A stretch of DNA of 64,000 bases, from the IMG/VR virus record IMGVR_UViG_3300028392_001993, positions 32,001-96,000 of that record, one strand, 5' to 3'. The DNA comes from a virus. The position numbers and the translations under genes were made by a program. The notes beneath the pieces are model-generated. The model did no database searches. It saw only the letters and a list, made by a program, of their open reading frames with translations, and was not told the origin of the DNA. Shown one piece after another: positions 1 to 64,000 of this stretch. Within the stretch, counting starts at the first letter, position 1; each line of letters opens with the position of its first letter.

Positions 1-10
1 GAGCAACAGT

Positions 11-568
11 TTGATCATACGCAAGATGACCGAGTACTTGTACCAGTGCAAACAAACAAACACTTTTCCAGATCTTGTTGTAATTGGTTGGAGCGAGGCC
101 ACTCGAGAAGACTGTTTTATACTCAATGAGTATAGATCGCTTGCTGGAACTGGTCCTGATCATGAACTCATTGATCCTGATGAGTATAGATATTGGAGTT
201 ATAACAATCAAAACTGGCAGTACCGGCACCAACTATGTAAGTTTTATAATAGAGCCATACACAACCTGCACCTAGAATTACAATATTTAAAAATACCTCA
301 TTTGTTCTTCAATGCTATTGAACCTTTAAACAAGATAGAGATTTCAGCTCCAGGTATAGCCCATGAAAATGGAAATAATATTTTAAAATTAGAGTGGCAT
401 GACTGTTATTTTTATCCTTATGATAGACTTGATATGGCCTGGCGAGATTGGGCAACCGAACGTAATTATCAGCAAGTTACTCCTGACTTTTATCATTTTA
501 AAGAAGATTGTCATGCAGCCTGGACAGACGTAATCTACAATTATATTAAAGAAAAAAACATAGCATGA
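11..568 (+). CDS. SGNH/GDSL-hydrolase-like phage protein, probably 5'-truncated by the window edge
   Basis: C-terminal DFYHF (DxxH-like) motif; resembles paralogue 1273..2001. Confidence 0.4.
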   Translation: MIIRKMTEYLYQCKQTNTFPDLVVIGWSEATREDCFILNEYRSLAGTGPDHELIDPDEYRYWSYNNQNWQYRHQLCKFYNRAIHNLHLELQYLKIPHLFFNAIEPLNKIEISAPGIAHENGNNILKLEWHDCYFYPYDRLDMAWRDWATERNYQQVTPDFYHFKEDCHAAWTDVIYNYIKEKNIA

Positions 569-1047
569 TATTCAATCACATCAAACAACTCAAACAAGAC
601 GGAAAGAAAATTGGCATTACTTTCTCCACTTTCGATATGCTCCACGCAGGACACATTGCCATGCTCTCGGAAGCCAAGAATCACTGTGACTACCTGATCT
701 GTGGGCTCCAAACAGACCCGACTATCGATAGACCTGACACTAAAAATCACCCTATACAAAGTATTGTGGAGCGACAAATACAATTGGCCGCATGCCGTTA
801 CGTTGATGAAGTTGTTGTGTATCAAACCGAACAAGATCTTATTGACTTGCTGTTGATACTGCCATTAGATGTTCGCATACTAGGTGTGGAATATCAAGAC
901 AAGGATTTCTCTGGTCGTGACGAATGTTATGATCGCGGCATCGAGTTGGTGTTCAATGGTAGAGATCATTCGTTCTCCAGTTCAAGTCTACGCAAACGTG
1001 TGGTCGCGGCTGAAACTTACAAGGTGTTAAAAGATGGAACCACTTAA
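565..1047 (+). CDS. Cytidylyltransferase (TagD/glycerol-3-phosphate cytidylyltransferase-like)
   Basis: TFDMLHAGH (HxGH) motif, ER...RYVDEVV and SSSSLR motifs. Confidence 0.85.
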   Translation: MIFNHIKQLKQDGKKIGITFSTFDMLHAGHIAMLSEAKNHCDYLICGLQTDPTIDRPDTKNHPIQSIVERQIQLAACRYVDEVVVYQTEQDLIDLLLILPLDVRILGVEYQDKDFSGRDECYDRGIELVFNGRDHSFSSSSLRKRVVAAETYKVLKDGTT

Positions 1048-1276
1048 ACCACCAGCCACATACAAAGTTTACACAGTAATTAAACAAACCGGCATGAGCA
1101 TGAACTATGTTTATGTATCTATGCAGAGTAGCATAAACTACGGGGCTGGTTTTTACGGGACCAGACGCGAAGCCGAGCAGGCTCGCACGTTCGAACTGCT
1201 CAAAGAAACCACAGTGCCTAAACCTCAGTTTCATGTTTTTGAACTTGAAGTGCCCAACCCAGCATACCAAGAATGA
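1034..1276 (+). CDS. Hypothetical protein
   Basis: 80-aa ORF overlapping both neighbours in an operon-like run. Confidence 0.6.
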   Translation: MEPLKPPATYKVYTVIKQTGMSMNYVYVSMQSSINYGAGFYGTRREAEQARTFELLKETTVPKPQFHVFELEVPNPAYQE

Positions 1277-2001
1277 TACTGTACGTAAATGGTTGCAGTC
1301 ACAGTGCGGCCGCAGAAGCCGCTGTTGTTCATTCTTGGGCCTGTGATGATGGAGCATTATGGCAACGCGGCGATGAGCCGCATCCTGAAAATCTAGCAGT
1401 CAGTTATGGTCGACATATTGCTGATGCATTGGGTGCAGAGTTAATTTGTCAGGCCAGTTCTGGAGGCAGTAACGATCGTATTATACGTATCACAAAGAAA
1501 TGGATTGAAAATAATCCAGACAAATTGGCTGATACATTTATGATCTTACAATGGACCACTTGGGAACGAGAAGAGTGGTTTCACAAAGGTAAATGGTATC
1601 AAGTTAACGCATCAGGTATAGACATAGTGCCACCCGAGTTACAAGAACGCTACAAAAACTACGTTATAAATGTAGACTGGAATATCAAAACCCCCGAAGC
1701 ACACGAAAAGATTTGGGCAATGCATCAGTACCTTAATGAGCAGGGCATACGACATTTGTTCTTTAGTGGACATAGTACATTTAGTGATATCCAAAATCAA
1801 TTTGATTGGGGCAAGGACTATATGCATCCATATGTTCGGGAAGAATCCTACCATAATTGGCTAATAAACAACGGTGGAACCTATTCTCACCCCGAAGGTT
1901 ACCATTTTGATGCCAAAAGTCATAGACTTTGGGCAGATCATGTGTTACAATACATCTATGATAACAACTTGATTGCATCTGATGAAATACGTACTGATTG
2001 A
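1273..2001 (+). CDS. SGNH/GDSL-hydrolase-like protein
   Basis: N-terminal NGCSHS, GGSNDRI block, C-terminal GYHF motif. Confidence 0.55.
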   Translation: MILYVNGCSHSAAAEAAVVHSWACDDGALWQRGDEPHPENLAVSYGRHIADALGAELICQASSGGSNDRIIRITKKWIENNPDKLADTFMILQWTTWEREEWFHKGKWYQVNASGIDIVPPELQERYKNYVINVDWNIKTPEAHEKIWAMHQYLNEQGIRHLFFSGHSTFSDIQNQFDWGKDYMHPYVREESYHNWLINNGGTYSHPEGYHFDAKSHRLWADHVLQYIYDNNLIASDEIRTD

Positions 2002-3031
2002 CACTGCCAATATGTTTTTTCGTGCTAGACACGGAGCGTTTAGAGCCGCAGACTCTTGGACCAAACTAGGCTTTGCTCTGCACGTTACACTAATGGCAGT
2101 GAACAAGATGGCCAAGCGATTTGAAGCAGATCACGTGGTGTTTGCACTGGAAGGACGCTCGTGGCGCAAGGACTACTATAAACCTTACAAGGCTAACCGT
2201 GCTGTGGCTCGGGGTAAAATGACCGAAGAGGAAGCAGAAGAAGATAAACTGTTCTGGGAAACATATGACGAACTGACTAAATACTTGGCTACTAAAACTA
2301 ATTGTAGCGTTATCCGATGTGCCACTGCCGAAGCAGATGATATCATAGCACGTTGGATTGCTTTGCACCCCCAAGACGAACACGTTATTATCAGCTCAGA
2401 TTCTGACTTTGTACAATTACTTGCACCCAACGTCACACAATACAATGGCATTAGTGATGAACTGTTAACTCTGGAGGGCATATTTGATGCTAAAGGTAAC
2501 CACGTCAATGATAAGAAAACTAAACAGCCAAAAACGATCCCGGATCCGGCCTGGTTGTTATTTGAGAAGTGTATGCGTGGCGACAGCTCAGACAACGTAT
2601 TCAGTGCGTATCCTGGAGTACGTGAGAAAGGCACAAAGAATAAAGTTGGTCTCCGTGAGGCCTTTGGAGACAGAGACCGTCGCGGATACAATTGGAACAA
2701 TCTAATGTTGCAACGTTGGACCGACCATGAGGGTGCCGAGCACCGTGTGTTAGATGACTATGAACGCAATCGTGTGCTAGTTGATCTTACAGCACAACCA
2801 GATGATATCAAGAACACTATAGACACAGCCATATGTGAGCAAGTGAGTCACAAGGATGTAGGACAAGTGGGAGTGAGATTTATGCAATTCTGCGGCAAGT
2901 ACGAATTGAACAAATGTAGCGATGCGGCCGAACAGTTTGGTCGCTGGCTCAATGAAACATATAAAGGAGTGCTAGATGATATTAGCCAAACCAGTAGTAG
3001 ACAATCAGTATTACATACTCAAGAAGGATGA
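1982..3031 (+). CDS. rnh: T4 RNase H-like 5'-3' exonuclease (FEN/PIN fold)
   Basis: LIDTANMFFR, EADDII, SSDSDFVQL and GDSSDNV acidic motifs; start taken at the second Met (1982). Confidence 0.85.
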   Translation: MKYVLIDTANMFFRARHGAFRAADSWTKLGFALHVTLMAVNKMAKRFEADHVVFALEGRSWRKDYYKPYKANRAVARGKMTEEEAEEDKLFWETYDELTKYLATKTNCSVIRCATAEADDIIARWIALHPQDEHVIISSDSDFVQLLAPNVTQYNGISDELLTLEGIFDAKGNHVNDKKTKQPKTIPDPAWLLFEKCMRGDSSDNVFSAYPGVREKGTKNKVGLREAFGDRDRRGYNWNNLMLQRWTDHEGAEHRVLDDYERNRVLVDLTAQPDDIKNTIDTAICEQVSHKDVGQVGVRFMQFCGKYELNKCSDAAEQFGRWLNETYKGVLDDISQTSSRQSVLHTQEG

Positions 3032-3416
3032 TCGCAAGATTGGCCAACTTGAAGTAAAAGAAAACGGTAATTGTACAATAAAAATTCTCGATAGTGTAGT
3101 AAGTTATAAAACTATCAAGATGGCTCGAGAGGCGGTTGACATCCAATTCGAGCCAGCTGAAACAGCAACTCCATTACCACCAAACGTGGTTTATGGTCAC
3201 GAAGTCGCGGGCGAAGTGTTTAATCCATTATGGGATGTCAAACACAAGTTACCATTGTTCACCAGAGAAGACAAAAGCAAGTCGTGGTTTGCCGCGGGTT
3301 GGTACAAGGTCAAGCAACATCGCAAATGGCGAGCTGTGCAACACCCTAAACTTATCACCTTGGAGCGTTATGCTTATCAAGGTCCCTTTCAAACCAAGGA
3401 ACAAGCAAGTGACTAA
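2976..3416 (+). CDS. Hypothetical protein
   Basis: 146-aa ORF with upstream AAGGAG, coupled to neighbours. Confidence 0.7.
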   Translation: MILAKPVVDNQYYILKKDDRKIGQLEVKENGNCTIKILDSVVSYKTIKMAREAVDIQFEPAETATPLPPNVVYGHEVAGEVFNPLWDVKHKLPLFTREDKSKSWFAAGWYKVKQHRKWRAVQHPKLITLERYAYQGPFQTKEQASD

Positions 3417-3765
3417 TCCATTTAGAGATCAAGAAAAATTCATGCGAGCCTGCGAACAAACAGTAGGCGAGTTCAATGAGGCACAATATCAACTGTATTG
3501 TAATCTTATCAGTGAAGAATTCAACGAACTGGTAGCGAGTACAACCAAAGTAGACGATCTTGATGCACTCATTGATATCCTTGTTGTCACAATTGGTGCT
3601 ATCCATAGTCTTGGGGCAGATCCCGAAGGTGCTTGGAAGGAAGTGATGTCAACAAACTTTGCCAAGATTGACCGACAAACGGGTCGGGTACGCAAACGCG
3701 AGGACGGCAAGGTACTCAAACCTGCTGGCTGGACTCCTCCAGAACTGGAACAGTTTGTGAAATGA
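3409..3765 (+). CDS. MazG-like / PRA-PH-like nucleoside triphosphate pyrophosphohydrolase
   Basis: LISEEFNEL...DALIDILVV...EVMSTNFAK...REDGKVLKP motifs; GTG start inferred at 3409. Confidence 0.75.
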   Translation: MTNPFRDQEKFMRACEQTVGEFNEAQYQLYCNLISEEFNELVASTTKVDDLDALIDILVVTIGAIHSLGADPEGAWKEVMSTNFAKIDRQTGRVRKREDGKVLKPAGWTPPELEQFVK

Positions 3766-3977
3766 GTTTGCATATAAATCGCTTCGTAGACAGCATCAAA
3801 GCACACGAATCGCGTGGTCAACGTGATTTTGTTATGACCATGCGTGAAGCCAAAGATCTGCATAGTGATATTACAAAACTATTACTAACTTTAGAGTCCT
3901 TGCATACCCGAAATACCCAGCCAAAAGAAGAAATAATTACGGTAGAATTGAGTGGTGGCAGTTTCAAAACCACGTAG
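3762..3977 (+). CDS. Hypothetical protein
   Basis: ORF coupled to upstream stop (ATGA overlap). Confidence 0.65.
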   Translation: MSLHINRFVDSIKAHESRGQRDFVMTMREAKDLHSDITKLLLTLESLHTRNTQPKEEIITVELSGGSFKTT

Positions 3978-4005
3978 TTTTTGAGATAAATAAACTACGG
4001 AGATA

Positions 4006-4305
4006 ATGATGTCAAGACCCAAACCAAATGTGTTGATCGAACACACTGACAAAGCAACTTACAAGACCGAACAAGTGTTGGCCTCCGAAGGCGTGTGGGC
4101 AGTTTTTTATGATACTAAACCTATCAATTTGAAAACTTCTAATATGCTCACACAATATCCAGGACCCAAGTACAAGAAGGTCAGCTTCTCAAATCCTGGC
4201 CATGCCAAAAACTTGGCACGTAAACTCAACACACAATTCAAGACCGACAAGTTCACAGTCGTGCTCTTGACGCAGGGGGCGCAAGTATACCCCGATGCCA
4301 AGTAA
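4006..4305 (+). CDS. Hypothetical protein (late)
   Basis: Upstream ATAAATA and GGAG RBS. Confidence 0.7.
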   Translation: MMSRPKPNVLIEHTDKATYKTEQVLASEGVWAVFYDTKPINLKTSNMLTQYPGPKYKKVSFSNPGHAKNLARKLNTQFKTDKFTVVLLTQGAQVYPDAK

Positions 4306-4654
4306 ACAATACCTTACCCAACAACTGTTAAATCAATTACCGGCAGATGACCGGCTCAGTGTTGAGCAGGCATTAAAATCGTGGTGGCAAGATCCGCGTG
4401 ACGATAGTGGATTGAGATTGAGTATTTCAGGCTACGATGTTTTTAAATTTTTAAAAATTGAACTGCACGATTTCGAATTTACCAAGGCAATGAGTCCCAG
4501 TTTGTTGATGACCTTGAATCGTAAACTGGACTGCCCTTACTTTCTCAAGGGCAGTAAGACCCCTAAGTTAATTTTGTTTGGTAGTCAGCAAGCCATCATG
4601 TATGCCATGTACGGTGATATGGAAAAGTTTTTACGCTATTTGGATCGTACATAA
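4295..4654 (+). CDS. Hypothetical protein
   Basis: 119-aa ORF overlapping the previous gene. Confidence 0.65.
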
Positions 4655-4716
4655 AATGTAACCCAAAGTATTACTTTTTAGAAACCCAAAAATGTAACAA
4701 AAAGTACTACTTTTTT
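4653..4716. repeat. Two imperfect direct repeats, each containing the palindrome AAAGTA-N-TACTTT (candidate operator)
   Basis: AAAATGTAACCCAAAGTATTACTTTTT and AAAAATGTAACAAAAAGTACTACTTTTTT; palindromes at 4665-4677 and 4701-4713. Confidence 0.75.
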
Positions 4717-4741
4717 GTTGCAAAATACAATGAAATTTCGG

Positions 4742-4770
4742 TTGACCAGAAATGTCCATTTTGCTATAAT
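4742..4770 (+). promoter_or_regulatory. Sigma70-type early promoter
   Basis: TTGACC-N17-TATAAT with TG extension; ATG 6 nt after the -10. Confidence 0.8.
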
Positions 4771-4776
4771 ACTTGT

Positions 4777-5124
4777 ATGGAACTTAAAAAGCAGTCACGC
4801 AAAAAGCGCACCGATCGTACACACATTGTTTACTTCATCCAAATTGGACTAGAGTACTACATTGGTGTTACAGCAAAAACCCAACGCACAATAACAATGT
4901 CGTTGCGCTCACGCATCAACAAGCATATCTATCGCTCACGCACAGAAGACAAATCATGGCGCCTGTACGAAGCAATTCGTGGCGCTGGTGAGTCGGCTGT
5001 TAATTTTGCAATCATAGACATTGTGCGTGGCAAGACCCAAGCACACCAACTAGAGCGCGAACTAATACGAAAGTATACACCTGCTCTCAACACTGATGTG
5101 CGTACAAAAACGGTTGACCAATAA
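4777..5124 (+). CDS. GIY-YIG-like nuclease domain protein
   Basis: IVYFI...YYIGVT motif pair and distal E-R/E motif. Confidence 0.6.
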
Positions 5125-5142
5125 TTACCGATTTGCTATAAT
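5114..5142 (+). promoter_or_regulatory. Sigma70-type early promoter
   Basis: TTGACC-N17-TATAAT with TG extension. Confidence 0.8.
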
Positions 5143-5172
5143 ATACACATAAAGACACAAAAGGAACCTAAA

Positions 5173-5436
5173 ATGAGTTGGAACAGTTTTATTGCACAAG
5201 TAGCCGAAGATCAAGCAAACGCACTAGTATTTGGCCACAGTCGCCGCATTACCGGTGCCGGGCAAGCCGCTTATATACGCTACGGCAAGGGCCCACGTGC
5301 ATTGTATAATGCATTAGACAAAGCCCTGCCTGCCGCTATAGACCGTGCAAAAGCCAGAAAAAATGCAAGTCACATTGCCGAATTGGAACGTGCTGGTTTT
5401 ACAGTAACTAAAAACACAGAAACACAAGGAGCCTAA
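5173..5436 (+). CDS. Small early hypothetical protein
   Basis: AAGGA RBS, downstream of early promoter. Confidence 0.7.
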   Translation: MSWNSFIAQVAEDQANALVFGHSRRITGAGQAAYIRYGKGPRALYNALDKALPAAIDRAKARKNASHIAELERAGFTVTKNTETQGA

Positions 5437-5437
5437 A

Positions 5438-5785
5438 ATGACAGTAACAGTAAACGGTGTCAAAGTAGACACAATCGTAGCCGAAGCCAAGTCAGCCGCT
5501 CGTGAAGCCGCTGAACGTTTCTTCCAAGAAAAACTAAACGGTCGAGATCAGTTTGCCTGTGGCTTTGCCTGGGTTGACATCTTTGGTGTCAAGGGCAATA
5601 CCAAACTGGGTCGTGCTCTCAAAGAAGCAGGCGTGAGCAAGAGTCACACAGGTGCTTTCCAAATTTGGAATCCAGCCAATATGTACGTGCAAAACGTAGA
5701 CACCCTGGAAGCAGGTGCCCAAGCGGCGGCTGATGTGTTTAAGAAATACGGCTTCTCTGCCTACGCTGGTAGCCGTTTAGACTAA
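5438..5785 (+). CDS. Early hypothetical protein
   Basis: AAGGAG RBS; typical phage codon usage. Confidence 0.75.
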   Translation: MTVTVNGVKVDTIVAEAKSAAREAAERFFQEKLNGRDQFACGFAWVDIFGVKGNTKLGRALKEAGVSKSHTGAFQIWNPANMYVQNVDTLEAGAQAAADVFKKYGFSAYAGSRLD

Positions 5786-5793
5786 GGAAAATT

Positions 5794-5865
5794 ATGATCG
5801 AAATGTTCTTATTCCTGGCCATTACCTTTGCAATCAAAGTTTGGTTTATTAACAAATATATGTAA
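5794..5865 (+). CDS. 23-aa hydrophobic micro-protein (MIEMFLFLAITFAIKVWFINKYM), absent from the ORF track
   Basis: AAGGA RBS; fills the gap between two genes exactly. Confidence 0.5.
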   Translation: MIEMFLFLAITFAIKVWFINKYM

Positions 5866-5874
5866 GGAAATCAT

Positions 5875-6057
5875 ATGAGACTATCACCACTTGACGAGCG
5901 TATGAACGCAGACATTGATGCGCTGATTGCCAAATTGGAAGCGGCAAAGACCTCACGCACTTATCTACAACGTGCAAGCCTTGTGGGCAAGGTTGCTGAA
6001 CAGTGCCAAAGTTATGAATTTTATTGGGAAGATAGACTTTACAGTTTAATGGACTAA
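5875..6057 (+). CDS. Small hypothetical protein
   Basis: AAGGA RBS. Confidence 0.65.
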   Translation: MRLSPLDERMNADIDALIAKLEAAKTSRTYLQRASLVGKVAEQCQSYEFYWEDRLYSLMD

Positions 6058-6059
6058 CT

Positions 6060-6284
6060 ATGCAAAAGCGGGTTAAAGAATTAATGGCACAGACGCTGGA
6101 CGAAAAGTTCAGCCATACCTGGACCACCTTGACCCCCGCGGACTTGGAAAAGTTTGTGAAACACTTTGCTGAGTTGTTGATCCGCGACTGTGCTGATGTT
6201 GCCTACAGGTTTGATGGACTTACACTAGGACAAGGCTACACCATTGCCAAGCACATCAAAAAGAACTATGAGGTTGAAGAATGA
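6060..6284 (+). CDS. Small hypothetical protein
   Basis: Tightly packed ORF; FAELLIRDCA motif similar to that in 39030..39260. Confidence 0.65.
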   Translation: MQKRVKELMAQTLDEKFSHTWTTLTPADLEKFVKHFAELLIRDCADVAYRFDGLTLGQGYTIAKHIKKNYEVEE

Positions 6285-6457
6285 ACGAACTTGAAACTGC
6301 CCTAAAAAATCACGACTGGAGTCTGGATGGATGGAAAACTCGTACTGAACTAGATCGATTGATGAAAGAGAATCCCGATACAGGCAAAGCACTATGGGAA
6401 CAATATTGTCCGTGGAGTGATACCAATGGTGGGTATATCAAATGGAGTCAGAAATGA
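6281..6457 (+). CDS. 58-aa hypothetical protein (MNELETALKNHDW...), absent from the ORF track
   Basis: ATGA overlaps at both ends. Confidence 0.6.
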   Translation: MNELETALKNHDWSLDGWKTRTELDRLMKENPDTGKALWEQYCPWSDTNGGYIKWSQK

Positions 6458-6690
6458 ACCAGATCAGTCAGTATCTCGTCAGCATTGATCGGCCACCCTA
6501 TGTGGATGGTCGGCGAGTAGGGCAGGCCACACCTTGTCGAAGTTATGGTCAGCCCTCTTGGTTTATCTCATTTTATGATGGCTATACTCATACAAGTGAT
6601 CCGGTGTTTACTGACGAAGACGGCCTGAACGGCGCACCCACCGTTCGAGAATACGCAAACAATTTAGGATATGAACCATGTATCAATTAA
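6454..6690 (+). CDS. Small hypothetical protein
   Basis: Start adjusted to the ATGA overlap. Confidence 0.55.
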   Translation: MNQISQYLVSIDRPPYVDGRRVGQATPCRSYGQPSWFISFYDGYTHTSDPVFTDEDGLNGAPTVREYANNLGYEPCIN

Positions 6691-6875
6691 TCTTTACATT
6701 TTTGGTTGTGACCAAGGCAGGGCTTCCGGGCTTTAATATAGAACACATCAGTCAGTTTCGTGAAATAGAGGACTGTGAAAAGACCAAGACCGCCATGGTT
6801 GCATACATGGACAAGTTAGTGCGAGAGAACAAAATGTTCCCGGGCGTGTTTGAATGTCAAAAGGTACAGCGATGA
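6678..6875 (+). CDS. Small hypothetical protein
   Basis: Hydrophobic N-terminus, packed in operon. Confidence 0.55.
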   Translation: MYQLIFTFLVVTKAGLPGFNIEHISQFREIEDCEKTKTAMVAYMDKLVRENKMFPGVFECQKVQR

Positions 6876-7141
6876 ACAAAGAAATTACACTCACTCCTGC
6901 GGGTGGCCGATTCTATCGTGCCATGGCCTTCCACTGGGTTACTGTGGTATTTGTCATGCCGGTACTAGCCACGTTCATGATTGCGGCCATACTGAATCCT
7001 TTTTGGTTTCGCGATTCAATGTTTAACTTTGTAGAACGCCGGGTTAATGAATTCACCCGCTGGCGTAACAATGTGAAATACCGCATCTATCTTGGATGTG
7101 ACCCCGTTGTTTGGCACACCCTCAAAGGCGACTTAAAGTGA
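6872..7141 (+). CDS. Small membrane protein
   Basis: One hydrophobic segment; ATGA overlap. Confidence 0.6.
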   Translation: MNKEITLTPAGGRFYRAMAFHWVTVVFVMPVLATFMIAAILNPFWFRDSMFNFVERRVNEFTRWRNNVKYRIYLGCDPVVWHTLKGDLK

Positions 7142-7446
7142 ACAAGTTGATTCGTAAGGGTTGTGTAGCAGTAATTTATTCGCCCGAGTTTGGTGCAGGC
7201 TGGTCAACATGGAATCGCAAATATCCTGAAATTTTGTTTGATCCTGCTATTGTTGAATTCGTAGAAAAAGATCAATCTCAAGAACTGCAAGTGTATGTCA
7301 CTCTCAAATACCCCGGCATCTATGACGGTGGTATAGTGGGATTAAAAATAGAGTGGATTCCTGAAGGCTCTTTTTTTCGTGTGAATGAACACGATGGTGC
7401 TGAAAGTATCGAATTAAGAGACAGGATCAAGTGGATACAGGCTTGA
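7138..7446 (+). CDS. Hypothetical protein
   Basis: GTGA overlap start; AVIYSPEFGAGWSTWN...EHDGAE motif typical of phage proteins. Confidence 0.65.
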   Translation: MNKLIRKGCVAVIYSPEFGAGWSTWNRKYPEILFDPAIVEFVEKDQSQELQVYVTLKYPGIYDGGIVGLKIEWIPEGSFFRVNEHDGAESIELRDRIKWIQA

Positions 7447-7471
7447 CAATAAATAGATTTCCTGTTACAGT
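7443..7471 (+). promoter_or_regulatory. Sigma70-type promoter for the tRNA pair
   Basis: TTGACA-N17-TACAGT, 9 nt upstream of the tRNA. Confidence 0.7.
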
Positions 7472-7480
7472 ACACTTATA

Positions 7481-7557
7481 GCCTTGGTAGCTCAGTTGGT
7501 CAGAGCAGGCGACTCATAATCGCTTGGTCGGGGGTTCAAGTCCCTCCCAAGGCACCA
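7481..7557 (+). tRNA. trnI-CAU: tRNA-Ile2 (CAU, lysidine type)
   Basis: Cloverleaf with CCA; arm GGCGA-CTCATAA-TCGCT matches the bacterial ileX-type arm rather than Met. Confidence 0.85.
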
Positions 7558-7561
7558 GCCG

Positions 7562-7636
7562 CTGGCGTTCGTTCAACGGATAGGACACGATTCTTCTAAA
7601 GTCGTTATAGAGGTTCGATTCCTCTACGCCGGACCA
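7562..7636 (+). tRNA. trnR-UCU: tRNA-Arg (UCU)
   Basis: Cloverleaf, loop CTTCTAA, GTTCGATT T-arm, CCA. Confidence 0.9.
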
Positions 7637-8163
7637 AATCCTGATACTGTGATAGCAATGCGCGGAACAGTGATATTTTCTACATTGTGAATTTTTGTAA
7701 CGTCAATGTAATGCCATCTGTGATGTTCTAGGATCACGGAATCTGTCAATTCAATGTCATTGAGAGAAATTGCCTCGTTAGTTTTACTAGGCCGAATATC
7801 AGGATTCAGTTTATGTTTATAAAAACATGTGGTGGCTGTGGAATCAGTTAGTATATAATTGATTGCAAATATTCTAGGATAATCCATATGAGGATAAATT
7901 CTATCACCATCAAACATGCAATGTATCCTGGCTTGCCATACATTTTTATTTACTATTTCTTGATCATTTAACCAAGAGATCAATTGCTTTGGTGGTAGGT
8001 ATTGTTTGTATTGAGCAAAATTTTTTCGAGGATAGTCAACACTGATTTGATCAATGTTACTTACTACTGGCCATTTAAGATTAGGTTCTAAATTATCAAA
8101 GTCCAGGCACATGGCTTCTAATTCAATTGGTAATTTTGGATAGTCAAGATATTTGTACAACAT
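7624..8163 (-). CDS. Cupin / 2OG-Fe(II) oxygenase-like protein
   Basis: PHMD (HxD) motif and distal IHNVE His; paralogue of 22471..23067. Confidence 0.55.
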   Translation of the reverse strand: MLYKYLDYPKLPIELEAMCLDFDNLEPNLKWPVVSNIDQISVDYPRKNFAQYKQYLPPKQLISWLNDQEIVNKNVWQARIHCMFDGDRIYPHMDYPRIFAINYILTDSTATTCFYKHKLNPDIRPSKTNEAISLNDIELTDSVILEHHRWHYIDVTKIHNVENITVPRIAITVSGFGPA

Positions 8164-8184
8164 GAAACTATTTAATCTAAATAT

Positions 8185-8219
8185 TTGACTATGTTAACTT
8201 CTTGTGTTAACATAGTCAA
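8185..8219. promoter_or_regulatory. Palindromic bidirectional sigma70-type promoter
   Basis: Perfect 14-bp inverted repeat TTGACTATGTTAAC-N7-GTTAACATAGTCAA gives TTGACT-N17-TAACAT on both strands. Confidence 0.65.
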
Positions 8220-8220
8220 T

Positions 8221-8433
8221 ATGACAGAACTTAACGACGCACTTCAAATTCACACACCAGCTAAAGAAAACACTATTAGTTTTTACATTGCAGGCAACGA
8301 CGAAATGCTAAAAATATCCCCCGCCGGTTTTTATGTACGTGGCAAGCGAGTTCCAATGGATGACAAAGAAGCACAAACTGTATATAATTCATTCCAGGCC
8401 TGGTTAACTTGGCAGAACTTGCAACGCCGCTAA
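8221..8433 (+). CDS. Small hypothetical protein
   Basis: Start moved to the ATG just after the promoter. Confidence 0.6.
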   Translation: MTELNDALQIHTPAKENTISFYIAGNDEMLKISPAGFYVRGKRVPMDDKEAQTVYNSFQAWLTWQNLQRR

Positions 8434-8451
8434 ATATTTCTGGAGGACATT

Positions 8452-8628
8452 ATGGAACCCATCAAACCTGTAAAACTTGCAGATGCTGTAAAAGAGGCAC
8501 TTGCAAAAAAACATCAAGCCGCGCACCCTGATGCGAAACTTAGTAAAACACAACAAAAAGCCGCCAAACGTGGCACTCCAGCAATTACTGGAAAACCCAT
8601 GCGAAAGGTCACTGGCCGAGGAGGCTAA
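8452..8628 (+). CDS. 58-aa basic protein (MEPIKPVKLADAVKEAL...RKVTGRGG), absent from the ORF track
   Basis: GGAGG RBS; Lys/Arg-rich. Confidence 0.7.
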   Translation: MEPIKPVKLADAVKEALAKKHQAAHPDAKLSKTQQKAAKRGTPAITGKPMRKVTGRGG

Positions 8629-8629
8629 T

Positions 8630-9112
8630 TTGAGCAAAGTAAATAGCAGTCCCGAACGTCATACATTTCAAAATTCTTCAGATGAATTAGCTGAAGTACT
8701 TGAACGTTTACGGAATCAAGATCAGGACCGCATAACCGATCCTGAGTGGCAAAAAGATAACTTAGAATACGATCTTCGCAGTACCAAATGGATCTGCGAT
8801 AAAACAAAAAGTACCAAGACTTACGCTCAAAACTTGTATGCGGCCCTGTGCAATCAGGACTGGCAACGCAATGATGTTTGGCCGTTGCTGAAAGATCAAC
8901 GCTGGCATTGCAGTTGGCGATATGCTGGTGGTATTGTGGCTGACATGCGTGAAGAAGGCGATTACATTGACTGGTACTGTTCGGGCATACAAGGCGAGCC
9001 CGATGATGACTGGGTAGATCTAGGGCATGTGCCTGAAGGCACTGTGACCGATCAAATACGTGAAGATTTTTTTCGATTGGGTTGGATTCCGGTTGACGAA
9101 AACAAAGATTAA
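8630..9112 (+). CDS. Hypothetical protein
   Basis: TTG start inferred; YAQNLYAALCN...CSWRYAGGIVA...DWYCSG motif. Confidence 0.7.
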   Translation: MSKVNSSPERHTFQNSSDELAEVLERLRNQDQDRITDPEWQKDNLEYDLRSTKWICDKTKSTKTYAQNLYAALCNQDWQRNDVWPLLKDQRWHCSWRYAGGIVADMREEGDYIDWYCSGIQGEPDDDWVDLGHVPEGTVTDQIREDFFRLGWIPVDENKD

Positions 9113-9121
9113 AGGTATAAT
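9093..9121 (+). promoter_or_regulatory. Sigma70-type promoter
   Basis: TTGACG-N17-TATAAT, ATG 6 nt downstream. Confidence 0.7.
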
Positions 9122-9127
9122 ATACAC

Positions 9128-9361
9128 ATGAACAAATATATAGAAAAAATCCCACGCAGTTTTGCCAAGGTGCTGAGCTGGCGTATTATCATTATTGGTC
9201 AATACATTGGCATTGGGTATTTTACTACCGGTAGTCTTGCATTTGGTGTTGGCCTTGCTGGGGTCACCACTGTGGTAAACAGTTGCCTGTATTTTTTCCA
9301 CGAACGTGCTTGGAACCGGGCAGGATGGGGCAAAGATGCAGTCACTCCTGCTGTCGAATAA
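9128..9361 (+). CDS. DUF2061-like small membrane protein
   Basis: RSFAKVLSWR...YFFHERAWN motifs. Confidence 0.75.
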   Translation: MNKYIEKIPRSFAKVLSWRIIIIGQYIGIGYFTTGSLAFGVGLAGVTTVVNSCLYFFHERAWNRAGWGKDAVTPAVE

Positions 9362-10562
9362 AGATCGTTATGGTTACTATACTGTGGGCAAGTTCAAAAC
9401 CTACAGCAAACTAGAGGCCATAGAACACAGCGGAAAAGTTCACCTGCCGGTCAAGTGGAACTTCAACTGTGACACATTTGAAAAGTTTGACTGGACACAA
9501 GAACCTCCGGGTAGTCTAGACTTTTGGTATGCGGCTCGTGCTAGGCAAATAAGAGAAAAATACGATTATCTTGTGCTGTGGTATTCCGGCGGCGCAGATA
9601 GTCATAATGTTCTCATGAGCTTTGTAAAAAATAATATCTTCATTGACGAGATTGCACAATTTCATAACTTAGCCGGTGAAAAAGGCAACAAGCAATCCTG
9701 GGTCAATGAAGAAGTATTTGCGACTTCAATTCCTACTACTCAGTCCCTAATAGAAAACAATCCTGTATATCGCAACACAAAACACAGACTAGTAGACTTG
9801 TCAGAGTTAGAATTTGATCTACTAAAAATAGACGATAACAAGTGGGATTACTTTTACAAAGTCACAAGATTTCTTAGCCCCAATACTCTAGCGCGAAGTT
9901 ACAAAAGAGAACTTATCCCTGACTATCAGATCTTGATGGATCAAGGCAAAAGCGTTTGTTTTATACATGGCTCTGAAAAGCCCAAGGTAGAAAATCGAAA
10001 CAACAAATGGTACATGGTGTTCAACGACTGCTTGGACAATGTGGTAACCCCAAGAACGCAGATGTTAAATCGAGAGTGGGAACATGATGAATTATTTTAC
10101 TGGTCAGACGAACTGCCACAACTGGTTGCCAAACAAGCACATGTGATCAAAAAGTTCATGTCTCAACTTACTCCCGACAAAGCTGACAATGTGAATGTGT
10201 TTAGCGATCAACGCAGTAAAAAAATTCCCGATATTTCATACAGCAATATTGTAATTGATTCTGTTGAATACCGGCTTCTGCCCGACGGCTTACATCAACT
10301 GATCTATCCTGACTGGAATCCTAACTTTATTGTGTGCGGCAAAACCCCCAGTGCCGCATATAGCAATAGAGATACCTGGATGTTTGATAGTATTGCTCCT
10401 GATCTAGGACAACGTTATTATAACCGTGGGTTATTGCATCTTAGACAACTAGTGAAACGTGCCAATCCAGACTATTGGTTTGAATATCCATATGATCCTG
10501 CATCCGGTATTCCTTATAATGGTGGCATGCAACACATGTACAACCGATACTGTATAACTTAA
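9306..10562 (+). CDS. PP-loop (adenine nucleotide alpha-hydrolase superfamily) protein, paralogue 1
   Basis: YLVLWYSGGADS PP-loop; ELFYWS..P...KQAH block; true start may be the internal Met at 9333. Confidence 0.7.
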   Translation: MLGTGQDGAKMQSLLLSNKDRYGYYTVGKFKTYSKLEAIEHSGKVHLPVKWNFNCDTFEKFDWTQEPPGSLDFWYAARARQIREKYDYLVLWYSGGADSHNVLMSFVKNNIFIDEIAQFHNLAGEKGNKQSWVNEEVFATSIPTTQSLIENNPVYRNTKHRLVDLSELEFDLLKIDDNKWDYFYKVTRFLSPNTLARSYKRELIPDYQILMDQGKSVCFIHGSEKPKVENRNNKWYMVFNDCLDNVVTPRTQMLNREWEHDELFYWSDELPQLVAKQAHVIKKFMSQLTPDKADNVNVFSDQRSKKIPDISYSNIVIDSVEYRLLPDGLHQLIYPDWNPNFIVCGKTPSAAYSNRDTWMFDSIAPDLGQRYYNRGLLHLRQLVKRANPDYWFEYPYDPASGIPYNGGMQHMYNRYCIT

Positions 10563-11753
10563 ATGAGTTCAATAAAATTAGAAAACAATCCCAAACTAGG
10601 GTATTATAAAGTAGGCGACAAAACGTTCTACAGCAAGCCCGAGGCCTTGGTCGAAGCAACCAAAACCAATCAGTTTCCTGAGTGGAATTTTAGCCGCCAC
10701 ATCTTTGATGCAGTGAACTGGCTGGTAGAACCGCAGACTGATCTGCGTATGTTGTATCGCATACGTGCTCAACAACTGCGTGACCGGTATGACTGGATTA
10801 GAGTAGAAGCCAGCGGCGGCGGCGATTCAACCACTGCGGTGTTGAGTTTTCTCAACAATGGCATTCACCTGGATGAAGTTGTGTTTCGTTATCCCAAGAC
10901 CGGAGAGAAGGATGTACACAACGACCCATTCAATACCAAGTGTGAAAACACTCTAAGCGAATGGGAGTTTGCTGCCAAGCCCTTGCTACAATGGATTGCC
11001 ACTCACCACTCCACAGTAAAAATTACTGTGCATGACTATTCAGAAAACATGCTGGAAGGTGGGGCAGACGAAACTTGGGTGTTCAACAGCAAAGATTATT
11101 TTCAACCAGGACATGCATTCAAGCACGACAACATTGGCTTGATCGATCATCGTCGTGATGCAGATGCAGGCAAGAGCATTTGTGTGTTGTATGGCATCGA
11201 CAAACCCAAGATGTGTATCCGAGATGGCCGTTGGTTTGTGTACTTTATGGATCTACAGGCCAATCATTCTAATTCTGTAGTGTACGAATACACCAACATC
11301 ACCAACGAGTATTTTTACTGGACCCCGGACTTGCCTGAGATTATACACAAACAGGCACACATCATCAAGAACTGGTTTAGTCTTCCGCAGAATCAATTCT
11401 TACAATATCTAGTGCGTTGGCCCAATCACTCTATTGCTAATCGTACTGCATACGAAGCCATGGTCAAACCCTTGATCTATCCAGACTATGATCCTGCTAC
11501 ATTTCAAGTTGCCAAGCCTACCAACAGTTTTTACAACGAAATGGACTTTTGGTTCTACAAAAACTTTCAAGAAACTCGAGCGTTCCAAATCTGGGAAGCA
11601 GGTTTAAAACTGTTGGTGGACAACATTGATTTGAAATATTTTAACACTGAACTAGGACGTCCTGTGGGGTTCATAGGATTCCTCAGCCCATTCTACGATT
11701 TGGGTCCGGCTCAATATGTAAACACCGGGGTGAATAATTTTTCAAAATTCTAA
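10563..11753 (+). CDS. PP-loop protein, paralogue 2
   Basis: SGGGDS motif; EYFYWTPDLP...KQAH block. Confidence 0.7.
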   Translation: MSSIKLENNPKLGYYKVGDKTFYSKPEALVEATKTNQFPEWNFSRHIFDAVNWLVEPQTDLRMLYRIRAQQLRDRYDWIRVEASGGGDSTTAVLSFLNNGIHLDEVVFRYPKTGEKDVHNDPFNTKCENTLSEWEFAAKPLLQWIATHHSTVKITVHDYSENMLEGGADETWVFNSKDYFQPGHAFKHDNIGLIDHRRDADAGKSICVLYGIDKPKMCIRDGRWFVYFMDLQANHSNSVVYEYTNITNEYFYWTPDLPEIIHKQAHIIKNWFSLPQNQFLQYLVRWPNHSIANRTAYEAMVKPLIYPDYDPATFQVAKPTNSFYNEMDFWFYKNFQETRAFQIWEAGLKLLVDNIDLKYFNTELGRPVGFIGFLSPFYDLGPAQYVNTGVNNFSKF

Positions 11754-11918
11754 TAGAGCATAAGTAGAATCAGCAACGCCGATACAGTATCGACGTCGGA
11801 AACATATTGACGCCTGGGGTAGCGAAACCCTTTTACTGGTGTGTTACACATAGAACGCCGATCTCCGTAGCAGATTCTCTGCAAGCTCTTAAACTTATTG
11901 ACACTAACTTTAGGAGAA

Positions 11919-12836
11919 ATCATGTCAAAAATTCTAGCAACCTTGTTGGCTGCCATTGCCATCACCGCGGCTCAGGCTCGCGAAAACATCACAATCTTGT
12001 ATGCTTACAGCGCAGGTGATTCAGTAGCCAACTACCATCGAACCATTGCCAACGAAGCAAACAAGATCCAAGACCGATATAACTTTGTATTTGATGCCAA
12101 ACCCGGGGCCGGAGGTGCTATTGCATCCAACCAGGCACTGGGCACACCAAATACTATCTTGGCACACTCAACTGCGTTCTTTGTTCGTCCAGTTGTGTTT
12201 CCCAACGAAAGTTACGACATTGCTCGATTCCGGCAACAATACGTTCACTGTATGGCGCCCATGGCAGTGACCAGCAGTCGATATCGATCGCTGAAAGATG
12301 TTCCTACCACGGCTACCGTGGGTATCAGTGGCTTGGGAGTTACCACACACCTGGCTGCAATTGAACTCAAGAAAAAGTTTCCTGACCTGAACATTATCCC
12401 ATTCAAATCAACCACAGACTCAATGTTGAGCATGGTGGGTGGGCAAACTGACTTGCACATTGGTTTTATATCAGAAGCAGAGCAATGGAGCCGGGATAAT
12501 ACCAGCAGTGATCGCAAGGTCTCTGTGTTGGGTATTACTGGCAACAAAACAGTCAACGGTTATACTCCCCTGGCAAAACTGGGTCTTGATCCCAGTTTCG
12601 CTGACATGAATGTGGGGCATCACATGGTGCTTCCTGTCACAATTGATGATGCAAAACGCAAAGAGTTTTATGAAATTTTTGCCAAGGCCTCTCGAACAGA
12701 TGCAGTACGTGCGGCCTATGCTGTGGACTATTGCGAACCACAATCAGTCAAGTACGAAGACTTAAACAAGTTTTTTGTGTTTCATACTGAGTACTGGCGC
12801 AAATTGGCCAGTCAAGTTAAACTAGACAACAAGTAA
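11919..12836 (+). CDS. Tripartite tricarboxylate transporter substrate-binding protein (TctC/Bug family)
   Basis: Signal peptide; AKPGAGGAIA, SGLGVTTHLA, IPFKS motifs; GGAG RBS before 11919. Confidence 0.8.
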   Translation: MMSKILATLLAAIAITAAQARENITILYAYSAGDSVANYHRTIANEANKIQDRYNFVFDAKPGAGGAIASNQALGTPNTILAHSTAFFVRPVVFPNESYDIARFRQQYVHCMAPMAVTSSRYRSLKDVPTTATVGISGLGVTTHLAAIELKKKFPDLNIIPFKSTTDSMLSMVGGQTDLHIGFISEAEQWSRDNTSSDRKVSVLGITGNKTVNGYTPLAKLGLDPSFADMNVGHHMVLPVTIDDAKRKEFYEIFAKASRTDAVRAAYAVDYCEPQSVKYEDLNKFFVFHTEYWRKLASQVKLDNK

Positions 12837-12862
12837 ACACATCGGCAGATTCCCTGACTACT

Positions 12863-12870
12863 TATAAATA
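12863..12870 (+). promoter_or_regulatory. T4-type late promoter
   Basis: TATAAATA. Confidence 0.65.
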
Positions 12871-12889
12871 TAGCAGTTAGGAATTTGCT

Positions 12890-13069
12890 ATGAGCCGGAC
12901 ATTGATCTGGGTGTTGAGTTGGAGTGTGTTAGGACCAGTGCCTGAGTCGGGCGAACAAGCCAAGTTCAAAACTCAAGCAGAATGCGAACAGGCTCGAGTT
13001 CAAAAGCGTGAAGAATACCAGGCACAGAAAAAACAGATTGTGGCTAGTTGTCACCAGAGTACCAAATAG
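12890..13069 (+). CDS. 59-aa hypothetical protein, absent from the ORF track
   Basis: After late promoter and AGGA RBS; F.T.AEC motif. Confidence 0.6.
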   Translation: MSRTLIWVLSWSVLGPVPESGEQAKFKTQAECEQARVQKREEYQAQKKQIVASCHQSTK

Positions 13070-13070
13070 T

Positions 13071-13099
13071 TTGACATCAAATCAATTTTGTGGTATAAT
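13071..13099 (+). promoter_or_regulatory. Sigma70-type promoter of the tmRNA gene
   Basis: TTGACA-N17-TATAAT with overlapping TAAATA. Confidence 0.8.
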
Positions 13100-13105
13100 A
13101 AATAC

Positions 13106-13441
13106 TTGAACAGCGTAAACTGTTACTGAGAAAAGGATTCAAGACCCGGGGGCAGTGCCCGGCAGGTCCACCATAAGCATACTTAAATCTCTACAAAACC
13201 GAAAGGTTGGGATCAGGGCTGGTACACCGGATTACTCTAGGGAAACCTATAAGTGCGGATAGACCATAGTATGCTTTTGATGGGCCTGACACAGGATCGA
13301 TTGGGTCAAGAGTACAAGTAATGGCGCTCGGTAGGCGATGACCGTTAATCAAGCAAAACAAGTATCTGCAAACGATGATACATACCTCTTAGCCGCAAAC
13401 GCCTAAGAGCGAGGCAGTTATGCCTTGTAACCAAAAATAGC
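13106..13441 (+). ncRNA. ssrA: Circularly permuted (two-piece) tmRNA: acceptor piece ~13106-13173, intervening segment 13174-13281, coding piece from 13282, tag ORF 13368-13406 (ANDDTYLLAANA*)
   Basis: CAGGTCC-A-CCA pairs with downstream GGGCCTG including G3:U70; T-arm CCGGG-GGCAGTG-CCCGG; GCA resume codon with an AND...LAA tag. Confidence 0.9.
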
Positions 13442-13466
13442 AATAGGGACTTCGGTCCCTATTTTT
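13442..13466 (+). terminator. Intrinsic terminator after tmRNA
   Basis: AATAGGGAC-TTCG-GTCCCTATT-TTT. Confidence 0.85.
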
Positions 13467-14079
13467 ATGGGTATTGCCAAGTCCAGGAGCCATCTTGCTT
13501 ATAAAGTCGTGTTCTTCCTTTAACTTTAGCAGATAGTTTAGAGGCACCTTTTCTGCCATTTTCTGCCGCAGTTGGATTAGGCAATCCTTTATTCCACGGA
13601 GTCGCACCTTTATTTCTGGATACAGACGATGTATAATTTGAACCATTAAATTTTGCGGCACAGGATTGACTACACCAAGCCTTTTCTCTAATCGGGTGAT
13701 GACAAAACTCTATCTTACCAAATAAGTTAGAACATTGAATGCAGGTGTATTGTCGTGTCTCTTTTGGTCTAGTTTTAGTGCGTTTATTTTGAGCAGATAA
13801 CAATTTTGAATGCTCTATCCTTGCCTTCTCGTAATGTCTGTTCGAATACTTCTTTAATCTGCCCATTAGATTTACAGCATGCCATAATGTTCCGCCGTGT
13901 ATCTTCGCTAATAATATATGGGCTATATAATGCTCACGAGCAGTTAGATCAACCAAGTTAGAAGGTTCGTTAGTTCCTCCTAAACACTTTGGAATAATAT
14001 GGTGTTCTTCTTTGTAGCCAGTAGTAGTTCTAAGTTTGGCTCTTTCTATCAGCGATGTATAATGGTTTAAATAATTCAT
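13465..14079 (-). CDS. HNH homing endonuclease with C-terminal Zn-finger/NUMOD-like DNA-binding repeats
   Basis: EEHHIIPKCLGG.N..NLV.LT.REHYIAH motif; CSQSCAA; upstream CATAAATA on minus strand. Confidence 0.85.
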   Translation of the reverse strand: MNYLNHYTSLIERAKLRTTTGYKEEHHIIPKCLGGTNEPSNLVDLTAREHYIAHILLAKIHGGTLWHAVNLMGRLKKYSNRHYEKARIEHSKLLSAQNKRTKTRPKETRQYTCIQCSNLFGKIEFCHHPIREKAWCSQSCAAKFNGSNYTSSVSRNKGATPWNKGLPNPTAAENGRKGASKLSAKVKGRTRLYKQDGSWTWQYP

Positions 14080-14130
14080 AACTTTATTTATGCTTTCGTA
14101 GCCTAATATACCTCGTAACAGAAACCACCA

Positions 14131-14152
14131 AACCCGCTTCGGCGGGTTTTTT
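14131..14152 (+). terminator. Intrinsic terminator (identical core to 14527-14545)
   Basis: AACCCGC-TTCG-GCGGGTTTTTT. Confidence 0.85.
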
Positions 14153-14158
14153 AATTTG

Positions 14159-14166
14159 TATAAATA
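14159..14166 (+). promoter_or_regulatory. T4-type late promoter
   Basis: TATAAATA. Confidence 0.65.
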
Positions 14167-14186
14167 AATGATATTAGGAGTATAGC

Positions 14187-14510
14187 ATGAGCACCGATTT
14201 TTTAAAAAAATACATCGATATCATCAATGAAGCAGAACAACCACAAGTTCAACTTGATGAAGATGGTCCTTACAGCAAAAAGCAAATTAACTGGGTTATA
14301 AAATACAACCAGCATGACAAGTATGAGGGCAAGGGCGCAGTCTTTAATGTAGATTCCACTGCTAGAAAGGTACGTTGGAAACAACCTCTTAACTATGACG
14401 TAAAGGAATTTGAGAAGGTCGGCTTGGACGTATGGGACCGGAAATTGCGTCAAGCAGTCACTAACGCAGTCTTGGCCCAAATGCCCCCTGCCCCTGGGTA
14501 CGACAACTAA
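14187..14510 (+). CDS. Hypothetical late protein
   Basis: AGGAG RBS; N-terminal FLKKYIDIINEAE motif. Confidence 0.7.
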   Translation: MSTDFLKKYIDIINEAEQPQVQLDEDGPYSKKQINWVIKYNQHDKYEGKGAVFNVDSTARKVRWKQPLNYDVKEFEKVGLDVWDRKLRQAVTNAVLAQMPPAPGYDN

Positions 14511-14526
14511 TTTTCACAAACACCAG

Positions 14527-14550
14527 AACCCGCTTCGGCGGGTTTCTCTT
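14527..14550 (+). terminator. Intrinsic terminator
   Basis: AACCCGC-TTCG-GCGGGTTT. Confidence 0.8.
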
Positions 14551-14601
14551 GTCAACCCTTTCGAGGGCTAAGGCGTTGTATATGTATGTCAAGGAGACAT
14601 C

Positions 14602-14766
14602 ATGCAACATGCTATCAAATGTGACAATTGGGGAAAACCCGGCAAAAATGAAGTGGTGAGATTCATGCCTGTTAACTTGGCCAGGTTTAGAAACTGCCCA
14701 GACTGTGATCGTAAACGAATCACTGCTTGCAAAGATCCTGCTTGCAATCGAACCCGAAAGCCTTGA
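14602..14766 (+). CDS. 54-aa Cys-rich (CPDC...C...C) micro-protein, absent from the ORF track
   Basis: AAGGAG RBS; MQHAIKCDNWGK...NCPDCDRKRITACKDPACNRTRKP. Confidence 0.65.
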   Translation: MQHAIKCDNWGKPGKNEVVRFMPVNLARFRNCPDCDRKRITACKDPACNRTRKP

Positions 14767-14926
14767 CTCTTATACAATTCTCATATATAATACACTTATG
14801 AAACAAACAACTACAATCGTTACAATCGTTCGCTCAGAACATGAGTGGGATTGCCATTGGGGGCTTTGCCTGTAATACGAAAGTACTACCCTGCAAAGAC
14901 CCTCCACTTCGGAGGGTTTTCTTTTT
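14763..14926 (+). promoter_or_regulatory. Attenuator-like unit A: promoter, leaderless 25-aa leader ORF (14798-14875), antiterminator and terminator (14895-14926)
   Basis: TTGACT-N17-TATAAT; leader MKQTTTIVTIVRSEHEWDCHWGLCL; GGGGGCTTTGC (14859-14869) complementary to GCAAAGACCC; terminator GACCCTCC-ACTTC-GGAGGGTT followed by a U-tract. Confidence 0.7.
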
Positions 14927-14931
14927 AGTGC

Positions 14932-14960
14932 TAGACCATAAATTGAAACTCTGCTACAAT
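14932..14960 (+). promoter_or_regulatory. Second sigma70-type promoter upstream of the ncRNA/tRNA block
   Basis: TAGACC-N17-TACAAT with TG extension. Confidence 0.55.
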
Positions 14961-15048
14961 AGAACTTAACAAAGCAACAAAGTAGATCGATACTAGTTGT
15001 AACAGATCTTTAAAAATCGTATTTCATTTAGTCCTGGTAACAGGGACT

Positions 15049-15269
15049 ATATGAGAACACATTAGGGTTACCAGACCCGTTAGAGGCATTGGTAGAAGTG
15101 AATTGACACCGGCGGGTGTCCACTTGCTACCAGTCATGAAGCCGGCTCTCTACTGTAAAAAGTAGATCCAGAAAAGCGGCGGATCGTCTGGCAGTAATGA
15201 CCGTGGTGACTTGGTCTCGCAAGCCAAGCAGAACGAGATCCACAACGGTTCCCAAATGTTTTTTCATAT
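15049..15269 (+). ncRNA. Structured spacer RNA E1 (~220 nt), unknown family
   Basis: Closing helix ATATGAGAACACATT/AATGTTTTTTCATAT plus internal hairpins; abuts tRNA-Glu. Confidence 0.6.
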
Positions 15270-15345
15270 GGTGGGTTCATCTAGAGGCCTAGGATAGTGC
15301 CCTTTCACGGCATTCACACCGGTTCGAATCCGGTACCCACTACCA
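15270..15345 (+). tRNA. trnE-UUC: tRNA-Glu (UUC)
   Basis: Cloverleaf, GTGCC-CTTTCAC-GGCAT, CCA. Confidence 0.92.
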
Positions 15346-15782
15346 TACGAAAACACACTGGAGATAAGCAGGAACTTGTGGCCACGAGGTCGCCTCGTCC
15401 AGTGTGTTTTTATATGGTCACTATATAGAAATACATTGCCGAGGAGCGACGTCTTTACCATGGGCTCCGACCATAAAGAGAGGTAGTGTGTTTCTATATA
15501 GCAATCATATAGAAGTATTCTTGGCATAAGTCAAAGCGAGAGAAGAAGCCTAGTATCTGCAGATGCGAAAGTTTCAGTGGTGCAAGTCCCCTCCTAGGCC
15601 TGCTGTTGAGAGTGCTTCTATATGGTAGATGTTATAGTCAAGCATCGATAAGGTATCGTGTATGGACGCATACACTATTCGGGTCACAGCGGCCGGCGAC
15701 TGATCCTAATATAACTGCATCGGCTTTTGCACTCTTAGCGGAGGACGCATAAATTGGCATTCTCGGTGCTTGACTATGATAT
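15343..15782 (+). ncRNA. Tandem array of four stem-closed structured elements E2-E5 (15343-15417, 15421-15501, 15506-15624, 15629-15782)
   Basis: Each is closed by a 15-20 bp helix with related arm sequences and compensatory changes; interiors differ and contain hairpins. Confidence 0.65.
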
Positions 15783-15785
15783 TTT

Positions 15786-15860
15786 GGTCTGATAGTATAT
15801 CGGTTAGTATCCCACACTGTCACTGTGGGGAGACGGGTTCGATTCCCGTTCAGACCGCCA
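15786..15860 (+). tRNA. trnD-GUC: tRNA-Asp (GUC)
   Basis: Cloverleaf, CCACA-CTGTCAC-TGTGG, CCA. Confidence 0.92.
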
Positions 15861-15861
15861 A

Positions 15862-16178
15862 GTTTGAAGCCACACCGCCTGGGCACTTCTCTCAGTAATG
15901 AGACACTAGGTCCTGCAACCGTGGCTTCTCCCCAACGTTCCAGCGTCACTGGATAGTCTGACCCAGACGATGAGAAGTGTGATGACACACACGGGTGGTT
16001 CTGAAACGGCGAAGTTTCACTGAGCAATCAGCGGTCTAACCTAACCGGCGTTGGCAATACGAGAACGGTCCCTGTCGAGAAGCGGGTGGAAGGTGTGACG
16101 AAAATACTTGTGTGGCAGTCCATGACGAGCCTAACAAATTTTCTATCTCACTATAATTACCGCCGGGGGACGCAGAGC
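15862..16178 (+). ncRNA. Large ornate ncRNA candidate (~310 nt), family unassigned
   Basis: At least 7 hairpins (GNRA loops) and long-range complementarities in a GC-richer, non-coding tract. Confidence 0.6.
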
Positions 16179-16184
16179 ACTTGA

Positions 16185-16421
16185 TCAAGCAGTGTGCTGA
16201 GCATTTGCGTACTCAATCCATTCTGAATTGATCTTGCCAGCATCGCCATTGTGAGATGCAGGGTCTGCATCGGGGTTGGCATTTTTCCATTCATTGTAAA
16301 CTTTAGTGGCTTCGTGCCAGTTTTGTTCACGAGCGGCATCATCTTTTATCCACGCATCAAAATCAAGTTTACCGTCATCAAATGTCCAAACACGTTTGTT
16401 AAAATCTGTCCAAGTTGCCAT
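16185..16421 (-). CDS. 78-aa Trp/Asp/Asn-rich small protein
   Basis: AGGAG RBS on minus strand; directly downstream of a radical SAM gene. Confidence 0.7.
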   Translation of the reverse strand: MATWTDFNKRVWTFDDGKLDFDAWIKDDAAREQNWHEATKVYNEWKNANPDADPASHNGDAGKINSEWIEYANAQHTA

Positions 16422-16442
16422 AATATTTCTCCTGTGCAGTAT

Positions 16443-17645
16443 TTATCCGTTACGGGCAATCCAATCAGCCCAGAGCGCATGCCACTCTGGGAATACTTCA
16501 GCAAAACTTTCACTGCGGAGTTGGTCAAGTTTAGCATTATGATACCAAAACGATATTTGTTTTTCGTGGGTGTAATCCGGAGGAGTCCCCATCAAAAACT
16601 TAACAACTTCTCTAAATCGATCAATGGTTTTGAATTTTTCAGCCACTTTGAGTTTGAGTTCGTAAGGCATATATTGAATATTGTTGTGGGGTTCGTCTAA
16701 TACATAATTTTCAAAACTTATGGGCCATTTGCGTTTGAGCCCTTCGGCGTGTAGTTCATCCATGTCAAACACATTTAAAATAGTGGGACTGCAACGAATG
16801 TGTGTTTTTATGTTTGGATACGGGGCTACGTCTATTAGATACTTGTCAGTTACTGCTAGAACTTCGTCCCATTTGCTACCGTAACGTAAATAATCGTTTT
16901 TTGCCCCTACCCCATCAATACTGATAGCAAAATTAACCAGTTTGAATTCTTTGAAGTAGTCTACCAACTTAGGATCATAGATTGTGCCATTGGTATGTGT
17001 TCCGAGTATTTGATTCTTGGCGCCACCTGTACTGACTGCAGACTCTAGGATTTTGTAACTTAACGGAATCATCAATGGTTCGCCACCGTACAAGTCCCAA
17101 AATACCAGTTCTTTTTGCCACTCATCAAATGTGGCTTCAAGAGGTTTGTTATTTTTGTAGATAGTGGTATGAGGTTCCCATTTTTTTAACCAAATCTTAA
17201 ACGGTTTATCGTAGCCATCGTCCTTGTCAAATTCGTAGGCATCTTTGAACCACGATGTACTGGTAATTTCGTTGCAACTACGGCAGGCGTTGTTGCATTG
17301 TATGCCCGGTTTAATTATGATGACCCGGGGCTGATCTGGATGCGATTCAACATCAGCAAAGTCTAGATTTACTTGTTGCCGCATACTAACAACACCAATT
17401 TCCTCTTTCTGCCAACAACTATCACATTCTTTAATGCGTTCACCGTTTTCTAAATGTTGAACAAATTCTTGTCTATGCGGAGACTTCCACACCCGTTTAA
17501 GATCATCGTTAACATCAAACATATGATGATGTTCTGCTGTGGTATCTTTGTACCACCAGGTGCAAATCGGACAGGGACTGACCATGCCACTCATATCCAA
17601 CATAAGAGATAGTTCAGCAAGTTTACATTTGGTATCGTATTTCAT
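16443..17645 (-). CDS. Radical SAM protein with N-terminal Cys-rich (SPASM/twitch-like) domain
   Basis: CNNACRSC, GGEP, SIDG motifs; start moved to MKYDTKC after TAAATA. Confidence 0.85.
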   Translation of the reverse strand: MKYDTKCKLAELSLMLDMSGMVSPCPICTWWYKDTTAEHHHMFDVNDDLKRVWKSPHRQEFVQHLENGERIKECDSCWQKEEIGVVSMRQQVNLDFADVESHPDQPRVIIIKPGIQCNNACRSCNEITSTSWFKDAYEFDKDDGYDKPFKIWLKKWEPHTTIYKNNKPLEATFDEWQKELVFWDLYGGEPLMIPLSYKILESAVSTGGAKNQILGTHTNGTIYDPKLVDYFKEFKLVNFAISIDGVGAKNDYLRYGSKWDEVLAVTDKYLIDVAPYPNIKTHIRCSPTILNVFDMDELHAEGLKRKWPISFENYVLDEPHNNIQYMPYELKLKVAEKFKTIDRFREVVKFLMGTPPDYTHEKQISFWYHNAKLDQLRSESFAEVFPEWHALWADWIARNG

Positions 17646-17748
17646 AACTATATTTAACGACACAACCTTTTGGTAATTTAATTAAAGTCATCCCCCCAAG
17701 GATGAGAAGTGCTATGACAAAAATCATCTGGTAAATATATCACGCAAC

Positions 17749-19704
17749 ATGACAGATTCTAAAAAACAAATTTTCGAAATTAAAACAGTTTCTGACAACG
17801 AGCCTGTGGTAATTGAAAATTCAATGGGCGAAAATTCGCCACATTTGGCCATACTAGAAACCATTGGTACTCTGAGTCGCGGTAGGCCTCAAAAAAATCT
17901 AGATCGAATAATTATCAATCCAGTTACAAAACAAACACGAGTAGCAATGGTATTGCTTCCTTATTGGTCCATACACCACGCACCGTATAATATTGCACGT
18001 CTGGTAGGTTTGGCAAAGGCTGCAGGATTTAGCAGTTGTGCATTTGACGTCAATGTGGAAACTTACAATTTAACAGACAAAAAAGAATTATGGCATTCAT
18101 ACCTGTCTTGGAAATGGGAACAGCCGGAATATTACTATGCAGATATACATCCGTTCATTGAATCTACTCTGTTAGATCAAATTGACAAGATTGTAGAATT
18201 CAAGCCAGATGTCATTGGATTTAGTATATACTATTGTAATAATGAGACTGTGGCCTGGGCGGTGCCAAAGATCAGAGAAAAGTTACCTAATGTAAAAATA
18301 ATAGTGGGCGGATCTCAAGTGATCCAAGGAAAACTTAAATATGCAGAATTATTTGATCACGTGGTCAAAGGTGAAGGAGAACAAGTGTTCCTTGACATCC
18401 TAGAGAAAATTGAAAACAAAACACCTATCTCTGAACGCTTTCTAAGTTATCCTAAAGATCAACGCATTGATCTAGATTCCATGCCGTGGCCAGACTACGC
18501 AGACTTTGACTTGAGTTTGTATCAGTATGGTGCTGCCGTAGGGTCAGAAATCAGTCGAGGGTGTATAGCAAAATGCGAGTACTGTATTGAAACACAATTT
18601 TGGCGTTATCGCGGCAGAGTTGCTACCACAGTAGTTGATGAAATTGAATATCAGTACAAAACATTTGGCGTTAGAGCCATACACTTTGTTGACAGTTTGG
18701 TCAATGGTAATTTAAAAGAGTTAAGAGCATTTGCACTCGGAGTAGTAGCAAAGGGCATGACTGACCTTGCATGGGCCGGTTATGCTCGATCCGACGGTCG
18801 AATGGATCTTGCATATCTGCAGGATTTAAAAAATGGTGGGTGTCACTTTTTAAATTTTGGAGTAGAGTCGGGTAGCAACAAGACACTTGCATTGATGAAG
18901 AAAAATGTCACCCGAGAAGAGATGGAACAAAATTTTAAGGATCTCAAAACAGTAGGCATTAACGCTTACAGTAATTGGATTGTTGGATTTCCCGGAGAGG
19001 AAATCGCCGACGTTGCAGACTCGTTGATTTTTTTATGGCGCACCAGAGATACTGCCATACGTCATTATAGTTTAAACTTATGTTACAACGAGCCGGGCAC
19101 TCCATTGGGAACCAATCCTGACAAGTTTAATATCAGTAGCACTGAGTGGGCCGGCAAATGGATCACTAAAGATTATCGCAATACCAATATACACCGACTG
19201 ATTAGATATAAATCTTTGTTAATATTCACCGCTCACATGCGTCGACATTTGGTTCGACCACACGAAGGTTGGGGGCTTGGGGGTATGGAACGTTACAATT
19301 TTGAAAATCACTACACGTTTTTGTACGATCCGAAGAATGCAAGAAATGTTATAGACTACGACGATTTTGATTACAACATTATAAAAATCAATGTCAATCC
19401 CGTGGCCGATAGTATGGTTAACGAAATATGGCCTTTGCTGAGAACTTTGTATCTTGCCTGGGGTGCATACGAGTTTAGTGTACGTTTTGATCAAGACGAG
19501 GATTTTAAAGAATTTGGAAATCAATTTGTTTTTTCGCCAACTTTTGAAGAAAAATTTAAATTCGATGGCAACGTTTGGTTTAAGATTGATGCCGCTGGCA
19601 ATTGGCAGGCCAAATTAGATTATGTATTTGATTCTGCTATTCCCAACTTGAACTTTGATCTACATTTTGATGAGACGGGAAATTGGGAAAGAATTTCCCG
19701 ATAG
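17749..19704 (+). CDS. Cobalamin-binding radical SAM protein (class B methyltransferase-like)
   Basis: B12-binding region (DVIGFSIY, IIVGGSQ...V.KGEGE), SRGCIAKCEYC, FGVESGS, WIVGFPGE. Confidence 0.88.
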   Translation: MTDSKKQIFEIKTVSDNEPVVIENSMGENSPHLAILETIGTLSRGRPQKNLDRIIINPVTKQTRVAMVLLPYWSIHHAPYNIARLVGLAKAAGFSSCAFDVNVETYNLTDKKELWHSYLSWKWEQPEYYYADIHPFIESTLLDQIDKIVEFKPDVIGFSIYYCNNETVAWAVPKIREKLPNVKIIVGGSQVIQGKLKYAELFDHVVKGEGEQVFLDILEKIENKTPISERFLSYPKDQRIDLDSMPWPDYADFDLSLYQYGAAVGSEISRGCIAKCEYCIETQFWRYRGRVATTVVDEIEYQYKTFGVRAIHFVDSLVNGNLKELRAFALGVVAKGMTDLAWAGYARSDGRMDLAYLQDLKNGGCHFLNFGVESGSNKTLALMKKNVTREEMEQNFKDLKTVGINAYSNWIVGFPGEEIADVADSLIFLWRTRDTAIRHYSLNLCYNEPGTPLGTNPDKFNISSTEWAGKWITKDYRNTNIHRLIRYKSLLIFTAHMRRHLVRPHEGWGLGGMERYNFENHYTFLYDPKNARNVIDYDDFDYNIIKINVNPVADSMVNEIWPLLRTLYLAWGAYEFSVRFDQDEDFKEFGNQFVFSPTFEEKFKFDGNVWFKIDAAGNWQAKLDYVFDSAIPNLNFDLHFDETGNWERISR

Positions 19705-19727
19705 TTTTTACATATAAGTAAGAATAC

Positions 19728-19802
19728 CGCGGGGTGGAGAAGAGGTAACTCACTAGGCTCATAATCTAGAGATCGGCGGTTCGATTCCGTCTCCCGCAAC
19801 CA
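19728..19802 (+). tRNA. trnfM-CAU: Initiator-type tRNA-fMet (CAU), atypical anticodon stem
   Basis: CGCGGGG 5' end with C1:A72 mismatch; CTAGG-CTCATAA-TCTAG; CCA. Confidence 0.8.
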
Positions 19803-19814
19803 ATTCCCAAACTA

Positions 19815-21011
19815 ATGAAATTTTTTGAAGATACATCTGCCTCATCTGATGATGTAAAGCATCATGGTTTTTACATTGTCAATGGCAAAAATTATCTGTA
19901 TCGGTACAATGCACTGGTGGCGGCCACACAGGCCAAGTGCGAACTAGAGTGGCGCTTCAATGACGAAGTGTACAATAGCATAGATTGGTCTATACCACTA
20001 AACAAACCCATACTTGAAATTTATCGTGAGCGGGCACAACAACTGCGTGACAAATACGACTATCTAATTCTTTCTTATAGTGGCGGGTCTGACAGCGACA
20101 ACATTCTTCGTGCGTTTGTGGACAACAATATACATCTTGACGAAGTGTGGATTGACTGGCCACACGGCATAATGGACAAAACTGGATTTAAACCATCTTT
20201 TGATTTGAGTCATGAGAATCTTGCCAGCGAATGGCACTACACCATTGAACCTAAACTTCGAGAGTTGGCTAAAAATCATCCCGGGGTAAAAATACACATA
20301 TCCGATACCACAAGTCAGGGTATTGTAGATGACCTTGAGGACACTTCTGTTATTGTGGGATTTAGAACATCTTACCAAAACATAAGACGCATGAGGTATA
20401 TTTGCAATTATCAACAAAATATGTACGACAACGGTATTGATGTTGCACTTGTATCCGGTATAGAGAAACCATCAGTGACACTAACCCCCGATAACATGAT
20501 TGCGGCGGTGTTTCATGAGTTACCGACTGTTTTTAAAAACGATGTCACTCCGGATCGCCACACTGTGATAGAATATTTTTATTGGACACCTGAGTATCCG
20601 CATATTGTAGTAAACCAAGCGCACGAACTCATAAGATATTTTCAACAGCACGTGGAAGAATTTAAAAATTTAGAAGAGCACTTGAGAACTAATAAATATG
20701 CAATACACCGCTCGATGAGTCTAGATCGAGCTGTGAACATATCCTGTTATCCTACTTGGGATAACTGTTTTCAAACAGATAAATTCTTCTACACATTTGC
20801 CAGTAATCAGTTCAACAAATTGTTGATCCCGTTTATTCGCACAGAACAATTTGCTAAAACATACTATCATCGTTACTTCAATGATGCCAACATCATTGAT
20901 CCCAAACTGATTTTTCATCCGGTTTACAAGAATCGATCAAAAGTTTGTTACAAATATTATCCCGTTATGAGTTTACAAAAATTTTATCAAGGAGTCGTTA
21001 GAAATGTTTAA
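19815..21011 (+). CDS. PP-loop protein, paralogue 3
   Basis: YLILSYSGGSDS; EYFYWTPEYP...NQAH. Confidence 0.7.
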   Translation: MKFFEDTSASSDDVKHHGFYIVNGKNYLYRYNALVAATQAKCELEWRFNDEVYNSIDWSIPLNKPILEIYRERAQQLRDKYDYLILSYSGGSDSDNILRAFVDNNIHLDEVWIDWPHGIMDKTGFKPSFDLSHENLASEWHYTIEPKLRELAKNHPGVKIHISDTTSQGIVDDLEDTSVIVGFRTSYQNIRRMRYICNYQQNMYDNGIDVALVSGIEKPSVTLTPDNMIAAVFHELPTVFKNDVTPDRHTVIEYFYWTPEYPHIVVNQAHELIRYFQQHVEEFKNLEEHLRTNKYAIHRSMSLDRAVNISCYPTWDNCFQTDKFFYTFASNQFNKLLIPFIRTEQFAKTYYHRYFNDANIIDPKLIFHPVYKNRSKVCYKYYPVMSLQKFYQGVVRNV

Positions 21012-21960
21012 AAATATCATCAGTATTGTTTGTTTGCTATTTGCCATGGCCGCTAATGCAACAGAGATGCCAGCAGAGCTAAAAGGCAAGACTATTCGAT
21101 ATGTTGTGCCCACGGCACCAGGTTCACTGAGTGATGTGCGTTCACGTGAAGTGCTTGACGTTGTATCAAAGCAAACTGGACTGACATTTGTGATCACTTA
21201 CAAACCAGGCAATAAAAACGGGGTTGGCATGCAAACCATTGCAGAGTCAGCACCCGATGGCCTGACCATGGGTTGGACCAGTTCGCCCACACGCATCATC
21301 TACGATCTCAAGAACGCAACTGGCTTCCCCAAGCGTGATGAGCTTGTGCCGTTTGTGAATCTTTGGAAATTCTCCAATGTGGTATCTGCAGATGTCAATG
21401 CACCGTTTAATACCATGCGAGAGGCTTTGACGTATATTCGAGCAAATCCAAACCGACTAAACTATGCTCAAGTTGATGCAGTATCAGCTATTACACTAGA
21501 AAGATTGTTCAACAACGACAATAAAGACACAGTGGTTGGTATTCCAATGACCACCTTTCCCGAAGCAATTGCATTGATGAAAAACAAACAGATGACTTTT
21601 ATTGCCACTAGCATTGGATACGCACAAGACAATGCCTCACACATCAAGATGTTGGCCACCACTGGCGCCACAAGACATTCAACATTGCCTAACATTCCCA
21701 CTGTGGGAGAGTTTGTGCCAGGATTTGAAATGCCATCATATGGTTCAGCATTTTTGCCACGTGGTGTACCACAACACATCTTGAACTACTACAATGAAGT
21801 GTTTGTGACTGCACTGCGTAATCCTGAGTTACAGTCCAAAATGCGAACCTGGGAATACGAACCTTGTGTAGATAATCTAGCACAGACACAGGCAGTATAT
21901 GATCGAGAATATGTGCGCTTTGACCGTATGATCAAACAAACCAAGATTGAAATCAAATGA
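21004..21960 (+). CDS. TctC/Bug family solute-binding protein
   Basis: Signal peptide; IRYVVPTAPGSLSD, KPG, APDGLT, LPNIPTVGE motifs. Confidence 0.85.
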   Translation: MFKNIISIVCLLFAMAANATEMPAELKGKTIRYVVPTAPGSLSDVRSREVLDVVSKQTGLTFVITYKPGNKNGVGMQTIAESAPDGLTMGWTSSPTRIIYDLKNATGFPKRDELVPFVNLWKFSNVVSADVNAPFNTMREALTYIRANPNRLNYAQVDAVSAITLERLFNNDNKDTVVGIPMTTFPEAIALMKNKQMTFIATSIGYAQDNASHIKMLATTGATRHSTLPNIPTVGEFVPGFEMPSYGSAFLPRGVPQHILNYYNEVFVTALRNPELQSKMRTWEYEPCVDNLAQTQAVYDREYVRFDRMIKQTKIEIK

Positions 21961-22499
21961 AAGTTGCAATCACCGGACACTCTCGAGGACTTGGCCGTGT
22001 GTTGTGGGATAGATTTGCGGCACAGGATGATGTAGAGCTAGTGGGCTTTTCAAGAAGCAACGGCTACGACATTGTCAAGGCACAAGATAAAATTGTTGCA
22101 GAATCACTTGACTGTGATTTGTTTATCAACAATGCCTACAATGGCTTTGCCCAGGTGGATCTCTTGGTCAAGATGGTGGATGCTTGGAAACACCAGCCCA
22201 ACCGACACATTATTAATGTCAGCAGTTTGTCATCGTATCACGACAAACGCAGAATGTGGCCTTATAGCATACACAAGATTGCACTAGACCGACAAGCAGA
22301 ACAGATTCAATCAAACTTTTTGTGGCCCAAGGTCATTAACTTTCGTCCTGCACTATTTGAAAGCGATATGGGCTACTCTAGTGAGTTCAATCGCTGGCGT
22401 CAGAAAATTCCCGTAGATACCATGGCCGATGTGGTGATGTACACTGTTGACAATCGGCACCGGTTTACCATCAAGGATATAGTTGTCGATCACGCCTGA
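21957..22499 (+). CDS. Short-chain dehydrogenase/reductase
   Basis: ITGHSRGLG, FINNA, YSIHK (YxxxK). Confidence 0.85.
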   Translation: MKVAITGHSRGLGRVLWDRFAAQDDVELVGFSRSNGYDIVKAQDKIVAESLDCDLFINNAYNGFAQVDLLVKMVDAWKHQPNRHIINVSSLSSYHDKRRMWPYSIHKIALDRQAEQIQSNFLWPKVINFRPALFESDMGYSSEFNRWRQKIPVDTMADVVMYTVDNRHRFTIKDIVVDHA

Positions 22500-23067
22500 C
22501 ATCCATGGCCTTTAGTCGAGCAATGGTTGGCGAGTCGTCCCAGAATCCAATCTGAATAGCAGTTCTACCACCGTCAGGCATGGGTTCAATTGAGTGTAAT
22601 ACCTGTGCATTGATCAAGTACCATTCACCTACAGGCATACGATGTCTGCAAATTTCTGTCAAGTTATCATAAGTCTTTGGATACTCTTTCACAAGGGGTC
22701 TAATGTAAGGCTTGCCTTCTTCCAGCCAGTGGATTGTGTCCACTGCTGGTCCACCTGTTTGCAACAACCAAATCAGTGTCCAGTTACGACTTGTGTCATG
22801 ATGTGGACAGGCCCAGCCAGCGCCATGAATACTTACCCCGATATCGGTGTAGTCTGTGCCCACATGTTCGTGTACCCAATCTTTGATACCTTGACTGACA
22901 TCGAACCTGTCATAGGGTGTGTTGATAAATTTAATGCCTTTGCGTGTGCAGATGCGATCTATTTGTTTGGCCAATTGTTTGCTGGTATCATAAGCGTCTG
23001 GTGCTTCATAAAGCTCGCGTGGCAGTGGGGGGAGATCTGGAAAGATCATGAGTTCTTCTGGAGTCAT
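22471..23067 (-). CDS. Cupin / 2OG-Fe(II) oxygenase-like protein
   Basis: PHHD and VLHSIE motifs. Confidence 0.55.
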   Translation of the reverse strand: MTPEELMIFPDLPPLPRELYEAPDAYDTSKQLAKQIDRICTRKGIKFINTPYDRFDVSQGIKDWVHEHVGTDYTDIGVSIHGAGWACPHHDTSRNWTLIWLLQTGGPAVDTIHWLEEGKPYIRPLVKEYPKTYDNLTEICRHRMPVGEWYLINAQVLHSIEPMPDGGRTAIQIGFWDDSPTIARLKAMDVRRDRQLYP

Positions 23068-23090
23068 TTATGTGCTTTCAAGTTGGGAGA

Positions 23091-23098
23091 TATAAATA
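23091..23098 (+). promoter_or_regulatory. T4-type late promoter
   Basis: TATAAATA. Confidence 0.6.
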
Positions 23099-23127
23099 TT
23101 TATACAACACCTCTTTCCTATTAAAAT

Positions 23128-23955
23128 ATGAATCCTTACGAAAATATAGCCTACGCTCGACTCAACCTTGACTTTGATCATCGACTGTTTGCTCTGGAGT
23201 TTGATAAATTAATCTCTCCACACAGCACCGCAATCAACAATGGCAAGCAAAGTTGGGAACGAACACGTCGACTCAATCAGACATGGGGCATGGTAGATCC
23301 TGAAACATACGATAAGTGTACTGTAGAGATAGCCTATAAACAGATTGAGATGAGAGGAATACCACAGTGGCAAATGACTCAATTAATGTATATGGAGCCC
23401 GAAGAGTCTGATTCTGAAATGCTCAGAAGAGAAGCAGACTTTGGTGGCACTTATGCTCGAAACCTCGCTCTGCATCGTGAATGGAAAATTAAACCACAGT
23501 TTGAAAAACTAAAACTTATAAAGTTTATCAAGGCATTACCTTTCAAGCGAATGAACAGTATACATTGTGTGAGTCTTGATCCAGGAAGTTTTGCCAGTAT
23601 ACATCGAGATAGTCGTTGGTTTGAAGGTAGTGATGTACCCAACGTGGCCGGTAAGAATGGTGTTATTCGACAAGGGTTTGTTATTATTACATTAAACATC
23701 AGTGACGGCGGTGTCCCATTGTACTGGGCGTTTGACAACAAATATGTGAACGATGCATATCATGCAAACGACCCAGTTTACATAACCAGCGATTACTTCT
23801 TACACGGTGTGCCTGTTTGTGCCAGTCGTCGTAGACAAATAAGAATTACTGGTATTCCCACAGATGATCTTGCCAACCTAATAGACCAAGACAGTAAAAT
23901 AATGGTGCCGCCGGACATGGAGTATGCTGTTGGTGATCAATGGTATCCTGGATAA
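23128..23955 (+). CDS. Cupin / 2OG-Fe(II) oxygenase-like protein
   Basis: SIHRD (HxD) and FLHGV...RRQIRI motifs. Confidence 0.55.
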   Translation: MNPYENIAYARLNLDFDHRLFALEFDKLISPHSTAINNGKQSWERTRRLNQTWGMVDPETYDKCTVEIAYKQIEMRGIPQWQMTQLMYMEPEESDSEMLRREADFGGTYARNLALHREWKIKPQFEKLKLIKFIKALPFKRMNSIHCVSLDPGSFASIHRDSRWFEGSDVPNVAGKNGVIRQGFVIITLNISDGGVPLYWAFDNKYVNDAYHANDPVYITSDYFLHGVPVCASRRRQIRITGIPTDDLANLIDQDSKIMVPPDMEYAVGDQWYPG

Positions 23956-23992
23956 CGTTGTAAAAATACAACATCAAGTTTGCCAAAAACAA

Positions 23993-24202
23993 TTGACACA
24001 CAAAGGTAAATAAACTATAATTGATACTATGAAAACGACACTTTGTTTATTGCAACCCAAGAATATGTTCAGTCAGACATCTGCCTGGTCACACGCCTAT
24101 GGTCGCTTGACAAGCATTCTAGGAGACACAGGGTCTTAAATAGTACGCAATCGTATCTTATTCAAAGACCCTGGAACTAAAAACTCCGGGGTTTTTCTTT
24201 TT
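23993..24202 (+). promoter_or_regulatory. Attenuator-like unit B: promoter, leaderless 36-aa leader ORF (24029-24139), antiterminator and terminator (24165-24202)
   Basis: TTGACA-N17-TATAAT; leader MKTTLCLLQPKNMFSQTSAWSHAYGRLTSILGDTGS; CAGGGTCTT (24129-24137) is a perfect complement of AAGACCCTG (24165-24173); U-tract. Confidence 0.75.
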
Positions 24203-24215
24203 AAGGAGAACTTAG

Positions 24216-24263
24216 ATGACCGAAGAAGAATATTGGAAGTGGATTCAAGAGAACGTGCAATAA
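24216..24263 (+). CDS. 15-aa micro-ORF (MTEEEYWKWIQENVQ)
   Basis: AAGGAG RBS immediately after terminator B. Confidence 0.45.
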   Translation: MTEEEYWKWIQENVQ

Positions 24264-24269
24264 ACGTTC

Positions 24270-24455
24270 AAAGTGCAACAGGAAACGCGGTCCTGTGCCT
24301 CACTCAAAACCGGCACAAACGGGCGGCCTCGGGGATGGCTTGTGTTCTTGTACATAAAAAAATCCGAGCGTATTAAAGCATTCTCTATCTGCAAGGAGAC
24401 AAGTGGGTTCATCCATGAAGAGTGCTTTAGTACACGCATTCCAAAGAGTGCGTAA
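24270..24455 (+). ncRNA. Structured non-coding tract including stem-closed element E6 (24370-24433)
   Basis: GTATTAAAGCATTCT/AGAGTGCTTTAGTAC helix; further hairpins ACAGGA/TCCTGT and ACGCATT/AGTGCGT. Confidence 0.5.
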
Positions 24456-24462
24456 ATACTTT

Positions 24463-25053
24463 ATGGAAATTATTGTTCACAAGCATTTTACTATCAGATC
24501 CGATGCTGATGTACTCAAACAATACAACACTCCAATCTGGGAAGTTGAGATCCGATCTGACATAATAGACTCGTCTGAGTTTGAGTCTGCATTGCGGTGC
24601 GATGATAATTTTCAAATGAATCCAGGACATAACTCTTTCTTGCGTGGTGCTTGTAACAGAACTGGAGCAGTTGCTGATTTGTTAAACGAGTCCCAGCAAG
24701 GGTTTTTGCTAGACCTTGTGTCCGAAACACCAGAATTTAAATCTAGATATCCTCGTAAAGATCAATATCAAACAAAAACACATTGGTTTGCTGATATAAT
24801 TAGGGATCAAGCAGGATTTGCTATGGGGCCGCATATTGACAATAGTCATATCATGGTGCAGATGGTGGTTAATTTGTTGCAAGACAATACAACCGCAACA
24901 GAATTTTATCAGTTTAACAATTCAGTGCCGTATTATCGTGCGCCACTCAAACGCAATCAAGGTATAGTGTTTGTGAACACCCCCGGCGCTGTACACAGAA
25001 TCGCCAACATTGATCAAACACGTTGGATCTTGTATGGTGGTCTAACAATATAA
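24463..25053 (+). CDS. 2OG-Fe(II) oxygenase-like protein
   Basis: GPHIDN (HxD), AVHRI...TRWI; TAAATA 4 nt before ATG. Confidence 0.65.
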   Translation: MEIIVHKHFTIRSDADVLKQYNTPIWEVEIRSDIIDSSEFESALRCDDNFQMNPGHNSFLRGACNRTGAVADLLNESQQGFLLDLVSETPEFKSRYPRKDQYQTKTHWFADIIRDQAGFAMGPHIDNSHIMVQMVVNLLQDNTTATEFYQFNNSVPYYRAPLKRNQGIVFVNTPGAVHRIANIDQTRWILYGGLTI

Positions 25054-25055
25054 TT

Positions 25056-25132
25056 GGCTCCGTAGTTCAGTCCGGCAGAACGTTGGTCTCCAAAACCAAA
25101 TGTCAGAGGTTCAAATCCTTTCGGGGTCGCCA
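25056..25132 (+). tRNA. trnW-CCA: tRNA-Trp (CCA)
   Basis: TTGGT-CTCCAAA-ACCAA, CCA end. Confidence 0.9.
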
Positions 25133-25152
25133 ATGTTTATAAGTATGCTATC

Positions 25153-26187
25153 GTGCTAAAACTTAATTATTGTGAATTTTACATAACCAATGTATGCAAT
25201 TTGAACTGCTCGCGTTGCAATAGATTTAACAACTATGCGTTCTCCGGACATTATAAATGGAACGAGTATGCTGAGGTATACAAAAGTTGGTCAGAAAAAC
25301 TAGATGTTGGCAGAATTGGCATCTTGGGCGGTGAGCCTATGCTCAATCCCGAATTTGATGTATGGGTTGAAGAAATTGCTAAACTTTGGCCCAGGGCCTC
25401 CATATTGATTATAACCAATGGAACTCAATTTCACCGTTGGCCTATGTTGTATAAGTTGCTAGAAAAATATCAAGGCAGAGTCAGAATTGATATTAATCGC
25501 CATGATATAAATGCTGAGGCGGAAGTAGTTCGCAATGTTGAACAATTTTTTCCCGGAGATTACAAAAAGTTTTATGTCAATGACGGGTATTACACACAAG
25601 GCCCTGACCATGTTAAGCATTTTAATTTTGCAGATAACGGAATAAAATATGAGGTTTGGGAAGACCAAACATACAAACTTGCATGGAGAGATCACAATCA
25701 GATCTTTGTTAGATATGGTCTTGCAAATACATTTAGTAAGATACCAATAGAACGTTATGATGATCGAGTTAAATTAGTTTATTGGAGTGATCCAACCGCC
25801 GCTATATCTATTTGCGGTGGCAAAGAATCTCATCATTTTCTCAATGGTAAACTTTACAAATGTAATGTCTCTGCAATATTACCAAATTTTATCAAGCAAT
25901 TTGATGTTGCTATGACAGATCAACAAAAAGAGTTAATTGAATCTTATGAACCAGCAGAAATAACATGGAACAATGATAAATTAACAGAATTTGTTGAAGG
26001 GTTACGGCAGACTCGATGTATCGAGCAGTGTCGGTTATGTCCAGATGTGCTAGATGCAAAAGAGTTTCAAGCAGGTATTAAAAAGGTACATATAAAAAAA
26101 ATACAGAATTTGGAGAGTGAGAAGCATTGGCGACTTCAGGAGACTGTAAATCTTCCACCTTACGGTATACGGGGTTCGAATCCCTGA
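25153..26187 (+). CDS. Radical SAM protein; reading frame runs into tRNA-Tyr
   Basis: CNLNCSRC, LGGEP, ITNG, C-terminal C..C..C. Confidence 0.85.
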   Translation: MLKLNYCEFYITNVCNLNCSRCNRFNNYAFSGHYKWNEYAEVYKSWSEKLDVGRIGILGGEPMLNPEFDVWVEEIAKLWPRASILIITNGTQFHRWPMLYKLLEKYQGRVRIDINRHDINAEAEVVRNVEQFFPGDYKKFYVNDGYYTQGPDHVKHFNFADNGIKYEVWEDQTYKLAWRDHNQIFVRYGLANTFSKIPIERYDDRVKLVYWSDPTAAISICGGKESHHFLNGKLYKCNVSAILPNFIKQFDVAMTDQQKELIESYEPAEITWNNDKLTEFVEGLRQTRCIEQCRLCPDVLDAKEFQAGIKKVHIKKIQNLESEKHWRLQETVNLPPYGIRGSNP

Positions 26188-26197
26188 CTCTCCACCA
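26112..26197 (+). tRNA. trnY-GUA: tRNA-Tyr (GUA)
   Basis: GGAGA-CTGTAAA-TCTTC, long variable arm, CCA. Confidence 0.88.
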
Positions 26198-26205
26198 AAT
26201 AGTTG

Positions 26206-26234
26206 TTGACACAACCGCACGTTAACTATATAAT
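26206..26234 (+). promoter_or_regulatory. Sigma70-type promoter
   Basis: TTGACA-N17-TATAAT. Confidence 0.75.
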
Positions 26235-26242
26235 ACTATAAT

Positions 26243-26332
26243 GGAGACGTGGCCGAGTGGCCGATGGCACCGGATTACTAACCCGGCGAGGTAGCAATAC
26301 CTCCGTGAGTTCGAATCTCACCGTCTCCGCCA
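26243..26332 (+). tRNA. trnS-ACU: tRNA-Ser with rare ACU anticodon
   Basis: Ser-type GGAGACG acceptor, long variable arm, G73, loop TTACTAA. Confidence 0.85.
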
Positions 26333-26337
26333 AAAAT

Positions 26338-26574
26338 ATGACACTGACATTAAACGATTTGAAAGCGAATGACCAGGCTGTGATAGCCAGCGTCACTAAC
26401 GAACGACTACAACAAATGGGCATTGTGCCCACTAGGGTTGTGACTGTATTGAGACGCAAGCCTGGTTGTCTTCACATACGTGTGGGTAGCACTGAGTGGG
26501 CCATACGTGATCAAGACGCTCGGTCAGTAAAAATTATTCCACGGGAGCCGCCGGGTGTGGCAGCAGACTGTTAA
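26338..26574 (+). CDS. feoA: FeoA-domain protein; stop codon lies inside tRNA-Asn
   Basis: L.DL......V......RLQQMGIVP...V.V......L.I.V....AIR pattern. Confidence 0.7.
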   Translation: MTLTLNDLKANDQAVIASVTNERLQQMGIVPTRVVTVLRRKPGCLHIRVGSTEWAIRDQDARSVKIIPREPPGVAADC

Positions 26575-26618
26575 TCTGTGCGAAAGCAAGCTAGGTTCGA
26601 GCCCTAGCCGTGGAGCCA
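26538..26618 (+). tRNA. trnN-GUU: tRNA-Asn (GUU), atypical (11-nt variable arm, G8)
   Basis: TCCACGG/CCGTGGA acceptor, GCAGA-CTGTTAA-TCTGT, CCA. Confidence 0.82.
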
Positions 26619-26633
26619 ATCATAAATAACTAT

Positions 26634-27239
26634 ATGTATAAATGTATAGAATGTGATAAATCGTTTAATAGTATTATGGCATTGACTGGACATAAACGAA
26701 TGCACGGTCAATCCAATGGTAAATCTAAAAAAATATTTTGCTCTTGTTTGATTACTCGCATAGCAATGCCATATCAATATTTGGCAGAGTATCAAGCAAA
26801 ATTGATTGGGTGTAAACAATGTAATAAACTGTTTAAACCAGATAGCAACAAAAAAACTTTTTGTTCTCAATCCTGTGCCGCAACATATAATAATACTGTT
26901 TACGTAAAACGCCTGAAAAAAGAAAAGCCACCAAAGATCATTCGAGAGAAAAAAGTTTACACAGAAACTGAGAAAAAATCTAAAAACGTTTCGGCAGTTC
27001 AAGCATATCGTGCTAGAAAATACAGTGCAACATTACCAGACACAGATCGCAAACTTATCAACAAGATTTACGAAATGTGCCCAAACGGATACGAAGTAGA
27101 TCATATTATTGCATTAAGCGAAGGTGGGCCTCATCATCAAGACAATTTGCAATACCTTCCTGCTATGGAAAATAGACGAAAGAATAGAACGCAAAATTAC
27201 AATAGAAGCCTTGCTATCAATTGGCAAGATATGTTATAA
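26634..27239 (+). CDS. HNH homing endonuclease with N-terminal C2H2 zinc finger
   Basis: YKCIECDKSF....ALTGHKRMH; EVDHIIALSEGGPHHQDNLQYL...N; upstream CATAAATA. Confidence 0.85.
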   Translation: MYKCIECDKSFNSIMALTGHKRMHGQSNGKSKKIFCSCLITRIAMPYQYLAEYQAKLIGCKQCNKLFKPDSNKKTFCSQSCAATYNNTVYVKRLKKEKPPKIIREKKVYTETEKKSKNVSAVQAYRARKYSATLPDTDRKLINKIYEMCPNGYEVDHIIALSEGGPHHQDNLQYLPAMENRRKNRTQNYNRSLAINWQDML

Positions 27240-27252
27240 TAAGAAAAAATTT

Positions 27253-27328
27253 GCCCTTATAGCTCAGTTGGTAGAGCAACGGTTTTGTAAACCGTAGGTC
27301 CCGTGTTCGAGTCATGGTGGGGGCACCA
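27253..27328 (+). tRNA. trnT-UGU: tRNA-Thr (UGU)
   Basis: ACGGT-TTTGTAA-ACCGT, CCA. Confidence 0.92.
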
Positions 27329-27339
27329 AAGGAAATGTA

Positions 27340-27606
27340 ATGGCTAAACTACTGATAGTTACCTGGATCCCAGGCAAAGACGAATCTAAGAATCAAAAGT
27401 CAGAAACAGCAAGAAATATCAAACTAGGTATGATGTGTGTTAAGGGCAAAGTAAATCCTTTTGATTTTAAAGTAACAGACAAATTTACCACACAACGACG
27501 TTGGCGGGATCAAGAATCAGTAGACGAGTACATCAAATTTCTCTACGAATTAGAAACAAGATATGGTGGCCGGTTGGTCAAAATTCAAGTCAAAGATGTT
27601 GACTAA
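27340..27606 (+). CDS. Hypothetical protein
   Basis: AAGGA RBS, 88 aa. Confidence 0.6.
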   Translation: MAKLLIVTWIPGKDESKNQKSETARNIKLGMMCVKGKVNPFDFKVTDKFTTQRRWRDQESVDEYIKFLYELETRYGGRLVKIQVKDVD

Positions 27607-27627
27607 ACTGTGCAATCACAGTATAAT
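27599..27627 (+). promoter_or_regulatory. Sigma70-type promoter
   Basis: TTGACT-N17-TATAAT. Confidence 0.7.
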
Positions 27628-27635
27628 AAAAATAT

Positions 27636-27709
27636 GCGGAGTTGGCATATTGGTTGTGTCCCAGCCTTCCAAGCTGGTTAAACGAGTTCGATTCTCGTAC
27701 TCCGCTCCA
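27636..27709 (+). tRNA. trnG-UCC: tRNA-Gly (UCC)
   Basis: CCAGC-CTTCCAA-GCTGG, U73, CCA. Confidence 0.92.
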
Positions 27710-27719
27710 AAGGAACATT

Positions 27720-28079
27720 ATGGATTATTGGGGAAATCATCTTATATTAGATTGCAGTGGTTGTGATCCTGATCGAATCCGTGATCCTGTACTGTTAGAT
27801 CGCTGGATCAGAGCACTTGTGATTGACATAGACATGAAGGCACACGGCGAACCTATCATAACTTACAATGGCGAAGAGCCTTATCACTCAGGCTATACTG
27901 TGGTGCAAGTTATTACTACTTCCAGCATTGTGGCTCACTTTATTGACAACCCGGCTAGTTGTTATCTGGATGTGTTTAGTTGTAAACCATTTGACATAGA
28001 AAAAGTCAAGTCAAGTATGAGAATCACGTTCGGTGCTGAACGTATGCGACAGTATTATATCACGCGACAAGCGGATTAA
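27720..28079 (+). CDS. speD: S-adenosylmethionine decarboxylase proenzyme-like (class 1B)
   Basis: GNHLILDCSGC, SGYTVVQVITTSSIVAH, YLDVFSC motifs; AAGGA RBS before 27720. Confidence 0.8.
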   Translation: MDYWGNHLILDCSGCDPDRIRDPVLLDRWIRALVIDIDMKAHGEPIITYNGEEPYHSGYTVVQVITTSSIVAHFIDNPASCYLDVFSCKPFDIEKVKSSMRITFGAERMRQYYITRQAD

Positions 28080-28088
28080 GGAAAACAT

Positions 28089-28313
28089 ATGGACATGGAT
28101 CAAGCGGCTGTATTCTTAGCCGGCTCAATTTTGACAGCACTGGGCTTTATAGCCGTGGTGATTGGTCTTGTGGTGATTAATAATATCATTGCTCGATACT
28201 GGAAACCTGTTAGAATCTTTACCGAAGACAGTTGGCATGGTTTCAGCAGTTCAGCAAGATTTGCCGAGCCACAAGAAATTGAAAAAACACAAGAACCCAC
28301 ATTGAAGAAATAA
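28089..28313 (+). CDS. Small membrane protein
   Basis: Single TM segment, AAGGA RBS. Confidence 0.65.
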   Translation: MDMDQAAVFLAGSILTALGFIAVVIGLVVINNIIARYWKPVRIFTEDSWHGFSSSARFAEPQEIEKTQEPTLKK

Positions 28314-28314
28314 C

Positions 28315-28563
28315 ATGTGGAGTTATATCATAACTTTCTTTGCAGTATTTGCAACTGATTTGATTTACGTTTACTTTGTAAAGTCAATTCAAGACAATCG
28401 TCCACTCATGGCTGCATGGTGGTCGATGGCAGTGACATTCACAGCCAGTGTGGCAGTTATCAACTACACAGAAGATCACTGGGCCCTGATTCCAGCACTG
28501 GCGGGTGCCTACTGTGGCACATTGTTTGGCATGTGGATCAAAAGAAAAATCAACGGAGTATAG
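28315..28563 (+). CDS. Small multi-TM membrane protein; stop codon inside tRNA-Pro
   Basis: Three hydrophobic segments, GAYCGT motif. Confidence 0.65.
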   Translation: MWSYIITFFAVFATDLIYVYFVKSIQDNRPLMAAWWSMAVTFTASVAVINYTEDHWALIPALAGAYCGTLFGMWIKRKINGV

Positions 28564-28630
28564 CACAGCCTGGTAGTGCGCCTGGTTTGGGACCAGGAGG
28601 TCGTAGGTTCGATCCCTGCTACTCCGACCA
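28554..28630 (+). tRNA. trnP-UGG: tRNA-Pro (UGG)
   Basis: CGGAGTA acceptor, CCTGG-TTTGGGA-CCAGG, CCA. Confidence 0.92.
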
Positions 28631-28634
28631 ATAG

Positions 28635-28712
28635 GCAACGGTGGCAGAGAGGCCCAATGCATGGGATTGCAAATCCCAAAAGCCGCTGGTTCGAATCCAG
28701 CCCGTTGCTCCA
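28635..28712 (+). tRNA. trnC-GCA: tRNA-Cys (GCA)
   Basis: TGGGA-TTGCAAA-TCCCA, U73, CCA. Confidence 0.92.
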
Positions 28713-28717
28713 AACCA

Positions 28718-28809
28718 GGAAGATGATGCAGTGGCGTTGGTGCCGCGACTGGCCTTGAAAACCAGGTTCTCAGAAATGGGATGGGGTTCGACTCCTCCGT
28801 CTTCCGCCA
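28718..28809 (+). tRNA. trnS-UGA: tRNA-Ser (UGA)
   Basis: Loop CTTGAAA, long variable arm, G73, CCA. Confidence 0.88.
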
Positions 28810-28814
28810 AATAT

Positions 28815-28888
28815 GCCTCGTTCGTCTAATGGTAGGGCCGCGTCTTTACACGGCGCAGACGGCAGTTCGATTCTGTCACGAGGTACCA
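28815..28888 (+). tRNA. trnV-UAC: tRNA-Val (UAC)
   Basis: GCGTC-TTTACAC-GGCGC, CCA. Confidence 0.88.
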
Positions 28889-28889
28889 A

Positions 28890-29123
28890 TTATGCCTCTT
28901 TAGCTGATGTGGTCATAGCACCGGACTGAAAATCCGGGGAACCAGGGTCGGAACCTGGAGGAGGCACCACAAACGTAGTATCAAGTTGAAATTCTTTCTT
29001 GGGATTGATCAGCATGGCATTGAGTGTAAACTCGCGTGTGACTGTAGAATAGAATCGTTGTTGGTAAACACCTTGTGCCGCTTGGTACAAGGATAGCATA
29101 GCGTCATCAGCAGTTGTAATCAT
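28890..29123 (-). CDS. Small late protein antisense within the tRNA cluster
   Basis: TATAAATA on minus strand 5 nt before ATG 29123; frame continues antisense through tRNA-Phe. Confidence 0.45.
   Translation of the reverse strand: MITTADDAMLSLYQAAQGVYQQRFYSTVTREFTLNAMLINPKKEFQLDTTFVVPPPGSDPGSPDFQSGAMTTSAKEA
28894..28969 (+). tRNA. trnF-GAA: tRNA-Phe (GAA), variant T-loop
   Basis: CCGGA-CTGAAAA-TCCGG; T-loop GTCGGAA; CCA. Confidence 0.85.
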
Positions 29124-29136
29124 AAGCATATTTATA

Positions 29137-29211
29137 GCCTCCGTAGCTCAGTGGTAGAGCACGATCTTGATAAGGTCGGGGTCGGTGGATCGTTCCCACC
29201 CGGCGGCACCA
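29137..29211 (+). tRNA. trnI-GAU: tRNA-Ile (GAU), variant T-loop
   Basis: CGATC-TTGATAA-GGTCG; T-loop ATCGTTC; CCA. Confidence 0.88.
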
Positions 29212-29263
29212 ATTTTTTAAAAGGAGATCTGTCATGACAAGTGACAAGAGTGATAAGATTAGT

Positions 29264-29337
29264 GGGGGTGAAACTTTAAGGTGAAGTAACTGGCTTTTAA
29301 CCAGTAAAACTCGGATCGTTCCCGAGCACCCCTACCA
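29264..29337 (+). tRNA. trnK-UUU: tRNA-Lys (UUU), variant T-loop
   Basis: ACTGG-CTTTTAA-CCAGT; T-loop ATCGTTC; CCA. Confidence 0.85.
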
Positions 29338-29376
29338 TATAAAAACACATTTGACAACCAGGGTGTTTTTATATGG
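29335..29376 (+). repeat. Minimal stem-closed spacer element E7 between tRNA-Lys and tRNA-His
   Basis: CCATATAAAAACAC...GTGTTTTTATATGG, same arm family as E1-E5. Confidence 0.7.
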
Positions 29377-29451
29377 TGCGTGTCGTCAAGTGGTTAAGAC
29401 CTCGGATTGTGATTCCGATACACGTGGGTTCGAATCCCATCATGCACCCCA
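29375..29451 (+). tRNA. trnH-GUG: tRNA-His (GUG)
   Basis: G-1:C73, TCGGA-TTGTGAT-TCCGA, CCA. Confidence 0.92.
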
Positions 29452-29460
29452 AGTTTTTGT

Positions 29461-29534
29461 TCGGGAATAGTGTAATGGTAACACTACAGACTTTGACTCT
29501 GTCATTCTAGGTTCGACCCCTAGTTCCCGTGCCA
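29461..29534 (+). tRNA. trnQ-UUG: tRNA-Gln (UUG)
   Basis: ACAGA-CTTTGAC-TCTGT, CCA. Confidence 0.9.
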
Positions 29535-29541
29535 GTATTCA

Positions 29542-29618
29542 GCCCCGATGACGGAATTGGTATACGTGTTGGTCTTAGAAGCCAAATTTTGCGAGTTCGA
29601 GTCTCGCTTGGGGCACCA
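29542..29618 (+). tRNA. trnL-UAG: tRNA-Leu (UAG) lacking the long variable arm
   Basis: TTGGT-CTTAGAA-GCCAA then ATTTT directly into the T-arm; A73, CCA. Confidence 0.85.
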
Positions 29619-29632
29619 TTAATAAAACTGTA

Positions 29633-30130
29633 ATGTCTACAGAGTTAAATAAAAGGCAAATGATGAAAAAACTAGACATTGACCAAGTGGCAGCGTTTAT
29701 CCGTGGCCAAACTCCCGAAACTCGAATCTATCTTGGTTGTGATAGTGAACGTGTGAAAGTTGACGGTAAATGGTATGCTGATTACATTCTTGCTATTGTA
29801 GTCCACATCAACGGCAACAACGGTTGCAAACTGTTTGGTGAAGTACAACGTGAACGCGACTGGGATCAACGGGCATCACGGCCAGCGTTGCGATTAATGA
29901 CCGAAGTTTACAAAGTAAGTGAATTATACTTGAAACTTGAAGAAGTGCTAGACGGTCGTGAGGTTGAAGTCCATCTTGATATTAACCCAGACGAGATGTA
30001 TGGCTCAAGTTGTGTGATCAGCCAAGCCGTTGGTTACATCAAAGGTGTATGCAATGTTATACCTTTTGTCAAGCCAGAAGCGTTTGCGGCTAGTTATGCC
30101 GCAGATAGATTCAAGAGTCTAGCGGCATAA
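29633..30130 (+). CDS. RNase H-like YkuK/DUF458 family protein
   Basis: IYLGCDS...AIVVH...LMTEV...EVHLDIN...VKPEAFAASYAAD; true start probably 29660-29663. Confidence 0.75.
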   Translation: MSTELNKRQMMKKLDIDQVAAFIRGQTPETRIYLGCDSERVKVDGKWYADYILAIVVHINGNNGCKLFGEVQRERDWDQRASRPALRLMTEVYKVSELYLKLEEVLDGREVEVHLDINPDEMYGSSCVISQAVGYIKGVCNVIPFVKPEAFAASYAADRFKSLAA

Positions 30131-30136
30131 GTTAAT

Positions 30137-30211
30137 GCAGGATTAATTCAGTGGTAGAATGTCTCGTTGCCAACGAGAATGTCATCGGTTCGAACCCGAT
30201 ATCCTGCTCCA
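30137..30211 (+). tRNA. trnG-GCC: tRNA-Gly (GCC)
   Basis: TCTCG-TTGCCAA-CGAGA, U73, CCA. Confidence 0.92.
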
Positions 30212-30215
30212 AGTT

Positions 30216-30398
30216 TAAAGAAAGTGTGTTAGAAACAGATCGACTATCGGCCCAACTACTAGGGATCTAGTTAATCCAGCGCCGCTGAACGGGCGAGAGC
30301 CGCGGTAGACTGCTAGTCACAGTCGTGTCATGTTGCTGGAGGGAAGGGAGTGCAGTCTTGTATTCCGAACCCTTAAACATCAGGTAGTACTTTCTTTA
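30216..30398 (+). ncRNA. Structured spacer RNA candidate E8 (~180 nt)
   Basis: Closing helix TAAAGAAAGTG/TACTTTCTTTA; GC-richer non-coding interior between two tRNAs. Confidence 0.5.
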
Positions 30399-30404
30399 TT
30401 TCAT

Positions 30405-30478
30405 GCTCCTATAGTATAAAGGTATTACACGGCATTGGTAATGCCGAAACGGAGGATCGTTACCCCCTAGGAGCACCA
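30405..30478 (+). tRNA. trnT-GGU: tRNA-Thr (GGU), variant T-loop
   Basis: CGGCA-TTGGTAA-TGCCG; T-loop ATCGTTA; CCA. Confidence 0.85.
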
Positions 30479-30481
30479 GTT

Positions 30482-30556
30482 CGGCCTTTAGTTCAACGGA
30501 TAGAATACGTGGCTTCGAACCATGTGATGGGAGTTCGATTCTCTCAGGGTCGGCCA
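30482..30556 (+). tRNA. trnR-UCG: tRNA-Arg (UCG)
   Basis: CGTGG-CTTCGAA-CCATG, CCA. Confidence 0.88.
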
Positions 30557-31597
30557 TCTATGTTCATATATTCGACGAACAGTTGATTCAAATTGATTTC
30601 TTGATTTTGGGTCTTGTTTGACTGACTGTATGGTGTCACATAATTTTTTTACAAATTGTTTTTGTGTTGGAGTTATTTGATACTGCTCGCATTGATCTTG
30701 TAGCATGTTGACCATGTCAATTCGTTCTTGCTTTGAAAATATTGCCCACCCAAGGTATTCGGGTTGAATCAAGTTGGTCACTCTAGTTGGTCTACGTTGT
30801 CGATTGCACCAATCCAGTGTGGGTACTAGTTGTTGTATGTTGAGTGCCTGTACAACAAAGTGAAAATTTATATCAGCCTCGGGCAATTGTTTAATCAACT
30901 GACTGGTATTATTGACAAAGTTATCCCATACAGCAGGATAACGCATGATTTCATAACCTTCTTTATATCCGTCTACACTGATTTGTAATTCTAAATTTTT
31001 GATTTGCTTTAGCCGGTCAAGATGTGAGTCTAGTATTACAGTGGCATTGGTCACAATGCGAAGTGATATTTGCTGTGCTATCACAAAATCCATAATTTCT
31101 AAATTGCCCTTGGTCAAGAAAAATTCGCCACCAATTATACTGATGCTTTCAATGTTATTGACTTTGGACAGCATCTCTAGTTGTTGTTGGGCAGTGTTGT
31201 TTTCGCGACTGAGATCAATGTTTTCTATTCCGATAATGAATCGTTCTTTGGATAGCGCGGTACTATACGGTGGCGAACACATTATACATTTTAAATTGCA
31301 CACATTGCTGGGCATGAGTTCATATCGAACTCCTGATATGTTGCTTAACGCCTGATTGGCATGATGTCTGTAACTGGTTTGATTCTGTGCCTCTTGGTGT
31401 TGACACACCGTACACCCATCGGGCCAATCAGTAGCCGATTGTAACTGTTGTATTTCGTTGCTGGCGTAATATTGTTCCAAGGTTTGATAGTGCTGGTCGG
31501 TTTTATAAACACAACAAGGCAAAATTTTTACTTGGGAATCTGGAGTGGTATCAAAACGAATATTGTGATGGATGGCCGCACAACGAAAATCAGTCAT
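30488..31597 (-). CDS. Radical SAM protein (twitch-like N-terminus); 3' end antisense through tRNA-Arg
   Basis: PCC...C.VC; CNLKCIMC; IGGE; ISVDG; start at MTDFRC after TAAATA. Confidence 0.85.
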   Translation of the reverse strand: MTDFRCAAIHHNIRFDTTPDSQVKILPCCVYKTDQHYQTLEQYYASNEIQQLQSATDWPDGCTVCQHQEAQNQTSYRHHANQALSNISGVRYELMPSNVCNLKCIMCSPPYSTALSKERFIIGIENIDLSRENNTAQQQLEMLSKVNNIESISIIGGEFFLTKGNLEIMDFVIAQQISLRIVTNATVILDSHLDRLKQIKNLELQISVDGYKEGYEIMRYPAVWDNFVNNTSQLIKQLPEADINFHFVVQALNIQQLVPTLDWCNRQRRPTRVTNLIQPEYLGWAIFSKQERIDMVNMLQDQCEQYQITPTQKQFVKKLCDTIQSVKQDPKSRNQFESTVRRIYEHRWPTLRESNSHHMVRSHVFYPLN

Positions 31598-31701
31598 ACA
31601 ATATTTACTCACTATTATCCTCATAGAAAAATTCAATAACAAAATGCCTTGACTTAGGCAATTACTATACTATATAATAGTGTTGTCTACAAGGAGGAAA
31701 T

Positions 31702-32139
31702 ATGACACAATCTGTAAAAGGTACACTTACCGAAGAAAACTTAAAAGCGGCATTTGCCGGAGAAAGCCAGGCCAATCGCCGTTATCTGTATTTTGCAAAC
31801 ATGGCCGATGTGGCCGGCGACAATGACATCTCGGCCCTGTTCCGTAGCACAGCCGAAGGCGAAACAGGCCACGCACACGGTCACATGGAATACCTGATTG
31901 ATGGTGGTTCGGGAGATCCTGCCACAGGCATGGCAGCCAAGACCACTGCTGAAGCATTAGAATCAGCCATACACGGCGAAACACATGAGTACACCGACAT
32001 GTATCCAGGCATGGCAAAAACGGCCCGTGATGAAGGGTTAGATGAGATTGCCGACTGGTTTGAAACCCTGGCCAAAGCCGAACGTTCACATGCCAACCGC
32101 TTTACCAAAGCCTTGACTGCTCACAAAGAAGCACAATAA
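31702..32139 (+). CDS. rbr: Rubrerythrin (ferritin-like diiron domain only)
   Basis: [16 protein letters not shown]...E.GHA.GH...GET.E...Y...A..E..HA motifs; AAGGAGG RBS. Confidence 0.9.
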
Positions 32140-32147
32140 GGACTGAT

Positions 32148-32276
32148 ATGGAATACGTATGCACTGTATGTGGACATGTCCACAATGAAGAGACAGAGGG
32201 CAAGTTTGAAGATTTGCCAAAATACTATAACTGTCCAGGGTGTGGTTGCGGTAAAGAAGAATATCAGCCATTATAA
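32148..32276 (+). CDS. Rubredoxin (42 aa), absent from the ORF track
   Basis: MEYVCTVCGH...LP....CPGCG..K: two CxxC knuckles. Confidence 0.85.
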   Translation: MEYVCTVCGHVHNEETEGKFEDLPKYYNCPGCGCGKEEYQPL

Positions 32277-32277
32277 C

Positions 32278-32306
32278 TTGACAATGATGTAGGACTATGT
32301 TACAAT
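32278..32306 (+). promoter_or_regulatory. Sigma70-type promoter
   Basis: TTGACA-N17-TACAAT. Confidence 0.7.
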
Positions 32307-32326
32307 AGTTCTACATTATTACACAG

Positions 32327-32635
32327 GTGTATATGAGCAACGATCTAGCCAAATTTATAAACTCAAAACGGCGCCACAAAACAGATGTGGCGATTTCAAG
32401 ACAAGTAAAGATTGCCCAATCACACAATACATTTAATCAGACCAATATCAAACAACCACATAGACTGGCCAAACGCCATGCTATGGATTGTGGGAATCCC
32501 GGTTGTTTCTTGTGCGGTAACCCACGCAAGACACACAAGGATAGATTGACTCAGCAAGAAAAACGACTGTTTCAAGACGTAGGAAAAACTTCAGATCGAC
32601 ACTCAAACGGATTACCAAAGGACCAAGATGAATAA
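32327..32635 (+). CDS. Basic hypothetical protein with HAMDCGNPGCFLCGNPR motif
   Basis: Cys/His cluster, ATGA overlap downstream. Confidence 0.7.
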   Translation: MYMSNDLAKFINSKRRHKTDVAISRQVKIAQSHNTFNQTNIKQPHRLAKRHAMDCGNPGCFLCGNPRKTHKDRLTQQEKRLFQDVGKTSDRHSNGLPKDQDE

Positions 32636-32918
32636 CGTACAAAACATTCAAGACGCAATCAGATATGAATCAACACTGGGGCTCAGCAATGAAGCCGCAG
32701 TTGAGGCAGTAGAAAACCGTTACGACCTAGTGCTGATTGGTGCTCGTCGTGCTAGAGAACTAGGCCGCGGCGACAAGCCAAAGATTGATGGTCCTAAACA
32801 CAGTGCAGTAGTCACGGCTCTCAAAGAAATTGAACACCGACTAATTGGCCGTGATTATTTGTACAAGCAGTTGGATATTGAACCACGTCGACGTTACAAG
32901 GAATATGGCGGATTCTGA
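32628..32918 (+). CDS. rpoZ: RNA polymerase omega subunit homologue
   Basis: AVEAVENRYDLVLIGARRAREL...VVTALKEIE matches the omega NR(F/Y)DLVL.AARRAR.L...ALREIE signature. Confidence 0.8.
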   Translation: MNNVQNIQDAIRYESTLGLSNEAAVEAVENRYDLVLIGARRARELGRGDKPKIDGPKHSAVVTALKEIEHRLIGRDYLYKQLDIEPRRRYKEYGGF

Positions 32919-33390
32919 TCAGCCAAATAGTGCCAAAGGGCGCGATAGTTTTGACGTTGAAACTGGCAACACTCTAGTACATTTTTTCAACAGAAATGTA
33001 ACGCCCTACGCCACCAGCACACTAGGTCCTAAATTTGATCTGATACCTGTTGAAAAACAGAAAGATCTCATGATCAATCATGCCAGGATGTATGCCCAGC
33101 AAGAATATGATCGCATAGTTGAACTGGTCACCGTACTACAAAAACAAGCAGATGACATCCGGCGCAGACTGGAAGTGACTGATGCTGTGTATGCCGCTGA
33201 ATACAATTTTCAAATTGTCATGGGCCATTGCTATTGGTTGGTATGGAACAAACGGCAAGAAAAAAATCTGTTGGTTCACACTGGTCCCAATGACTGGAAC
33301 ACTGGAATGCCAGAAGACTACCAATACATAATGCAAGTAAAATACATGGGAGATCACACCTGGCAGGAAGTAATACTTTCTAGTGATTGA
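32905..33390 (+). CDS. DUF2452-like protein
   Basis: PY....GP.F...A.QEYDRI.E....L.KQA...A.YNF....G..Y.L pattern; start adjusted. Confidence 0.6.
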   Translation: MADSDQPNSAKGRDSFDVETGNTLVHFFNRNVTPYATSTLGPKFDLIPVEKQKDLMINHARMYAQQEYDRIVELVTVLQKQADDIRRRLEVTDAVYAAEYNFQIVMGHCYWLVWNKRQEKNLLVHTGPNDWNTGMPEDYQYIMQVKYMGDHTWQEVILSSD

Positions 33391-33415
33391 CCAAATATTT
33401 GTCACATGTTATACT
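33368..33415 (+). promoter_or_regulatory. Palindrome AAGTA-A-TACTT plus sigma70-type promoter
   Basis: Palindrome 33368-33378; TTGACC (33387)-N17-TATACT. Confidence 0.65.
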
Positions 33416-33441
33416 TAATAAGGTAAAGAAAGGAGGCGAAT

Positions 33442-34047
33442 ATGCCAGCAGTATTTTTAGTTAGTGATACACACTTTGGACATGCCGGTGTCTGTCGCTT
33501 CACGCACCCAGATGATCCTGAGGTGAAATTGCGTCCCTGGACTGATCCTGATGAGATGGACGAGGAGATGGTACGGCGGTGGAACGATCGTGTTCGTCCC
33601 AACGACAAGGTGTACCACTTGGGTGACGTTGTTATTAACCGCAAAGCATTGAAGACATTGGCACGTTTGAATGGTGACAAAGTGTTGATCCGTGGCAACC
33701 ACGACATCTTCCGTGATGACGAATACCGCGAATACTTCCGCGAGTTACGTGCATACCATGTGATGAACGGCATGATCTTGAGTCACATTCCTGTGCATGA
33801 GGCTTCGTTGGGTCGCTTTGGTGTTAACATTCACGGACATCTGCATGCCACCAGAGTAAAGAAAGCCCGCGGTGTAGATGCCAAGACCGGTGCTACATTG
33901 TACAGCACTGAGATTGATCCGCGGTACTGGTGTGCTTGTGTTGAGCAAACCGACTTTGCACCTATCTTGTTTGAAGATGCTATCAAACGCATTGAAGCAG
34001 AAGGCGGTCATATCGGCTTCAAGAGCGGCAATGGTCCTACTATGTAA
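33442..34047 (+). CDS. Calcineurin-like metallophosphoesterase
   Basis: SDTHFGH, YHLGDV, RGNHD, LSH, IHGHLH motifs. Confidence 0.9.
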   Translation: MPAVFLVSDTHFGHAGVCRFTHPDDPEVKLRPWTDPDEMDEEMVRRWNDRVRPNDKVYHLGDVVINRKALKTLARLNGDKVLIRGNHDIFRDDEYREYFRELRAYHVMNGMILSHIPVHEASLGRFGVNIHGHLHATRVKKARGVDAKTGATLYSTEIDPRYWCACVEQTDFAPILFEDAIKRIEAEGGHIGFKSGNGPTM

Positions 34048-34084
34048 ACAATAGCCCTGCGGGGCTATTGCAATATATAATGTT

Positions 34085-34867
34085 ATGAATATACCTTATA
34101 CCATAGAAGTTCATGATAACTTGATCTCGCCTGAACTCCACGCAAAAACGTATCTGCATGTAAAAACACGACTTGATTTTACGGGTGTGTGGAAGCCAGA
34201 AAAAGAAGTTGTATTTGATTACAGATTGAGTAGTCCAAAAACTCCAAATGATTGGATGATTTATCAATCGATGGGCAGAGCACATCAAATGCATAGGTCA
34301 GCTCTTGCAAGCGACGAGGCAAGTTTACAGGCTCGTCATCCGGCAATTTTTACATTGTGGCAAGAAATAAATCGTAATTTAAACAATCAATTTGAATTGA
34401 CTGGTCACCCCGAAGGCATGACCACCAACATAGAAGTTCCGGCTACCGCAGATACTAACCTAATACCAGGTTGGCGTGCCTATGTGAATCTCGTTTACAA
34501 TTCCCATGCAGGACACGGAGGCAACGGATACGCACATAGAGATACTCCTTTGGAACTCAATGATGATACTTCAGTAACTATGTTGTACGTGGTCAACACT
34601 GAATGGTATCCAAGCTGGGGAGCCGAATTAAAATACTATCCTGAAGACCTTAATGGACTGTCTAAAGATCATCAACAGTTCAATCGCAACGGAGCACAAA
34701 GTCGCAATTACAACATTGGTTGGCTAGACCAGGGACAGGTGGTAAGTCCAGTACCGGGTAGACTAATCATATACGACGGAAGGTGTTTGCACGGAACTAG
34801 TCAGGCTGCCGGGCCTCTTGACACTCCCAGCATTAAAATTGCGTTTAGAGCAAGACGCAAAAAGTAA
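34085..34867 (+). CDS. 2OG-Fe(II) oxygenase
   Basis: AHRD, W..SWGAEL, PGRLIIYDG..LHG, KIAFR. Confidence 0.75.
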   Translation: MNIPYTIEVHDNLISPELHAKTYLHVKTRLDFTGVWKPEKEVVFDYRLSSPKTPNDWMIYQSMGRAHQMHRSALASDEASLQARHPAIFTLWQEINRNLNNQFELTGHPEGMTTNIEVPATADTNLIPGWRAYVNLVYNSHAGHGGNGYAHRDTPLELNDDTSVTMLYVVNTEWYPSWGAELKYYPEDLNGLSKDHQQFNRNGAQSRNYNIGWLDQGQVVSPVPGRLIIYDGRCLHGTSQAAGPLDTPSIKIAFRARRKK

Positions 34868-34881
34868 TACTTTAGTACTAC

Positions 34882-34911
34882 AAAAGCCCTACTGTGTGTA
34901 GGGTTTTTTTT
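34882..34911 (+). terminator. Intrinsic terminator
   Basis: AGCCCTAC-TGTGT-GTAGGGTT followed by a T-run. Confidence 0.8.
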
Positions 34912-34914
34912 GAC

Positions 34915-34943
34915 TTGACCAAATATTCAAAATAGATTATAAT
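34915..34943 (+). promoter_or_regulatory. Sigma70-type early promoter
   Basis: TTGACC-N17-TATAAT; ATG 6 nt later. Confidence 0.8.
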
Positions 34944-34949
34944 ATACAC

Positions 34950-35183
34950 ATGAAGTTAGAAATCAATGAAATACTACAGTGGTCCGGAGCAGTGTTTATC
35001 ATTGCCGGTCACAGTCTCAACGCCGTAGGACCTGCGGCATACCCTTACAACATTCTTGCATTTTTCCTGGGCACAATCTTGTTCATGGGTTGGAGCATCC
35101 GTGTTGCAAATCGACCACAGTTGATGGTGAACATTGTAGCACTAGGCATTGGAATCACAGGGCTGGCGAAAGCATTCGGTTGA
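34950..35183 (+). CDS. Small multi-TM membrane protein
   Basis: Three hydrophobic segments. Confidence 0.7.
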   Translation: MKLEINEILQWSGAVFIIAGHSLNAVGPAAYPYNILAFFLGTILFMGWSIRVANRPQLMVNIVALGIGITGLAKAFG

Positions 35184-35208
35184 CCCGAAATAGCCGATTT
35201 GCTATAAT
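35180..35208 (+). promoter_or_regulatory. Sigma70-type early promoter
   Basis: TTGACC-N17-TATAAT with TG extension. Confidence 0.8.
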
Positions 35209-35239
35209 ATAGGCATAGTAAGACAAAAAGGAATCCAAA

Positions 35240-35395
35240 ATGAAAGATGAGATACTTACAAAGTTGGCAGAAGTTGAAGCCATGCTTTTAGAGGCTACAC
35301 AAGATGGCCGCCAACTGGCCGAACTGGATTGTTTTAAAGACGTAGAGGATGCTATGAGCACCCTAATACAAACAGTTGACTATTACGTCGATTGA
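35240..35395 (+). CDS. 51-aa acidic micro-protein, absent from the ORF track
   Basis: AAGGA RBS after promoter. Confidence 0.65.
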   Translation: MKDEILTKLAEVEAMLLEATQDGRQLAELDCFKDVEDAMSTLIQTVDYYVD

Positions 35396-35420
35396 CCAGA
35401 AATTTCCAATTTGTTATAAT
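35392..35420 (+). promoter_or_regulatory. Sigma70-type early promoter
   Basis: TTGACC-N17-TATAAT with TG extension. Confidence 0.8.
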
Positions 35421-35450
35421 ACTTGTATAGAAACTAAAAAGGAGTCCACA

Positions 35451-35711
35451 ATGACAGAACAAGAAACACGTGAAGTTCGTATGTACGGTACCACCGAAGC
35501 CGCCTTGCGCGAGAACATTGAAAGTTCAATCACTTTCCAGTTATCCGGTCCTGCAATGATTGTAGCCGGTATGTTGAGCGATGTACAAGAAATGATGGCA
35601 TACGGTCCTTATGACAGCGACACACTTGCTGTGATTCAAGAAGACCAACGCCAACAACTCAACCGCGCCAAGTGGGTTTTATTTGAATATATGGACAAGG
35701 AAAGAGTATGA
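35451..35711 (+). CDS. Small early hypothetical protein
   Basis: AAGGAG RBS; start adjusted. Confidence 0.7.
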   Translation: MTEQETREVRMYGTTEAALRENIESSITFQLSGPAMIVAGMLSDVQEMMAYGPYDSDTLAVIQEDQRQQLNRAKWVLFEYMDKERV

Positions 35712-35893
35712 GCCGAATGAGCGAAATACACGCCGAGTTGTCGACCATGACAACTCAAGAACTGGAAAAAGAGTTTCAGGCTCTCAAGGCCAGTCCTAGC
35801 AAGAGTTTCTATGACGAGGCTCGTCAGGAAATGATGGCTATAATGTTGGACCATCGCGAAAAAGAAGAACATAGCACTTATCAAGGTGCTTGA
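35708..35893 (+). CDS. Small early hypothetical protein
   Basis: ATGA overlap. Confidence 0.6.
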   Translation: MSRMSEIHAELSTMTTQELEKEFQALKASPSKSFYDEARQEMMAIMLDHREKEEHSTYQGA

Positions 35894-35918
35894 CCACAAA
35901 ATCAACATCTGCTATAAT
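35890..35918 (+). promoter_or_regulatory. Sigma70-type early promoter
   Basis: TTGACC-N17-TATAAT with TG extension. Confidence 0.8.
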
Positions 35919-35948
35919 ATAGACTTATTAACTTGAAAGGCACAGCCC

Positions 35949-37031
35949 ATGTCAGAATCCCGCACCGTTACCTCGCTTCAAGCAAAAAAATCTTTGCTCA
36001 AAGCATTCCAAGTCAAACGTCCCTTGTTCTTGTGGGGTCCTCCCGGCATTGGCAAGAGTGAGTTGGTCGAAGGCATTGCCAACGAGCTTGGCGGCTTGAT
36101 GATTGACTTGCGCCTAGGTCAAATGGAGCCCACAGACATCCGTGGTATCCCGTTTTACAACAAGGACATTGGCAAGATGGATTGGGCTCCGCCTGTGGAA
36201 CTGCCCGATGAAGAAATGGCCAAGGACTATCCTATTGTGGTGTTGTTCTTGGACGAACTTAATAGTGCCGCACCCTCTGTCCAGAGTGCCGCTTATCAGT
36301 TGATTTTGAATCGACGCATTGGCAAGTACAAGTTACCCGACAATGTTGTGATGGTTGCCGCAGGTAACCGTGAAAGCGACAAAGGCGTTACATATCGTAT
36401 GCCAACTCCGCTGGCAAACCGTTTCATCCACCAAGAGATGAAAGTGGACTTCCCAAGCTGGCTTGAGTGGGCAGTGAACAACCGGGTCCACAAAGACGTG
36501 GTGGGTTACTTGAGCTTTGCCAAGCAGGACTTGTACGACTTTGATGCCAAGTCAGCAAGCCGTGCCTTTGCCACACCACGCTCTTGGACCTTTGTGAGCC
36601 AGTTGTTGGACGAGAGCAGTGACGACGACACCACAATGAACTTGATTGCAGGTACTGTGGGTGAAGGTCTTGCTGTGAAGTTTATGGCACATAAAAAGGT
36701 TGCAGGCAAGATGCCCAACCCAGCAGACATCTTGAGTGGCAAGGTCAAGACACTGGAAGTCAAAGAAGTGAGTGCTATGTACTCCTTGGTGATCTCCATG
36801 TGTTATGAACTCAAGGGTGCTATCGAGAACAAAGTAGAAGACAAAAAGTTCCACGAGATGGCTGATAACTTCCTTGGCTACATGATGAAGAACTTTGAGA
36901 CCGAGTTGACTGTGATGGGTGCTCGTATTGCGTTGACCACATACGACTTGCCCTTCCTCCCAACCAAGCTCAAGAACTTTGACGAGTTTCACCAGCGTTA
37001 CGGCAAATACATCTTGCAGGCATCCGCCTAA
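35949..37031 (+). CDS. AAA+ ATPase (MoxR/dynein-related AAA_5-like)
   Basis: WGPPGIGKS Walker A, LFLDELN Walker B, AAGNR, PLANRF, TPRSW. Confidence 0.9.
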   Translation: MSESRTVTSLQAKKSLLKAFQVKRPLFLWGPPGIGKSELVEGIANELGGLMIDLRLGQMEPTDIRGIPFYNKDIGKMDWAPPVELPDEEMAKDYPIVVLFLDELNSAAPSVQSAAYQLILNRRIGKYKLPDNVVMVAAGNRESDKGVTYRMPTPLANRFIHQEMKVDFPSWLEWAVNNRVHKDVVGYLSFAKQDLYDFDAKSASRAFATPRSWTFVSQLLDESSDDDTTMNLIAGTVGEGLAVKFMAHKKVAGKMPNPADILSGKVKTLEVKEVSAMYSLVISMCYELKGAIENKVEDKKFHEMADNFLGYMMKNFETELTVMGARIALTTYDLPFLPTKLKNFDEFHQRYGKYILQASA

Positions 37032-37036
37032 GTTTT

Positions 37037-37086
37037 AGGAGGGTGGTGGTTAAATACACAGGGCTGTGTCGCACTGCCCTCCTTTC
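37037..37086 (+). terminator. Branched hairpin after the AAA gene (terminator or small structured element)
   Basis: AGGAGGGTGGTG/CACTGCCCTCCT 12-bp stem with inner ACACAG/CTGTGT hairpin. Confidence 0.5.
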
Positions 37087-37422
37087 TATATGAAATACAA
37101 AATTGTAAAATTAGATGCAAGACATAGTTATTACACTACCTACCAGTACATGATTGAGTTCTCAAAAGGACATTGGATTGGTACTGGTGTGTTGGGTTTT
37201 GATCGTGCTCGGCGTTGGTTCACAACAAATTATGGATGGGGTCAAGATGTCGAAGTCAGAAGCGAACTGCTACAATCCCGACAACACCATGCAGAAGAAT
37301 TTGAGCCAGATGACATCAACTCCACCTGGGGCTTCAGTGCCAAATACAAGGACTACCGGATCTATATTGCAACAGACAAAGAACTCAGTTGGTTTTTGCT
37401 ATGTCATCCCATATCACCATAA
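37066..37422 (+). CDS. Hypothetical protein
   Basis: 118-aa ORF; true start likely MKYKIV (37090). Confidence 0.6.
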   Translation: MSHCPPFYMKYKIVKLDARHSYYTTYQYMIEFSKGHWIGTGVLGFDRARRWFTTNYGWGQDVEVRSELLQSRQHHAEEFEPDDINSTWGFSAKYKDYRIYIATDKELSWFLLCHPISP

Positions 37423-37685
37423 AAAAGAATCTAATCATCTTTCACAGACCTGTGGATTGGATGCCTATTCGCAAACGACTGATAGAGGAATATGGACAAA
37501 GTATCAACATCAGTTATGCCAGGCGTGAAAGACTGGGTTTCAGTTGGAGATCCCATACCACCTGGATCTCCAGTGGCAAGCAGGAAGGCGAGTATGAACT
37601 TAAATACCCTGAGGTGCAAATACACTTGGATTTCTTTTCAGAATCGGCCATGACATGGTTCCAACTCCGGTACTTGAATTTGTAG
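37389..37685 (+). CDS. Hypothetical protein
   Basis: 98-aa ORF ending LDF....MTWF.LRY, like its upstream neighbour. Confidence 0.6.
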   Translation: MVFAMSSHITIKKNLIIFHRPVDWMPIRKRLIEEYGQSINISYARRERLGFSWRSHTTWISSGKQEGEYELKYPEVQIHLDFFSESAMTWFQLRYLNL

Positions 37686-37728
37686 TACTTGAGTACTACT
37701 TGACCAATAATTCGTGATCTGCTATAAT
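37682..37728 (+). promoter_or_regulatory. Palindrome (GTAGTACT-TG-AGTACTAC; core AGTA-C-TACT) abutting a sigma70-type promoter
   Basis: TTGACC (37700)-N17-TATAAT. Confidence 0.75.
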
Positions 37729-37758
37729 ATAGCATACAAGCAACAAAAGGACCAGCCC

Positions 37759-39030
37759 GTGACTACTGCTACTACCACTAACAAAAAAGAGTCTGATAAG
37801 TTTAAAAATCTTATTGGACCCATGGACACCAAACTTGACAAAGTTGTGCGTGAAATGTTGATCACTGCCCGTGTGGGTTTGTTACTCAAGGCCAGTTTCT
37901 TTGGTAACCTTGCTACTCGTTTGAAACTGGTAAATGCTGATGAGTGGTGTGCTACTGCCGCAACAGATGGCAGAAACTTCTACTACAATACCCGCTTTAT
38001 TAAAATGCTCAAGCCCAAAGAGATTGAATTCTTGTTTGGTCACGAGGTATTGCATTGTGTGTATGACCACTTTGGACGCAGAGGCGCCCGCGATCCACAG
38101 TTATGGAACATTGCCAACGACTTTGCAGTAAACGGCGACTTGGTAAAACACAAAGTAGGTGACATGATCACGTCAGTACCTTGCTTGTTCGATCGCAAGT
38201 ATGACGGCTTGAGTTCTGAAGAGATCTACGATCAGTTGTACGAAAAAGCAGAAAAGATCAATATCAGTGACTTGTTAGATAAAATGATTGACGAGCACAT
38301 GGATGGTGAGGGTGACAATGATGGCGACGGGGACGAGAAGGAAGGCAAAGGCCGTCCCAAACTCACTCCTGAAGAACGCCAGCAAATTAAAGACGAGATC
38401 AAAGAGGCCATGTTAGCGGCAGCCGCTACAGTGGATGGTGCGGGTAATATCCCAGCAGGTGTCAAGCGTCTTATACAAGACATGACCGAGCCCAAGATGA
38501 ACTGGCGCGAATTGTTGCGTATGCAATTAGAAAGCACTATCAAATCTGATTATACTTGGATGCGAGCCAGTCGCAAGGGCTGGCATATGGATGCGGTAAT
38601 GCCCGGTATGAAACTGGATCCCATGATTGATATTGCTATTGCACTAGATGCTTCGGGCAGTATTAGCGAAAAGATGTTGAAAGACTTCTTGGGCGAGATT
38701 CAAGGTATTATGGATTCGTTCCCTGCATATCGTATTCACGTTATCACTTTTGATACTGATGCGTACAATCCTGCACAATATGACTCGGATAATTTGGAAG
38801 ACATTTGTGACTACGAAGTAACAGGTGGTGGTGGTACTGACTTTGATTGCATCTTCAAGTATTTGAAAGACAACGAGATCGAGCCCAAGCGTCTTGTGGT
38901 GTTTACAGACGGCTACCCATTTGGTTCGTGGGGCGATGAGAATTATGCAGATACTGTTTGGATCTTGCATGGTACCACAACTATTGAGCCACCCTGGGGC
39001 CAATATGCCTACTACGACGAGGCCGAGTAA
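37759..39030 (+). CDS. DUF2201-like metallopeptidase + vWA domain protein (partner of the AAA ATPase)
   Basis: TAATDG, HEVLH (HExxH), WN.A.D..VN, DASGS MIDAS, GGGTDF, FTDG; GTG start inferred. Confidence 0.85.
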   Translation: MTTATTTNKKESDKFKNLIGPMDTKLDKVVREMLITARVGLLLKASFFGNLATRLKLVNADEWCATAATDGRNFYYNTRFIKMLKPKEIEFLFGHEVLHCVYDHFGRRGARDPQLWNIANDFAVNGDLVKHKVGDMITSVPCLFDRKYDGLSSEEIYDQLYEKAEKINISDLLDKMIDEHMDGEGDNDGDGDEKEGKGRPKLTPEERQQIKDEIKEAMLAAAATVDGAGNIPAGVKRLIQDMTEPKMNWRELLRMQLESTIKSDYTWMRASRKGWHMDAVMPGMKLDPMIDIAIALDASGSISEKMLKDFLGEIQGIMDSFPAYRIHVITFDTDAYNPAQYDSDNLEDICDYEVTGGGGTDFDCIFKYLKDNEIEPKRLVVFTDGYPFGSWGDENYADTVWILHGTTTIEPPWGQYAYYDEAE

Positions 39031-39260
39031 TGCAACAACAGATTGAAAAACTTGCACTTGAATCGGGTGCTTGGCATCAAGTGTATGGCAACAGGAACTT
39101 CATGATCGACGAACACTTTGATATTGCTAGGTTCTCCCGGTTGATTGTGCAGGAATGTGCGCTAGTTGCTGATACTGAGAGATCTAATTCAATTGGTTGC
39201 GGATACATTACTAAAACAAACGGTATGAGAATCAAAGAACATTTTGGAGTTGCATCGTGA
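39030..39260 (+). CDS. Small hypothetical protein
   Basis: FSRLIVQECA...IKEHFGV motif. Confidence 0.65.
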   Translation: MQQQIEKLALESGAWHQVYGNRNFMIDEHFDIARFSRLIVQECALVADTERSNSIGCGYITKTNGMRIKEHFGVAS

Positions 39261-39412
39261 ATGATTTTTTGCAAGCACTAGCACCTTTTGTCTGGGGCTT
39301 TGTACTAGGATACTTTTGGCATCCAATATGGATTATATGTAAGAGGATTTATGAAGAAGCGAAACTGGCCAAACACCAATGGAGGAACCCAAATGGAAAT
39401 CGAAATGATTGA
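39257..39412 (+). CDS. 51-aa membrane micro-protein, absent from the ORF track
   Basis: GTGA overlap, one TM segment. Confidence 0.5.
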   Translation: MNDFLQALAPFVWGFVLGYFWHPIWIICKRIYEEAKLAKHQWRNPNGNRND

Positions 39413-39602
39413 GAAAACAAAAGATCGATTTGATCTTGAGCAAGAGATTTTACAATGCTGGAACATCACTGACGACATCAAAAACTATGTTGCTGAGAGT
39501 GCCACATCTGAGGAGTTTTCAGCATTAGCACAGTACTACGAACGCAAGTTTGATCGCTTGTGGAATACATTTGAATCAATGATTCACGAAAGAAAAATGT
39601 GA
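39393..39602 (+). CDS. Small hypothetical protein
   Basis: GGAGG RBS; DRFDLEQEILQCW motif. Confidence 0.65.
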   Translation: MEIEMIEKTKDRFDLEQEILQCWNITDDIKNYVAESATSEEFSALAQYYERKFDRLWNTFESMIHERKM

Positions 39603-39781
39603 GCGAGGTTCAAAAACGCATGAAGGAACTCATGGCACCTGTTGAACAACAGATTATGATGTGTGACGATCGTGAAGATCAATTGATGATGGCCTGTGCT
39701 ATGTTGCAACGCACAAGGGAATTGTTTGACTATCACCTCGGTGAAGAAGGACGTAAAAAAATGTTTAAGGATTTAGTATAA
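39599..39781 (+). CDS. Small hypothetical protein
   Basis: GTGA overlap. Confidence 0.65.
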   Translation: MSEVQKRMKELMAPVEQQIMMCDDREDQLMMACAMLQRTRELFDYHLGEEGRKKMFKDLV

Positions 39782-39966
39782 TGTACGCATGGATGGTAAA
39801 ATATCAAGATGTTATTTCTGGCTTTGTGTCAGGTATTAGTTTAATGAGCGCCTGTGATTACTTTGCAAAAGGCGATATGACATACGGCGGGTTGAGTCTG
39901 TTTGTGTCAGTAGCAAACTTGTTGTTGATCAACAAGAAAATTGGACAGCATGGGCAACCAAACTGA
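39781..39966 (+). CDS. Small membrane protein
   Basis: Two hydrophobic segments. Confidence 0.55.
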   Translation: MYAWMVKYQDVISGFVSGISLMSACDYFAKGDMTYGGLSLFVSVANLLLINKKIGQHGQPN

Positions 39967-40189
39967 TTACTTTAACCGTGTGGGTTACCAGGCCACATGG
40001 AACATAGGCGATCGTGTGTTTGGTAAGTGGAACCGGATCCCGTTTGTGGGCACGGTTGGCAACGATCGTTTGCTTAACCACCGAGACGGTCCCGAGATCA
40101 CAGTACACCTAGATTTACCTATCCAGTTTGACAATCGGATATATAACTTTATCATTGTCAAACACAAGGACATTAAGGAGTACCGATGA
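39941..40189 (+). CDS. Small hypothetical protein (SH3-like)
   Basis: IGDRVFG.W..IPFVGTV motif. Confidence 0.6.
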   Translation: MDSMGNQTDYFNRVGYQATWNIGDRVFGKWNRIPFVGTVGNDRLLNHRDGPEITVHLDLPIQFDNRIYNFIIVKHKDIKEYR

Positions 40190-40401
40190 ACTCAGTAGAC
40201 ATGGCCACTAACTTAATCTTTAGGGCAAAAAACTTACAGGAATTTACGGTCACTACCGAACTTCCAAATGACTTCAGCTTCCGTGGAGTTATACCGTTCG
40301 ATATGCAAATTACAGGTAGCATACTGGAAGCCCGAGTTTGGGCAGTAGACTTTGATGAAGCAGTACATCGCCTAAACGAGTTTCTCCAAAATACCGACTA
40401 A
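40186..40401 (+). CDS. Small hypothetical protein
   Basis: AAGGAG RBS, ATGA overlap. Confidence 0.65.
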   Translation: MNSVDMATNLIFRAKNLQEFTVTTELPNDFSFRGVIPFDMQITGSILEARVWAVDFDEAVHRLNEFLQNTD

Positions 40402-40438
40402 AATTATTTCATTGGATATTTAGACATTAAATATCTAT

Positions 40439-40648
40439 ATGGAAAACGCACAACTTACTATTGCCGATTTGGCAAGCCTAAAACAAATCATTGATGCCGC
40501 TTGTACCCGCGGTGCATTCAAAGCCGCAGAGATGAAATCTGTTGGCGATATCTATGATAAACTTTCCGCATTCCTGGACGCTGTTGTAACTCAACAAAAA
40601 GCCCAAGAAGCAGAACAAGCACAACCTCAAGGAGATCAAAATGCTTAA
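40439..40648 (+). CDS. Small hypothetical late protein
   Basis: TAAATA 5 nt before ATG; LTIADL...IID.A..RGAF motif. Confidence 0.7.
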   Translation: MENAQLTIADLASLKQIIDAACTRGAFKAAEMKSVGDIYDKLSAFLDAVVTQQKAQEAEQAQPQGDQNA

Positions 40649-41384
40649 ACACGTAGGACGACACGGTGACCGCAAGGTTGCTATTCTTTTTAGAGAAGTA
40701 CCCGGTGAGGAGCACATGTGCCTTGTGGTATATCCAGAAACCATGCCCACACATATTCATAACAGTATCATGCAGACCTTAGAAAGTGCCGCAGGACAGG
40801 CCGCAACAAACTTGTCAGAAGTGTTGCACCGCAACTTGTTGCCCGATGGTCGCGCACAGTTGGAAGCATTGCACCGCGAAGGCATGATCAAGAAGATTGC
40901 CACCAATCAAGTTATTGTTACTCCCACACCACAAAGTAATGTGAAGTTAGATGAGATGAACAAGATCATCCGCGAGATGGAACAAGGTGGGGAAGCACTC
41001 AAGCGTCTACAAGAACTTGATGCCAGCGCCGGCATGGTCGATCCAGCACAAAAGCGCAAAGCTGAAGCAGAATTCAAGCGTGGTCAAGAACGTGCCGCAC
41101 AAGAAACACGCACACCTTATGTGCCACCACTACAGTCAACTGATGGTGCATTGGATGACAAAACTCTTGCGGCCAATATGCTTGCACAGGCCAAACGTAT
41201 GGAAATCGAAGCCAAGGGTATGATTGCAGAAGCCGCTAGAATGAAGAAAGAAGCACAGCACTTGAATCCTAGCGTTAACGCAAAAGAGTATGTTGCACCT
41301 GTTGCAGAATCTATCACCCCAACGGCACCTCGTAAAGGTCGTCCTCCTAAATCCAAGGTAGCGACTGCCGATGCCGTTCAGTGA
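40641..41384 (+). CDS. Hypothetical protein
   Basis: AAGGAG RBS, 247 aa, basic RKGRPPK tail. Confidence 0.8.
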   Translation: MLKHVGRHGDRKVAILFREVPGEEHMCLVVYPETMPTHIHNSIMQTLESAAGQAATNLSEVLHRNLLPDGRAQLEALHREGMIKKIATNQVIVTPTPQSNVKLDEMNKIIREMEQGGEALKRLQELDASAGMVDPAQKRKAEAEFKRGQERAAQETRTPYVPPLQSTDGALDDKTLAANMLAQAKRMEIEAKGMIAEAARMKKEAQHLNPSVNAKEYVAPVAESITPTAPRKGRPPKSKVATADAVQ

Positions 41385-41673
41385 TGAATTCATTCAGCAG
41401 TGGGAACATATAATCGAAGAAGTTAACAAAACTGAAGTCCCGCTGGAGTGTATTAAAAAAGTTGTAATCAGATTAGATGATCGTAAACAAAAGACGATCA
41501 ATCTGGCTACACTTAGAAAACAGGGTCTCGATCTAAACGAGTTAGAAGTTGTGTTGACCCGCACACTAACTGAACTTGGAGACACAGTGCGTGACGTTGA
41601 CTTTGTGGTCGATGTCCAGGCAGTTGCCAAACTTGTGCAACCCCAAACTGATAAACTTTTAAAAGATATATGA
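41371..41673 (+). CDS. Hypothetical protein
   Basis: 100-aa ORF overlapping neighbours. Confidence 0.7.
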   Translation: MPFSDEFIQQWEHIIEEVNKTEVPLECIKKVVIRLDDRKQKTINLATLRKQGLDLNELEVVLTRTLTELGDTVRDVDFVVDVQAVAKLVQPQTDKLLKDI

Positions 41674-42338
41674 ATGTCAAACTCGTCTCCTATTCACAGC
41701 CAACCGAAGACTTTAGAAACCAGGGCGTTGACGATGCTCAAGAACTTATCGCTTTCTGCGCCCGAGTATCCAATCCCTCCAACCAGTTCAACAATGAAAC
41801 CAGCGAAAAACTCATCCGATACCTCGTTAAGCACCAGCACTGGAGTCCACTCGAAATGGTTTCAGCTTGCATGGAAATTACGACAACACGAGATATTGCA
41901 CGGCAAATCCTCAGACACAGAAGTTTTAGTTTCCAAGAGTTCAGTCAACGATATGCTGACCCGACAAAAGATCTTGAATTTGTTACCCGCAGTGGAAGAC
42001 TTCAAGACCCAAAGAATCGACAAAACAGTATAGAGCACGATGACACGTTGTTGGAGAACGAATGGTATCGTGCCCAGCAAAGAGTAATTTACGCGGCGCG
42101 GCGTGAATATGAATGGGCTATCAAGAACGGCATTGCCAAAGAACAGGCTCGTGCTGTGTTACCAGAAGGCTTGATCCAAAGTCGTATCTACATGAATGGT
42201 ACGCTAAGATCTTGGATTCATTATTGCGATCTAAGATCGGCACACGGGACACAACAGGAACATATGGAAATTGCAAAGGAAATAGCCAAGGTTATATCTA
42301 AAATATTTCCTATGATTGATGGATTCGATAGTGAGTAG
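41670..42338 (+). CDS. thyX: Flavin-dependent thymidylate synthase
   Basis: HWSPLE, RQILRHRSFSFQEFSQRY signature, ARAVLP, NGTLRSWIH. Confidence 0.95.
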   Translation: MNVKLVSYSQPTEDFRNQGVDDAQELIAFCARVSNPSNQFNNETSEKLIRYLVKHQHWSPLEMVSACMEITTTRDIARQILRHRSFSFQEFSQRYADPTKDLEFVTRSGRLQDPKNRQNSIEHDDTLLENEWYRAQQRVIYAARREYEWAIKNGIAKEQARAVLPEGLIQSRIYMNGTLRSWIHYCDLRSAHGTQQEHMEIAKEIAKVISKIFPMIDGFDSE

Positions 42339-42939
42339 AAATATTATTAATTGATATTTCTGTCCTACAATGTATACAAGAACATCTTAACTGTTTCTTA
42401 CCAAATGCGGCTCTACTCATTTTTTCTTTAGTTTCCAATGAATGGATTCGACCAGTATTATAAGCCGTTCTATCTTTTGATCTTTTTTGTTTTAAGATCT
42501 TAGCCTGTTCTTTGCCGTGTATTTGTTCGTATGTTTTTCCTTTACGAGTTTTTGACAATTTTTCAGATCTGAGATGTCTCAATAATTTTGCTTTCTCATC
42601 TCCATATCGTTGTTCGTAGGTTTGTCCTTTTCCGCGATTTAATTTAGAATAATCAATGTATTGTGATGTGTCACCACCATCCCCTGATTCAGGTTTGAGA
42701 TTTGCCCACTCAATCGATTCTACAATATTAAGTTTTTCAGATAGGGGGATTGAAAATTTTTTTAATTCTTCATTTGTAGAGAATGTTCCTAAAATCTCAG
42801 TAGTAACATCATACCCGTGTTTTTTAATGTGTTCAGTCCATCTTTTTCCTGATCCTTTATATTTGTAAGGATCTCTAACTGTTTTGCCTAAATATTTTAA
42901 TCCTGTTTTATTGTGTGTTTTAATATAAAGATAAATCAT
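42310..42939 (-). CDS. GIY-YIG homing endonuclease with NUMOD3-like repeats
   Basis: IYLYIKTH..TGLKYLGKT..Y.GSG; GKTYEQ repeats; HSLETKEKMS; start reset to 42939 after CATAAATA. Confidence 0.85.
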   Translation of the reverse strand: MIYLYIKTHNKTGLKYLGKTVRDPYKYKGSGKRWTEHIKKHGYDVTTEILGTFSTNEELKKFSIPLSEKLNIVESIEWANLKPESGDGGDTSQYIDYSKLNRGKGQTYEQRYGDEKAKLLRHLRSEKLSKTRKGKTYEQIHGKEQAKILKQKRSKDRTAYNTGRIHSLETKEKMSRAAFGKKQLRCSCIHCRTEISINNISTHYRIHQS

Positions 42940-43003
42940 AATGTTTCTCCGTACTTTATTTATGATACTTGACATTTTAACGAATTGCGTGCTACAATGT
43001 GTT

Positions 43004-43330
43004 ATGGCGATAACACACAATGAACAACCAGAACATTGGCAGCCTGCAATGACCAAAATCATTGATGGGCAACCAGTACGTTTCCGTGACGTATGCGTAC
43101 ACGAAATACGCATGGGCGATGTAGAAGATCCAGATCTATTTGTAGCCGAACCAATGTGGAAGTGGCAAGAATCAGATGCTGGTAAATTCATTATGAAAAC
43201 TGCTGTGGACAAGCCTTACTGGACTCGCGGCATGGATCCGCACAGTTATGGACACATGTATCGAATTGTGGCCAGACTCAGCGAACAAAATGAAACATTC
43301 TGGCGACTCAAATGGGGAAATAATAAATGA
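43004..43330 (+). CDS. Hypothetical protein
   Basis: After TTGACA-N18-TACAAT; MGDVEDPDL motif. Confidence 0.65.
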   Translation: MAITHNEQPEHWQPAMTKIIDGQPVRFRDVCVHEIRMGDVEDPDLFVAEPMWKWQESDAGKFIMKTAVDKPYWTRGMDPHSYGHMYRIVARLSEQNETFWRLKWGNNK

Positions 43331-44298
43331 GTAAATTTTTAGTAACAGGCGGTATGGGTCTAATTGGCCACAATGTAGTACAACGGCTAGAAGCCAAGGA
43401 TCACGAAGTTGTGATTGTGGACATCATGACCAACTACGGTATTATTCCACAAGACGAACTCGAGTACTTGTTGGACGAGCGACGCAAGAAGATCCGGACT
43501 CAGGACATATATCGCACTGATATATCTGATGCGTGGACATTTGATCGTGCAGTAGAGAATCACAAGCCTGATGTGATCATACACATGGCAAGTTTTCCGC
43601 GCCAGAAAGTTGTGAATGCCAACCCTGCCTGGGGTGCCAGAGTCATGACGGAAGGTTTGATCAATGTTTGCGAGAGTGCCAAAAAGCACGGTGTAGAGCG
43701 TGTGGTGTACATATCTAGTAGCATGGTATATGGAGACTTTGAAGATCAAGTACTAGAAGATCATGATTGCAAACCCATTGGTCAGTATGGTATTATGAAA
43801 CTCGCAGGAGAAGATATTGTTAAAGATTATCATCGTCGCAATTGTTTTGATTATTGCATTATTCGTCCCAGTGCTGTGTATGGGCCCTTGGACGTTGAAG
43901 ACCGAGTGGTTGCAAAGTTCATGTTGGCCGCCATGCGTGGCAACACACTACAAGTTAACGGTGCAGGAGAGACCCTGGACTTCACCTACGTAGATGATGC
44001 CGCGGATGGTATTGTTGCGGCAGCCACACGTATCATGAGTGCCAACAAAACATTCAACATTACCAAATCACACTCAGTAAGTTTGTTAGAAGCCGCAGAA
44101 ATGATTGTTAAGATTGTGGGCCGGGGCACCATTGAGTGTCGTGATAAGGATGCAGACTTCCCTTCACGCGGTGCCTTAAATATCGATCGTGCAAGGACTA
44201 TACTGAGCTTTGATCCCAAAGTAGACGTAGAACAAGGATTTAAAAATTACTACAACTGGCTTGACAATTCCCCATACTGGTCTAAGAAAACAGTATAA
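43327..44298 (+). CDS. NAD-dependent nucleotide-sugar epimerase/dehydratase
   Basis: TGGMGLIG, ISSSMVYG, YGIMK (YxxxK), RPSAVYGP, DFTYVDD. Confidence 0.92.
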   Translation: MSKFLVTGGMGLIGHNVVQRLEAKDHEVVIVDIMTNYGIIPQDELEYLLDERRKKIRTQDIYRTDISDAWTFDRAVENHKPDVIIHMASFPRQKVVNANPAWGARVMTEGLINVCESAKKHGVERVVYISSSMVYGDFEDQVLEDHDCKPIGQYGIMKLAGEDIVKDYHRRNCFDYCIIRPSAVYGPLDVEDRVVAKFMLAAMRGNTLQVNGAGETLDFTYVDDAADGIVAAATRIMSANKTFNITKSHSVSLLEAAEMIVKIVGRGTIECRDKDADFPSRGALNIDRARTILSFDPKVDVEQGFKNYYNWLDNSPYWSKKTV

Positions 44299-45349
44299 CA
44301 CTCTCCGTACGGAGATCCTGGACACAACAGATGAAGTGTTACGTTCAGGTGTTCTCATGGCGGGCAACTATACTGCTGAGTTTGAAAACTGGCTGGCTCG
44401 GAAGAATCATGTGAGTTATGCAGTGACCTGTCACTCAGGCACACAAGCACTAGAGATTCTGGCCAGTTACTATCGTGATCCAACTGCGCATGAATTAGGT
44501 AATCTCATATCTCCCACAGTGATTGTTCCTGCGCTGACTTATCCAGCCACAGCCAATGCTTTTTTACGTGCAGGTTGGCAAGTCATAATTGGAGACACTG
44601 ACTACTACGGTCAACTTGACGTGAAAAAGATGATCAATGACTTGGACACACACTATCATGCTGTGTGTGCCGTGGGCTTGTATGGTGCAGCCTTGCGTGA
44701 CATGCGGCCAGTTCAAAGTCGAGCCGTCCTGATCGAAGATGCGGCCCAACACTGGTTAAGTAATGGGTGTAAGAGACAAGGTGATTCTACTGCTATCAGT
44801 TTTGATCCTACCAAGAACTTGGCCAACTATGGCAACGGTGGTGCAATTGTGTCAGATGATAGAAATCTACTGGACTATGCTAGAAACTGGGCAAACAATG
44901 GCAAACACACCGGTCACATGGAAACAGGATCAAACTCCAGAATGAGTGAGACAGACTGTGCTCAAATGATGGTCAAAACTAGATACATAGATGCTTGGCA
45001 GAAACGTCGAAGTGAAATAGCCGCACACTGGATCGAACTGTTTAAGAAGCGTAATGTTCGTACACTAATCGATGACAGCAACTTCAAGGATCATGCTTAT
45101 CACAAGTTTGTGATTGAAGTAGACAATCGCGACGAAGTTCAAAAGCAAATGAACATACGCAAGATTGAAACCAAAATACACTATGCTGATCCCTTGTGGG
45201 ACTTGCCGGCATACGAAGGTATGGGGCAGGGAGATATTTTTAGTGCGGCCTATGCACTGAGCCGACGTTGTTTGAGTTTACCTATCTACCCCGAACTTAC
45301 AGATCTAGAAGTAGAATACATCAGCGATCAGTTGTTAGAGATCGTTTGA
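44261..45349 (+). CDS. DegT/DnrJ/EryC1/StrS PLP-dependent sugar aminotransferase
   Basis: SGTQAL, IEDAAQ, SFDPTKNL..GNGG, NSRMSE, LSLPIYP. Confidence 0.92.
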   Translation: MTIPHTGLRKQYNTLRTEILDTTDEVLRSGVLMAGNYTAEFENWLARKNHVSYAVTCHSGTQALEILASYYRDPTAHELGNLISPTVIVPALTYPATANAFLRAGWQVIIGDTDYYGQLDVKKMINDLDTHYHAVCAVGLYGAALRDMRPVQSRAVLIEDAAQHWLSNGCKRQGDSTAISFDPTKNLANYGNGGAIVSDDRNLLDYARNWANNGKHTGHMETGSNSRMSETDCAQMMVKTRYIDAWQKRRSEIAAHWIELFKKRNVRTLIDDSNFKDHAYHKFVIEVDNRDEVQKQMNIRKIETKIHYADPLWDLPAYEGMGQGDIFSAAYALSRRCLSLPIYPELTDLEVEYISDQLLEIV

Positions 45350-47717
45350 CAAACGCATAACTGGCCAGCCACGCCCACTCATAACTTTTCTTGAGTGCCT
45401 CAAAGTCCCCACCAACTTCTTCATAGTACTCCACAGCATCCTGGGCACCTTTTGAACTCCACTCACCTGCACCGTGGTCTACCTCAAGCCATTGCTTTAA
45501 TCTGTATTCATTTTCCACATCTGGCAAACTGGCTCGTAGTTTAAGTGCTTCACGGAATGCTGTGCGCCAAGCAACCCAGTTTGAGGTATAGTATATGGCT
45601 TCACCTGATAGTATGGGCACCACTTCATGTGCTTGGTCCAGTGTAAAGTCCAGACCCTGACCTATATTCTCCAATACCAACTTCTTATTGTAAGCAATCA
45701 TGCCTTGATGACCATATTCAAGATCATTAATGGTGTTTTTGGCATGAAAGATATAGTGCTTGGCTTGTTGCATACGATCAGGTTGCCACGACCAATCAAA
45801 GTGTTGATTTACTCGCAGTTTAGCAAACACTGCGAAGAACCAGGGTGTGGTACTGAGTTGGGCTGCCGCATGGTACGCTGCCACACGGCCTGACACACCA
45901 TCTGACCAGTGTATGTGATTGGGAACATGTCTAGCCACAGTTTCCAACCAACTGTATAATTCAATGGCATCTTTCTCTCCATTGCTGATAAACACAATGT
46001 CCAGTGGTTGATCGTTATCTTTGCGATGTGTTCGATCTATGTAAGGATAATCATACAACTGTGTCTTGATATAAGGAACTGCTGTTTTAGGAACAATCAC
46101 ACTGGTAGCGCCCTCACTAAGTGGCACAATAGTTTTAACATTCTCTCTCCACAACGGAACTGTGACCAAGTTACCCGACACACAGTCAGTGTTAGTAAAC
46201 AACGCAAGTGGTCCTGCCCAATCTTGCGTACGAACTGCTTCTGCTTGGCTGTCAAAGGTGTGTTCAACAATAGGCATAGGTTTGCGCGATACACTAGTAT
46301 TCACAAAGTTTACATCATACCATTCCAACAAGGCTTTGCGACTACCGTATTCAGCAAAGGTAGGAACGTGCATATAGAAGGTGTCCCCAAACTTTTGTTC
46401 GTCACTAGCAAACACATGCAACATGGTGGCTTGCCATTGTTCAGGGTGCCAACTGAAATCAAATTCACTGTAATCGCAAATGCTTGAGCATACCCAAACA
46501 AACTCATACTTGCCTAACAAGTTATTTGCCAAACGAACCAGTGTGTCTCTATAATTGTCAAAATATCTTACACATTTTATTGTGTTAGGTATTTGTCCAG
46601 CATTGCCATCCAAGTGATCAATTTCTACAATCACTGCTGATGTTGAATCAACTTTGATTTTTATCTGTTCAACATATTTTGTTTCTGTAGCGCCAGGCAC
46701 AGTATACACCGGACCACCTGTGCGCTGGTGCTGTGTTCCAAACTGATATATGTAAGGTGGTTCTGTAGCATCAGGGTGCCAAGTCCAATCAAAACTCAAA
46801 GTATCAGCACCGATTGGTATGGTCCAGTTGTTATCAGTACTAACTTTGGTTGTGCGCGGATATGAAATATATTTTATTTCTGTTGCGCCCGGAACAATAT
46901 ATACAGGACCACCTGTGCGCTGATGTTGTGTTCCAAACTGATATATGTAAGCAGTATCGCCCGGATCTGGCACCCAGGAATAGTTTACTGTTGCAGGATC
47001 TATGTTGTCAGGTACTGACCATCTAGTGGTGTCAGAAAATAATTTAGCAGTTGGCCAACGCACATATTTTCGTTCTGTTGCGCCCGGTACACGATATTCC
47101 ACAGTAGGCATTTTTTCTGCTGGCCACCATTGATTGCCAAACACATAGATGTAAGGAGGATCTCCAGGGTCAGGAACCCAACTGTAATCCATGTCGCTTT
47201 CGACCACATTGTACCAAGGTCGATTGGGGTTCTCAGCCAACTCGGCTCGCGGACGATCCATGTACTTGCGTTGTGTGGCGCCGGGTACTGTGTATTCTAC
47301 TGTGGGCATTTTCTCTGCAGGCCACCACTGATTACCAAACACATAGATGTAAGGCGGGTCATGTGGATGTGGTGCCCAGGTATAATCAAACTCAACCCTA
47401 TCAATCAAAGTATCAAACTCAACAGGTATGGCTCGATTTGGAATAATTTTTTTATGAAAGTGATATTTGATCTCTCCCGAACGTGGTACAAGGTATGTGC
47501 CTGAGTATTCATGATGTTGGTTGGGCCATACATGTGTATAGTCACTTTGCCAAGGCACAGGTTGAAAATCCCAATCGTGTGTGTTATAATCAGCTAAGTA
47601 TGTTATCCACCAAAAATACCTGGTGCGACTCAAACTTTGAGCGTGTTCTATACTGTCGGCCTCACGCTCGTGTGCAAATTGATTGGGTTTAATTCCCGAA
47701 TAGAAAACGTCAAACAT
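45321..47717 (-). CDS. Large glycosyltransferase-like protein with four internal ~55-65-aa repeats
   Basis: C-terminal LDIVFISNGE...GV.GR.AAYHAAA...FAK block; DY.W.P...PPYIY.FG.Q repeats. Confidence 0.6.
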   Translation of the reverse strand: MFDVFYSGIKPNQFAHEREADSIEHAQSLSRTRYFWWITYLADYNTHDWDFQPVPWQSDYTHVWPNQHHEYSGTYLVPRSGEIKYHFHKKIIPNRAIPVEFDTLIDRVEFDYTWAPHPHDPPYIYVFGNQWWPAEKMPTVEYTVPGATQRKYMDRPRAELAENPNRPWYNVVESDMDYSWVPDPGDPPYIYVFGNQWWPAEKMPTVEYRVPGATERKYVRWPTAKLFSDTTRWSVPDNIDPATVNYSWVPDPGDTAYIYQFGTQHQRTGGPVYIVPGATEIKYISYPRTTKVSTDNNWTIPIGADTLSFDWTWHPDATEPPYIYQFGTQHQRTGGPVYTVPGATETKYVEQIKIKVDSTSAVIVEIDHLDGNAGQIPNTIKCVRYFDNYRDTLVRLANNLLGKYEFVWVCSSICDYSEFDFSWHPEQWQATMLHVFASDEQKFGDTFYMHVPTFAEYGSRKALLEWYDVNFVNTSVSRKPMPIVEHTFDSQAEAVRTQDWAGPLALFTNTDCVSGNLVTVPLWRENVKTIVPLSEGATSVIVPKTAVPYIKTQLYDYPYIDRTHRKDNDQPLDIVFISNGEKDAIELYSWLETVARHVPNHIHWSDGVSGRVAAYHAAAQLSTTPWFFAVFAKLRVNQHFDWSWQPDRMQQAKHYIFHAKNTINDLEYGHQGMIAYNKKLVLENIGQGLDFTLDQAHEVVPILSGEAIYYTSNWVAWRTAFREALKLRASLPDVENEYRLKQWLEVDHGAGEWSSKGAQDAVEYYEEVGGDFEALKKSYEWAWLASYAFVKRSLTTDR
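46670..47400 (-). repeat. Four intragenic repeats arranged A-A-B-B
   Basis: PPYIYVFGNQWWPAEKMPTVEY.VPGAT.RKY twice; YIYQFGTQHQRTGGPVY.VPGATE.KY twice. Confidence 0.85.
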
Positions 47718-48855
47718 GATTAGAATAGATGAACTTTACAACAACACCCTCTGGCCCTGGATTAGAAAAAATAGGCCTGGGTTTAGAGAATTTTTTTGCG
47801 AACCGTTTGGTCGAAGTGATCCAGACAGTGTAATGAACTATGGTAGTGATGATGGACATGAACACAATTATATATTCTTTTTTGACCAAGAGCCAATACA
47901 TTTGAACATACACACCGCTACTTTTAAAAAAATTGCCACATTAAATGAGGATATTACCAATCTTACAAAAAAAATTAAACACCCTGGGCAGTTTGGATAT
48001 CTTTGTACCAGCGAGAGCGACAGTGAAAATGTGGAAATAATATGCAAACAATTTGACTGGCGGCCTTTGTACTATTTCTTTCATGGTTGGGCCGCGCTGG
48101 ATTGGTATCGGGGTTATGACAAAACATTTTTAATAACTCCGCTGGCTGAACGCAAAATAACTCGAACCTTTGTCGCACCCAATCGTATCATTGCAGGCGA
48201 GCGCCAACACAGACTAGAAATGTTGTATCACATATTTAAAAATTGCATGACCCATAATCATATCAGTTGCCCTGCTGTGTGTCCCGTAGAAAATATAAGC
48301 ATACACAATGCAATCAAACCTTTGATATCTAAGTATCCTGACATTGAACAAGTTTTTGCACAACAAACACTACCAATTAACTTTGCAGGCGAAACAGATC
48401 ATCCCATGCATTCATGCTGGCTAAGTTTGTTCGATGAGTCAGCAGAAAGTTTGTTGTACTTGGTTACAGAAACTGTGGCCACAGGACGTAGGCATCACAT
48501 AACAGAAAAAACATTCAAACCCATAGCCCTGGGAATGCCGTTTGTGATTGTAGGCACTCAAGGCAGTTTGGAATATCTTCGCAGTTATGGGTTTCGTACA
48601 TTCGAAGGCATATGGGATGAAAGTTATGATCAGGCTGATGATTCAGTACGTATAGAACGCATTGCCAGTTTATTGCGTAGTCTAGATGAATTGCCTATTG
48701 AGGCCAAACAAGATCTGTTTGATCAAGCACAACAAGTGATTGAGCACAATTGGAATCATTTTTATAACGGCGGGTTCGAAGCCGTGCTGTGGACGGAACT
48801 ACAGGAGATGTTGAATGGTATTGACACTAATAGCGGATCGCATAGTCCAAGGTAA
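47716..48855 (+). CDS. Conserved phage protein with VTET...TEKTFKP motif (possibly glycosyltransferase-like), paralogue 1
   Basis: LVTET, ITEKTFKPI, LRSYGFRTF...DESYD. Confidence 0.5.
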   Translation: MIRIDELYNNTLWPWIRKNRPGFREFFCEPFGRSDPDSVMNYGSDDGHEHNYIFFFDQEPIHLNIHTATFKKIATLNEDITNLTKKIKHPGQFGYLCTSESDSENVEIICKQFDWRPLYYFFHGWAALDWYRGYDKTFLITPLAERKITRTFVAPNRIIAGERQHRLEMLYHIFKNCMTHNHISCPAVCPVENISIHNAIKPLISKYPDIEQVFAQQTLPINFAGETDHPMHSCWLSLFDESAESLLYLVTETVATGRRHHITEKTFKPIALGMPFVIVGTQGSLEYLRSYGFRTFEGIWDESYDQADDSVRIERIASLLRSLDELPIEAKQDLFDQAQQVIEHNWNHFYNGGFEAVLWTELQEMLNGIDTNSGSHSPR

Positions 48856-49996
48856 GATATATCCAGCACTGGCTCAGCACCAAGCAGAGCCCTACACACA
48901 AAGTTGGCGTGAATTTGAACGCCACTGGCCGTGTACTGTGCCGTTTAGGCCGCAGGAGTATTGCGAGCATCATGGTGTTCGACTAAACATATTGAGTCTT
49001 GACGATGTGTGGCCAGCAGATGCATTCTATCCCATTGGCCTAGGTTTTTTCAACTTTGAAATAGATTACTTTGAACTACTACCCCCACGTGTGTTCACTG
49101 AGTTGTGGCATAGTCATATACGTATCTTGTTTTACTATCACGAAGGCGACGATCCTGTAAAAATTAAACAACGATTAGACGCATTAGTGGCACAACATCA
49201 GTTGCCTAAACACTGCTACAAATTTGTCAGCGGTAATACTGCCGCACGTGACGTTGAAGACTTTGTGTACTTTGCTGACTTTGAGCTTTGGTATTGGCAT
49301 CGCAATAGTGGGTCGCGAGCATTGACCATACATTCAGAACCGCGCGAACGTGAGTTCACAGCACTAAACAGACTGCACAAATCATGGCGTGCCACAGCAA
49401 TGGCTGACTTGTTGCAAAATCATGTGTTAGATAACAGTTATTGGAGTTATTGCGAGCCTGGTACATTGGTAGATGAGGACAACCCAATTGAGATAGATTC
49501 AATTGGTCAGTTAAGAACTGCCACTGAACAATTTTTAAAGTCAGCACCATACTACAGCGACGAGCTTGACCAAGCATCTCGTAACAATCATGCTAACCTT
49601 GTGGCCAAATATTTCACGAATAGTTACTGCCATATTGTGTTGGAAACGCACTTTGATGCCGATCAATCAGGTGGTACATTCTTGACTGAAAAAACATTCA
49701 AGCCTATCAAGCACGGGCAAATGTTTTTTGTAGCAGGACCAGCGGGCAGTTTACAAACCCTGCGTGACCTAGGCTATAGAACGTTTGATGGCATACTAGA
49801 TAACAGTTACGACTGGGACACAAATAATACCAATCGCTGGCGCAAACTGTGCAACGCAATAGTTAAAGCACAATCTGATCTGCCTAGGTTGTTTGCTAGA
49901 GCCCGAGCAGACATAGAACACAACCAACGTTTATTTCTCGAGCTCAAGACTGCCCGCTTAAATATCCTACTCGAGCACATAAATGAATCCTATTAA
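48815..49996 (+). CDS. TEKTFKP-motif protein, paralogue 2
   Basis: IVLET, LTEKTFKPI, LRDLGYRTF...DNSYD. Confidence 0.5.
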   Translation: MVLTLIADRIVQGKIYPALAQHQAEPYTQSWREFERHWPCTVPFRPQEYCEHHGVRLNILSLDDVWPADAFYPIGLGFFNFEIDYFELLPPRVFTELWHSHIRILFYYHEGDDPVKIKQRLDALVAQHQLPKHCYKFVSGNTAARDVEDFVYFADFELWYWHRNSGSRALTIHSEPREREFTALNRLHKSWRATAMADLLQNHVLDNSYWSYCEPGTLVDEDNPIEIDSIGQLRTATEQFLKSAPYYSDELDQASRNNHANLVAKYFTNSYCHIVLETHFDADQSGGTFLTEKTFKPIKHGQMFFVAGPAGSLQTLRDLGYRTFDGILDNSYDWDTNNTNRWRKLCNAIVKAQSDLPRLFARARADIEHNQRLFLELKTARLNILLEHINESY

Positions 49997-51020
49997 CAGT
50001 TATACAAGTTGGCAACCCCTTGAAGAAGTCATAGTCGGCCGTGCGTACAGCCCAGACTATTTTGACTTCATCGAGAACGCACAAGTGCGCAATCAGTTAC
50101 AACAAATCCTTTTTGAAACTGAAGAAGATCTTGCTAACTTGCAAAAGACAATAGAAAAGTTTGGTGCTCGAGTATGTAGACCTGACTTGCCTAATCGAGA
50201 TCAGTTTATCCGCGGGCAAATACACGGGCAAGGTGCTCCACTACCTCCGTTAACACCACGTGACTGGCAAATTACCTTGGGTGATAAACTGCTACGTGTG
50301 CTGGCCATGCAGGAACTGGATGGCCTGTGCCGGGAATACGAAACTGCAGGCGGCACTGTTATTAACCCACATGGTCCCACGGGCTGGGATGAAAACTGTA
50401 TTTTAAATCAAGCGTCAGCAAGTTGTATTGTGCGTGTGGGTCGCGATGTGTTCTTTGACAACTCAGACTTCTTGCGCCCAGATCAAACACGCTGGATTGT
50501 GGACAATGTACTGGGTCCTGAATATCGAATCCATGAAGCCATCACTGACGGCCATGGAGATGCTGTGTTTGCTATTCTCAAGCCCGGAGTGTTGCTGAGT
50601 TCCAAGCACGATGTTAACTTGGATCTAGGTCGAGACTTCCCAGGTTGGGACGTATGCAAGATATGGGATAGTTCAATCTGGGCCGCAATGGAAGTGGGCA
50701 AGTTCAAGTACGAGCAAAATCCAGGCGCATGGTATGTGCAAGGACAAACACCCACCCCAGAGTTCACACAGTTTGTGGACACTTATCTAAACAAGTGGAC
50801 TGGTTTTGTTGCTGAAACAGTATTCGATGTCAACTGTTTGGTACTAGACGAAAGCCATGTGATCTTTAGTGCTTACAACAAAGAAGTGTTTGACTACTGC
50901 CGTAAACATCAAATAGAACCCATCATCAGCGAACTGCGGCACAGTTACTTCTGGGACGGTGGTATCAGTTGCTGTACACAAGATATTCGACGTCGCGGTG
51001 GTTTAGAAACATACCTATGA
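49983..51020 (+). CDS. Amidinotransferase (glycine / inosamine-phosphate amidinotransferase family)
   Basis: NSYTSWQPLEEVIVG, PRD, GHGD, FDVNCLVL, GGISCCTQDIRR. Confidence 0.85.
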   Translation: MNPINSYTSWQPLEEVIVGRAYSPDYFDFIENAQVRNQLQQILFETEEDLANLQKTIEKFGARVCRPDLPNRDQFIRGQIHGQGAPLPPLTPRDWQITLGDKLLRVLAMQELDGLCREYETAGGTVINPHGPTGWDENCILNQASASCIVRVGRDVFFDNSDFLRPDQTRWIVDNVLGPEYRIHEAITDGHGDAVFAILKPGVLLSSKHDVNLDLGRDFPGWDVCKIWDSSIWAAMEVGKFKYEQNPGAWYVQGQTPTPEFTQFVDTYLNKWTGFVAETVFDVNCLVLDESHVIFSAYNKEVFDYCRKHQIEPIISELRHSYFWDGGISCCTQDIRRRGGLETYL

Positions 51021-52036
51021 AATTGGTAATACCTATTGATAACCAGCACAGTTATCGTAGCATACCACGCAATCAAGATTTAAAACTCAAAATTGCCAAT
51101 CATTGTAATTGGCCCAGTCGAACTCTAGTAATTGATCATGCCGGCAATTGCTTTGTTTGTCAGTGCGAAGCCTGGTTACCCGTCAGTGTTGGTCATATAA
51201 CAGACTTTGATTCGCTTGAAGCTGTTTGGCAATCGCCCACAGCACAGTATCTACAACAAGACATCAACGACAAGAAATTTACACATTGTGCTGTGGATCG
51301 TTGCGGTATAATACATAACCACAACATCTTAGACGAATACACTATCTATATCAATATTGACCCCAGTTGCAATTTAGCCTGTCCAAGTTGTCGCAAAGAC
51401 AGTATAATGATTGCAGATGGTGATGTGTATGAACGCAGACTTGCAGAAGTCAAACATGTGGTTACGTTATTAGAGAATTTTGATCAGCCCACACGTATTG
51501 TCATGAGTGGCAACGGTGATCCATTGGCAAGTGCTATCATGAGACCATTGATAAAACAATTTCGTCCTAGACACAACCAACGTATTAGATTGTTTACTAA
51601 TGGATTGTTATTGGAAAAACAACTAGCGGATAGTACTGTATTAAACAGCATAGATCAGTTTATGTTGAGCATAGATGCAGGCAGTGAGCAGGTGTATGAA
51701 AACGTTCGCAGGCCTGGACGATTTGATGTATTAATGCGTAATTTACAATGGCTCAAACCACTGGGTCGTAATGTGTCATTAAACTTTGTGCTACAGCAGG
51801 CCAACTGGCACGACCTAGAAAACTTTTTACAACTTGCCGAACAATTTGGTTACTGGCCAAACATAACTCGACTGGAGGATTGGAACACCTGGACAGGGTT
51901 TGCAAATCAGGATGTGATAGGCAACTCTGAACATCCTGACCATTTGCTTGCCGTACAAGAACTACGTAGAGTTCATGCCAAGTACTCCACCGCGGGCTGG
52001 GGGTCAAGCCTGCCACTTGATTTTACTAGGGTTTAG
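51017..52036 (+). CDS. Radical SAM protein with N-terminal Cys-rich domain
   Basis: CFVCQC; CNLACPSC; GNGDP; SIDAG; ATGA overlap start. Confidence 0.85.
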   Translation: MKLVIPIDNQHSYRSIPRNQDLKLKIANHCNWPSRTLVIDHAGNCFVCQCEAWLPVSVGHITDFDSLEAVWQSPTAQYLQQDINDKKFTHCAVDRCGIIHNHNILDEYTIYINIDPSCNLACPSCRKDSIMIADGDVYERRLAEVKHVVTLLENFDQPTRIVMSGNGDPLASAIMRPLIKQFRPRHNQRIRLFTNGLLLEKQLADSTVLNSIDQFMLSIDAGSEQVYENVRRPGRFDVLMRNLQWLKPLGRNVSLNFVLQQANWHDLENFLQLAEQFGYWPNITRLEDWNTWTGFANQDVIGNSEHPDHLLAVQELRRVHAKYSTAGWGSSLPLDFTRV

Positions 52037-52631
52037 GGTCACCTGGACGATGCCAAGTTGGTTGGATGTGTAGGTGTTTGTGATATAATTTTATATCCTG
52101 ATCTAGGAAGTTTTTTGCCAAATATCCGCGGGCTTCTGGGTATTGTAGTTTAAGGTCATCTAATTGCATTCTCATTGCCTTTTTGTCTTCACCTGCTGTC
52201 CACAGGCGCGGTATATCTTGTGTGATTTGAACTCCGTGTGCATCTAAGAAATTTTTCACTAGTTGTTCATATTTGTAATAACGTTGATCTATAATAAAAA
52301 AAGTAGTTCGATCTAGTATACTGGCAGGAATCATTTGACTAACACTATAACTGTGTTCATCAAACACCGCACTCACAAACAACTTGTTAACACTGGGATT
52401 GTCAAGCAATTCTCGTTGCTGAGTTCTACACAAATATTCCACCACTCCCATGGTATGTCGTTTTTGGGGGTCGCGCAACAATCCAAAAAACTTTAATTGT
52501 GCAAGGTCCACAGTGGGTTTGAATAGATCTTCTTTGATCCATCCTAGATTGTCAAACACATGCTGCCAAGTGGTACAGGCGTTTTTAGCAATAGATATCC
52601 AAGCAAGACGGTTGTTGTGATGAAAGTACAT
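52026..52631 (-). CDS. Sulfotransferase family 2-like protein
   Basis: WISIAKNACTT (PAPS 5'-site-like) and LRDP..R motifs; D..LY terminus. Confidence 0.55.
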   Translation of the reverse strand: MYFHHNNRLAWISIAKNACTTWQHVFDNLGWIKEDLFKPTVDLAQLKFFGLLRDPQKRHTMGVVEYLCRTQQRELLDNPSVNKLFVSAVFDEHSYSVSQMIPASILDRTTFFIIDQRYYKYEQLVKNFLDAHGVQITQDIPRLWTAGEDKKAMRMQLDDLKLQYPEARGYLAKNFLDQDIKLYHKHLHIQPTWHRPGDPKP

Positions 52632-52632
52632 G

Positions 52633-53925
52633 TTATTTCCACTCCTGATTTAACCAAGGAAACAGTGAGCGCCAGTCGGTTCCTCTGCGGCGATCTATTT
52701 CGTCAAGATAAGCAATTAGTCCTTGAATTTTATCTGTATCTCTGGGTGTGTTGGCCACTTGTTTGGCAATACCCGTCATGTGTTCGCGGGCACTGCGTTC
52801 GTGATGTGTGCGTTCGGGCATGGCCGTAATAATATTCTCAAAGTCTTGATCAAATACTCCTGAGCCAAATATAGCAGGATCTAGTATCAACGGCCAAGTG
52901 GTGGTCATGAAACTGTAGTATATCTGTTGATGTTCACGTCCGGTATTCCAGTCCCTCAAACGTTCCACTAGATCTCTGGTGCGTTTGACTGTGAGTGCGC
53001 TGATTGCACTATTGATACATTGTACCACCCAGGGCAAGGTCATAATGTATTCAAAGTTTGTTTGCCATTCTTTGAGATCAAGCCCCCAACGCACATATTC
53101 TTGTTCAGGCCCCCAAGCATCTAAACTGCTGGATATTTGTACCCCACGTATTTTCTTTTGTTCAACCATGCGACCCAGGCGTTCCATTGTGCGCTGTAGT
53201 CGAGCAGGAGGAACTTTTAGATTGGTAATAAAGTTAAATGTTACATCGGGGTTAGGATGTGTGTCCCAAAATTCCAGGCAAGCTTCTAGTTCAGGTTGAA
53301 AGAAAGGTTCCCCGCCGGCCACTTGAAACTGCTGTATTTGCAAGTAGCGATCTTGATCGTGCAGGTATTGCCAGAACTGCGCTAACATATGATCGTAGTT
53401 GGAATTCTTAGGGGTGATCTTTCCGAAACTGTAATGCTTGCTTTTGAATTCTCCAAAGCGGCGATCTTCTTCTTCCCATTTGCTGGAGAAATGATTGCCA
53501 CAGTACAAACAACTCATGTTACAGGTGTTGTTGAAGTATATCTCTAGTATTGTAGGAACAACTTCTAAGGCTGTGGGATTTGACAGCAATTCCACTGGTG
53601 TGCGCTGTTGATCATGTCCGGAATGTATTTGATACAGTCTATCGCTCATTCCCCCGGCCGCTTCAATCTTTTCACAGTATTGACATCCGCCTTGTGGCCA
53701 CTTGCCTTCAAGCATGAGTTCTCGTGCTGAAATCTTTTCGGGCAAGTTGTGAAAACTTGCAAAATTGTCCGGCGGAATTGTGTATTGATCAGTTCTATGA
53801 CAGCTGGCGCTTTTACCTTGTCCTAGATAGATGGTACTCCAAGACCATTTTAACAAACAGGCTGTGTCTGTTTTGATGGGGAAAAATTTTTGTATCATGA
53901 TGAAGCCCAGGGTAGGTTTGGCCAA
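52633..53925 (-). CDS. Radical SAM protein (twitch-like N-terminus)
   Basis: SCH...CQYC; CNMSCLYC..FSSKW; AGGEP; SSLD. Confidence 0.85.
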   Translation of the reverse strand: MAKPTLGFIMIQKFFPIKTDTACLLKWSWSTIYLGQGKSASCHRTDQYTIPPDNFASFHNLPEKISARELMLEGKWPQGGCQYCEKIEAAGGMSDRLYQIHSGHDQQRTPVELLSNPTALEVVPTILEIYFNNTCNMSCLYCGNHFSSKWEEEDRRFGEFKSKHYSFGKITPKNSNYDHMLAQFWQYLHDQDRYLQIQQFQVAGGEPFFQPELEACLEFWDTHPNPDVTFNFITNLKVPPARLQRTMERLGRMVEQKKIRGVQISSSLDAWGPEQEYVRWGLDLKEWQTNFEYIMTLPWVVQCINSAISALTVKRTRDLVERLRDWNTGREHQQIYYSFMTTTWPLILDPAIFGSGVFDQDFENIITAMPERTHHERSAREHMTGIAKQVANTPRDTDKIQGLIAYLDEIDRRRGTDWRSLFPWLNQEWK

Positions 53926-54668
53926 TTACGGCCATTAGTGTTTGGCAGGTCAAAGCCAAAACTATCAAAATCTATTTCTTTATATCCGGGTATGTAGTTG
54001 TCAACAGCATCTATTACAAGTCTAGCAAATGCCCCATTATTAGCCGCGGTAAAATGATTGTTTAGTTGCACAGGATCGTTTTTATTGATTTGGTGCAGAA
54101 TTTGTTGCTCGGATCCTTCGAGGCCGCCCATGACAATTTTCATCAGCGGAGTGGTGAATACCATACCCGATAATCCCCCAAGATCAGGTGCGCCATTACT
54201 TTCATCATACACAGTAAAATGTACGGTTTTAATTTTAGCAAATTTCTTATCTATTGACTGTATGTGCTGATCAAAAGCATATTGTTGAAAGTCTGCGTCG
54301 TATATGTGTTTAAAAAACAACTGATTGGCACGGCTTTCTTCAGAATTTGTCTGAGGCTGATTTATTGTTTGTTCTAGGTTGTCATTCCACCCGTTGTTTA
54401 TTCTTTGCATGGTTGTGTGACAAAACACAACGGCTTGAACTTGATCCCAGCGATGTATTAAATCGGCCACAGCCCGACTCCACGAATACCACCAACTGCG
54501 CCCGCCAAACCCGTAAACTTCCACATTGCCGTTGTAGTGTTTGATAACGTCTGACACCCAACTTGCTTGGTCAGATCGTAACCACCAGGTTTGATTATCA
54601 AACTTTGGCCGAGACAATCCTGGATGGTGGAAGTCAGCACAAAAACTATCCCCTATGATCACAATCAT
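53895..54668 (-). CDS. SGNH/GDSL-like protein
   Basis: IIGDSF start, NNHF near C-terminus. Confidence 0.5.
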   Translation of the reverse strand: MIVIIGDSFCADFHHPGLSRPKFDNQTWWLRSDQASWVSDVIKHYNGNVEVYGFGGRSWWYSWSRAVADLIHRWDQVQAVVFCHTTMQRINNGWNDNLEQTINQPQTNSEESRANQLFFKHIYDADFQQYAFDQHIQSIDKKFAKIKTVHFTVYDESNGAPDLGGLSGMVFTTPLMKIVMGGLEGSEQQILHQINKNDPVQLNNHFTAANNGAFARLVIDAVDNYIPGYKEIDFDSFGFDLPNTNGRNWPNLPWASS

Positions 54669-56147
54669 TTAACTACAAACCTCGACGCCATATAAGGCTT
54701 CAAAACGATCAGCATCAGCACGATCATTTACCATGGGCTCACCGCGTATGTTAAGACTGGTATTTAACAACATAGGGCATCCTGTCAACACATACCACTT
54801 CTCTAGCAGTTCTCTTATGCCCGATCCATCCCGCGCCACAGTTTGTACTCGGCTGGTGCCATCAACATGACATATAGCAGGAGTAAGGTCAGGCTGGCGA
54901 CACCTAGCGACTGACTGCATATAAGGACTATGATGCCAACCCACTGGCATATCAAAATAGTCATCAACCACCTCAGCCAATATGACCGGGGCAAAGGGTC
55001 TGAATTGTTGTCTACGTTTGATCGCATTTACTTTCTCCTTGATCTCGCTGCCTCTAGGGTCTGCAAAGAGGCTACGGTTTCCGAGTGCGCGGGGGCCGAA
55101 CTCGGCTCTTCCTGATGCCACTCCGACAATTTTGTCACTAAGAAGCCGGTCCAGTAACTGGTTAACAGGATAAACACCTGGAATGCAATGGCCGAGATAA
55201 CCGTCCCGCCAGTTAACTCTACGTCCAAGAGCCAAAGCGGCAGCACCGAGACTGCTACCAGCGTCACCGGGACAAGGCATAATCCATATTTTGTCAAAGT
55301 ATTCTCCTAACATACGGTTGGCTGTACAATTCAATGCAACCCCACCCATATATACCAGATTTTTGCTGAAACCCAGGTTTCTAGCACGAATCATCACTTG
55401 ACGAATAAGATCTTCTGCTACCAGTTGAGCGGCCGCCGCAATATTTTCATTGCTGGCGCCTACTAGGAAATCTGCGCTCATTCCTGTGTGGAAGTTATGT
55501 TTTAGTTGTATATCACGCTCACTAGCAATCACATGCTCACGCATGTCATGATACCATGTGTTGCGACCCCAGGCGGCCATGCCCATTGTGATGTATTCTT
55601 CGTCTAGTGGGTGTAGACCAATGCGGCCGGTGACTGCACTATAGAACAACCCAATGCTGTGCGGATAAACCTGTCTCCATAATCTCTTATACTGCGCCTG
55701 ACCTTTGCGATCATATTCTGCACCCCATATTGATATTGTGTCCCATTCGCCTATTGCGTCTATTACCACCACTGTGGCACGTTCGAATGGGCTGGTTTGA
55801 AAGCCCCCTGCCGCATGACTCAGATGATGATTGTAACTGTGTATCTGCTCAGGTTCAATTTGACCACCCAACTGTTTTTTTAATATCTGCCCTGTGGTAA
55901 GTTTATCCCATTCAATACCTTGGCCTGCGTACCATTGCCTGAATTGTTTGTTCCAAGGACGTTCATAATAGGCCACAATCTCTGGGCCATATTCTGCGAC
56001 TTCGTCTAGCAAACCCTGACAAAAGTCAGCATCATTTTTCTTTTTCGAGTATCGCTCGCTATGACCAGCAAAAAGGATCTCCCCGTCAGGAGAAAGTACT
56101 GTGGCAGCCGCATCGTGAAACCCAGCTGAGATACCTAGGATATTCAT
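54669..56147 (-). CDS. Carbamoyltransferase (NodU/CmcH/TobZ family)
   Basis: FHDAAA, HHLSHA, DAIGE, GGVALNC, PGDAG, EFGPRALGNRS, HVDGTSR, LNTSLN. Confidence 0.93.
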   Translation of the reverse strand: MNILGISAGFHDAAATVLSPDGEILFAGHSERYSKKKNDADFCQGLLDEVAEYGPEIVAYYERPWNKQFRQWYAGQGIEWDKLTTGQILKKQLGGQIEPEQIHSYNHHLSHAAGGFQTSPFERATVVVIDAIGEWDTISIWGAEYDRKGQAQYKRLWRQVYPHSIGLFYSAVTGRIGLHPLDEEYITMGMAAWGRNTWYHDMREHVIASERDIQLKHNFHTGMSADFLVGASNENIAAAAQLVAEDLIRQVMIRARNLGFSKNLVYMGGVALNCTANRMLGEYFDKIWIMPCPGDAGSSLGAAALALGRRVNWRDGYLGHCIPGVYPVNQLLDRLLSDKIVGVASGRAEFGPRALGNRSLFADPRGSEIKEKVNAIKRRQQFRPFAPVILAEVVDDYFDMPVGWHHSPYMQSVARCRQPDLTPAICHVDGTSRVQTVARDGSGIRELLEKWYVLTGCPMLLNTSLNIRGEPMVNDRADADRFEALYGVEVCS

Positions 56148-56241
56148 TTATAGATAAATGGATCTCGTTTGCGTAGTTCTCGTAGTTTCTTACGATAGCG
56201 TATTTCTAGAGTGATTCTTGACCAAAATCGTTTAATCCAGT

Positions 56242-57279
56242 TCATTTTAATGCCTTTATCTGTTGTTCTATATAGTCTGGATCGCTCCAGCAATAGGGAT
56301 ATTCTGCTTGTGCAGTACCGGTACGTATGGCTGCAACGTCTAGGTGTTGAGCTAGTTGTGCCCAGATGGCTTGGTAGTCTTCTGTACCAAATGACCTTTG
56401 TAAATCAACTTGCCCGACCTGAGGGTGGCCGATTGTAAGACTTGGTTCAGTTGGGTCGAATCCATTCCGTTCAAGCCATTCTCGAAATTCTGCCAGTTGC
56501 TGGATTTGCCAATGGTATGCGCCGGGATCACGGGCCCATTCAATATCAAAGTCGCCAGCCGCTTGACTCTGTGAGCGTAGCCCAGTCGTACGTAATTCGG
56601 CGACCCTGGAGTCCTTGCCTTCATCTTGAAATACCTCCCAGTGATGCTTGCCCACTGCTTTATTTACGCCCACATATACACCGCCTAGTTTTCTGTTGAT
56701 TGTTTCTATACCAAATAGTTCAAGGTCAGCGTCTTCTAGTTCATATCGTGGCGCCTGTAGCCAACACATCAATTGTGATGGTCTGCGCCATTCTGGTGCT
56801 TGTTTAACCTTGCGCATACTTAACACAAGGCTTTCTAGTTCGTGACACAGCAAGTTTAACTGACGTATGTGCCATCGTGTAACATCATCTGCGGCATCAT
56901 AATGCGGGCTCATTGCGCCTGCTGTGCCCTGCAGGTCTTCAAAGTAACGATGCAACAGATTCATTCGATCGTGATTGATATCTAGATCTGCTTGTATTAC
57001 ATTAGCAGGTGAGAAGAAGTCTTGTATACGATAATCTAATGTACTGGAATTAATTGCATTGATTGATCTATTGATCTGTGTACACAAATAATCTGCCGTT
57101 CTAGTGCTTTCTGTCCAGCCCAGCCAACAGTAGTTTTTTTCTAAATGTAGTCCGGTACGGATGATGTCATTTAATGCAGCCAACCATTTACGACTTAAAC
57201 TGTTATCGTCTATGTCTATGTGTACAGTTAAGATTTCTCGATCTGCCCCGCGCAGATCTATTTCTATTGAATCAAGCAA
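56242..57279 (-). CDS. Hypothetical protein
   Basis: 345-aa ORF co-oriented with and overlapping the radical SAM run. Confidence 0.75.
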   Translation of the reverse strand: MLDSIEIDLRGADREILTVHIDIDDNSLSRKWLAALNDIIRTGLHLEKNYCWLGWTESTRTADYLCTQINRSINAINSSTLDYRIQDFFSPANVIQADLDINHDRMNLLHRYFEDLQGTAGAMSPHYDAADDVTRWHIRQLNLLCHELESLVLSMRKVKQAPEWRRPSQLMCWLQAPRYELEDADLELFGIETINRKLGGVYVGVNKAVGKHHWEVFQDEGKDSRVAELRTTGLRSQSQAAGDFDIEWARDPGAYHWQIQQLAEFREWLERNGFDPTEPSLTIGHPQVGQVDLQRSFGTEDYQAIWAQLAQHLDVAAIRTGTAQAEYPYCWSDPDYIEQQIKALK

Positions 57280-58567
57280 TTTGCATCCACCATTTTAATA
57301 CATCTGGACAGCCGCCCAGGATATCTGTCATTGTCACACTCTGTGTTCTTATGCGTTCTAATTGTAACACACGAGCCTTGCCTCGCACAAGCCCTGCTTG
57401 ATACGTGTCCGGCCATTGTTGTTCAAACGTAGGTCGGTTCTTTAATTGTAACAGTACATCACGCATTGCGCCTGCGGAGCGGCCTGCTAACTCGTCAACC
57501 CATGGATCTAATAGGTGTCTAGGCAATGCTAAAGGACTCATTACAATATCTGGTGAGAAACTGAATATAACTTTGGCCAGCATTTCCACACCCAATTCAG
57601 CGGCCAACTCATTCATTCGATCCACTTCAGTCATGCCCGGCAGTGTCAGCGTGAAATCCAGGCGCATTTGGCGTGGATTTGTTGCTATCTCAAGGCCCTG
57701 CCGGAAGTTGTCTAAAAATAATGGATAGGAAAGACCTGTACGGATGTATTCTCCTGTGGCACCTGTTCCGTCGATGCTGGCGCAGATCTGCCAGTCTCGA
57801 ATATTTGATAAAATGTCACGGTATAGATTACTACCACGGTAATCCACCCGGCTAAGATTAGTATTGTATCTAGCATATAATTTGTCTCCATCTCCTAGTT
57901 CTATAATTCTTTTCATATACCGCCAATGCTGTTCATACATTAAAGGCTCGCCGCCTACCCAGTATATTTCTTCTACCAGGTGTTGTTCCACAGCATGACT
58001 GAATTCGGCTTCAACCTGGTCTTGCTGGAATGATTGTATTGCTCCGCGTATATCAGTTCGCATCCAATTGTTTTTAGGATTAGTCCAGTCAACCATGTTG
58101 TTAGACTTTTGTTCACTCTCCCAACTGGAGGATAGCATGTCTCCGCAGGTACGGCATTTAAAGTTACACAGGTTGCTGAACCTATAATCCCATGAAACAG
58201 GGCGCATATGAGTCGATCCATCTGGGTCAGTGCTATCCCATACTTGATCAAGTCTGTCTCCGAACAGGTGCCAAAAATAATCGCGGTATACGGATACATT
58301 GAGTAGTTTTTCATTACAAACCTCACATTCTGCTAGTGTTTCTCCTGCCATCATTCTACGGCGCACACTCTTCATATGCTCCGAATTCCAGTGCTGTTCT
58401 AGTGTTACAGGAATGTATCGGCCTGTGCCTGCTGACGTATCTATATATTGTTCAAAATTCTGTGCAGGCTCACGACTTGCACAGCACATTCTGCGTTCGG
58501 TCTGCGGGCTTAGATATGTATGCACCCAGGGTGCCATGCACAAGGTGTCAGGTTTTGACATATTCAA
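57272..58567 (-). CDS. Radical SAM protein (twitch-like N-terminus)
   Basis: C..PW, MCC, CEVC; CNFKCRTC..SSSW; GGEP; SIDG. Confidence 0.88.
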   Translation of the reverse strand: MNMSKPDTLCMAPWVHTYLSPQTERRMCCASREPAQNFEQYIDTSAGTGRYIPVTLEQHWNSEHMKSVRRRMMAGETLAECEVCNEKLLNVSVYRDYFWHLFGDRLDQVWDSTDPDGSTHMRPVSWDYRFSNLCNFKCRTCGDMLSSSWESEQKSNNMVDWTNPKNNWMRTDIRGAIQSFQQDQVEAEFSHAVEQHLVEEIYWVGGEPLMYEQHWRYMKRIIELGDGDKLYARYNTNLSRVDYRGSNLYRDILSNIRDWQICASIDGTGATGEYIRTGLSYPLFLDNFRQGLEIATNPRQMRLDFTLTLPGMTEVDRMNELAAELGVEMLAKVIFSFSPDIVMSPLALPRHLLDPWVDELAGRSAGAMRDVLLQLKNRPTFEQQWPDTYQAGLVRGKARVLQLERIRTQSVTMTDILGGCPDVLKWWMQIA

Positions 58568-59759
58568 TCAAGGCCGCAAATTCAGGTGCTACAAGTGCTA
58601 AATTCTGGTCACGTTTGCGATCCAGGTCGGCTATTTTCATTCTGGTCATAAAGCCATCAGTTGACGCACCACGCATCATAAAGTCTCGAATACGATCAAA
58701 CTCCGATCTGTAAATGGTATCTACAGAATCCAAGTATTCTGCAATGGCCTTTTTAGCCCCATCGGGCAAGCACCCAATTGAGAAATACCAAGCATCGTGC
58801 ATCATATTCCAGTACACAAAGTTAAATGATTCCCGATTCTTTTCCAACCAGGCAGCAATGTCACCTAGATAACGCACATTAAAGATGTTCACAGTGGTGC
58901 ATACTTGCAGTTCAATATTGGAATAGATCTCTTTTAAATCTCTGAATCGATCTAGGTTAGCACACACATCTGTCCACACAGCATTTGAACGTTGATATTC
59001 AAATCTCTCACCCACGTCGTCTAGACTGAATGCTATTTCTACTGTTTTAAAATGCTTCCATATGGCCTCTGCTGCCTCTGGATACTGTGTGCCATTTGTA
59101 TTATAATGTATTTCCACCTGCGGTGCAATACCGCGATCCACAATGCCCTGCAACATGTCAAAGTGTTCCTCAATCATAAAAGGCTCGCCACCGGTGAATT
59201 CTATATAGCGTATGTCATTTACGACCGAGTCAATTTGATCCCAGAATTGAGGATTGTCCCTGGGCCATGCGCCGGCCCGTAGCATTGTGTAAGCGTGTGA
59301 CTTTTTCTGTTCTTCACGCGGCAGCACAGCAATTTCTTCTGCGGCAAATTGACTTGAGCTCCAGGATCCGCATATACGGCATTTGAGATTGCATATATTG
59401 CCCAGCTTGAGATCCAGGAACATCAAGGGCTTGGCATCAGCAGTCCATTCACTTGAGATGCCCATGTGTTTGAGTCTGTCTAGTGTGTGCATGCGTTTGC
59501 TTGTGCGACCCGCACGTTCTTCGTTCCAGCATTTGCGGCATGTTTGTGGTTGTTCACCCGCCAAGAACTGCTGACGCAAACTGCGCATGTGATCACTGTT
59601 TTGTATGTCTTGAAAGCGGGCTGTGCTTAACTCAAACTTGCGGCCGCCATTGTCTACAATTTCGTCGTCGGCCAGACAGCACGGGCGCACAGTACCAATG
59701 GGCGATGCTTCTAGGCTGATCCAAGGTAACACACAAAATTTAGGGTGTGGTAAATTCAT
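58548..59759 (-). CDS. Radical SAM protein (twitch-like N-terminus)
   Basis: CVLPW, PCC, CRKC; CNLKCRIC..SSSQF; TGGEP; SLDD. Confidence 0.88.
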   Translation of the reverse strand: MNLPHPKFCVLPWISLEASPIGTVRPCCLADDEIVDNGGRKFELSTARFQDIQNSDHMRSLRQQFLAGEQPQTCRKCWNEERAGRTSKRMHTLDRLKHMGISSEWTADAKPLMFLDLKLGNICNLKCRICGSWSSSQFAAEEIAVLPREEQKKSHAYTMLRAGAWPRDNPQFWDQIDSVVNDIRYIEFTGGEPFMIEEHFDMLQGIVDRGIAPQVEIHYNTNGTQYPEAAEAIWKHFKTVEIAFSLDDVGERFEYQRSNAVWTDVCANLDRFRDLKEIYSNIELQVCTTVNIFNVRYLGDIAAWLEKNRESFNFVYWNMMHDAWYFSIGCLPDGAKKAIAEYLDSVDTIYRSEFDRIRDFMMRGASTDGFMTRMKIADLDRKRDQNLALVAPEFAALIEYVKT

Positions 59760-61018
59760 TTTAATGCTGCCAATTCAGGTAATGCGTGTTGCCATGATTC
59801 ATTTCTGATGTCATCCAATTCATGTGTTCGGCGCCAGAACGAGTCTATTAACTGTGTGTTATCTGTAGCGTTCATAAAGGCAATGGCGCTCCGAAATCCT
59901 TGTGTGGCACGGCCTAGCGGATCTCTGTCGCTCATCCACGACAAGTGCCGGAGATACTTGTCTTCCAGGCGTTGTTTGTATTCAGCCGGAGCAATGTCTA
60001 TACGATAGTGCGGGGGATCCTGCAGGATGTTTACATTTAAATCCTGTGCGCGAATTAATCCTGCGGCTGTCCATTCCCGGTGAAAGTCCGGCAGGTGCCA
60101 GGCATTTAATATGCTGAGTGTGGGTGAGATATAAAAGTCCACGTCAGGACATGTGGCAATCATTTGGTGGCGGTTTTTGACCACGTCGTACCATCGAGTA
60201 CCTTTGCGTATGTATTCAGCAGGGTGTCCCATGCCGTCCAAACTGGCACCCACTGCCACACTATCAAATTGCCGCCAGTATTCAAATACTGACCGTCCTT
60301 TTAGGTCTGTGTGTGTGAAGTTTGTGTTGTAGATTAATCGTACATCAAAGCGTTTGCGCCGCACTAGTTCTTCTAGGATGTTATAGTGCTCTTCCATCAG
60401 CAAAGGCTCGCCTCCGGCAAAGTAGATCTGCTCTACATAATCCAGGTGCGGCTCAAGTTGAGTCCACATGTCTGTCTCTGTGCGGCCTGCATAGTTAAGA
60501 ACTGTATTGCGATCCTTCCATTCTGGACCTGCTAGTCGTGCTTGATCTTGATACCACTGGCTTGAAAAGATATGCCCGCATGAGCGACATTTTAAATTGC
60601 AGAGATTTGAAAAACGAATATCCCAGTAGGTCATTTCAAATGGGTTTGAATCCAGTTTCTTTACGTGATGCCCGTGATGTTTGTTTGCCGATCGTCGGCC
60701 ACTAAAGAATCCTGACTGTTCCTGTTCATAGCAACGTGTACAGGCGGCATGTGGTGTTTCACTCAGCATGCTTTCACGTAGTTGTTGCATGGGCTGGTCG
60801 CGCCATATTTCCGCCAGAGTGTTGGTTCTACAATTGCCCACAACGCCGGGTTTCATTTCAGCATGACAACAAGGATATGCTTCGCCCGTGGGATATGCGT
60901 GTAAATGAATCCAGGGATAGATACAGAATGTTTTAGAATCTTCTAGTAAGAAACGCTCACGTTCAGTGAGTTCTGTGGCTCGCACTAGATCTGTGCTGTT
61001 ATATTTGTAATTACTCAT
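59756..61018 (-). CDS. Radical SAM protein (twitch-like N-terminus)
   Basis: CIYPW, PCC, CTRC; CNLKCRSC..FSSQW; AGGEP; SLDG. Confidence 0.88.
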   Translation of the reverse strand: MSNYKYNSTDLVRATELTERERFLLEDSKTFCIYPWIHLHAYPTGEAYPCCHAEMKPGVVGNCRTNTLAEIWRDQPMQQLRESMLSETPHAACTRCYEQEQSGFFSGRRSANKHHGHHVKKLDSNPFEMTYWDIRFSNLCNLKCRSCGHIFSSQWYQDQARLAGPEWKDRNTVLNYAGRTETDMWTQLEPHLDYVEQIYFAGGEPLLMEEHYNILEELVRRKRFDVRLIYNTNFTHTDLKGRSVFEYWRQFDSVAVGASLDGMGHPAEYIRKGTRWYDVVKNRHQMIATCPDVDFYISPTLSILNAWHLPDFHREWTAAGLIRAQDLNVNILQDPPHYRIDIAPAEYKQRLEDKYLRHLSWMSDRDPLGRATQGFRSAIAFMNATDNTQLIDSFWRRTHELDDIRNESWQHALPELAALK

Positions 61019-61727
61019 AAAGGTCTGACCAATGTTGTAAAATCATTTTTTCTAAATTAGCATTTGAATTAGTATCAAACACAGCCGGAGTTAGCAAAAC
61101 AAATTCTGGAAATTGTACAAGAAATTTAGTAAGATGGTAATGAAGTTCGGAATCTTCTTCATGTGGATCGGCTCTAAACATTACAAACTTGCTGTCCGAG
61201 TCTCGGCATTTTCTAACTATTTCATTTACATAGTTTGTAAAATTATAAAAATCATCATCAGAAATTTGGCTTAGTTGTAATACTACATTTTTTTTTGTTA
61301 AATTATTGCACATTACTTGTTGATACAAGTTTTGATTATTTTTGACTCTTACAACTGAACTATCAGTATCTGTTGGTTTGAAGTATGTAACTATATAGCA
61401 CCAAGGTCTGTCAGACTGAATTATTACCTGCTGTCGATGCTTCAAAAACAAACAGGTGTTCATTGACTGATAATATGAATCTACATCTAGATAACTTAGT
61501 GGATGTTGGTCTAGCAATACAATCAAATCAAAACTTTTGCATACTGCTCTTAGATAATCTACACTTATTGTTCCAATATCTGTGTAATAGCATCCGAATT
61601 GAATATCTGTGTTTTGTTCAGTCAATAGGCCGTTTAATTCAGTTGAGTACTGCCTGGCTACCTGTTCTGACAGAGTTATTGTGTCCATTGAACTATTACC
61701 CAAACAAAGTATTTTTATTTTTTCCAT
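61011..61727 (-). CDS. Hypothetical protein (AT-rich)
   Basis: 238-aa ORF coupled to neighbours. Confidence 0.65.
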   Translation of the reverse strand: MEKIKILCLGNSSMDTITLSEQVARQYSTELNGLLTEQNTDIQFGCYYTDIGTISVDYLRAVCKSFDLIVLLDQHPLSYLDVDSYYQSMNTCLFLKHRQQVIIQSDRPWCYIVTYFKPTDTDSSVVRVKNNQNLYQQVMCNNLTKKNVVLQLSQISDDDFYNFTNYVNEIVRKCRDSDSKFVMFRADPHEEDSELHYHLTKFLVQFPEFVLLTPAVFDTNSNANLEKMILQHWSDLYE

Positions 61728-62347
61728 GTCATTGAACTTTGTTTAAACCAAAGTCTCCATAAATCGTCGACCAAATTTAGGTCTAATTCCAGATCTAATT
61801 CTAGGTCTAATTTTGCAATTTGATTTAAGTATTGCGTCCTATCAAAGAAGCTGTCAAAAGGAACTGTCAATGAAATATCTTTAAGCATATTGGATATTTC
61901 TGTCAGACATTGATATTCATTATCAAAATCAAGACTATACACTTTGGTTGCTCGATTTTTTAATAAAAATTCCTTGTGCTCTGGGCCAACCTCAATCAAA
62001 ATAACTTTTTCATAGAACTTTTTGCCCCACAATATTTTTTGCGTGTAGTGAGAGTAAAATTCCAATGGATGCCAATTGTCAATTGTCCACAATTCACAAT
62101 CTTCATAATGATAAAAATCAATTGCACCGATGGTGTAACTCAAACGATCTTTTCTTTCTGCTTTTTTCCAGTCTGTGCTGTCCCAGGTCATGTAGCGATT
62201 AAATTTTTCTTGTGCAGTTAATTTTTTTTTATACTCGTCGAGATCTTGTCCTCTAGTGCCTGTAATTGTTTTTTCACTCAATGTCAATGTTTTATACAAC
62301 ATGCTTCCTGCTGACCCTGGCAAATAGATTATGGTTGCTTTTAACAT
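61715..62347 (-). CDS. Hypothetical protein, weak sulfotransferase/P-loop-like start
   Basis: IIYLPGSAGSML N-terminal motif. Confidence 0.45.
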   Translation of the reverse strand: MLKATIIYLPGSAGSMLYKTLTLSEKTITGTRGQDLDEYKKKLTAQEKFNRYMTWDSTDWKKAERKDRLSYTIGAIDFYHYEDCELWTIDNWHPLEFYSHYTQKILWGKKFYEKVILIEVGPEHKEFLLKNRATKVYSLDFDNEYQCLTEISNMLKDISLTVPFDSFFDRTQYLNQIAKLDLELDLELDLNLVDDLWRLWFKQSSMTWKK

Positions 62348-62354
62348 ATGGTTT

Positions 62355-63686
62355 TTAGATTGTATTGTACCATTCTTTTAGTTCAGGAAATGCTAGGCCA
62401 AAGTCTTTGCCACGACGTTGATCGTACTGTGAATAAAACTGTTTGAAATCATTATGTAATTTAGGCATGTCAAACGCATCAGAGTGCGGAGTCTTGACCA
62501 CATCCAAATAGTCTATTAGACGTTGTGTGTGATTTACTTCGTGTTCATGTATGAATTCCGAATCCGCCCAGTGTGCCAGCCAGGTCTTCAAGCGTTGACC
62601 ATATACTGTGCGCTGTGCATCGGGCAGGACCAGGGGTGATTGGAAACTTGGAAAGCGTAGAATATTTAGTGTGAAACTTATGGCATCACGCCCATATTCC
62701 AGTTTCCAATTCATTATGCATTCCAGCAATTGATCTAGTGTGCTTAAACATAACGCATTGATTGTTGCCATAACATGTATGCCACGGAACTGTCCTGAGT
62801 CTAATAATCGTTCTACATTATTAGCCCAGTCGTCCCAGACGAGCCCGTCACGAATATACTCGGCCTGTGAAGAAATTGCCTCATTTGAGGTGTACAAGTC
62901 AATGGCCATTCCTTGGGTTGAGGCAAGCAATCGGTCAATGTCAATGTCGGTTCCCAGATTACTATTGATAGCAAGGCGTGTGCTACTACGTCCCCGGTTG
63001 TCTCGAAACCAGTCGATGAGTCGCCAAGTGTGTGCGGACATGAGCGGCTCTCCTCCGGTAATTCTAAGTTCCTGGAGGGTATGATGTAGATCACTTTCCC
63101 ACCAGTCAAAAAATGCATCAATATATGGATTAGCCTCCGTGATCTTAAACAACTGGGCACTATCATGGGTATGGGTAAAGTGATTGCGGCCGTCACTAAC
63201 AAGATTGTTGTAGGGTCCGTTACGTCGAATATCATTAACCCAAGTTGTGCTAAATGCAGGGTTGCAGTAACTGCAAGCAAATTGACAAGTGCGATCAAAA
63301 GCAATTTCCAAGGTACGGAGATTGACGTCTTGATCGGGTAAAGTATTTCTAGCCTCATGCAATGCCTCTATAGGATATATCCGTGATTTATACACACGAT
63401 CACTAACAGCGTCGCGGCCCATGTCTTCGATCTTCCAGCAGTACTCACAGCCCGCAGGGCGTTCGCCTGCAAGCATTTTCTCACGGTCCTCTTTCTTTTG
63501 ATCAGTATTGTGCAGTAGCCTAGGGTTGTCCCGGACTCGATCAATATCCACCCGATGGGCCGGAGGGTGGTGACAACTTGTGGTCATACCAGAGCCTAAC
63601 CAAATGGTTGCATTGTACCATTTAGCCGCACAAAAACTTGCAGATAATGTGTCTAATACTGTGTGTCGAAATTCTAGATCATTCAT
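62355..63686 (-). CDS. Radical SAM protein (twitch-like N-terminus)
   Basis: FCAAKW, SCHH, CEYC; CQFACSYC..FSTTW; TGGEP; start reset to MNDLEF. Confidence 0.88.
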   Translation of the reverse strand: MNDLEFRHTVLDTLSASFCAAKWYNATIWLGSGMTTSCHHPPAHRVDIDRVRDNPRLLHNTDQKKEDREKMLAGERPAGCEYCWKIEDMGRDAVSDRVYKSRIYPIEALHEARNTLPDQDVNLRTLEIAFDRTCQFACSYCNPAFSTTWVNDIRRNGPYNNLVSDGRNHFTHTHDSAQLFKITEANPYIDAFFDWWESDLHHTLQELRITGGEPLMSAHTWRLIDWFRDNRGRSSTRLAINSNLGTDIDIDRLLASTQGMAIDLYTSNEAISSQAEYIRDGLVWDDWANNVERLLDSGQFRGIHVMATINALCLSTLDQLLECIMNWKLEYGRDAISFTLNILRFPSFQSPLVLPDAQRTVYGQRLKTWLAHWADSEFIHEHEVNHTQRLIDYLDVVKTPHSDAFDMPKLHNDFKQFYSQYDQRRGKDFGLAFPELKEWYNTI

Positions 63687-64000
63687 TGATAAATTTAAGT
63701 ACTCGTTGTGGTAGATCAGCCAGTTGTTGGGCTGAGTATTGTCGAAGATGCTGTTGGTTATATTTACATATGGGTTCGGCCGCGCTGAGGAAATCCACCA
63801 AATTACCTTGACATAGTTCTTCAACAACTTGTATTATACGCTGAAATCTGTCAGAACTCAAGTGAATTGAATCAAATGATTCATCGATTATCGAACCAAA
63901 TGTTTTAAATCCTAGATTGTGTAGATCACGATAAAAATTAACATTTGAGAATATCACAAACGGATGCCCTATTGCCAGTGGTTTGGCTGTTTTTTCTGTG
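63679..64000 (-). CDS. TEKT.KP-motif protein, paralogue 3 (C-terminal part; begins outside the window)
   Basis: Frame at the window edge reads TEKTAKPLAIGHPFVI...LHNLGFKTFGSIIDESFD. Confidence 0.7.
   Translation of the reverse strand, partial: TEKTAKPLAIGHPFVIFSNVNFYRDLHNLGFKTFGSIIDESFDSIHLSSDRFQRIIQVVEELCQGNLVDFLSAAEPICKYNQQHLRQYSAQQLADLPQRVLKFINE

Follow-up and report, generated by a model that had tools for sequence, protein, structure and literature searches.

A candidate ribosome-mediated attenuator with a leaderless leader frame ahead of tRNA and structured RNA genes in a predicted giant phage

The leader-peptide transcription attenuators of the enterobacterial amino-acid operons include trpL, hisL, thrL, ilvL and pheL. 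In the trp attenuator the antiterminator is weaker than the terminator, and the decision between the two structures is a kinetic one. A different way of reading tRNA is found in the T-boxes, which bind uncharged tRNA through a specifier codon and an acceptor-pairing bulge; they act independently of ribosomes, are about 200-300 nt long, and serve synthetase and amino-acid genes. Why phages carry tRNA genes, and how these genes are controlled, has been debated for decades.

Among the systems described so far, two from mycobacteria appear nearest in logic to the locus analysed here: the upstream-ORF switch of whiB7 and a set of leaderless Cys short ORFs. Stalled translation of the whiB7 upstream ORF is thought to give antitermination, and the shortages detected depend on the coding sequence of that ORF (PMC10274678). 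The peptide varies between species and the mechanism is kept, with Ala codons enriched and a transcription factor as the output (PMC10274678). The leaderless polycysteine short ORFs are Cys-responsive attenuators that head operons, and codon-specific pausing at their run of Cys codons remodels the downstream RNA and unmasks a ribosome-binding site (10.1101/834739). As for phage tRNAs, they have been tied in recent work to escape from host anticodon nucleases (PMC10264068).

The locus described below, module A, lies ahead of a block of tRNA and structured RNA genes in a viral genome. We consider it fairly probable that module A attenuates transcription in a ribosome-mediated (leader-peptide) manner, through a leader ORF that is itself leaderless, and that it acts on transcripts from its own promoter, P1. 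On this reading, more transcription probably enters the RNA genes when ribosomes lag.

The module, its relatives and its paralogues

The window, by which we mean the whole stretch of 64,000 nucleotides that was analysed, comprises bases 32001-96000 of a 178-kb virus contig. Because the contig has this length and an estimated completeness of about one half, its source is taken to be a giant phage. The window holds 23 tRNA genes and a permuted tmRNA gene. Among annotated phage genomes, a near-identity search gave no match, and the sole match in a distant search was an unrelated 180-nt stretch by a homing-endonuclease gene. The relatives that were recovered are freshwater metagenome contigs, including contigs of 330 and 349 kb. 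A cmscan of positions 12000-20000 against Rfam, at E values up to 1, reported the tmRNA, tRNAs and two sub-threshold matches overlapping tRNA genes (Tymo_tRNA-like and Plastid-ycf2). Nothing was reported at 14763-15269 in that scan, and T-boxes, known riboswitches and the leader families (Trp_leader, His_leader, Thr_leader, Leu_leader and others) were absent from its results.

Module A is a self-contained unit of about 165 nt with sigma-70-type signals (Table 1). The initial annotation of this DNA, made by a model from the letters alone, had proposed a promoter, a short ORF, an antiterminator, a hairpin, a terminator, downstream tRNAs and a second promoter, and every one of these elements was found where it had been placed. 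Since the ATG lies 6 nt past the -10 hexamer, the transcript is predicted to start at the A of the ATG. This distance is invariant among the A-type variants described below, and both P1 hexamers are kept in all 29 of them. A 25-codon open frame is in itself unremarkable when compared with chance. A longer GTG-started ORF of 56 codons (14705-14875) runs in the same frame as the leader; it was set aside, since its 5' portion runs through the end of the neighbouring gene and through the promoter, and no ribosome-binding site is apparent in front of it.

Table 1. Features of module A, the block behind it and the paralogous module B (positions within the window)
Feature	Position	Strand	Details
Upstream 54-aa gene	14602-14766		No terminator of its own before 14896
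Promoter P1	14763-14791	+	-35 TTGACT (14763-14768), 17-nt spacer, -10 TATAAT (14786-14791); 11 of 12 consensus matches
Leader ORF, predicted leaderless	14798-14875	+	ATG 14798-14800; 25 codons (14798-14872); TAA 14873-14875
C/A-rich 5' leader segment, codons 1-8	14798-14822	+	Predicted unstructured: unpaired in the nascent-transcript fold and in the centroid
Hairpin 1, inside the ORF	14823-14853	+	From predicted folds; inner stem partly backed by pairing-preserving changes
Candidate control codons Glu14, His15, Glu16, Trp17, Asp18	14837-14851	+	
Antiterminator 5' strand	14859-14869	+	Final codons of the ORF
Small GAAA-loop hairpin around the stop codon	14872-14889	+	Between the two antiterminator strands
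Antiterminator 3' strand	14893-14904	+	Overlaps the terminator 5' arm; helix with 5' strand predicted at 11 bp with one bulged A
Intrinsic terminator	14896-14926	+	G+C-rich 10-bp stem, 5-nt loop (stem-loop 14896-14920), U-tract to 14926; -15.4 kcal/mol
Promoter P2	14932-14960	+	-35 TAGACC, TG-extended -10 TACAAT; begins 6 nt after the terminator
Structured non-coding RNA E1	14961-15269	+	Between P2 and tRNA-Glu; z-score -6.1 for 14798-15270; no Rfam match
tRNA-Glu (UUC)	15270-15345	+	Downstream of P2 in all relatives examined
tRNA-Asp (GUC)	15786-15860	+	
Paralogous module B	23993-24202	+	Consensus promoter, ATG 7 nt after -10, 36-codon ORF, stop abutting the switching strand, small hairpin, terminator

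Relatives were sought with three queries, namely the neighbouring 54-aa gene, a motif within the ORF and an invariant 25-mer of P2. The search recovered 52 loci, with 41 distinct sequences upstream of P2, and module A is present in 29 of the 41. Every A-type module was recovered through the 54-aa gene, the ORF-internal motif or P2, and the search thus covers modules in these contexts. Many of the 29 A-type variants are near-identical, so that the number of independent type-A lineages is about 5.

Two further types of module have the same design. Module B of the window was located by a promoter scan, and a type C module sits at the head of the tRNA region in genomes without module A. The distinct variants number 29 for type A, 8 for type B and 9 for type C, and 45 distinct modules are complete. 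All 45 combine a sigma-70-type promoter with a small hairpin and a terminator; their start codons coincide with the predicted start of the transcript, and the open frame is never missing. The ATG lies 6 nt past the -10 hexamer in type A, 7 nt in type B and 9 nt in type C, and the ORF is 25-48 codons long. In every module the ORF ends 0-17 nt beyond the strand that is complementary to the terminator 5' arm. Each of the three types has a small hairpin at the stop-codon site, with sequences that differ between the types. A, B and C are evidently paralogues.

Competing pairings and a maintained reading frame

What the computations show is how the module is built, how far it is conserved, that its frame is maintained, and which pairings compete and with what geometry. 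When the nascent transcript was folded from its start to just before the 3' arm of the terminator, the antiterminator was part of the minimum-energy fold in 45 of 45 modules, and it always used the end of the ORF. In module A of the window, the folding energy of the upstream RNA changes by -10.4 kcal/mol once the terminator 5' arm is included, compared with -2.3 +/- 2.0 for dinucleotide-shuffled sequences, none of which (0 of 200) reach the native value. Across modules the gain ranges from -10.4 to -17.5 kcal/mol; shuffled sequences gain about -2 to -5, and 0-1 of 200 reach the native value.

That the terminator is real is beyond doubt: in the 32 A and B sequences all of its cells are paired, and two of its pairs covary. 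MAFFT placed the switching strand of type C out of register, and the formal pair counts are for A and B, with type C compared by eye. In the A and B alignment, 80.9% of antiterminator cells are paired, as against 27-60% when the partner strand is slid. Two pairs are scored as unpaired in this fixed-register count because the main A group carries an extra G that moves the register by one position and leaves an A bulged, with 11 bp retained. One antiterminator pair has gone from U-A to C-G by way of U.G (28, 3 and 1 sequences, respectively), and where the terminator stem has G-C in place of C-G, a matching change is found in the antiterminator 5' strand. True double changes in the antiterminator amount to 2 pairs and 9 cells; they are few because the strands are also constrained by the terminator and the ORF, and the terminator stem and the encoded peptide account in part for the conservation of the two strands. 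Covariation of the antiterminator is thus supportive of the pairing and not decisive. The initial annotation had let its case depend on conservation of the leader ORF and of the antiterminator pairing, and both are conserved, in 29 A-type variants and in two paralogous types. Covariation in related phages, which it had proposed as a check, takes the form of pairing preserved by wobble and compensatory changes.

The antiterminator of this phage (-10.4 kcal/mol) is weaker than the terminator (-15.4 kcal/mol), and the minimum-energy fold of the full-length leader contains the terminator. Since the terminator is favoured at equilibrium, the decision between the two must be kinetic. A hairpin equivalent to the 1:2 hairpin of trp was also considered. 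RNAalifold offered codons 4-7 paired with the switching strand as an anti-antiterminator, but this candidate was rejected, as it consists of 9 scattered pairs with a covariation term of -1.1 kcal/mol; the same pairing is absent from every nascent minimum-energy fold of the 45 modules. Hairpin 1, which forms within the ORF in the predicted folds, is possibly a pause or synchronising hairpin that a translating ribosome could melt. Relatives with a different local sequence have another hairpin at this location, as read by eye from the alignment.

Insertions and deletions argue that the leader frame is read. In nucleotide alignments made without codon information, the ORFs contain 8 indels, 7 of which have a length divisible by 3 (9 and 1 nt in type A; 3, 6 and 3 nt in type B; 9, 6 and 6 nt in type C). 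The lone 1-nt indel falls five codons upstream of the stop, and its effect is taken up by a second stop codon that follows 4 nt later. The region from the stop codon to the end of the terminator has at least 8 indels of 1-2 nt each, none of them a multiple of 3. The contrast between the ORF and the untranslated part (Fisher's exact p of about 7e-4, calculated by hand) would be difficult to account for if the frame were not read.

Constraint on the peptide itself is weak. Minimal changes at the three codon positions number 23/29/29 for type A, 16/16/20 for type B and 15/17/32 for type C, and purifying selection on the peptide is therefore unsupported for types A and B. Three reading frames run through the conserved switching motif, one each in A, in the L020/L043 variant and in B; in L020/L043 a frameshift replaces the C-terminus of the peptide and the RNA motif is kept. 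It therefore seems that the act of translation matters and not the peptide, and a sensory leader ORF would be expected to show just this, a frame that is kept around a freely varying peptide. A RiPP precursor was considered in view of the radical-SAM genes nearby and was rejected, since C-terminal residues are replaced by frameshift in some variants with the RNA motif kept.

The Thr/Ile-rich first third of the leader has a simpler explanation in the requirement of a leaderless mRNA for a 5' end that is C/A-rich and free of structure. Elsewhere in this phage, four promoters of the same type have an ATG 5-6 nt after the -10 hexamer, each opening an ORF, and these ORFs are 77-115 codons long. In Pfam searches one of the four matched DUF2061 far above the cut-off (E 2e-15), two fell below it (DUF6552 at 26.9 against 27 bits, GIY-YIG at 18.2 against 22.6), and one had no match. 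Leaderless initiation in this phage is thus plausible.

The same features could belong to a self-contained small gene, whose product would be either a trans-acting sRNA of about 130 nt or an mRNA for the 25-residue peptide, and the complementarity between the ORF end and the terminator would then be a matter of stability or folding. Such a gene would be expected to have its own promoter and a strong terminator, as module A does, and the downstream block has P2. The order of an unstructured C/A-rich 5' segment, hairpins and a U-tail is a typical small-RNA layout, and a change of the Ser codon from TCA to AGC with Ser-Glu-x-Glu-x-Asp kept hints at selection on the peptide. Attenuator RNAs can also act in trans, as is reported for rnTrpL (PMC6614838), and this activity is compatible with attenuation. 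However, there is no third-position bias, and the frameshifted C-terminus of L020/L043 goes together with an intact RNA motif. A pure sRNA would not hold its indels in frame, and here they are in frame inside the ORF only. Nor does a stable sRNA need a pairing that destroys its own terminator, and this pairing is seen in 45 of 45 modules, far above shuffles. Finally, module B, of the same design, precedes genes without a strong promoter of their own. We regard the small-gene account as unlikely, though it is the strongest of the three competitors considered here.

A second competitor grants that the switch is real and supposes that it is flipped by an RNA-binding protein of phage or host, by a small ligand or by a tRNA in T-box fashion, with the ORF incidental. 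A well-supported bistable RNA is just what this account calls for. It leaves unexplained, however, why the start codon lies at the transcript start, why indels are in frame and why the stop codon keeps a fixed relation to the switching strand. Moreover, no Rfam family, including the T-box and the known riboswitches, matches at E values up to 1, and a comparison of the types by eye found no conserved tRNA-acceptor-pairing motif in the switching strand. We consider a switch of this kind very unlikely.

Ribosome position, the second promoter and the Glu and Asp codons

The geometry of ribosome-mediated attenuation was examined in folds of the leader in which a segment the size of a ribosome was kept unpaired. 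The full 11 bp of the antiterminator survive in the nascent RNA as long as the A site is no further along than codon 17; 8 bp are left at codon 18, 5 bp at codon 19, and none at codon 20 or later. The initial annotation had proposed that a ribosome reaching the stop masks the antiterminator strand and that a stall further upstream permits read-through. The folds agree with that geometry, in that a mask from codon 20 abolishes the antiterminator and an earlier stall leaves it in place.

Translation of the leader, coupling of transcription and translation, and the nature of the physiological signal are what we infer. The P1 transcript would start at or within a base of the AUG, where a 70S ribosome would initiate on a leaderless mRNA. 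If no ribosome had reached the last third of the ORF when the terminator 5' arm was made, this arm would pair with the final codons (14859-14869 with 14893-14904). The antiterminator so formed would pre-empt the terminator, and transcription would continue past P2 into E1, tRNA-Glu, further RNA cassettes and tRNA-Asp. A ribosome at codon 20 or later, or on the stop codon, would instead cover the 5' strand and the small hairpin; the terminator would then form, and a leader RNA of about 130 nt would be released. The output of P1 into the block would in this way rise with slow, stalled or absent leader translation, and would add to the constitutive output of P2.

The contribution of P2 limits what module A can do. 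P2 precedes the structured RNA and tRNA-Glu in 41 of 41 distinct loci, a count that is partly by construction because the P2 sequence was one of the queries, and 12 of these loci lack module A. Since P2 heads the block in these 12 loci, expression of the block is independent of read-through. Module A would at most add conditional read-through to block expression and could not gate it alone, and the regulatory gain could be small. The initial annotation had cautioned that a second promoter might bypass the terminator, and the 12 loci bear this out. Its broader interpretation is supported in part: the anatomy of an attenuator is present and conserved, but the module would not by itself switch on the operon, which P2 serves independently. 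The -35 hexamer of P2 is TAGACC in all 29 variants with module A and TTGAC(C/T) in the other 12 loci, and P2 may thus be weakened where module A is present.

These observations also bear on a third competitor, in which module A is mainly an insulator. Its terminator would end upstream transcripts and shield P2, and P1 and the ORF would be the decaying duplicate of a B- or C-type module. The upstream 54-aa gene indeed lacks a terminator of its own before 14896, A, B and C are evident paralogues, and the block can be expressed from P2 without the module. Decay, however, would cost the promoter, the start codon, the frame or the antiterminator, and these are lost in none of the 29 variants. The difference in the P2 -35 hexamer with and without module A also suggests co-adaptation of the two elements. 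We rate the insulator account as improbable as the switch with an incidental ORF.

The case for functional read-through, as judged from promoter content, is stronger for module B than for module A. Between the B promoter (23993) and position 26206 there is no promoter-like site with more than 9 of 12 consensus matches. Immediately past the B terminator, this interval has a 15-codon ORF led by a Shine-Dalgarno sequence; it also contains a 216-aa ORF, tRNA-Trp and a radical-SAM gene. Read-through at module B is expected because these downstream genes have no strong promoter.

If module A is an attenuator as proposed, a more specific question is whether it senses translation in general or the decoding of particular codons. 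In the mask folds, Glu14, Glu16 and Asp18 mark the end of the stretch over which a ribosome stalled with its A site there would favour read-through. Of the 29 A-type variants, 28 keep Glu14, 28 keep Glu16 and all 29 keep Asp18, and positions 15 and 17 vary. One of the Glu codons changes synonymously, and the Ser codon before it switches codon family, from TCA to AGC. The tRNAs behind module A are those for Glu and Asp in every relative examined. The position of Glu-x-Glu-x-Asp at the last permissive stalls suggests that the signal being read is how much charged tRNA-Glu and tRNA-Asp is available. Leader C has Glu and Asp codons and heads an array that includes Glu and Asp tRNAs, and none of the 8 variants of leader B contains a Glu codon; this distribution is in keeping with codon-specific sensing. 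Against such sensing, Glu and Asp account for 3 of the 25 codons of leader A, the same bases form hairpin 1, and the independent lineages are few; the remaining codons of leader A specify amino acids whose tRNAs lie elsewhere. Sensing of Glu/Asp-specific decoding, as opposed to translation in general, is a plausible candidate.

The arrangement could amount to a feedback loop, in which the pace of decoding at the Glu and Asp codons in leader A would be the read-out for the very two amino acids whose tRNA genes follow the switch, and tRNA-Glu and tRNA-Asp would be topped up only in shortage. We put this forward tentatively, and think it possible but distinctly less probable than attenuation as such. 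If it is true, cleavage of host tRNA or shut-off of the host could be triggers, module B would gate the rest of the tRNA array, and the lone C-type module would head the whole array in its genomes.

Comparison with described attenuators

A full-text literature search, with most subscription journals outside its coverage, returned no description of attenuation controlling phage tRNA genes. If the proposed switch is real, a virus monitors in real time how well decoding proceeds and tunes the amount of tRNA that it makes itself, and leader-peptide attenuation extends beyond amino-acid metabolism to the translation apparatus and to viruses. The leaderless design would also provide a natural system in which to examine the coupling of 70S initiation at a 5' AUG with RNA polymerase. 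The mechanism as such would be the known one of leader-peptide attenuation; it would depart from the enterobacterial models in five respects, namely the leaderless start, the lack of a convincing 1:2-type hairpin, read-through predicted for the untranslated state, control codons that are interspersed, and the kind of genes that are regulated.

Module A resembles the enterobacterial attenuators in having a short leader ORF, whose translation is predicted here, and a terminator opposed by a mutually exclusive antiterminator that a ribosome could cover. Candidate control codons again lie just 5' of the switching strand, and the antiterminator is again the weaker structure. The two differ in that viral tRNA and non-coding RNA genes are regulated here and not biosynthetic enzymes, and in that leader A has no Shine-Dalgarno sequence and starts at the 5' end of the transcript. 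In addition, the control codons of leader A are few and interspersed (Glu-x-Glu-x-Asp) and form no run, and a second promoter directly follows the module. Because no convincing 1:2-type hairpin is found, the predicted default without ribosomes is read-through, which is the opposite of superattenuation in trp.

The likeness to T-boxes lies in the decision between terminator and antiterminator, and tRNA supply, which T-boxes report, is a candidate signal here. The leader of module A differs in its length of about 130 nt, in having no Rfam match and in showing, on comparison by eye, no conserved acceptor-pairing motif in the switching strand. A terminated leader of module A would resemble rnTrpL of Sinorhizobium meliloti (PMC6614838) in being a discrete sRNA with a terminator hairpin, and a role in trans is a possibility; the difference is that no target or trans function can be inferred for the leader of module A.

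The closest parallels appear to be the two mycobacterial systems. With the whiB7 upstream ORF, module A would share the logic of stalling in an upstream frame and a variable peptide, but the two have no sequence relationship, and the output here is phage tRNAs and structured RNAs. With the polycysteine ORFs it shares a leaderless short ORF placed upstream and a proposed remodelling of the RNA that depends on codon-specific pausing. Those ORFs act on translation in a different host and context and carry a run of Cys codons, whereas module A would act on transcription termination through codons that are interspersed.

The P2 promoter and the probable attenuator preceding it

The -35 element of P2 (14932-14937), the promoter that follows the module-A terminator and heads the structured RNA and tRNA-Glu/tRNA-Asp genes, differs according to whether module A, the probable attenuator, is present. 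Every one of the 29 variants with module A has TAGACC here, whereas the sequence is TTGAC(C/T) in each of the 12 distinct loci without the module (L015, L016, L021, L022, L025, L032, L033, L039, L042, L044, L048 and L052). This comparison of promoter sequences suggests that P2 may be weakened where the attenuator would provide read-through.

A second element is found in genomes without module A, namely a short palindrome (GTTGTA-spacer-TACAAC) located about 20-35 nt 5' of the -35 of P2 (L016, L021, L022, L033, L042, L044 and L052). The same palindrome occurs in the window at 23957-23972, at a like distance upstream of the -35 of the promoter of module B, the paralogue of module A. Possible roles are as an operator to which a regulator binds or as an RNA processing hairpin.

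The short ORF behind the module-B terminator opens with Met-Thr followed by three Glu codons. Counterparts with conservative substitutions lie 3' of the C-type modules, a third paralogous kind found in relatives, and are there positioned upstream of P2. This ORF could encode a micro-protein or serve as a second sensory ORF.

Structured RNAs, tmRNA and neighboring genes

The region 14798-15270 has a folding z-score of -6.1, and the structured RNAs downstream of P2 have no Rfam match in a cmscan of 12000-20000 with E values up to 1. The roughly 320 nt 3' of tRNA-Asp (15861-16184) contain neither a plus-strand ORF of at least 50 codons nor a recognizable terminator ahead of the convergent minus-strand genes; this stretch may be a further structured RNA or the true 3' end of the operon.

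The window also contains a tmRNA gene of the permuted, two-piece type (108 bits against Rfam tmRNA_permuted), preceded by a promoter that matches the consensus perfectly (TTGACA, 17-nt spacer, TATAAT; 13071-13099); promoter and gene together occupy 13071-13463. ARAGORN did not call this gene in the window; in the relative L018 it calls a tmRNA whose tag ends in ALAA.

On inspection by eye, an SGG-x-DS motif of the PP-loop ATPase type is present in three paralogous proteins, each about 400 aa long, and several ORFs contain CxxxCxxC, a motif characteristic of radical-SAM enzymes.

Coordinates of features in the window
Feature	Position	Strand	Remarks
ORFs with leaderless layout	4777-5124, 9128-9361, 34950-35183, 43004-43330		GIY-YIG-like and DUF6552 (both below cut-off), DUF2061, one without assignment
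SGG-x-DS and CxxxCxxC ORFs	9306-11753, 16443-19704, 19815-21011, 25153-26187		interleaved with tRNA genes
HNH-type endonuclease ORF	13465-14079	minus	adjoins tmRNA gene
Highly structured non-coding RNAs	14961-15269, 15346-15785		between P2, tRNA-Glu and tRNA-Asp
15-codon ORF	24216-24263		strong Shine-Dalgarno; directly 3' of module-B terminator

Putatively leaderless protein genes

Because four protein-coding ORFs of the window have their ATG only 5-6 nt after a near-consensus -10 element, this phage seems, judging from promoter layout, to use leaderless mRNAs regularly.

What the first reader, a model, noticed from the sequence alone, without database searches (positions are those of the whole stretch)
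15343..15782. Array of variable structured RNA cassettes sharing a covarying closing helix, interleaved with tRNAs
Seen: the 5' arms are ATACGAAAACACACT (E2), ATATAGAAATACATT (E3), ATATAGAAGTATTCT (E4) and TTATAGTCAAGCATC (E5). Related arms occur in E1 (ATATGAGAACACATT), E6 (TATTAAAGCATTCT, 24370), E7 (ATATAAAAACACATT, 29335) and the tmRNA IVS. Each arm is matched by its own complementary 3' arm, so substitutions are compensated, while the interiors are unrelated and range from a ~14-nt loop (E7) to ~190 nt (E1). Several use the tRNA CCA or 5' G as part of the helix. E4 contains a T-loop-like GGTGCAAGTCC. Established: T4 makes stable small RNAs of unknown function (RNA C/D) from its tRNA cluster. 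Inference: a modular system in which a common dsRNA handle (processing, stabilisation or protein-loading site) delivers diverse small-RNA cargo from tRNA operons, possibly decoys or antitoxins against host defence; alternatively the arms are DNA recombination sites for cassette shuffling.
Basis: partly seen in the sequence, partly recalled or inferred. Interest (0 to 1): 0.8.

Follow-up and report, generated by a model that had tools for sequence, protein, structure and literature searches.

The report
Clamp-stem RNA cassettes between phage tRNAs
In the tRNA gene array of this uncultured lake phage lie hairpin RNA units that share one almost invariant 20-base-pair stem, which starts on the CCA end of a tRNA and encloses freely swapped small structured RNAs; the family is widespread in phages and I found no description of it, and its job is unknown.

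Summary
E2, E3, E4 (15342-15626) and E7 (29334-29377) are significant members of one hairpin family. E1 has the same arms around a 190-nt interior. E5 is a separate conserved RNA with its own covarying closing helix. E6 and the tmRNA intervening segment are only look-alikes.

The family occurs in more than 170 IMG/VR phage contigs, nearly always inside tRNA arrays, and in only one tiny contig among 185,579 prokaryote genomes.

- **Helix:** about 20 bp. It is always on the tRNA strand and tolerates G.U but not A.C (207 against 15), apart from one conserved A.C at pair 8. Ten of 19 pairs show compensatory changes.
- **Register:** 123 of 183 copies start exactly on a tRNA's CCA. Most of these tRNAs are Lys(UUU), Gln(UUG) or Glu(UUC).
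- **Arms and interiors:** the arms are more conserved (96%) than the adjacent tRNA-Lys (77%). The interiors fall into about 120 types, are swapped between slots, and are themselves structured with covariation.

Best reading: small-RNA cassettes cut out of the tRNA transcript, with the stem acting as a processing and stability handle (host RNase P plus a double-strand RNase). Neither processing nor function is shown.

This scan met the same family before on other phage DNA, and those notes agree with mine. I found it neither in Rfam nor in the papers searched.

The parts
14932..14960 (+). sigma-70-like promoter candidate (extended -10) upstream of the E1 / tRNA-Glu / cassette / tRNA-Asp block. 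A stronger candidate at 14763-14791 is followed by a terminator-like hairpin at 14896-14920.
   Evidence: consensus scan only
15046..15272 (+). E1: family-like arms (15046-15063 and 15255-15272) closing a structured interior of about 190 nt. The last G of the 3' arm is the first base of tRNA-Glu.
   Evidence: Fold -87 kcal/mol, z -4.4. The interior is 97% and 84% identical in L124 and L123, but there it has other flanks. A low-depth contig from an RNA library lies on 15066-15205. Not found by model R1.
15269..15345 (+). tRNA-Glu(UUC). Its ACCA end forms the first pairs of E2.
   Evidence: sequence read
15342..15418 (+). E2: clamp cassette with a 41-nt interior.
   Evidence: R1 49.6 bits, E 5e-9. 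Fold z -5.1. The same interior is 39/41 identical in L047 and L061 (behind tRNA-Lys) and occurs in L063 (behind tRNA-Gln).
15421..15501 (+). E3: clamp cassette with a 47-nt interior.
   Evidence: R1 38.5 bits. Fold z -6.1. The same interior lies behind tRNA-Lys in L036 and L114.
15504..15626 (+). E4: clamp cassette (arm sub-variant) with an 87-nt structured interior.
   Evidence: R1 32.5 bits. Homologues in 7 other loci; 39 predicted pairs, 9 of them with compensatory changes.
15632..15780 (+). E5: a separate conserved structured RNA of about 150 nt with its own 20-bp closing helix, placed just upstream of tRNA-Asp. Not a member of the clamp family.
   Evidence: Not found by R1. 9 homologues; 46 predicted pairs, 14 of them with compensatory changes, including 5 within the closing helix, 3 of them to Watson-Crick pairs.
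15786..15860 (+). tRNA-Asp(GUC), closing the block.
29264..29337 (+). tRNA-Lys(UUU). Its ACCA end forms the first pairs of E7.
29334..29377 (+). E7: 'empty' clamp (8-nt loop). It pairs the ACCA of tRNA-Lys with G-1, G+1 and U2 of tRNA-His.
   Evidence: R1 45.8 bits. Fold z -5.2. Sequence.
24365..24438 (+). E6: hairpin with loosely similar arms that overlaps the ribosome-binding site and GTG start of ORF 24403-25053. Membership not supported.
   Evidence: R1 13.3 bits, E 1.2. Sequence.
13168..13286 (+). Intervening segment of the permuted (two-piece) tmRNA gene. Same layout (a stem from the CCA to the next RNA's 5' end), but not a significant family member.
   Evidence: tmRNA found. R1 11.5 bits, E 3.1. 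The segment is replaced in related populations (joints 13173-13278).
29633..30127 (+). RNase H-like (PF04308, YkuK/DUF458) gene embedded in the tRNA array. A frequent but not universal companion of the family.

Best explanation
The elements are RNA cassettes transcribed together with the tRNAs. Each consists of a nearly invariant clamp helix of about 20 bp and an exchangeable interior.

**Layout.**
- The 5' arm begins on A73-C74-C75-A76 of the tRNA upstream, preferentially tRNA-Lys(UUU), then Gln(UUG) and Glu(UUC).
- The 3' arm ends on the first bases of the next tRNA or of the next cassette.
- The interior is a folded small RNA, the cargo.

**Proposed mechanism (inferred).** The clamp folds as the RNA is made. 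RNase P sets the 3' boundary when it cuts the downstream tRNA. A double-strand-specific endonuclease of the host, most likely RNase III, opens the two-turn stem. The upstream tRNA can then be trimmed back to its CCA, and the cargo leaves as a stable stem-capped small RNA.

**Consequences.** The clamp acts as a common processing and stability handle. Because it is the same everywhere, it also serves as portable homology through which phages exchange cargo.

**Shown here:**
- the family exists;
- the helix is selected on one strand;
- the helix is in register with the CCA;
- slots behind certain tRNAs are preferred;
- cargo turns over between phages;
- cargo is structured.

**Inferred only:**
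- transcription;
- the enzymes that cut;
- release of the cargo;
- what the cargo does.
For: **1. Family and context.**
- An exact arm pattern hit more than 120 IMG/VR contigs (the scan stopped at its limit). 117 of 120 loci carry both arms.
- 118 of 121 loci are tRNA arrays.
- In a second set of 80 loci, chosen by a neighbouring protein rather than by the arms, 54 have a model match, almost always on the gene and tRNA strand.

**2. Helix selected in a single strand of tRNA sense.**
- 93.4% of cells are paired. 10 of 19 pairs have double changes, in 87 cells. The covariation score is 0.165 against 0.091 in shuffles (0 of 500 reached it), and it beats all slid controls.
- On the tRNA strand there are 207 G.U cells against 15 A.C cells outside pair 8, and the asymmetry is never reversed.
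- In the window all four members score higher on the + strand.

**3. Register with RNA landmarks.**
- 123 of 183 copies start exactly on the CCA of a tRNA.
- In 55 copies the next tRNA starts at or just after the terminal GG of the 3' arm.

**4. Helix length.** Median 20 bp, interquartile range 19-21. This is about two turns, the size of a bacterial RNase III substrate (established knowledge).

**5. The cargo is functional RNA and is not tied to its slot.**
- 177 interiors fall into 123 clusters.
- The same interior sits behind different tRNAs.
- The E4-type and E5-type RNAs show 9 and 14 compensated pairs.

**6. Experimental precedent.** T5 has annotated stable RNAs of unknown function in its tRNA region. 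T5 RNAIII folds with a 17-bp terminal stem that starts right after the CCA of RNAI and ends on UGG before tRNA-His.

**7. No phage RNase III.** None is found in this contig or in 10 near-complete carrier genomes, so a double-strand RNase would have to come from the host.
Against: - There is no direct RNA evidence. The one RNA library gave only low-depth contigs, over coding genes as well, and contigs cannot show ends.
- RNase III needs little sequence. Yet the arms are 95.8% identical between phages whose adjacent tRNA-Lys genes are only 77% identical. That degree of conservation points to a sequence-specific partner or to constant homogenisation by recombination, neither of which this model requires.
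- The conserved A.C mismatch at pair 8 (112 of 183) is unexplained.
- Most tRNA junctions in the same arrays are 3-10 nt long and lack any clamp, so the clamp is not needed for tRNA processing as such.
- 'Empty' clamps exist (E7; interiors of 4-9 nt). A pure cargo-delivery model does not predict them.
- The preference for slots behind Lys, Gln and Glu tRNAs is not explained.
- G.T wobble is also tolerated in folded single-stranded DNA, so the wobble asymmetry alone does not exclude a single-stranded DNA structure.
Confidence: 0.5

Rival explanations
1. The clamp is above all a sequence-specific docking site for a protein, in the manner of the Y RNA stem that binds Ro60. The cargo would be the effector or specificity module of a ribonucleoprotein, and processing would be secondary.
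For: - The arms are conserved in sequence beyond what pairing needs: 95.8% against 77% for the neighbouring tRNA.
- One non-canonical position, A.C at pair 8, is conserved in 112 of 183 copies.
- T-arm-like modules are enriched in the interiors, as in tRNA-like YrlA RNAs: the GTTCGA hexamer occurs in 13 of 123 representative interiors against 1.7 expected.
- An RNase H-like gene (PF04308) sits in the same arrays, always on the tRNA strand.
Against: - No phage protein co-occurs strictly. PF04308 is present in 15 of 20 carrier records and in 8 of 10 that are at least 90% complete.
- The Ro-like 'RNA-binding protein' (DUF2828/DUF7788, phrog_850) is present in 5 of 20 records and in 2 of 10 near-complete ones.
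- TROVE, dsRBD and RtcB are absent from this contig.
- No Y RNA or YrlA match was found in the cassette region at E up to 10.
- A host partner cannot be tested here.
Confidence: 0.2
2. The element serves the upstream tRNA. By pairing with its ACCA end it delays or controls the maturation, charging or exposure of the phage's tRNA-Lys(UUU), Gln(UUG) and Glu(UUC). These are the tRNAs with a modified wobble U, and tRNA-Lys is a known target of anticodon nucleases such as PrrC and PARIS. The interior would be largely incidental.
For: - Slot bias in two differently chosen sets. In the first set, Lys 63, Gln 21 and Glu 11 make up 95 of the 124 copies that abut a tRNA, although these three types are about 13% of the tRNAs.
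- In the second set, 35 of 52 tRNA-Lys(UUU) genes carry a clamp, against 8 of 56 for Gln, 6 of 47 for Glu and at most 2 for any other type.
- Empty clamps are kept (E7).
- The helix often extends onto U72-A73.
- The targeting of tRNA-Lys by PrrC and PARIS is established knowledge (title of PMC11464382 seen; paper not read).
Against: - The interiors are conserved between phages and carry compensatory changes.
- 59 of 183 copies do not abut a tRNA, and tandem arrays such as E2-E3-E4 have only one tRNA neighbour.
- The interiors show no excess complementarity to the upstream tRNA: mean z -0.09, n = 106.
- The bias may partly be inherited synteny within one phage clade.
Confidence: 0.12
3. The arms are primarily DNA-level sites: folded single-stranded recombination sites like integron attC, or the terminal inverted repeats of a miniature mobile element. 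They would shuffle cassettes in tRNA arrays, and any RNA made would be a by-product.
For: - Conserved inverted arms with a conserved mismatch and a variable middle resemble the attC architecture (established knowledge).
- Contigs from related populations show cassette-exact joints, with breakpoints in the arms. 15344>15423 removes E2. 15343>15506 removes E2 and E3. 15491>15616 fuses the 3' arms of E3 and E4. In another genome E4 lies behind a different tRNA.
- The same interior occurs behind different tRNAs.
- 19 of 20 locus pairs with tRNA-Lys at least 97% identical have different interiors.
- TA often flanks both ends.
Against: - Orientation relative to the tRNAs is fixed in all oriented copies, whereas a transposon would insert both ways.
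- The first three bases of the 'repeat' are the functional CCA of a tRNA.
- No tyrosine recombinase is found in 10 carrier genomes that are at least 94% complete, and no transposase was noticed among the recurrent neighbours.
- The indels need no more than homologous recombination or slippage between the repeated arms.
- The interiors are themselves selected as RNA structures.
Confidence: 0.08

Closest known systems
Phage T5 stable RNAs of its tRNA region (RNAIII, also RNAI, RNAIV, RNA2H; annotated in NC_005859 as 'stable RNA with unknown functions')
   Same: They are small non-tRNA RNAs embedded in a phage tRNA array. RNAIII folds into a hairpin closed by a 17-bp terminal stem that begins right after the CCA of the preceding RNA and ends on UGG at the start of tRNA-His. 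This is the layout of E7 and E2.
   Different: There is no significant sequence or model similarity: R1 gives 10.3 bits, E 5.7, and no match in the whole T5 genome. T5 shows no constant stem shared by many copies and no known cargo exchange. I took the ends of the T5 RNAs from the annotation and did not verify them.
Phage T4 species 1 and species 2 RNAs (rnaC, rnaD) of the T4 tRNA cluster
   Different: They are not known to share a constant closing stem or to come in exchangeable types.
RNase III processing stems (leader-trailer helices around 16S/23S rRNA; phage T7 early-RNA sites such as R1.1)
   Same: They are helices of about two turns within polycistronic stable-RNA or phage transcripts that enclose or separate functional RNAs. 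Non-canonical positions near the middle of the helix are typical of the T7 sites (established knowledge). Helix length here has a median of 20 bp.
   Different: Those stems are not conserved in sequence between distant genomes. Here the arms are about 96% identical between phages. Cleavage has not been shown.
Intervening segment of permuted two-piece tmRNA genes (Rfam RF04321, RF01849, RF01850)
   Same: It is a stem-closed variable segment that runs from a CCA 3' end to the 5' end of the next mature RNA and is removed by host processing. This phage has such a gene at 13067-13444, and its segment is replaced in related populations.
   Different: It is one site per gene and belongs to the tmRNA. 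Its arms are not significantly similar to the clamp (11.5 bits, E 3.1).
Y RNAs / YrlA with Ro60 (Rfam RF00019, RF02553; PMC4201824, abstract only, seen)
   Same: They have a conserved terminal stem with a conserved irregularity and a variable, sometimes tRNA-like, module.
   Different: No Rfam match was found. Ro-like proteins are present in only 2 of 10 near-complete carrier genomes.
Integron attC sites
   Same: They have imperfect inverted arms with conserved unpaired positions and a variable central part, fold in one strand, and are linked to cassette exchange.
   Different: attC sites are conserved in structure and not in sequence, flank protein genes, and need an IntI recombinase. No tyrosine recombinase is found here, and the arms start on an RNA landmark.

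Membership tests
Clamp-stem cassette family (model R1 built here from 110 phage copies) | Significant match to the covariance model of the two arms (19 pairs) | tested here: met
   E2 49.6, E7 45.8, E3 38.5 and E4 32.5 bits, E from 5e-9 to 5e-5. Not met for E5 and E1 (no hit), E6 (E 1.2) and the tmRNA segment (E 3.1).
Clamp-stem cassette family (model R1 built here from 110 phage copies) | 5' arm starts on the CCA of an upstream tRNA, on the tRNA strand | tested here: met
   E2 starts on tRNA-Glu and E7 on tRNA-Lys. Family-wide, 123 of 183 copies do so. E3 and E4 follow another cassette, as in the tandem copies of L042 and L003.
Clamp-stem cassette family (model R1 built here from 110 phage copies) | A.C mismatch at pair 8 | tested here: not met
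   The family majority has A.C (112 of 183). The window's copies carry the minority variants: G-C in E3 and E4, A-U in E7, E2 and E1. This is a frequent feature and not an obligatory one.
Bacterial RNase III substrate | Double-stranded RNA of about two helical turns | tested here: met
   Helix length has a median of 20 bp, interquartile range 19-21. The window's helices are 17-23 bp.
Bacterial RNase III substrate | Staggered cleavage by RNase III, in vivo or in vitro | not testable with these tools
   The only RNA library available was held as contigs, which cannot show ends.
T5 RNAIII-type stable RNA | Hairpin between a CCA end and the next tRNA, closed by a long terminal stem | tested here: met
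   The fold of T5 RNAIII compared with E7 and E2.
T5 RNAIII-type stable RNA | Sequence or model homology | tested here: not met
   R1 on the T5 locus gives 10.3 bits, E 5.7. No match in the whole genome at E <= 1.
Y RNA / YrlA | Match to RF00019 or RF02553 | tested here: not met
   No such match in 14800-16200 at E <= 10, nor in the window at the gathering score.
Y RNA / YrlA | Ro60-type partner encoded with it | tested here: not met
   No TROVE domain in this contig. DUF7788 is present in 5 of 20 carrier records and in 2 of 10 near-complete ones. Host Ro60 could not be tested.
Integron attC / site-specific recombination site | Tyrosine recombinase in the same genome | tested here: not met
   PF00589 is found in 0 of 10 carrier genomes that are at least 94% complete.
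Miniature inverted-repeat transposable element | Insertion in either orientation, ends independent of host gene function | tested here: not met
   The asymmetric positions (U.G at pair 16, A.C at pair 8) always have the same orientation relative to the tRNAs. The first bases of the element are a tRNA's CCA.
CRISPR array | Direct repeats with spacers of uniform length, and cas genes | tested here: not met
   The interiors are 4-283 nt long. The arms are inverted around each interior. There is no CRISPR repeat match above noise. cas genes were not searched for.

The most novel reading that the evidence does not exclude
The cassettes form an RNA-based, integron-like counter-defence toolkit. A constant clamp docks hypervariable small RNAs (decoys, inhibitors or sponges aimed at host tRNA-targeting or RNA-guided defences) directly behind the phage's replacement copies of the tRNAs that anticodon nucleases attack most: Lys(UUU), Gln(UUG) and Glu(UUC). 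The identical arms let co-infecting phages swap these RNAs by recombination. The roughly 120 cargo types in about 180 copies would then be the trace of an arms race.
Probability: 0.12. Interest if true: 0.92.

Novelty: new variant of a known kind. Interest (0 to 1): 0.72.

Why it matters
Phage tRNA arrays are now read mainly as supplies of tRNAs that escape host tRNA-cleaving defences. This family shows that the same operons carry a second, very diverse payload: at least a hundred kinds of small structured RNAs mounted on one constant stem.

- **If the stem is a processing handle,** it is a natural counterpart of the engineered tRNA-flanked RNA expression arrays, and it could be re-used as such.
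- **If it is a protein-docking site,** it defines a new phage ribonucleoprotein.
- **If the cargo acts against defence systems,** it would be a large untapped reservoir of RNA inhibitors.

The family also offers a handle on an old open question, the role of the 'stable RNAs of unknown function' in the tRNA clusters of T4 and T5. It supplies hundreds of natural variants and a clear slot rule (behind tRNA-Lys, Gln and Glu) that can be tested by genetics.

Tried and rejected
- **Rfam.** No family other than tRNA and tmRNA matched in the window at the gathering score. In 14800-16200 at E <= 10 only noise appeared, such as plant and animal miRNA precursors hit by the long hairpins.
- **Cultured relatives.** No similar DNA was found in 50,697 phage records. 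Model R1 found nothing in Atu_ph07, Phosso, PA5oct (best E 0.63) or T5.
- **Relatives through the radical-SAM neighbour.** None found.
- **Cellular genomes.** The two-arm pattern hit one 1.5-kb contig, binned with a Ca. Planktophila MAG, among 185,579 species genomes. This is too little to name a host.
- **Phage-encoded partner.** This contig (CheckV 51% complete) has no RNase III, dsRBD, TROVE, CCA-adding enzyme or RtcB. There is no RNase III or tyrosine recombinase in 10 near-complete carrier genomes. The PF04308 and DUF7788 proteins are frequent or occasional neighbours but not universal.
- **PF04308 structure.** The AlphaFold model of the window's PF04308 protein (pLDDT 83) matches only the generic RNase H-like fold: Argonaute PIWI, RNase H1 and endonuclease V at Z about 8, and Foldseek E no better than 1e-3. 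No specificity can be read from it.
- **Antisense idea.** The interiors are no more complementary to the upstream tRNA than shuffled interiors are (mean z -0.09).
- **Anticodon-loop mimicry.** Of 32 predicted 7-nt hairpin loops, 9 are T-loop-like. The U33/R37 pattern is not enriched (7 of 32).
- **RNA evidence.** One metatranscriptome held about 9% of the sampled words. Its contigs are of low depth, also lie on coding genes, and cannot show RNA ends. Parts of the cassette block without cover in that run say nothing.
- **Literature.** Five full-text searches found no description of the family (one search checked the 224-motif paper).
- **My first whole-genome helix scan** was too permissive to be of use.
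Full report
**What the window is.** The window is bases 32001-96000 of a 178,197-bp IMG/VR virus contig. GC is 43.7%, and CheckV estimates it 51% complete. The contig recurs in freshwater and lake metagenomes of several studies. Its portal protein is of the T4 superfamily. The nearest cultured relatives are the jumbo myoviruses PA5oct, Atu_ph07 and Phosso, at 49-56% identity. The window holds 23 tRNA genes and a permuted two-piece tmRNA gene.

**Check of the observation.**
- Each element folds with a closing helix of 17-23 bp, at z -3.5 to -6.1 against dinucleotide shuffles.
- Arm-like 15-mers are 4 to 5 times more frequent than in shuffles, and they are concentrated in 15049-15623 and 29337-29374.
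- The helices of E2 and E7 begin on the ACCA of tRNA-Glu and tRNA-Lys. E7 ends on G-1, G+1 and U2 of tRNA-His.

**A large family.**
- One exact 17-nt arm pattern found more than 120 IMG/VR contigs before the scan stopped. In 117 of the 120 loci the complementary arm lies 4-283 nt away.
- 118 of 121 loci are tRNA arrays, with 1,958 tRNAs, of which 1,910 have an encoded CCA.
- I oriented all 183 copies by the tRNA strand. 123 start exactly on the CCA of a tRNA. In 55 the next tRNA begins at or just after the terminal GG of the 3' arm.
- The helix is 20 bp at the median, interquartile range 19-21.
- The consensus arms are CCAUAUAAAAACACAUU and AGUGUGUUUCUAUAUGG.

**Level of selection.**
- On an alignment of 110 distinct copies, 93.4% of cells pair. 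10 of 19 pairs show changes on both sides (87 cells). The covariation score is 0.165 against 0.091 in shuffles (0 of 500 reached it), and it is far above all slid controls.
- Non-canonical cells on the tRNA strand are G.U or U.G 207 times and A.C 15 times. The one exception is pair 8, which is A.C in 112 of 183 copies, G-C in 29 and A-U in 21.
- The asymmetry is never reversed, so the orientation relative to the tRNAs is fixed.
- This is what a helix selected in one strand looks like. Together with the register on the CCA, RNA is the natural reading. Folded single-stranded DNA would also tolerate G.T, so this point alone is not proof.

**Membership of the window's elements.** A covariance model of the arms (R1) gave the following in the window.

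| Element | Score (bits) | Verdict |
|---|---|---|
| E2 | 49.6 | member |
| E7 | 45.8 | member |
| E3 | 38.5 | member |
| E4 | 32.5 | member |
| E6 | 13.3 (E 1.2) | not significant |
| tmRNA segment | 11.5 (E 3.1) | not significant |
| T5 RNAIII | 10.3 (E 5.7) | not significant |
| E1, E5 | no hit | see below |

Each of the four members scores better on the + strand than on the - strand.
- **E1.** It has family-like arms, but the same 190-nt interior occurs in the closest relatives L124 (97%) and L123 (84%) with different flanks. A joint in the population data replaces 15016-15065 with 10 other letters. The interior is therefore an RNA gene in its own right that is here mounted in a clamp.
- **E5.** It is a distinct RNA of about 150 nt that always lies just upstream of a tRNA-Asp-like start. 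Nine homologues give 46 predicted pairs, 14 of them compensated, including pairs in its own closing helix.
- **E4.** Its interior has 7 homologues and 9 compensated pairs. Its supposed T-loop is a covarying stem of 3-4 bp with a 5-nt loop.

**Cargo and slots.**
- 177 interiors fall into 123 clusters.
- E2's interior is 39/41 identical to copies that sit behind tRNA-Lys (L047, L061), and a further copy sits behind tRNA-Gln (L063). The two differences from L047 are themselves a compensated pair. E3's interior recurs behind tRNA-Lys in L036 and L114.
- The slot is not random. Of the 124 copies that abut a tRNA, 63 follow Lys(UUU), 21 Gln(UUG) and 11 Glu(UUC), although these three types make up about 13% of the tRNAs.
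- The bias holds in the second set, which was chosen by a protein: 35 of 52 tRNA-Lys(UUU) genes carry a clamp, 8 of 56 Gln, 6 of 47 Glu, and no other type more than 2.
- The 63 clamps behind tRNA-Lys hold 48 different cargo clusters.
- The arms are 95.8% identical between loci whose tRNA-Lys genes are 77% identical. In 19 of 20 locus pairs with tRNA-Lys at least 97% identical, the cargo differs.
- U72 is preferred but does not explain the bias: 333 tRNAs ending in U72-A73 have no clamp.
- About a tenth of the interiors carry a true T-arm motif, usually just before the 3' arm.
- In this window the rule holds: the E2-E5 array follows tRNA-Glu(UUC) and E7 follows tRNA-Lys(UUU).

**Turnover seen in populations.** Contigs from related lake populations, laid on the window, show cassette-exact joints:
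- 15344 to 15423 removes E2;
- 15343 to 15506 removes E2 and E3;
- 15491 to 15616 fuses the 3' arms of E3 and E4;
- one contig places E4 behind another tRNA.

Recombination or slippage between the repeated arms is enough to explain these.

**Search for a partner.**
- The commonest neighbouring gene is a 165-aa RNase H-like protein (PF04308, YkuK/DUF458, phrog_11311; window 29633-30127). It has invariant acidic and histidine residues.
- At least 565 IMG/VR contigs encode it. In the best 80 loci it lies in tRNA arrays on the tRNA strand (75 of 80 loci; 1,574 of 1,574 tRNAs), and 54 of the 80 also have a clamp.
- It is nevertheless absent from 2 of 10 near-complete carrier genomes.
- Its model shows only the generic fold. 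The family's function is unknown (PMC3985635).
- A Ro-like 'RNA-binding protein' is present in only 2 of 10 near-complete carriers.
- No phage RNase III and no tyrosine recombinase is found in any of the 10.
- Any dedicated factor is therefore more likely to come from the host.

**Comparison with known systems.**
- Phage T5 has annotated stable RNAs of unknown function in its tRNA region. RNAIII has the same layout as E7 and E2: a 17-bp terminal stem from just after a CCA to the UGG before tRNA-His. It shows no sequence relationship.
- RNase III stems, the intervening segment of two-piece tmRNA genes, Y RNAs and integron attC sites each share some features and fail on others. The details are in the membership table.

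**Verdict.** The modular 'handle plus cargo' reading is supported as architecture. I hold the processing-handle mechanism (RNase P plus a host double-strand RNase) at about even odds, because three things remain unexplained: the extreme sequence conservation of the arms, the conserved A.C position, and the Lys/Gln/Glu slot rule. The function of the cargo is unknown.

**Earlier notes of this scan.** Several earlier follow-ups described the same family on other phage DNA, including the preference for Lys, Gln and Glu. My tests were run independently on this window and agree with them.

Noticed in passing
window 29633-30127 (+): A 165-aa RNase H-like protein (PF04308, YkuK/DUF458) is encoded inside the tRNA array, between tRNA-Leu and tRNA-Gly. 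Relatives occur in at least 565 IMG/VR contigs, nearly always within tRNA arrays and always on the tRNA strand. Its function is unknown; it is a candidate RNA-processing enzyme of these arrays.
   Followed up: partly
window 15861-16145 (+): The stretch after tRNA-Asp consists of three modules of about 70 nt (roughly 15861-15932, 15934-15999 and 16035-16097). Each is conserved at 75-94% in 25 or more other phage loci. They are not called as tRNAs and match nothing in Rfam, and are probably further non-tRNA RNAs of the array.
   Followed up: partly
L169:9062-9615 and L181:11108-11642: Related phages carry GOLLD RNA (RF02032, 197-211 bits) in the same tRNA arrays. In both loci a clamp-type hairpin starts within a few bases of the GOLLD 3' end. 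Its outer arm is changed on both sides so that pairing is kept. This contig has no GOLLD match.
   Followed up: partly
window 13067-13444; L124:498-813; L133:439-804: The phage's two-piece tmRNA scores as the alpha or generic permuted type here. In the closest relatives it scores as the betaproteobacterial type (112-139 bits), a weak hint at a freshwater betaproteobacterial host. The segment between the CCA and the coding piece is replaced by other sequence in related populations.
   Followed up: no
window 24365-24438 (+): A 15-bp hairpin with two U.G pairs encloses the Shine-Dalgarno sequence and GTG start of ORF 24403-25053. It looks like a translational control hairpin and not like a cassette.
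   Followed up: no
window 15064-15254 (+): The 190-nt interior of E1 is a strongly folded RNA (z -4.4). It is conserved in L124 and L123 with different flanks, and a 40-nt core (about 15167-15205) recurs in six further loci. A low-depth contig from a lake RNA library lies on 15066-15205.
   Followed up: partly
L122 (CAZQNP010000058.1, 1,478 bp): This is the only cellular-genome hit to the two-arm pattern, on a 1.5-kb contig binned into a Candidatus Planktophila MAG. It is probably a mis-binned phage fragment.
   Followed up: no
loci L001-L120 and L123-L202: Other genes recur inside these tRNA arrays: a metallophosphoesterase (window 33442-34044), an RNA polymerase omega/Rpb6-like protein (window 32628-32915), dCMP-deaminase-like proteins, dual-specificity phosphatase-like proteins, HNH endonucleases, and a DUF2828/DUF7788 'RNA-binding protein' (phrog_850).
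   Followed up: partly

Follow-up and report, generated by a model that had tools for sequence, protein, structure and literature searches.

Why and when phages use their own tRNA genes is a long-standing question. It takes a specific form in the DNA examined here, where a short unit of promoter, open reading frame and terminator (module B) stands in front of the main tRNA array of a phage: does this terminator control the supply of phage tRNAs, and to what would it respond? The window, i.e. the whole stretch of 64,000 nucleotides that was analysed, comprises bases 32001-96000 of a 178-kb record from IMG/VR. As this record is estimated to be about half complete, the DNA originates from a giant phage. 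The window holds 23 tRNA genes as well as a permuted tmRNA. An earlier note had interpreted module B and a similar unit farther upstream (module A) as leader-peptide attenuators and had proposed a general translation-surveillance switch, which turns on the phage tRNA supply upon depletion of any host tRNA.

Organization of module B and its sister module A

Module B starts with a predicted sigma-70-type promoter on the plus strand (23993-24021), which comprises the -35 hexamer TTGACA (23993-23998), a spacer of 17 nt and the -10 hexamer TATAAT (24016-24021). The match to the consensus is complete (12 of 12 positions), and only one other such site was found in the 18 kb scanned. In seven other records with a B module the two hexamers are found at the same place. 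The leader frame (24029-24139, plus strand) consists of 36 codons followed by the stop codon TAA (24137-24139). Its ATG at 24029 lies 7 nt past the -10 hexamer and is not accompanied by a Shine-Dalgarno sequence. Due to this short distance, the mRNA probably carries no leader at all or a leader of a single nucleotide. The frame shows no codon run for a single residue. Instead, 18 residue types are distributed over the 36 codons, while the leader of module A uses 15, and together the two leaders cover all 20. Compared to the phage's own genes, 18 types in 36 codons correspond to P=0.13, which is not significant for a single module.

The last codons of the frame overlap the antiterminator strand CAGGGTCTT (24129-24137, plus strand), the final T of which is the first base of the stop codon. 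This strand is a perfect 9-bp complement of AAGACCCTG at 24165-24173 in the 5' arm of the terminator. Between the antiterminator strand and the arm, an apical hairpin TACG-CAAT-CGTA is located (24144-24155, plus strand), which, according to the predicted fold, is enclosed by the antiterminator helix as part of its loop. Most modules carry a hairpin of unrelated sequence at the equivalent place. The intrinsic terminator (24164-24202, plus strand) is formed by a 12-bp stem (24164-24196) with a loop of 9 nt, followed by the tract TTTTTCTTTTT up to 24202. With a predicted energy of -13 kcal/mol it is among the few strong intrinsic terminators in the 178-kb record.

The description of these parts in the earlier note was largely accurate. 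The promoter, the ATG without a Shine-Dalgarno sequence and the 36-codon frame are all present at 23993-24139, the hairpin after the stop codon was confirmed, and a re-count returned the same numbers of residue types (18, 15 and 20). Its caveat that this diversity barely exceeds chance agrees with the P value given above. The perfect complement of 9 nt to the terminator arm is present as well and, with a shift by one base, occupies 24129-24137.

Module A (14763-14930, plus strand) comprises a promoter, a frame of 25 codons, an antiterminator and a terminator, and is located upstream of tRNA-Glu and tRNA-Asp. The claim that both units share their architecture and a terminator core held in a direct comparison of the parts: both carry AAAGACCCT ... 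GGGTTTT(T)CTTTTTA at the terminator. The likeness is limited to the promoter type, the switch core and the terminator, and a global alignment over the full length is meaningless. Immediately behind the terminator of module A, an extended -10 promoter is located (14932-14960, plus strand; TAGACC, 17 nt, TGnTAYAAT), which is conserved in relatives. This promoter precedes a structured non-coding region, which is followed by tRNA-Glu. Among the matches listed, a promoter-like site was found within about 110 nt after 23 of 27 A modules. Since A modules are trailed by a promoter of their own, the switch can do no more than raise transcription above a basal level there.

Related modules in other giant phages

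Searches of phage records by blastn and tblastn with the module and its neighbouring protein gave no match, and searches with the flanking proteins returned no related loci in IMG/VR. A search with a peptide profile found only three relatives, all of which were already known. Related modules were found by DNA-pattern scans of IMG/VR. After de-duplication, at least 56 distinct modules were obtained, at least 28 of them of the A type and at least 28 of the B type. At least eight giant-phage records (100-345 kb, several of them 95-99% complete) contain exactly one A and one B module each, and in the same order. In these eight records, module A precedes a block that starts with tRNA-Glu (in two records tRNA-Ser and then tRNA-Glu), and module B precedes the main array. 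A ninth record, a fragment of 12 kb, comprises an A module only, again before tRNA-Glu.

The pairing of antiterminator strand and terminator arm is common to all of these modules. For module B, the duplex was calculated to -16.4 kcal/mol, compared to a mean of -7.8 kcal/mol after shuffling of the upstream sequence; only 1 of 200 shuffles reached the observed pairing value. In all 56 modules among the matches listed, the duplex lies between -13 and -22 kcal/mol, while 98 unrelated IMG/VR terminators with the same arm motif showed -6.8 +/- 2.7 kcal/mol (Mann-Whitney p=4e-12). Likewise, an upstream complement of at least 8 nt was found in only one of about 100 unrelated terminators with the arm motif AAAGACCC ... 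GGGTTTT.

Covariation was determined for eight B modules. For the antiterminator, 91.7% of the cells are paired and compensatory changes occur at 2 of 9 pairs, a modest covariation to which few independent lineages contribute. For the terminator, 100% of the cells are paired, with compensatory changes at three pairs. As an example, the arm AAGACCC occurs together with GGGTCTT, compared to the arm AGGACCC with GGGTCC. While the GGTCTT core of the antiterminator strand forms Gly-Ser codons in this module, it forms Gly-Leu codons in many other B modules as well as in the A modules. Since the same core is found in different reading frames, it is assumed to be conserved as RNA.

Conservation of the leader frame

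In 19 modules tested, the leader frame contains no stop codon in 661 codons, compared to 46 and 42 stop codons in the two other frames. In shuffled sequences each frame was open by chance in 5-25% of the cases, and the frame of this module in 14%. Furthermore, changes in leader length between relatives comprise whole codons. Judged from these sequences, the leader frame appears to behave as a translated frame. The search for related phages that had been suggested earlier, with intact frames and antiterminators as the expected result, thus returned the frame in 19 of 19 modules tested and the antiterminator pairing in all 56 modules listed.

The data also bear on whether the arrangement is accidental, i.e. 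whether an open frame and a 9-nt complement have come to lie between an ordinary promoter and an ordinary terminator by coincidence. Taken singly, the features are indeed only moderately improbable, as can be seen from the 14% of shuffles with an open frame and the P of 0.13 for residue diversity. The combination, in contrast, recurs in at least 56 diverged modules and is absent from the 98 control terminators, which makes a chance origin extremely improbable.

The position of the start codon is less uniform than the frame itself. In 48 of 56 modules among the matches listed, the ATG lies 5-10 nt past the -10 hexamer. The remaining 8 of the 56 carry a leader of 30-48 nt before the ATG, and those inspected have a Shine-Dalgarno sequence of the AAGGA type. 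In some lineages, a leader of 48 nt together with a Shine-Dalgarno sequence thus takes the place of the 5'-terminal AUG. The term leaderless, as used originally, describes this module and is typical of the family, but does not apply to all members. Since either a leaderless or a Shine-Dalgarno start is present, the conserved property seems to be the access of ribosomes and not the leaderless state as such.

A different picture emerged for the encoded peptide. The variable sites are distributed over the three codon positions as 35/42/48 in B modules and 44/36/44 in A modules and therefore show no third-position bias. Such an even spread is in line with a frame that has to be read but whose product is of minor importance, and it speaks against a small protein with a function of its own. 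Conservation was seen at several positions of the peptide (K, M, W-S and G-S). They overlap the RNA elements, and they could also reflect a function of the peptide.

A self-contained small gene has also to be considered, in which a leaderless mRNA encodes a functional peptide of 36 residues (for example a regulator or a precursor for the many radical SAM enzymes of the phage) and ends at its own terminator. The tRNAs would then be transcribed by constitutive leak or from other promoters, and the complement would tune terminator strength or mRNA stability. The few peptide positions that are invariant among the eight B modules fit this explanation, as does a radical SAM gene 1 kb downstream in this phage, and a unit reaching from promoter to terminator would give an abundant short transcript. 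Nonetheless, the peptide evolves fast and without third-position bias, and the conserved core near its C-terminus lies in different frames depending on the lineage. The radical SAM gene is absent at this place in the relatives, where module B directly adjoins the tRNAs. Moreover, a small gene would leave both the distance between stop codon and terminator arm and the codon/tRNA tracking in one window of the leader (see below) without reason. Altogether, we regard such a gene as rather improbable. A RiPP precursor, a more specific candidate suggested by the large number of radical SAM genes, was dismissed because of the missing third-position bias and the non-conserved neighbour.

Folding of the leader transcript

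In module B, the terminator arm begins 25 nt past the stop codon, which overlaps the antiterminator strand. Across the family, the stop codon precedes the arm by 17-34 nt (median 22.5), despite frame lengths of 19 to 53 codons. Based on this geometry, a ribosome at the stop codon is predicted to cover the antiterminator strand and the loop and to leave the arm free. Folding of the growing transcript in the absence of a ribosome gave the antiterminator as soon as the arm was made, and this structure persisted to the end. When positions 24122-24151 were blocked, the predicted fold was the terminator.

Within the frame, a further hairpin (CAG..CAG / CTG..CTG; 24069-24088, plus strand) was predicted, which is a candidate pause or anti-antiterminator element. 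It is found at the same place in 8 of 8 B modules with energies of -5.4 to -11.6 kcal/mol, while the interiors differ. Its 3' strand CCTGG is similar to the 5' arm of the terminator and may alternatively pair with CYRGG at 24114-24118 (5 bp). Both the hairpin and this alternative pairing are weak and show no compensatory changes. A clear anti-antiterminator (1:2 pairing) was not found in the B modules, and a pause-site consensus past the in-frame hairpin was sought by eye without success. Without a clear anti-antiterminator, an untranslated transcript is predicted to read through, unlike in the trp attenuator.

The abundance of alternative CCAGG/CCTGG pairings in this region would also be compatible with an untranslated structured leader or a small RNA, for example a T-box-like riboswitch that binds a ligand or tRNA, in which the frame is incidental. 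An action of the terminated transcript in trans is also conceivable, as has been reported for rnTrpL (PMC6614838). Compared to this, the folding of the whole transcript is not exceptional (z=-1.6). In the window, Rfam at the gathering score found no leader family and no T-box, but only tRNAs and the tmRNA. In E-value mode only terminator-like matches far below the threshold appeared, and again no T-box. A structured RNA would also not account for a frame that is kept in every module tested, or for the lineages that gained a Shine-Dalgarno sequence, and it is considered very unlikely.

Genes behind the terminator

Directly after the T tract, the first read-through unit (24203-24263, plus strand) starts with AAGGAG (24203-24208), followed by a frame of 15 codons (24216-24263). 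The 15-codon peptide is conserved in the closest relative listed (L039), and other B modules also show a Shine-Dalgarno-led frame directly after the terminator. The adjacent stretch (24264-24440, plus strand) is conserved and non-coding and comprises GGGCGGCCTCGGGGATGGCTT and then a stem, here called clamp, both of which occur in relatives, too. The clamp loop of the closest relative listed holds ATG-TAG, and in the phage studied here this place is occupied by a gene of 212 codons. This gene therefore looks like an insertion into the clamp.

The first genes that would be gated by the terminator (25056-26197, plus strand) are tRNA-Trp (25056-25132), the radical SAM gene (25153-26187) and tRNA-Tyr (26112-26197). 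The frame of the radical SAM gene overlaps tRNA-Tyr by 76 nt. The order of the next tRNAs had been given as Trp, Tyr and Ser, which is correct (25056, 26112 and 26243). The tRNA-Ser (26243-26332, plus strand) has the unusual anticodon ACT, while relatives have GCT at the same position of the array.

Between 24203 and 25056, no consensus-like promoter was found. Strong internal promoters were predicted at 26206, which is the next consensus site, and at 27599, in line with the caveat on downstream promoters that had been raised before. Accordingly, only the first genes would depend wholly on read-through. Transcription from both internal promoters (26206-26234 and 27599-27627, plus strand) is predicted to start (A-T-G) 1-2 nt ahead of a tRNA gene, so the primary transcript would begin near the mature 5' end of that tRNA.

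The location in front of tRNA genes is a property of the family as well. Among the matches listed, 22 of 23 B modules with enough flanking sequence are followed by a tRNA at a distance of at most 2.5 kb (median 328 nt). For 18 of these 22, the region from the terminator to the first tRNA is free of consensus-like promoters, and in two complete relatives the next such promoter is found only past the 17th tRNA of the array.

Apart from the two modules, the window contains a permuted tmRNA of the two-piece, alphaproteobacterial type (13067-13444, plus strand), which was identified with 108 bits for tmRNA_permuted and points to a possible alphaproteobacterial host. At position 13071, a perfect sigma-70 promoter begins.

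Codon content of the leaders and the downstream tRNAs

If the leader reports on tRNA supply, its codons might be related to the tRNAs encoded behind it. In the case of this module alone, the codons read by its own tRNA block amount to 63%, compared to a genome average of 62%, and are thus not distinctive. For whole leaders of the eight closest genomes listed, the match was not significant for B modules (p=0.35-0.48) and borderline for A modules (p=0.015-0.04). A signal emerged only with a wider, de-replicated sample, which was clustered at 70% or 50% peptide identity, and when the codon position was considered. In this sample, whole A leaders matched their own block with 0.33 compared to 0.27 for the blocks of other phages (p at most 3e-4), and whole B leaders with 0.64 compared to 0.60 (p about 2e-3). 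Long neighbouring genes at the same loci showed no difference between own and other blocks, and the leaders exceeded them by 7-8 points.

The signal was concentrated in one part of the leader. For codons -15 to -3 before the antiterminator, the values were 0.74 compared to 0.64 in B modules (p about 3e-4 to 9e-4) and 0.47 compared to 0.34 in A modules (p at most 1e-4). These bins of codon positions were chosen post hoc, the permutations leave some shared ancestry, and some blocks end with the locus. Codons at or after the antiterminator showed no own-block signal (p 0.46-0.95). The codons with the signal are those at which a ribosome could stall without covering the antiterminator. In module B it corresponds to a presumed sensing window at 24083-24121 (plus strand), which covers codons 3 to 15 upstream of the antiterminator and includes A-W-S-H-A-Y.

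Single residues point in the same direction. In the eight closest genomes listed, Tyr occurs in W-S-H-A-x only where tRNA-Tyr is present in the B block. B leaders lack Cys codons and AGY-Ser codons exactly where these tRNAs have moved to the A block. Both observations are suggestive. Altogether, the codon tracking across the family fits a sensor of tRNA supply.

Proposed mode of action

Taking together the architecture, the mutually exclusive pairings, the conserved frame and the location before tRNA genes, module B is probably a ribosome-operated leader-peptide transcription attenuator, which would serve as the 5' control region of the main tRNA operon. From the sequence comparison, we infer that the frame is translated, that its translation is coupled to transcription and that termination is conditional, and we also infer the physiological trigger.

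According to this model, the host RNA polymerase would start at the strong promoter, and the transcript would begin at or next to the AUG of the 36-codon frame. If no ribosome is located late in the frame when the terminator is made, positions 24129-24137 would pair with the 5' arm once it emerges. This pairing would block the terminator hairpin and allow read-through into the 15-codon frame, the 212-codon gene, tRNA-Trp, the radical SAM gene, tRNA-Tyr and beyond. A ribosome that keeps pace and is at or near the stop codon would mask the antiterminator strand, which would permit formation of the terminator and give a transcript end at about 24196-24202. In short, an arrived ribosome would mean stop, and a late or absent ribosome would mean go. 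Slow decoding in the sensing window would then lead to more tRNA transcription, by which the slowdown is relieved. This would correspond to a negative feedback on decoding capacity.

Part of the data could also be explained by a fixed and partly leaky terminator, a kind of valve, with a constant read-through that is set by the antiterminator strand, independent of translation and with a frame that senses nothing. For the full leader, the antiterminator is the favoured structure in the predictions made in the absence of a ribosome, from which a substantial default read-through would be expected. In the case of the A-type modules, the trailing promoter implies that tight control is not essential. 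Such a valve, in contrast, provides no explanation for the open frame spanning the region, for the constant spacing between stop codon and arm, or for the codon tracking in a single window, which is absent in the neighbouring genes. For these reasons it appears unlikely, and the ribosome-operated attenuator is preferred.

Compared to the translation-surveillance switch as originally proposed, this reading retains the architecture, the pairing and the synteny and adds the codon tracking in the family. The generality for any host tRNA is not supported, since it rests on the residue diversity of the leader (P=0.13 for this module). Induction of module B by anticodon nucleases, which had been mentioned as an example, is pure conjecture.

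Comparison to known attenuators and significance

The proposed attenuator resembles the enterobacterial leaders trpL, hisL, pheL and leuL as well as the multivalent thrL and ilvL. As in these, a short promoter-proximal frame is combined with a terminator and with an antiterminator that involves the 5' arm of this terminator and excludes its formation, a ribosome at the stop codon would mask the antiterminator, and the upstream codons relate to the controlled product. Unlike in the enterobacterial leaders, the controlled genes would be tRNA genes instead of genes for biosynthetic enzymes, and the module is encoded by a phage. Further differences are the missing codon run, the usually 5'-terminal start without a Shine-Dalgarno sequence, the lack of a clear 1:2 anti-antiterminator in our searches and the lack of a match to an Rfam leader family.

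A component of the decoding machinery is controlled in a comparable way in Escherichia coli, where the pheM leader of pheST attenuates transcription depending on tRNA charging. The pheST attenuator comprises a run of Phe codons, controls a synthetase and is chromosomal, while module B would control tRNA genes and is phage-encoded. T-boxes share with module B a leader with terminator and antiterminator that reports the tRNA status and controls genes for translation supply. They bind uncharged tRNA directly and are untranslated, in contrast to the conserved frame of module B, for which no T-box match was obtained. In pyrBI and pyrE, the read-out is the distance from the polymerase to the first ribosome. 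There, the frame runs through the terminator and a close ribosome prevents termination. Since the frame of module B ends before the arm (17-34 nt in the family), its polarity would be opposite to that of pyrBI and pyrE.

Another known system is the upstream-ORF attenuator of whiB7/wblC in actinobacteria. Stalling leads to antitermination in this system, and the coding sequence of the ORF determines which shortages are sensed (PMC10274678). It is activated upon knock-down of numerous tRNAs and synthetases as well as amino-acid pathways and is thus a broad sensor of translation stress (PMC10274678). Module B is proposed to resemble it in sensing many kinds of stalls. In contrast to module B, the whiB7/wblC attenuator controls a chromosomal transcription factor, its ORF is enriched in alanine, the sequences are not related, and the product does not restore decoding capacity.

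In the literature searched, leader-peptide control is described for amino-acid genes, while no description was found of attenuators before tRNA operons or phage tRNA arrays. If the proposed mechanism is true, leader-peptide attenuation would be extended from amino-acid and synthetase genes to tRNA genes. A compact and mostly leaderless sensor for many codons would also be reusable as a genetic part.

According to one current view, phage tRNAs replace host tRNAs that have been destroyed by defence nucleases (PMC10264068). The present data allow a wider but tentative proposal for giant freshwater phages, which we consider possible but somewhat doubtful: each tRNA block may be under its own feedback of decoding capacity, and the window of about 13 codons may sample the codons of this block. 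In this way, the phage could sense when host tRNAs are lost through starvation, tRNA-cleaving defences or codon mismatch, and could supply precisely those that are lacking. If this holds true, the phage would measure decoding capacity and dose its own tRNAs accordingly, a behaviour that would be accessible to reporter assays.
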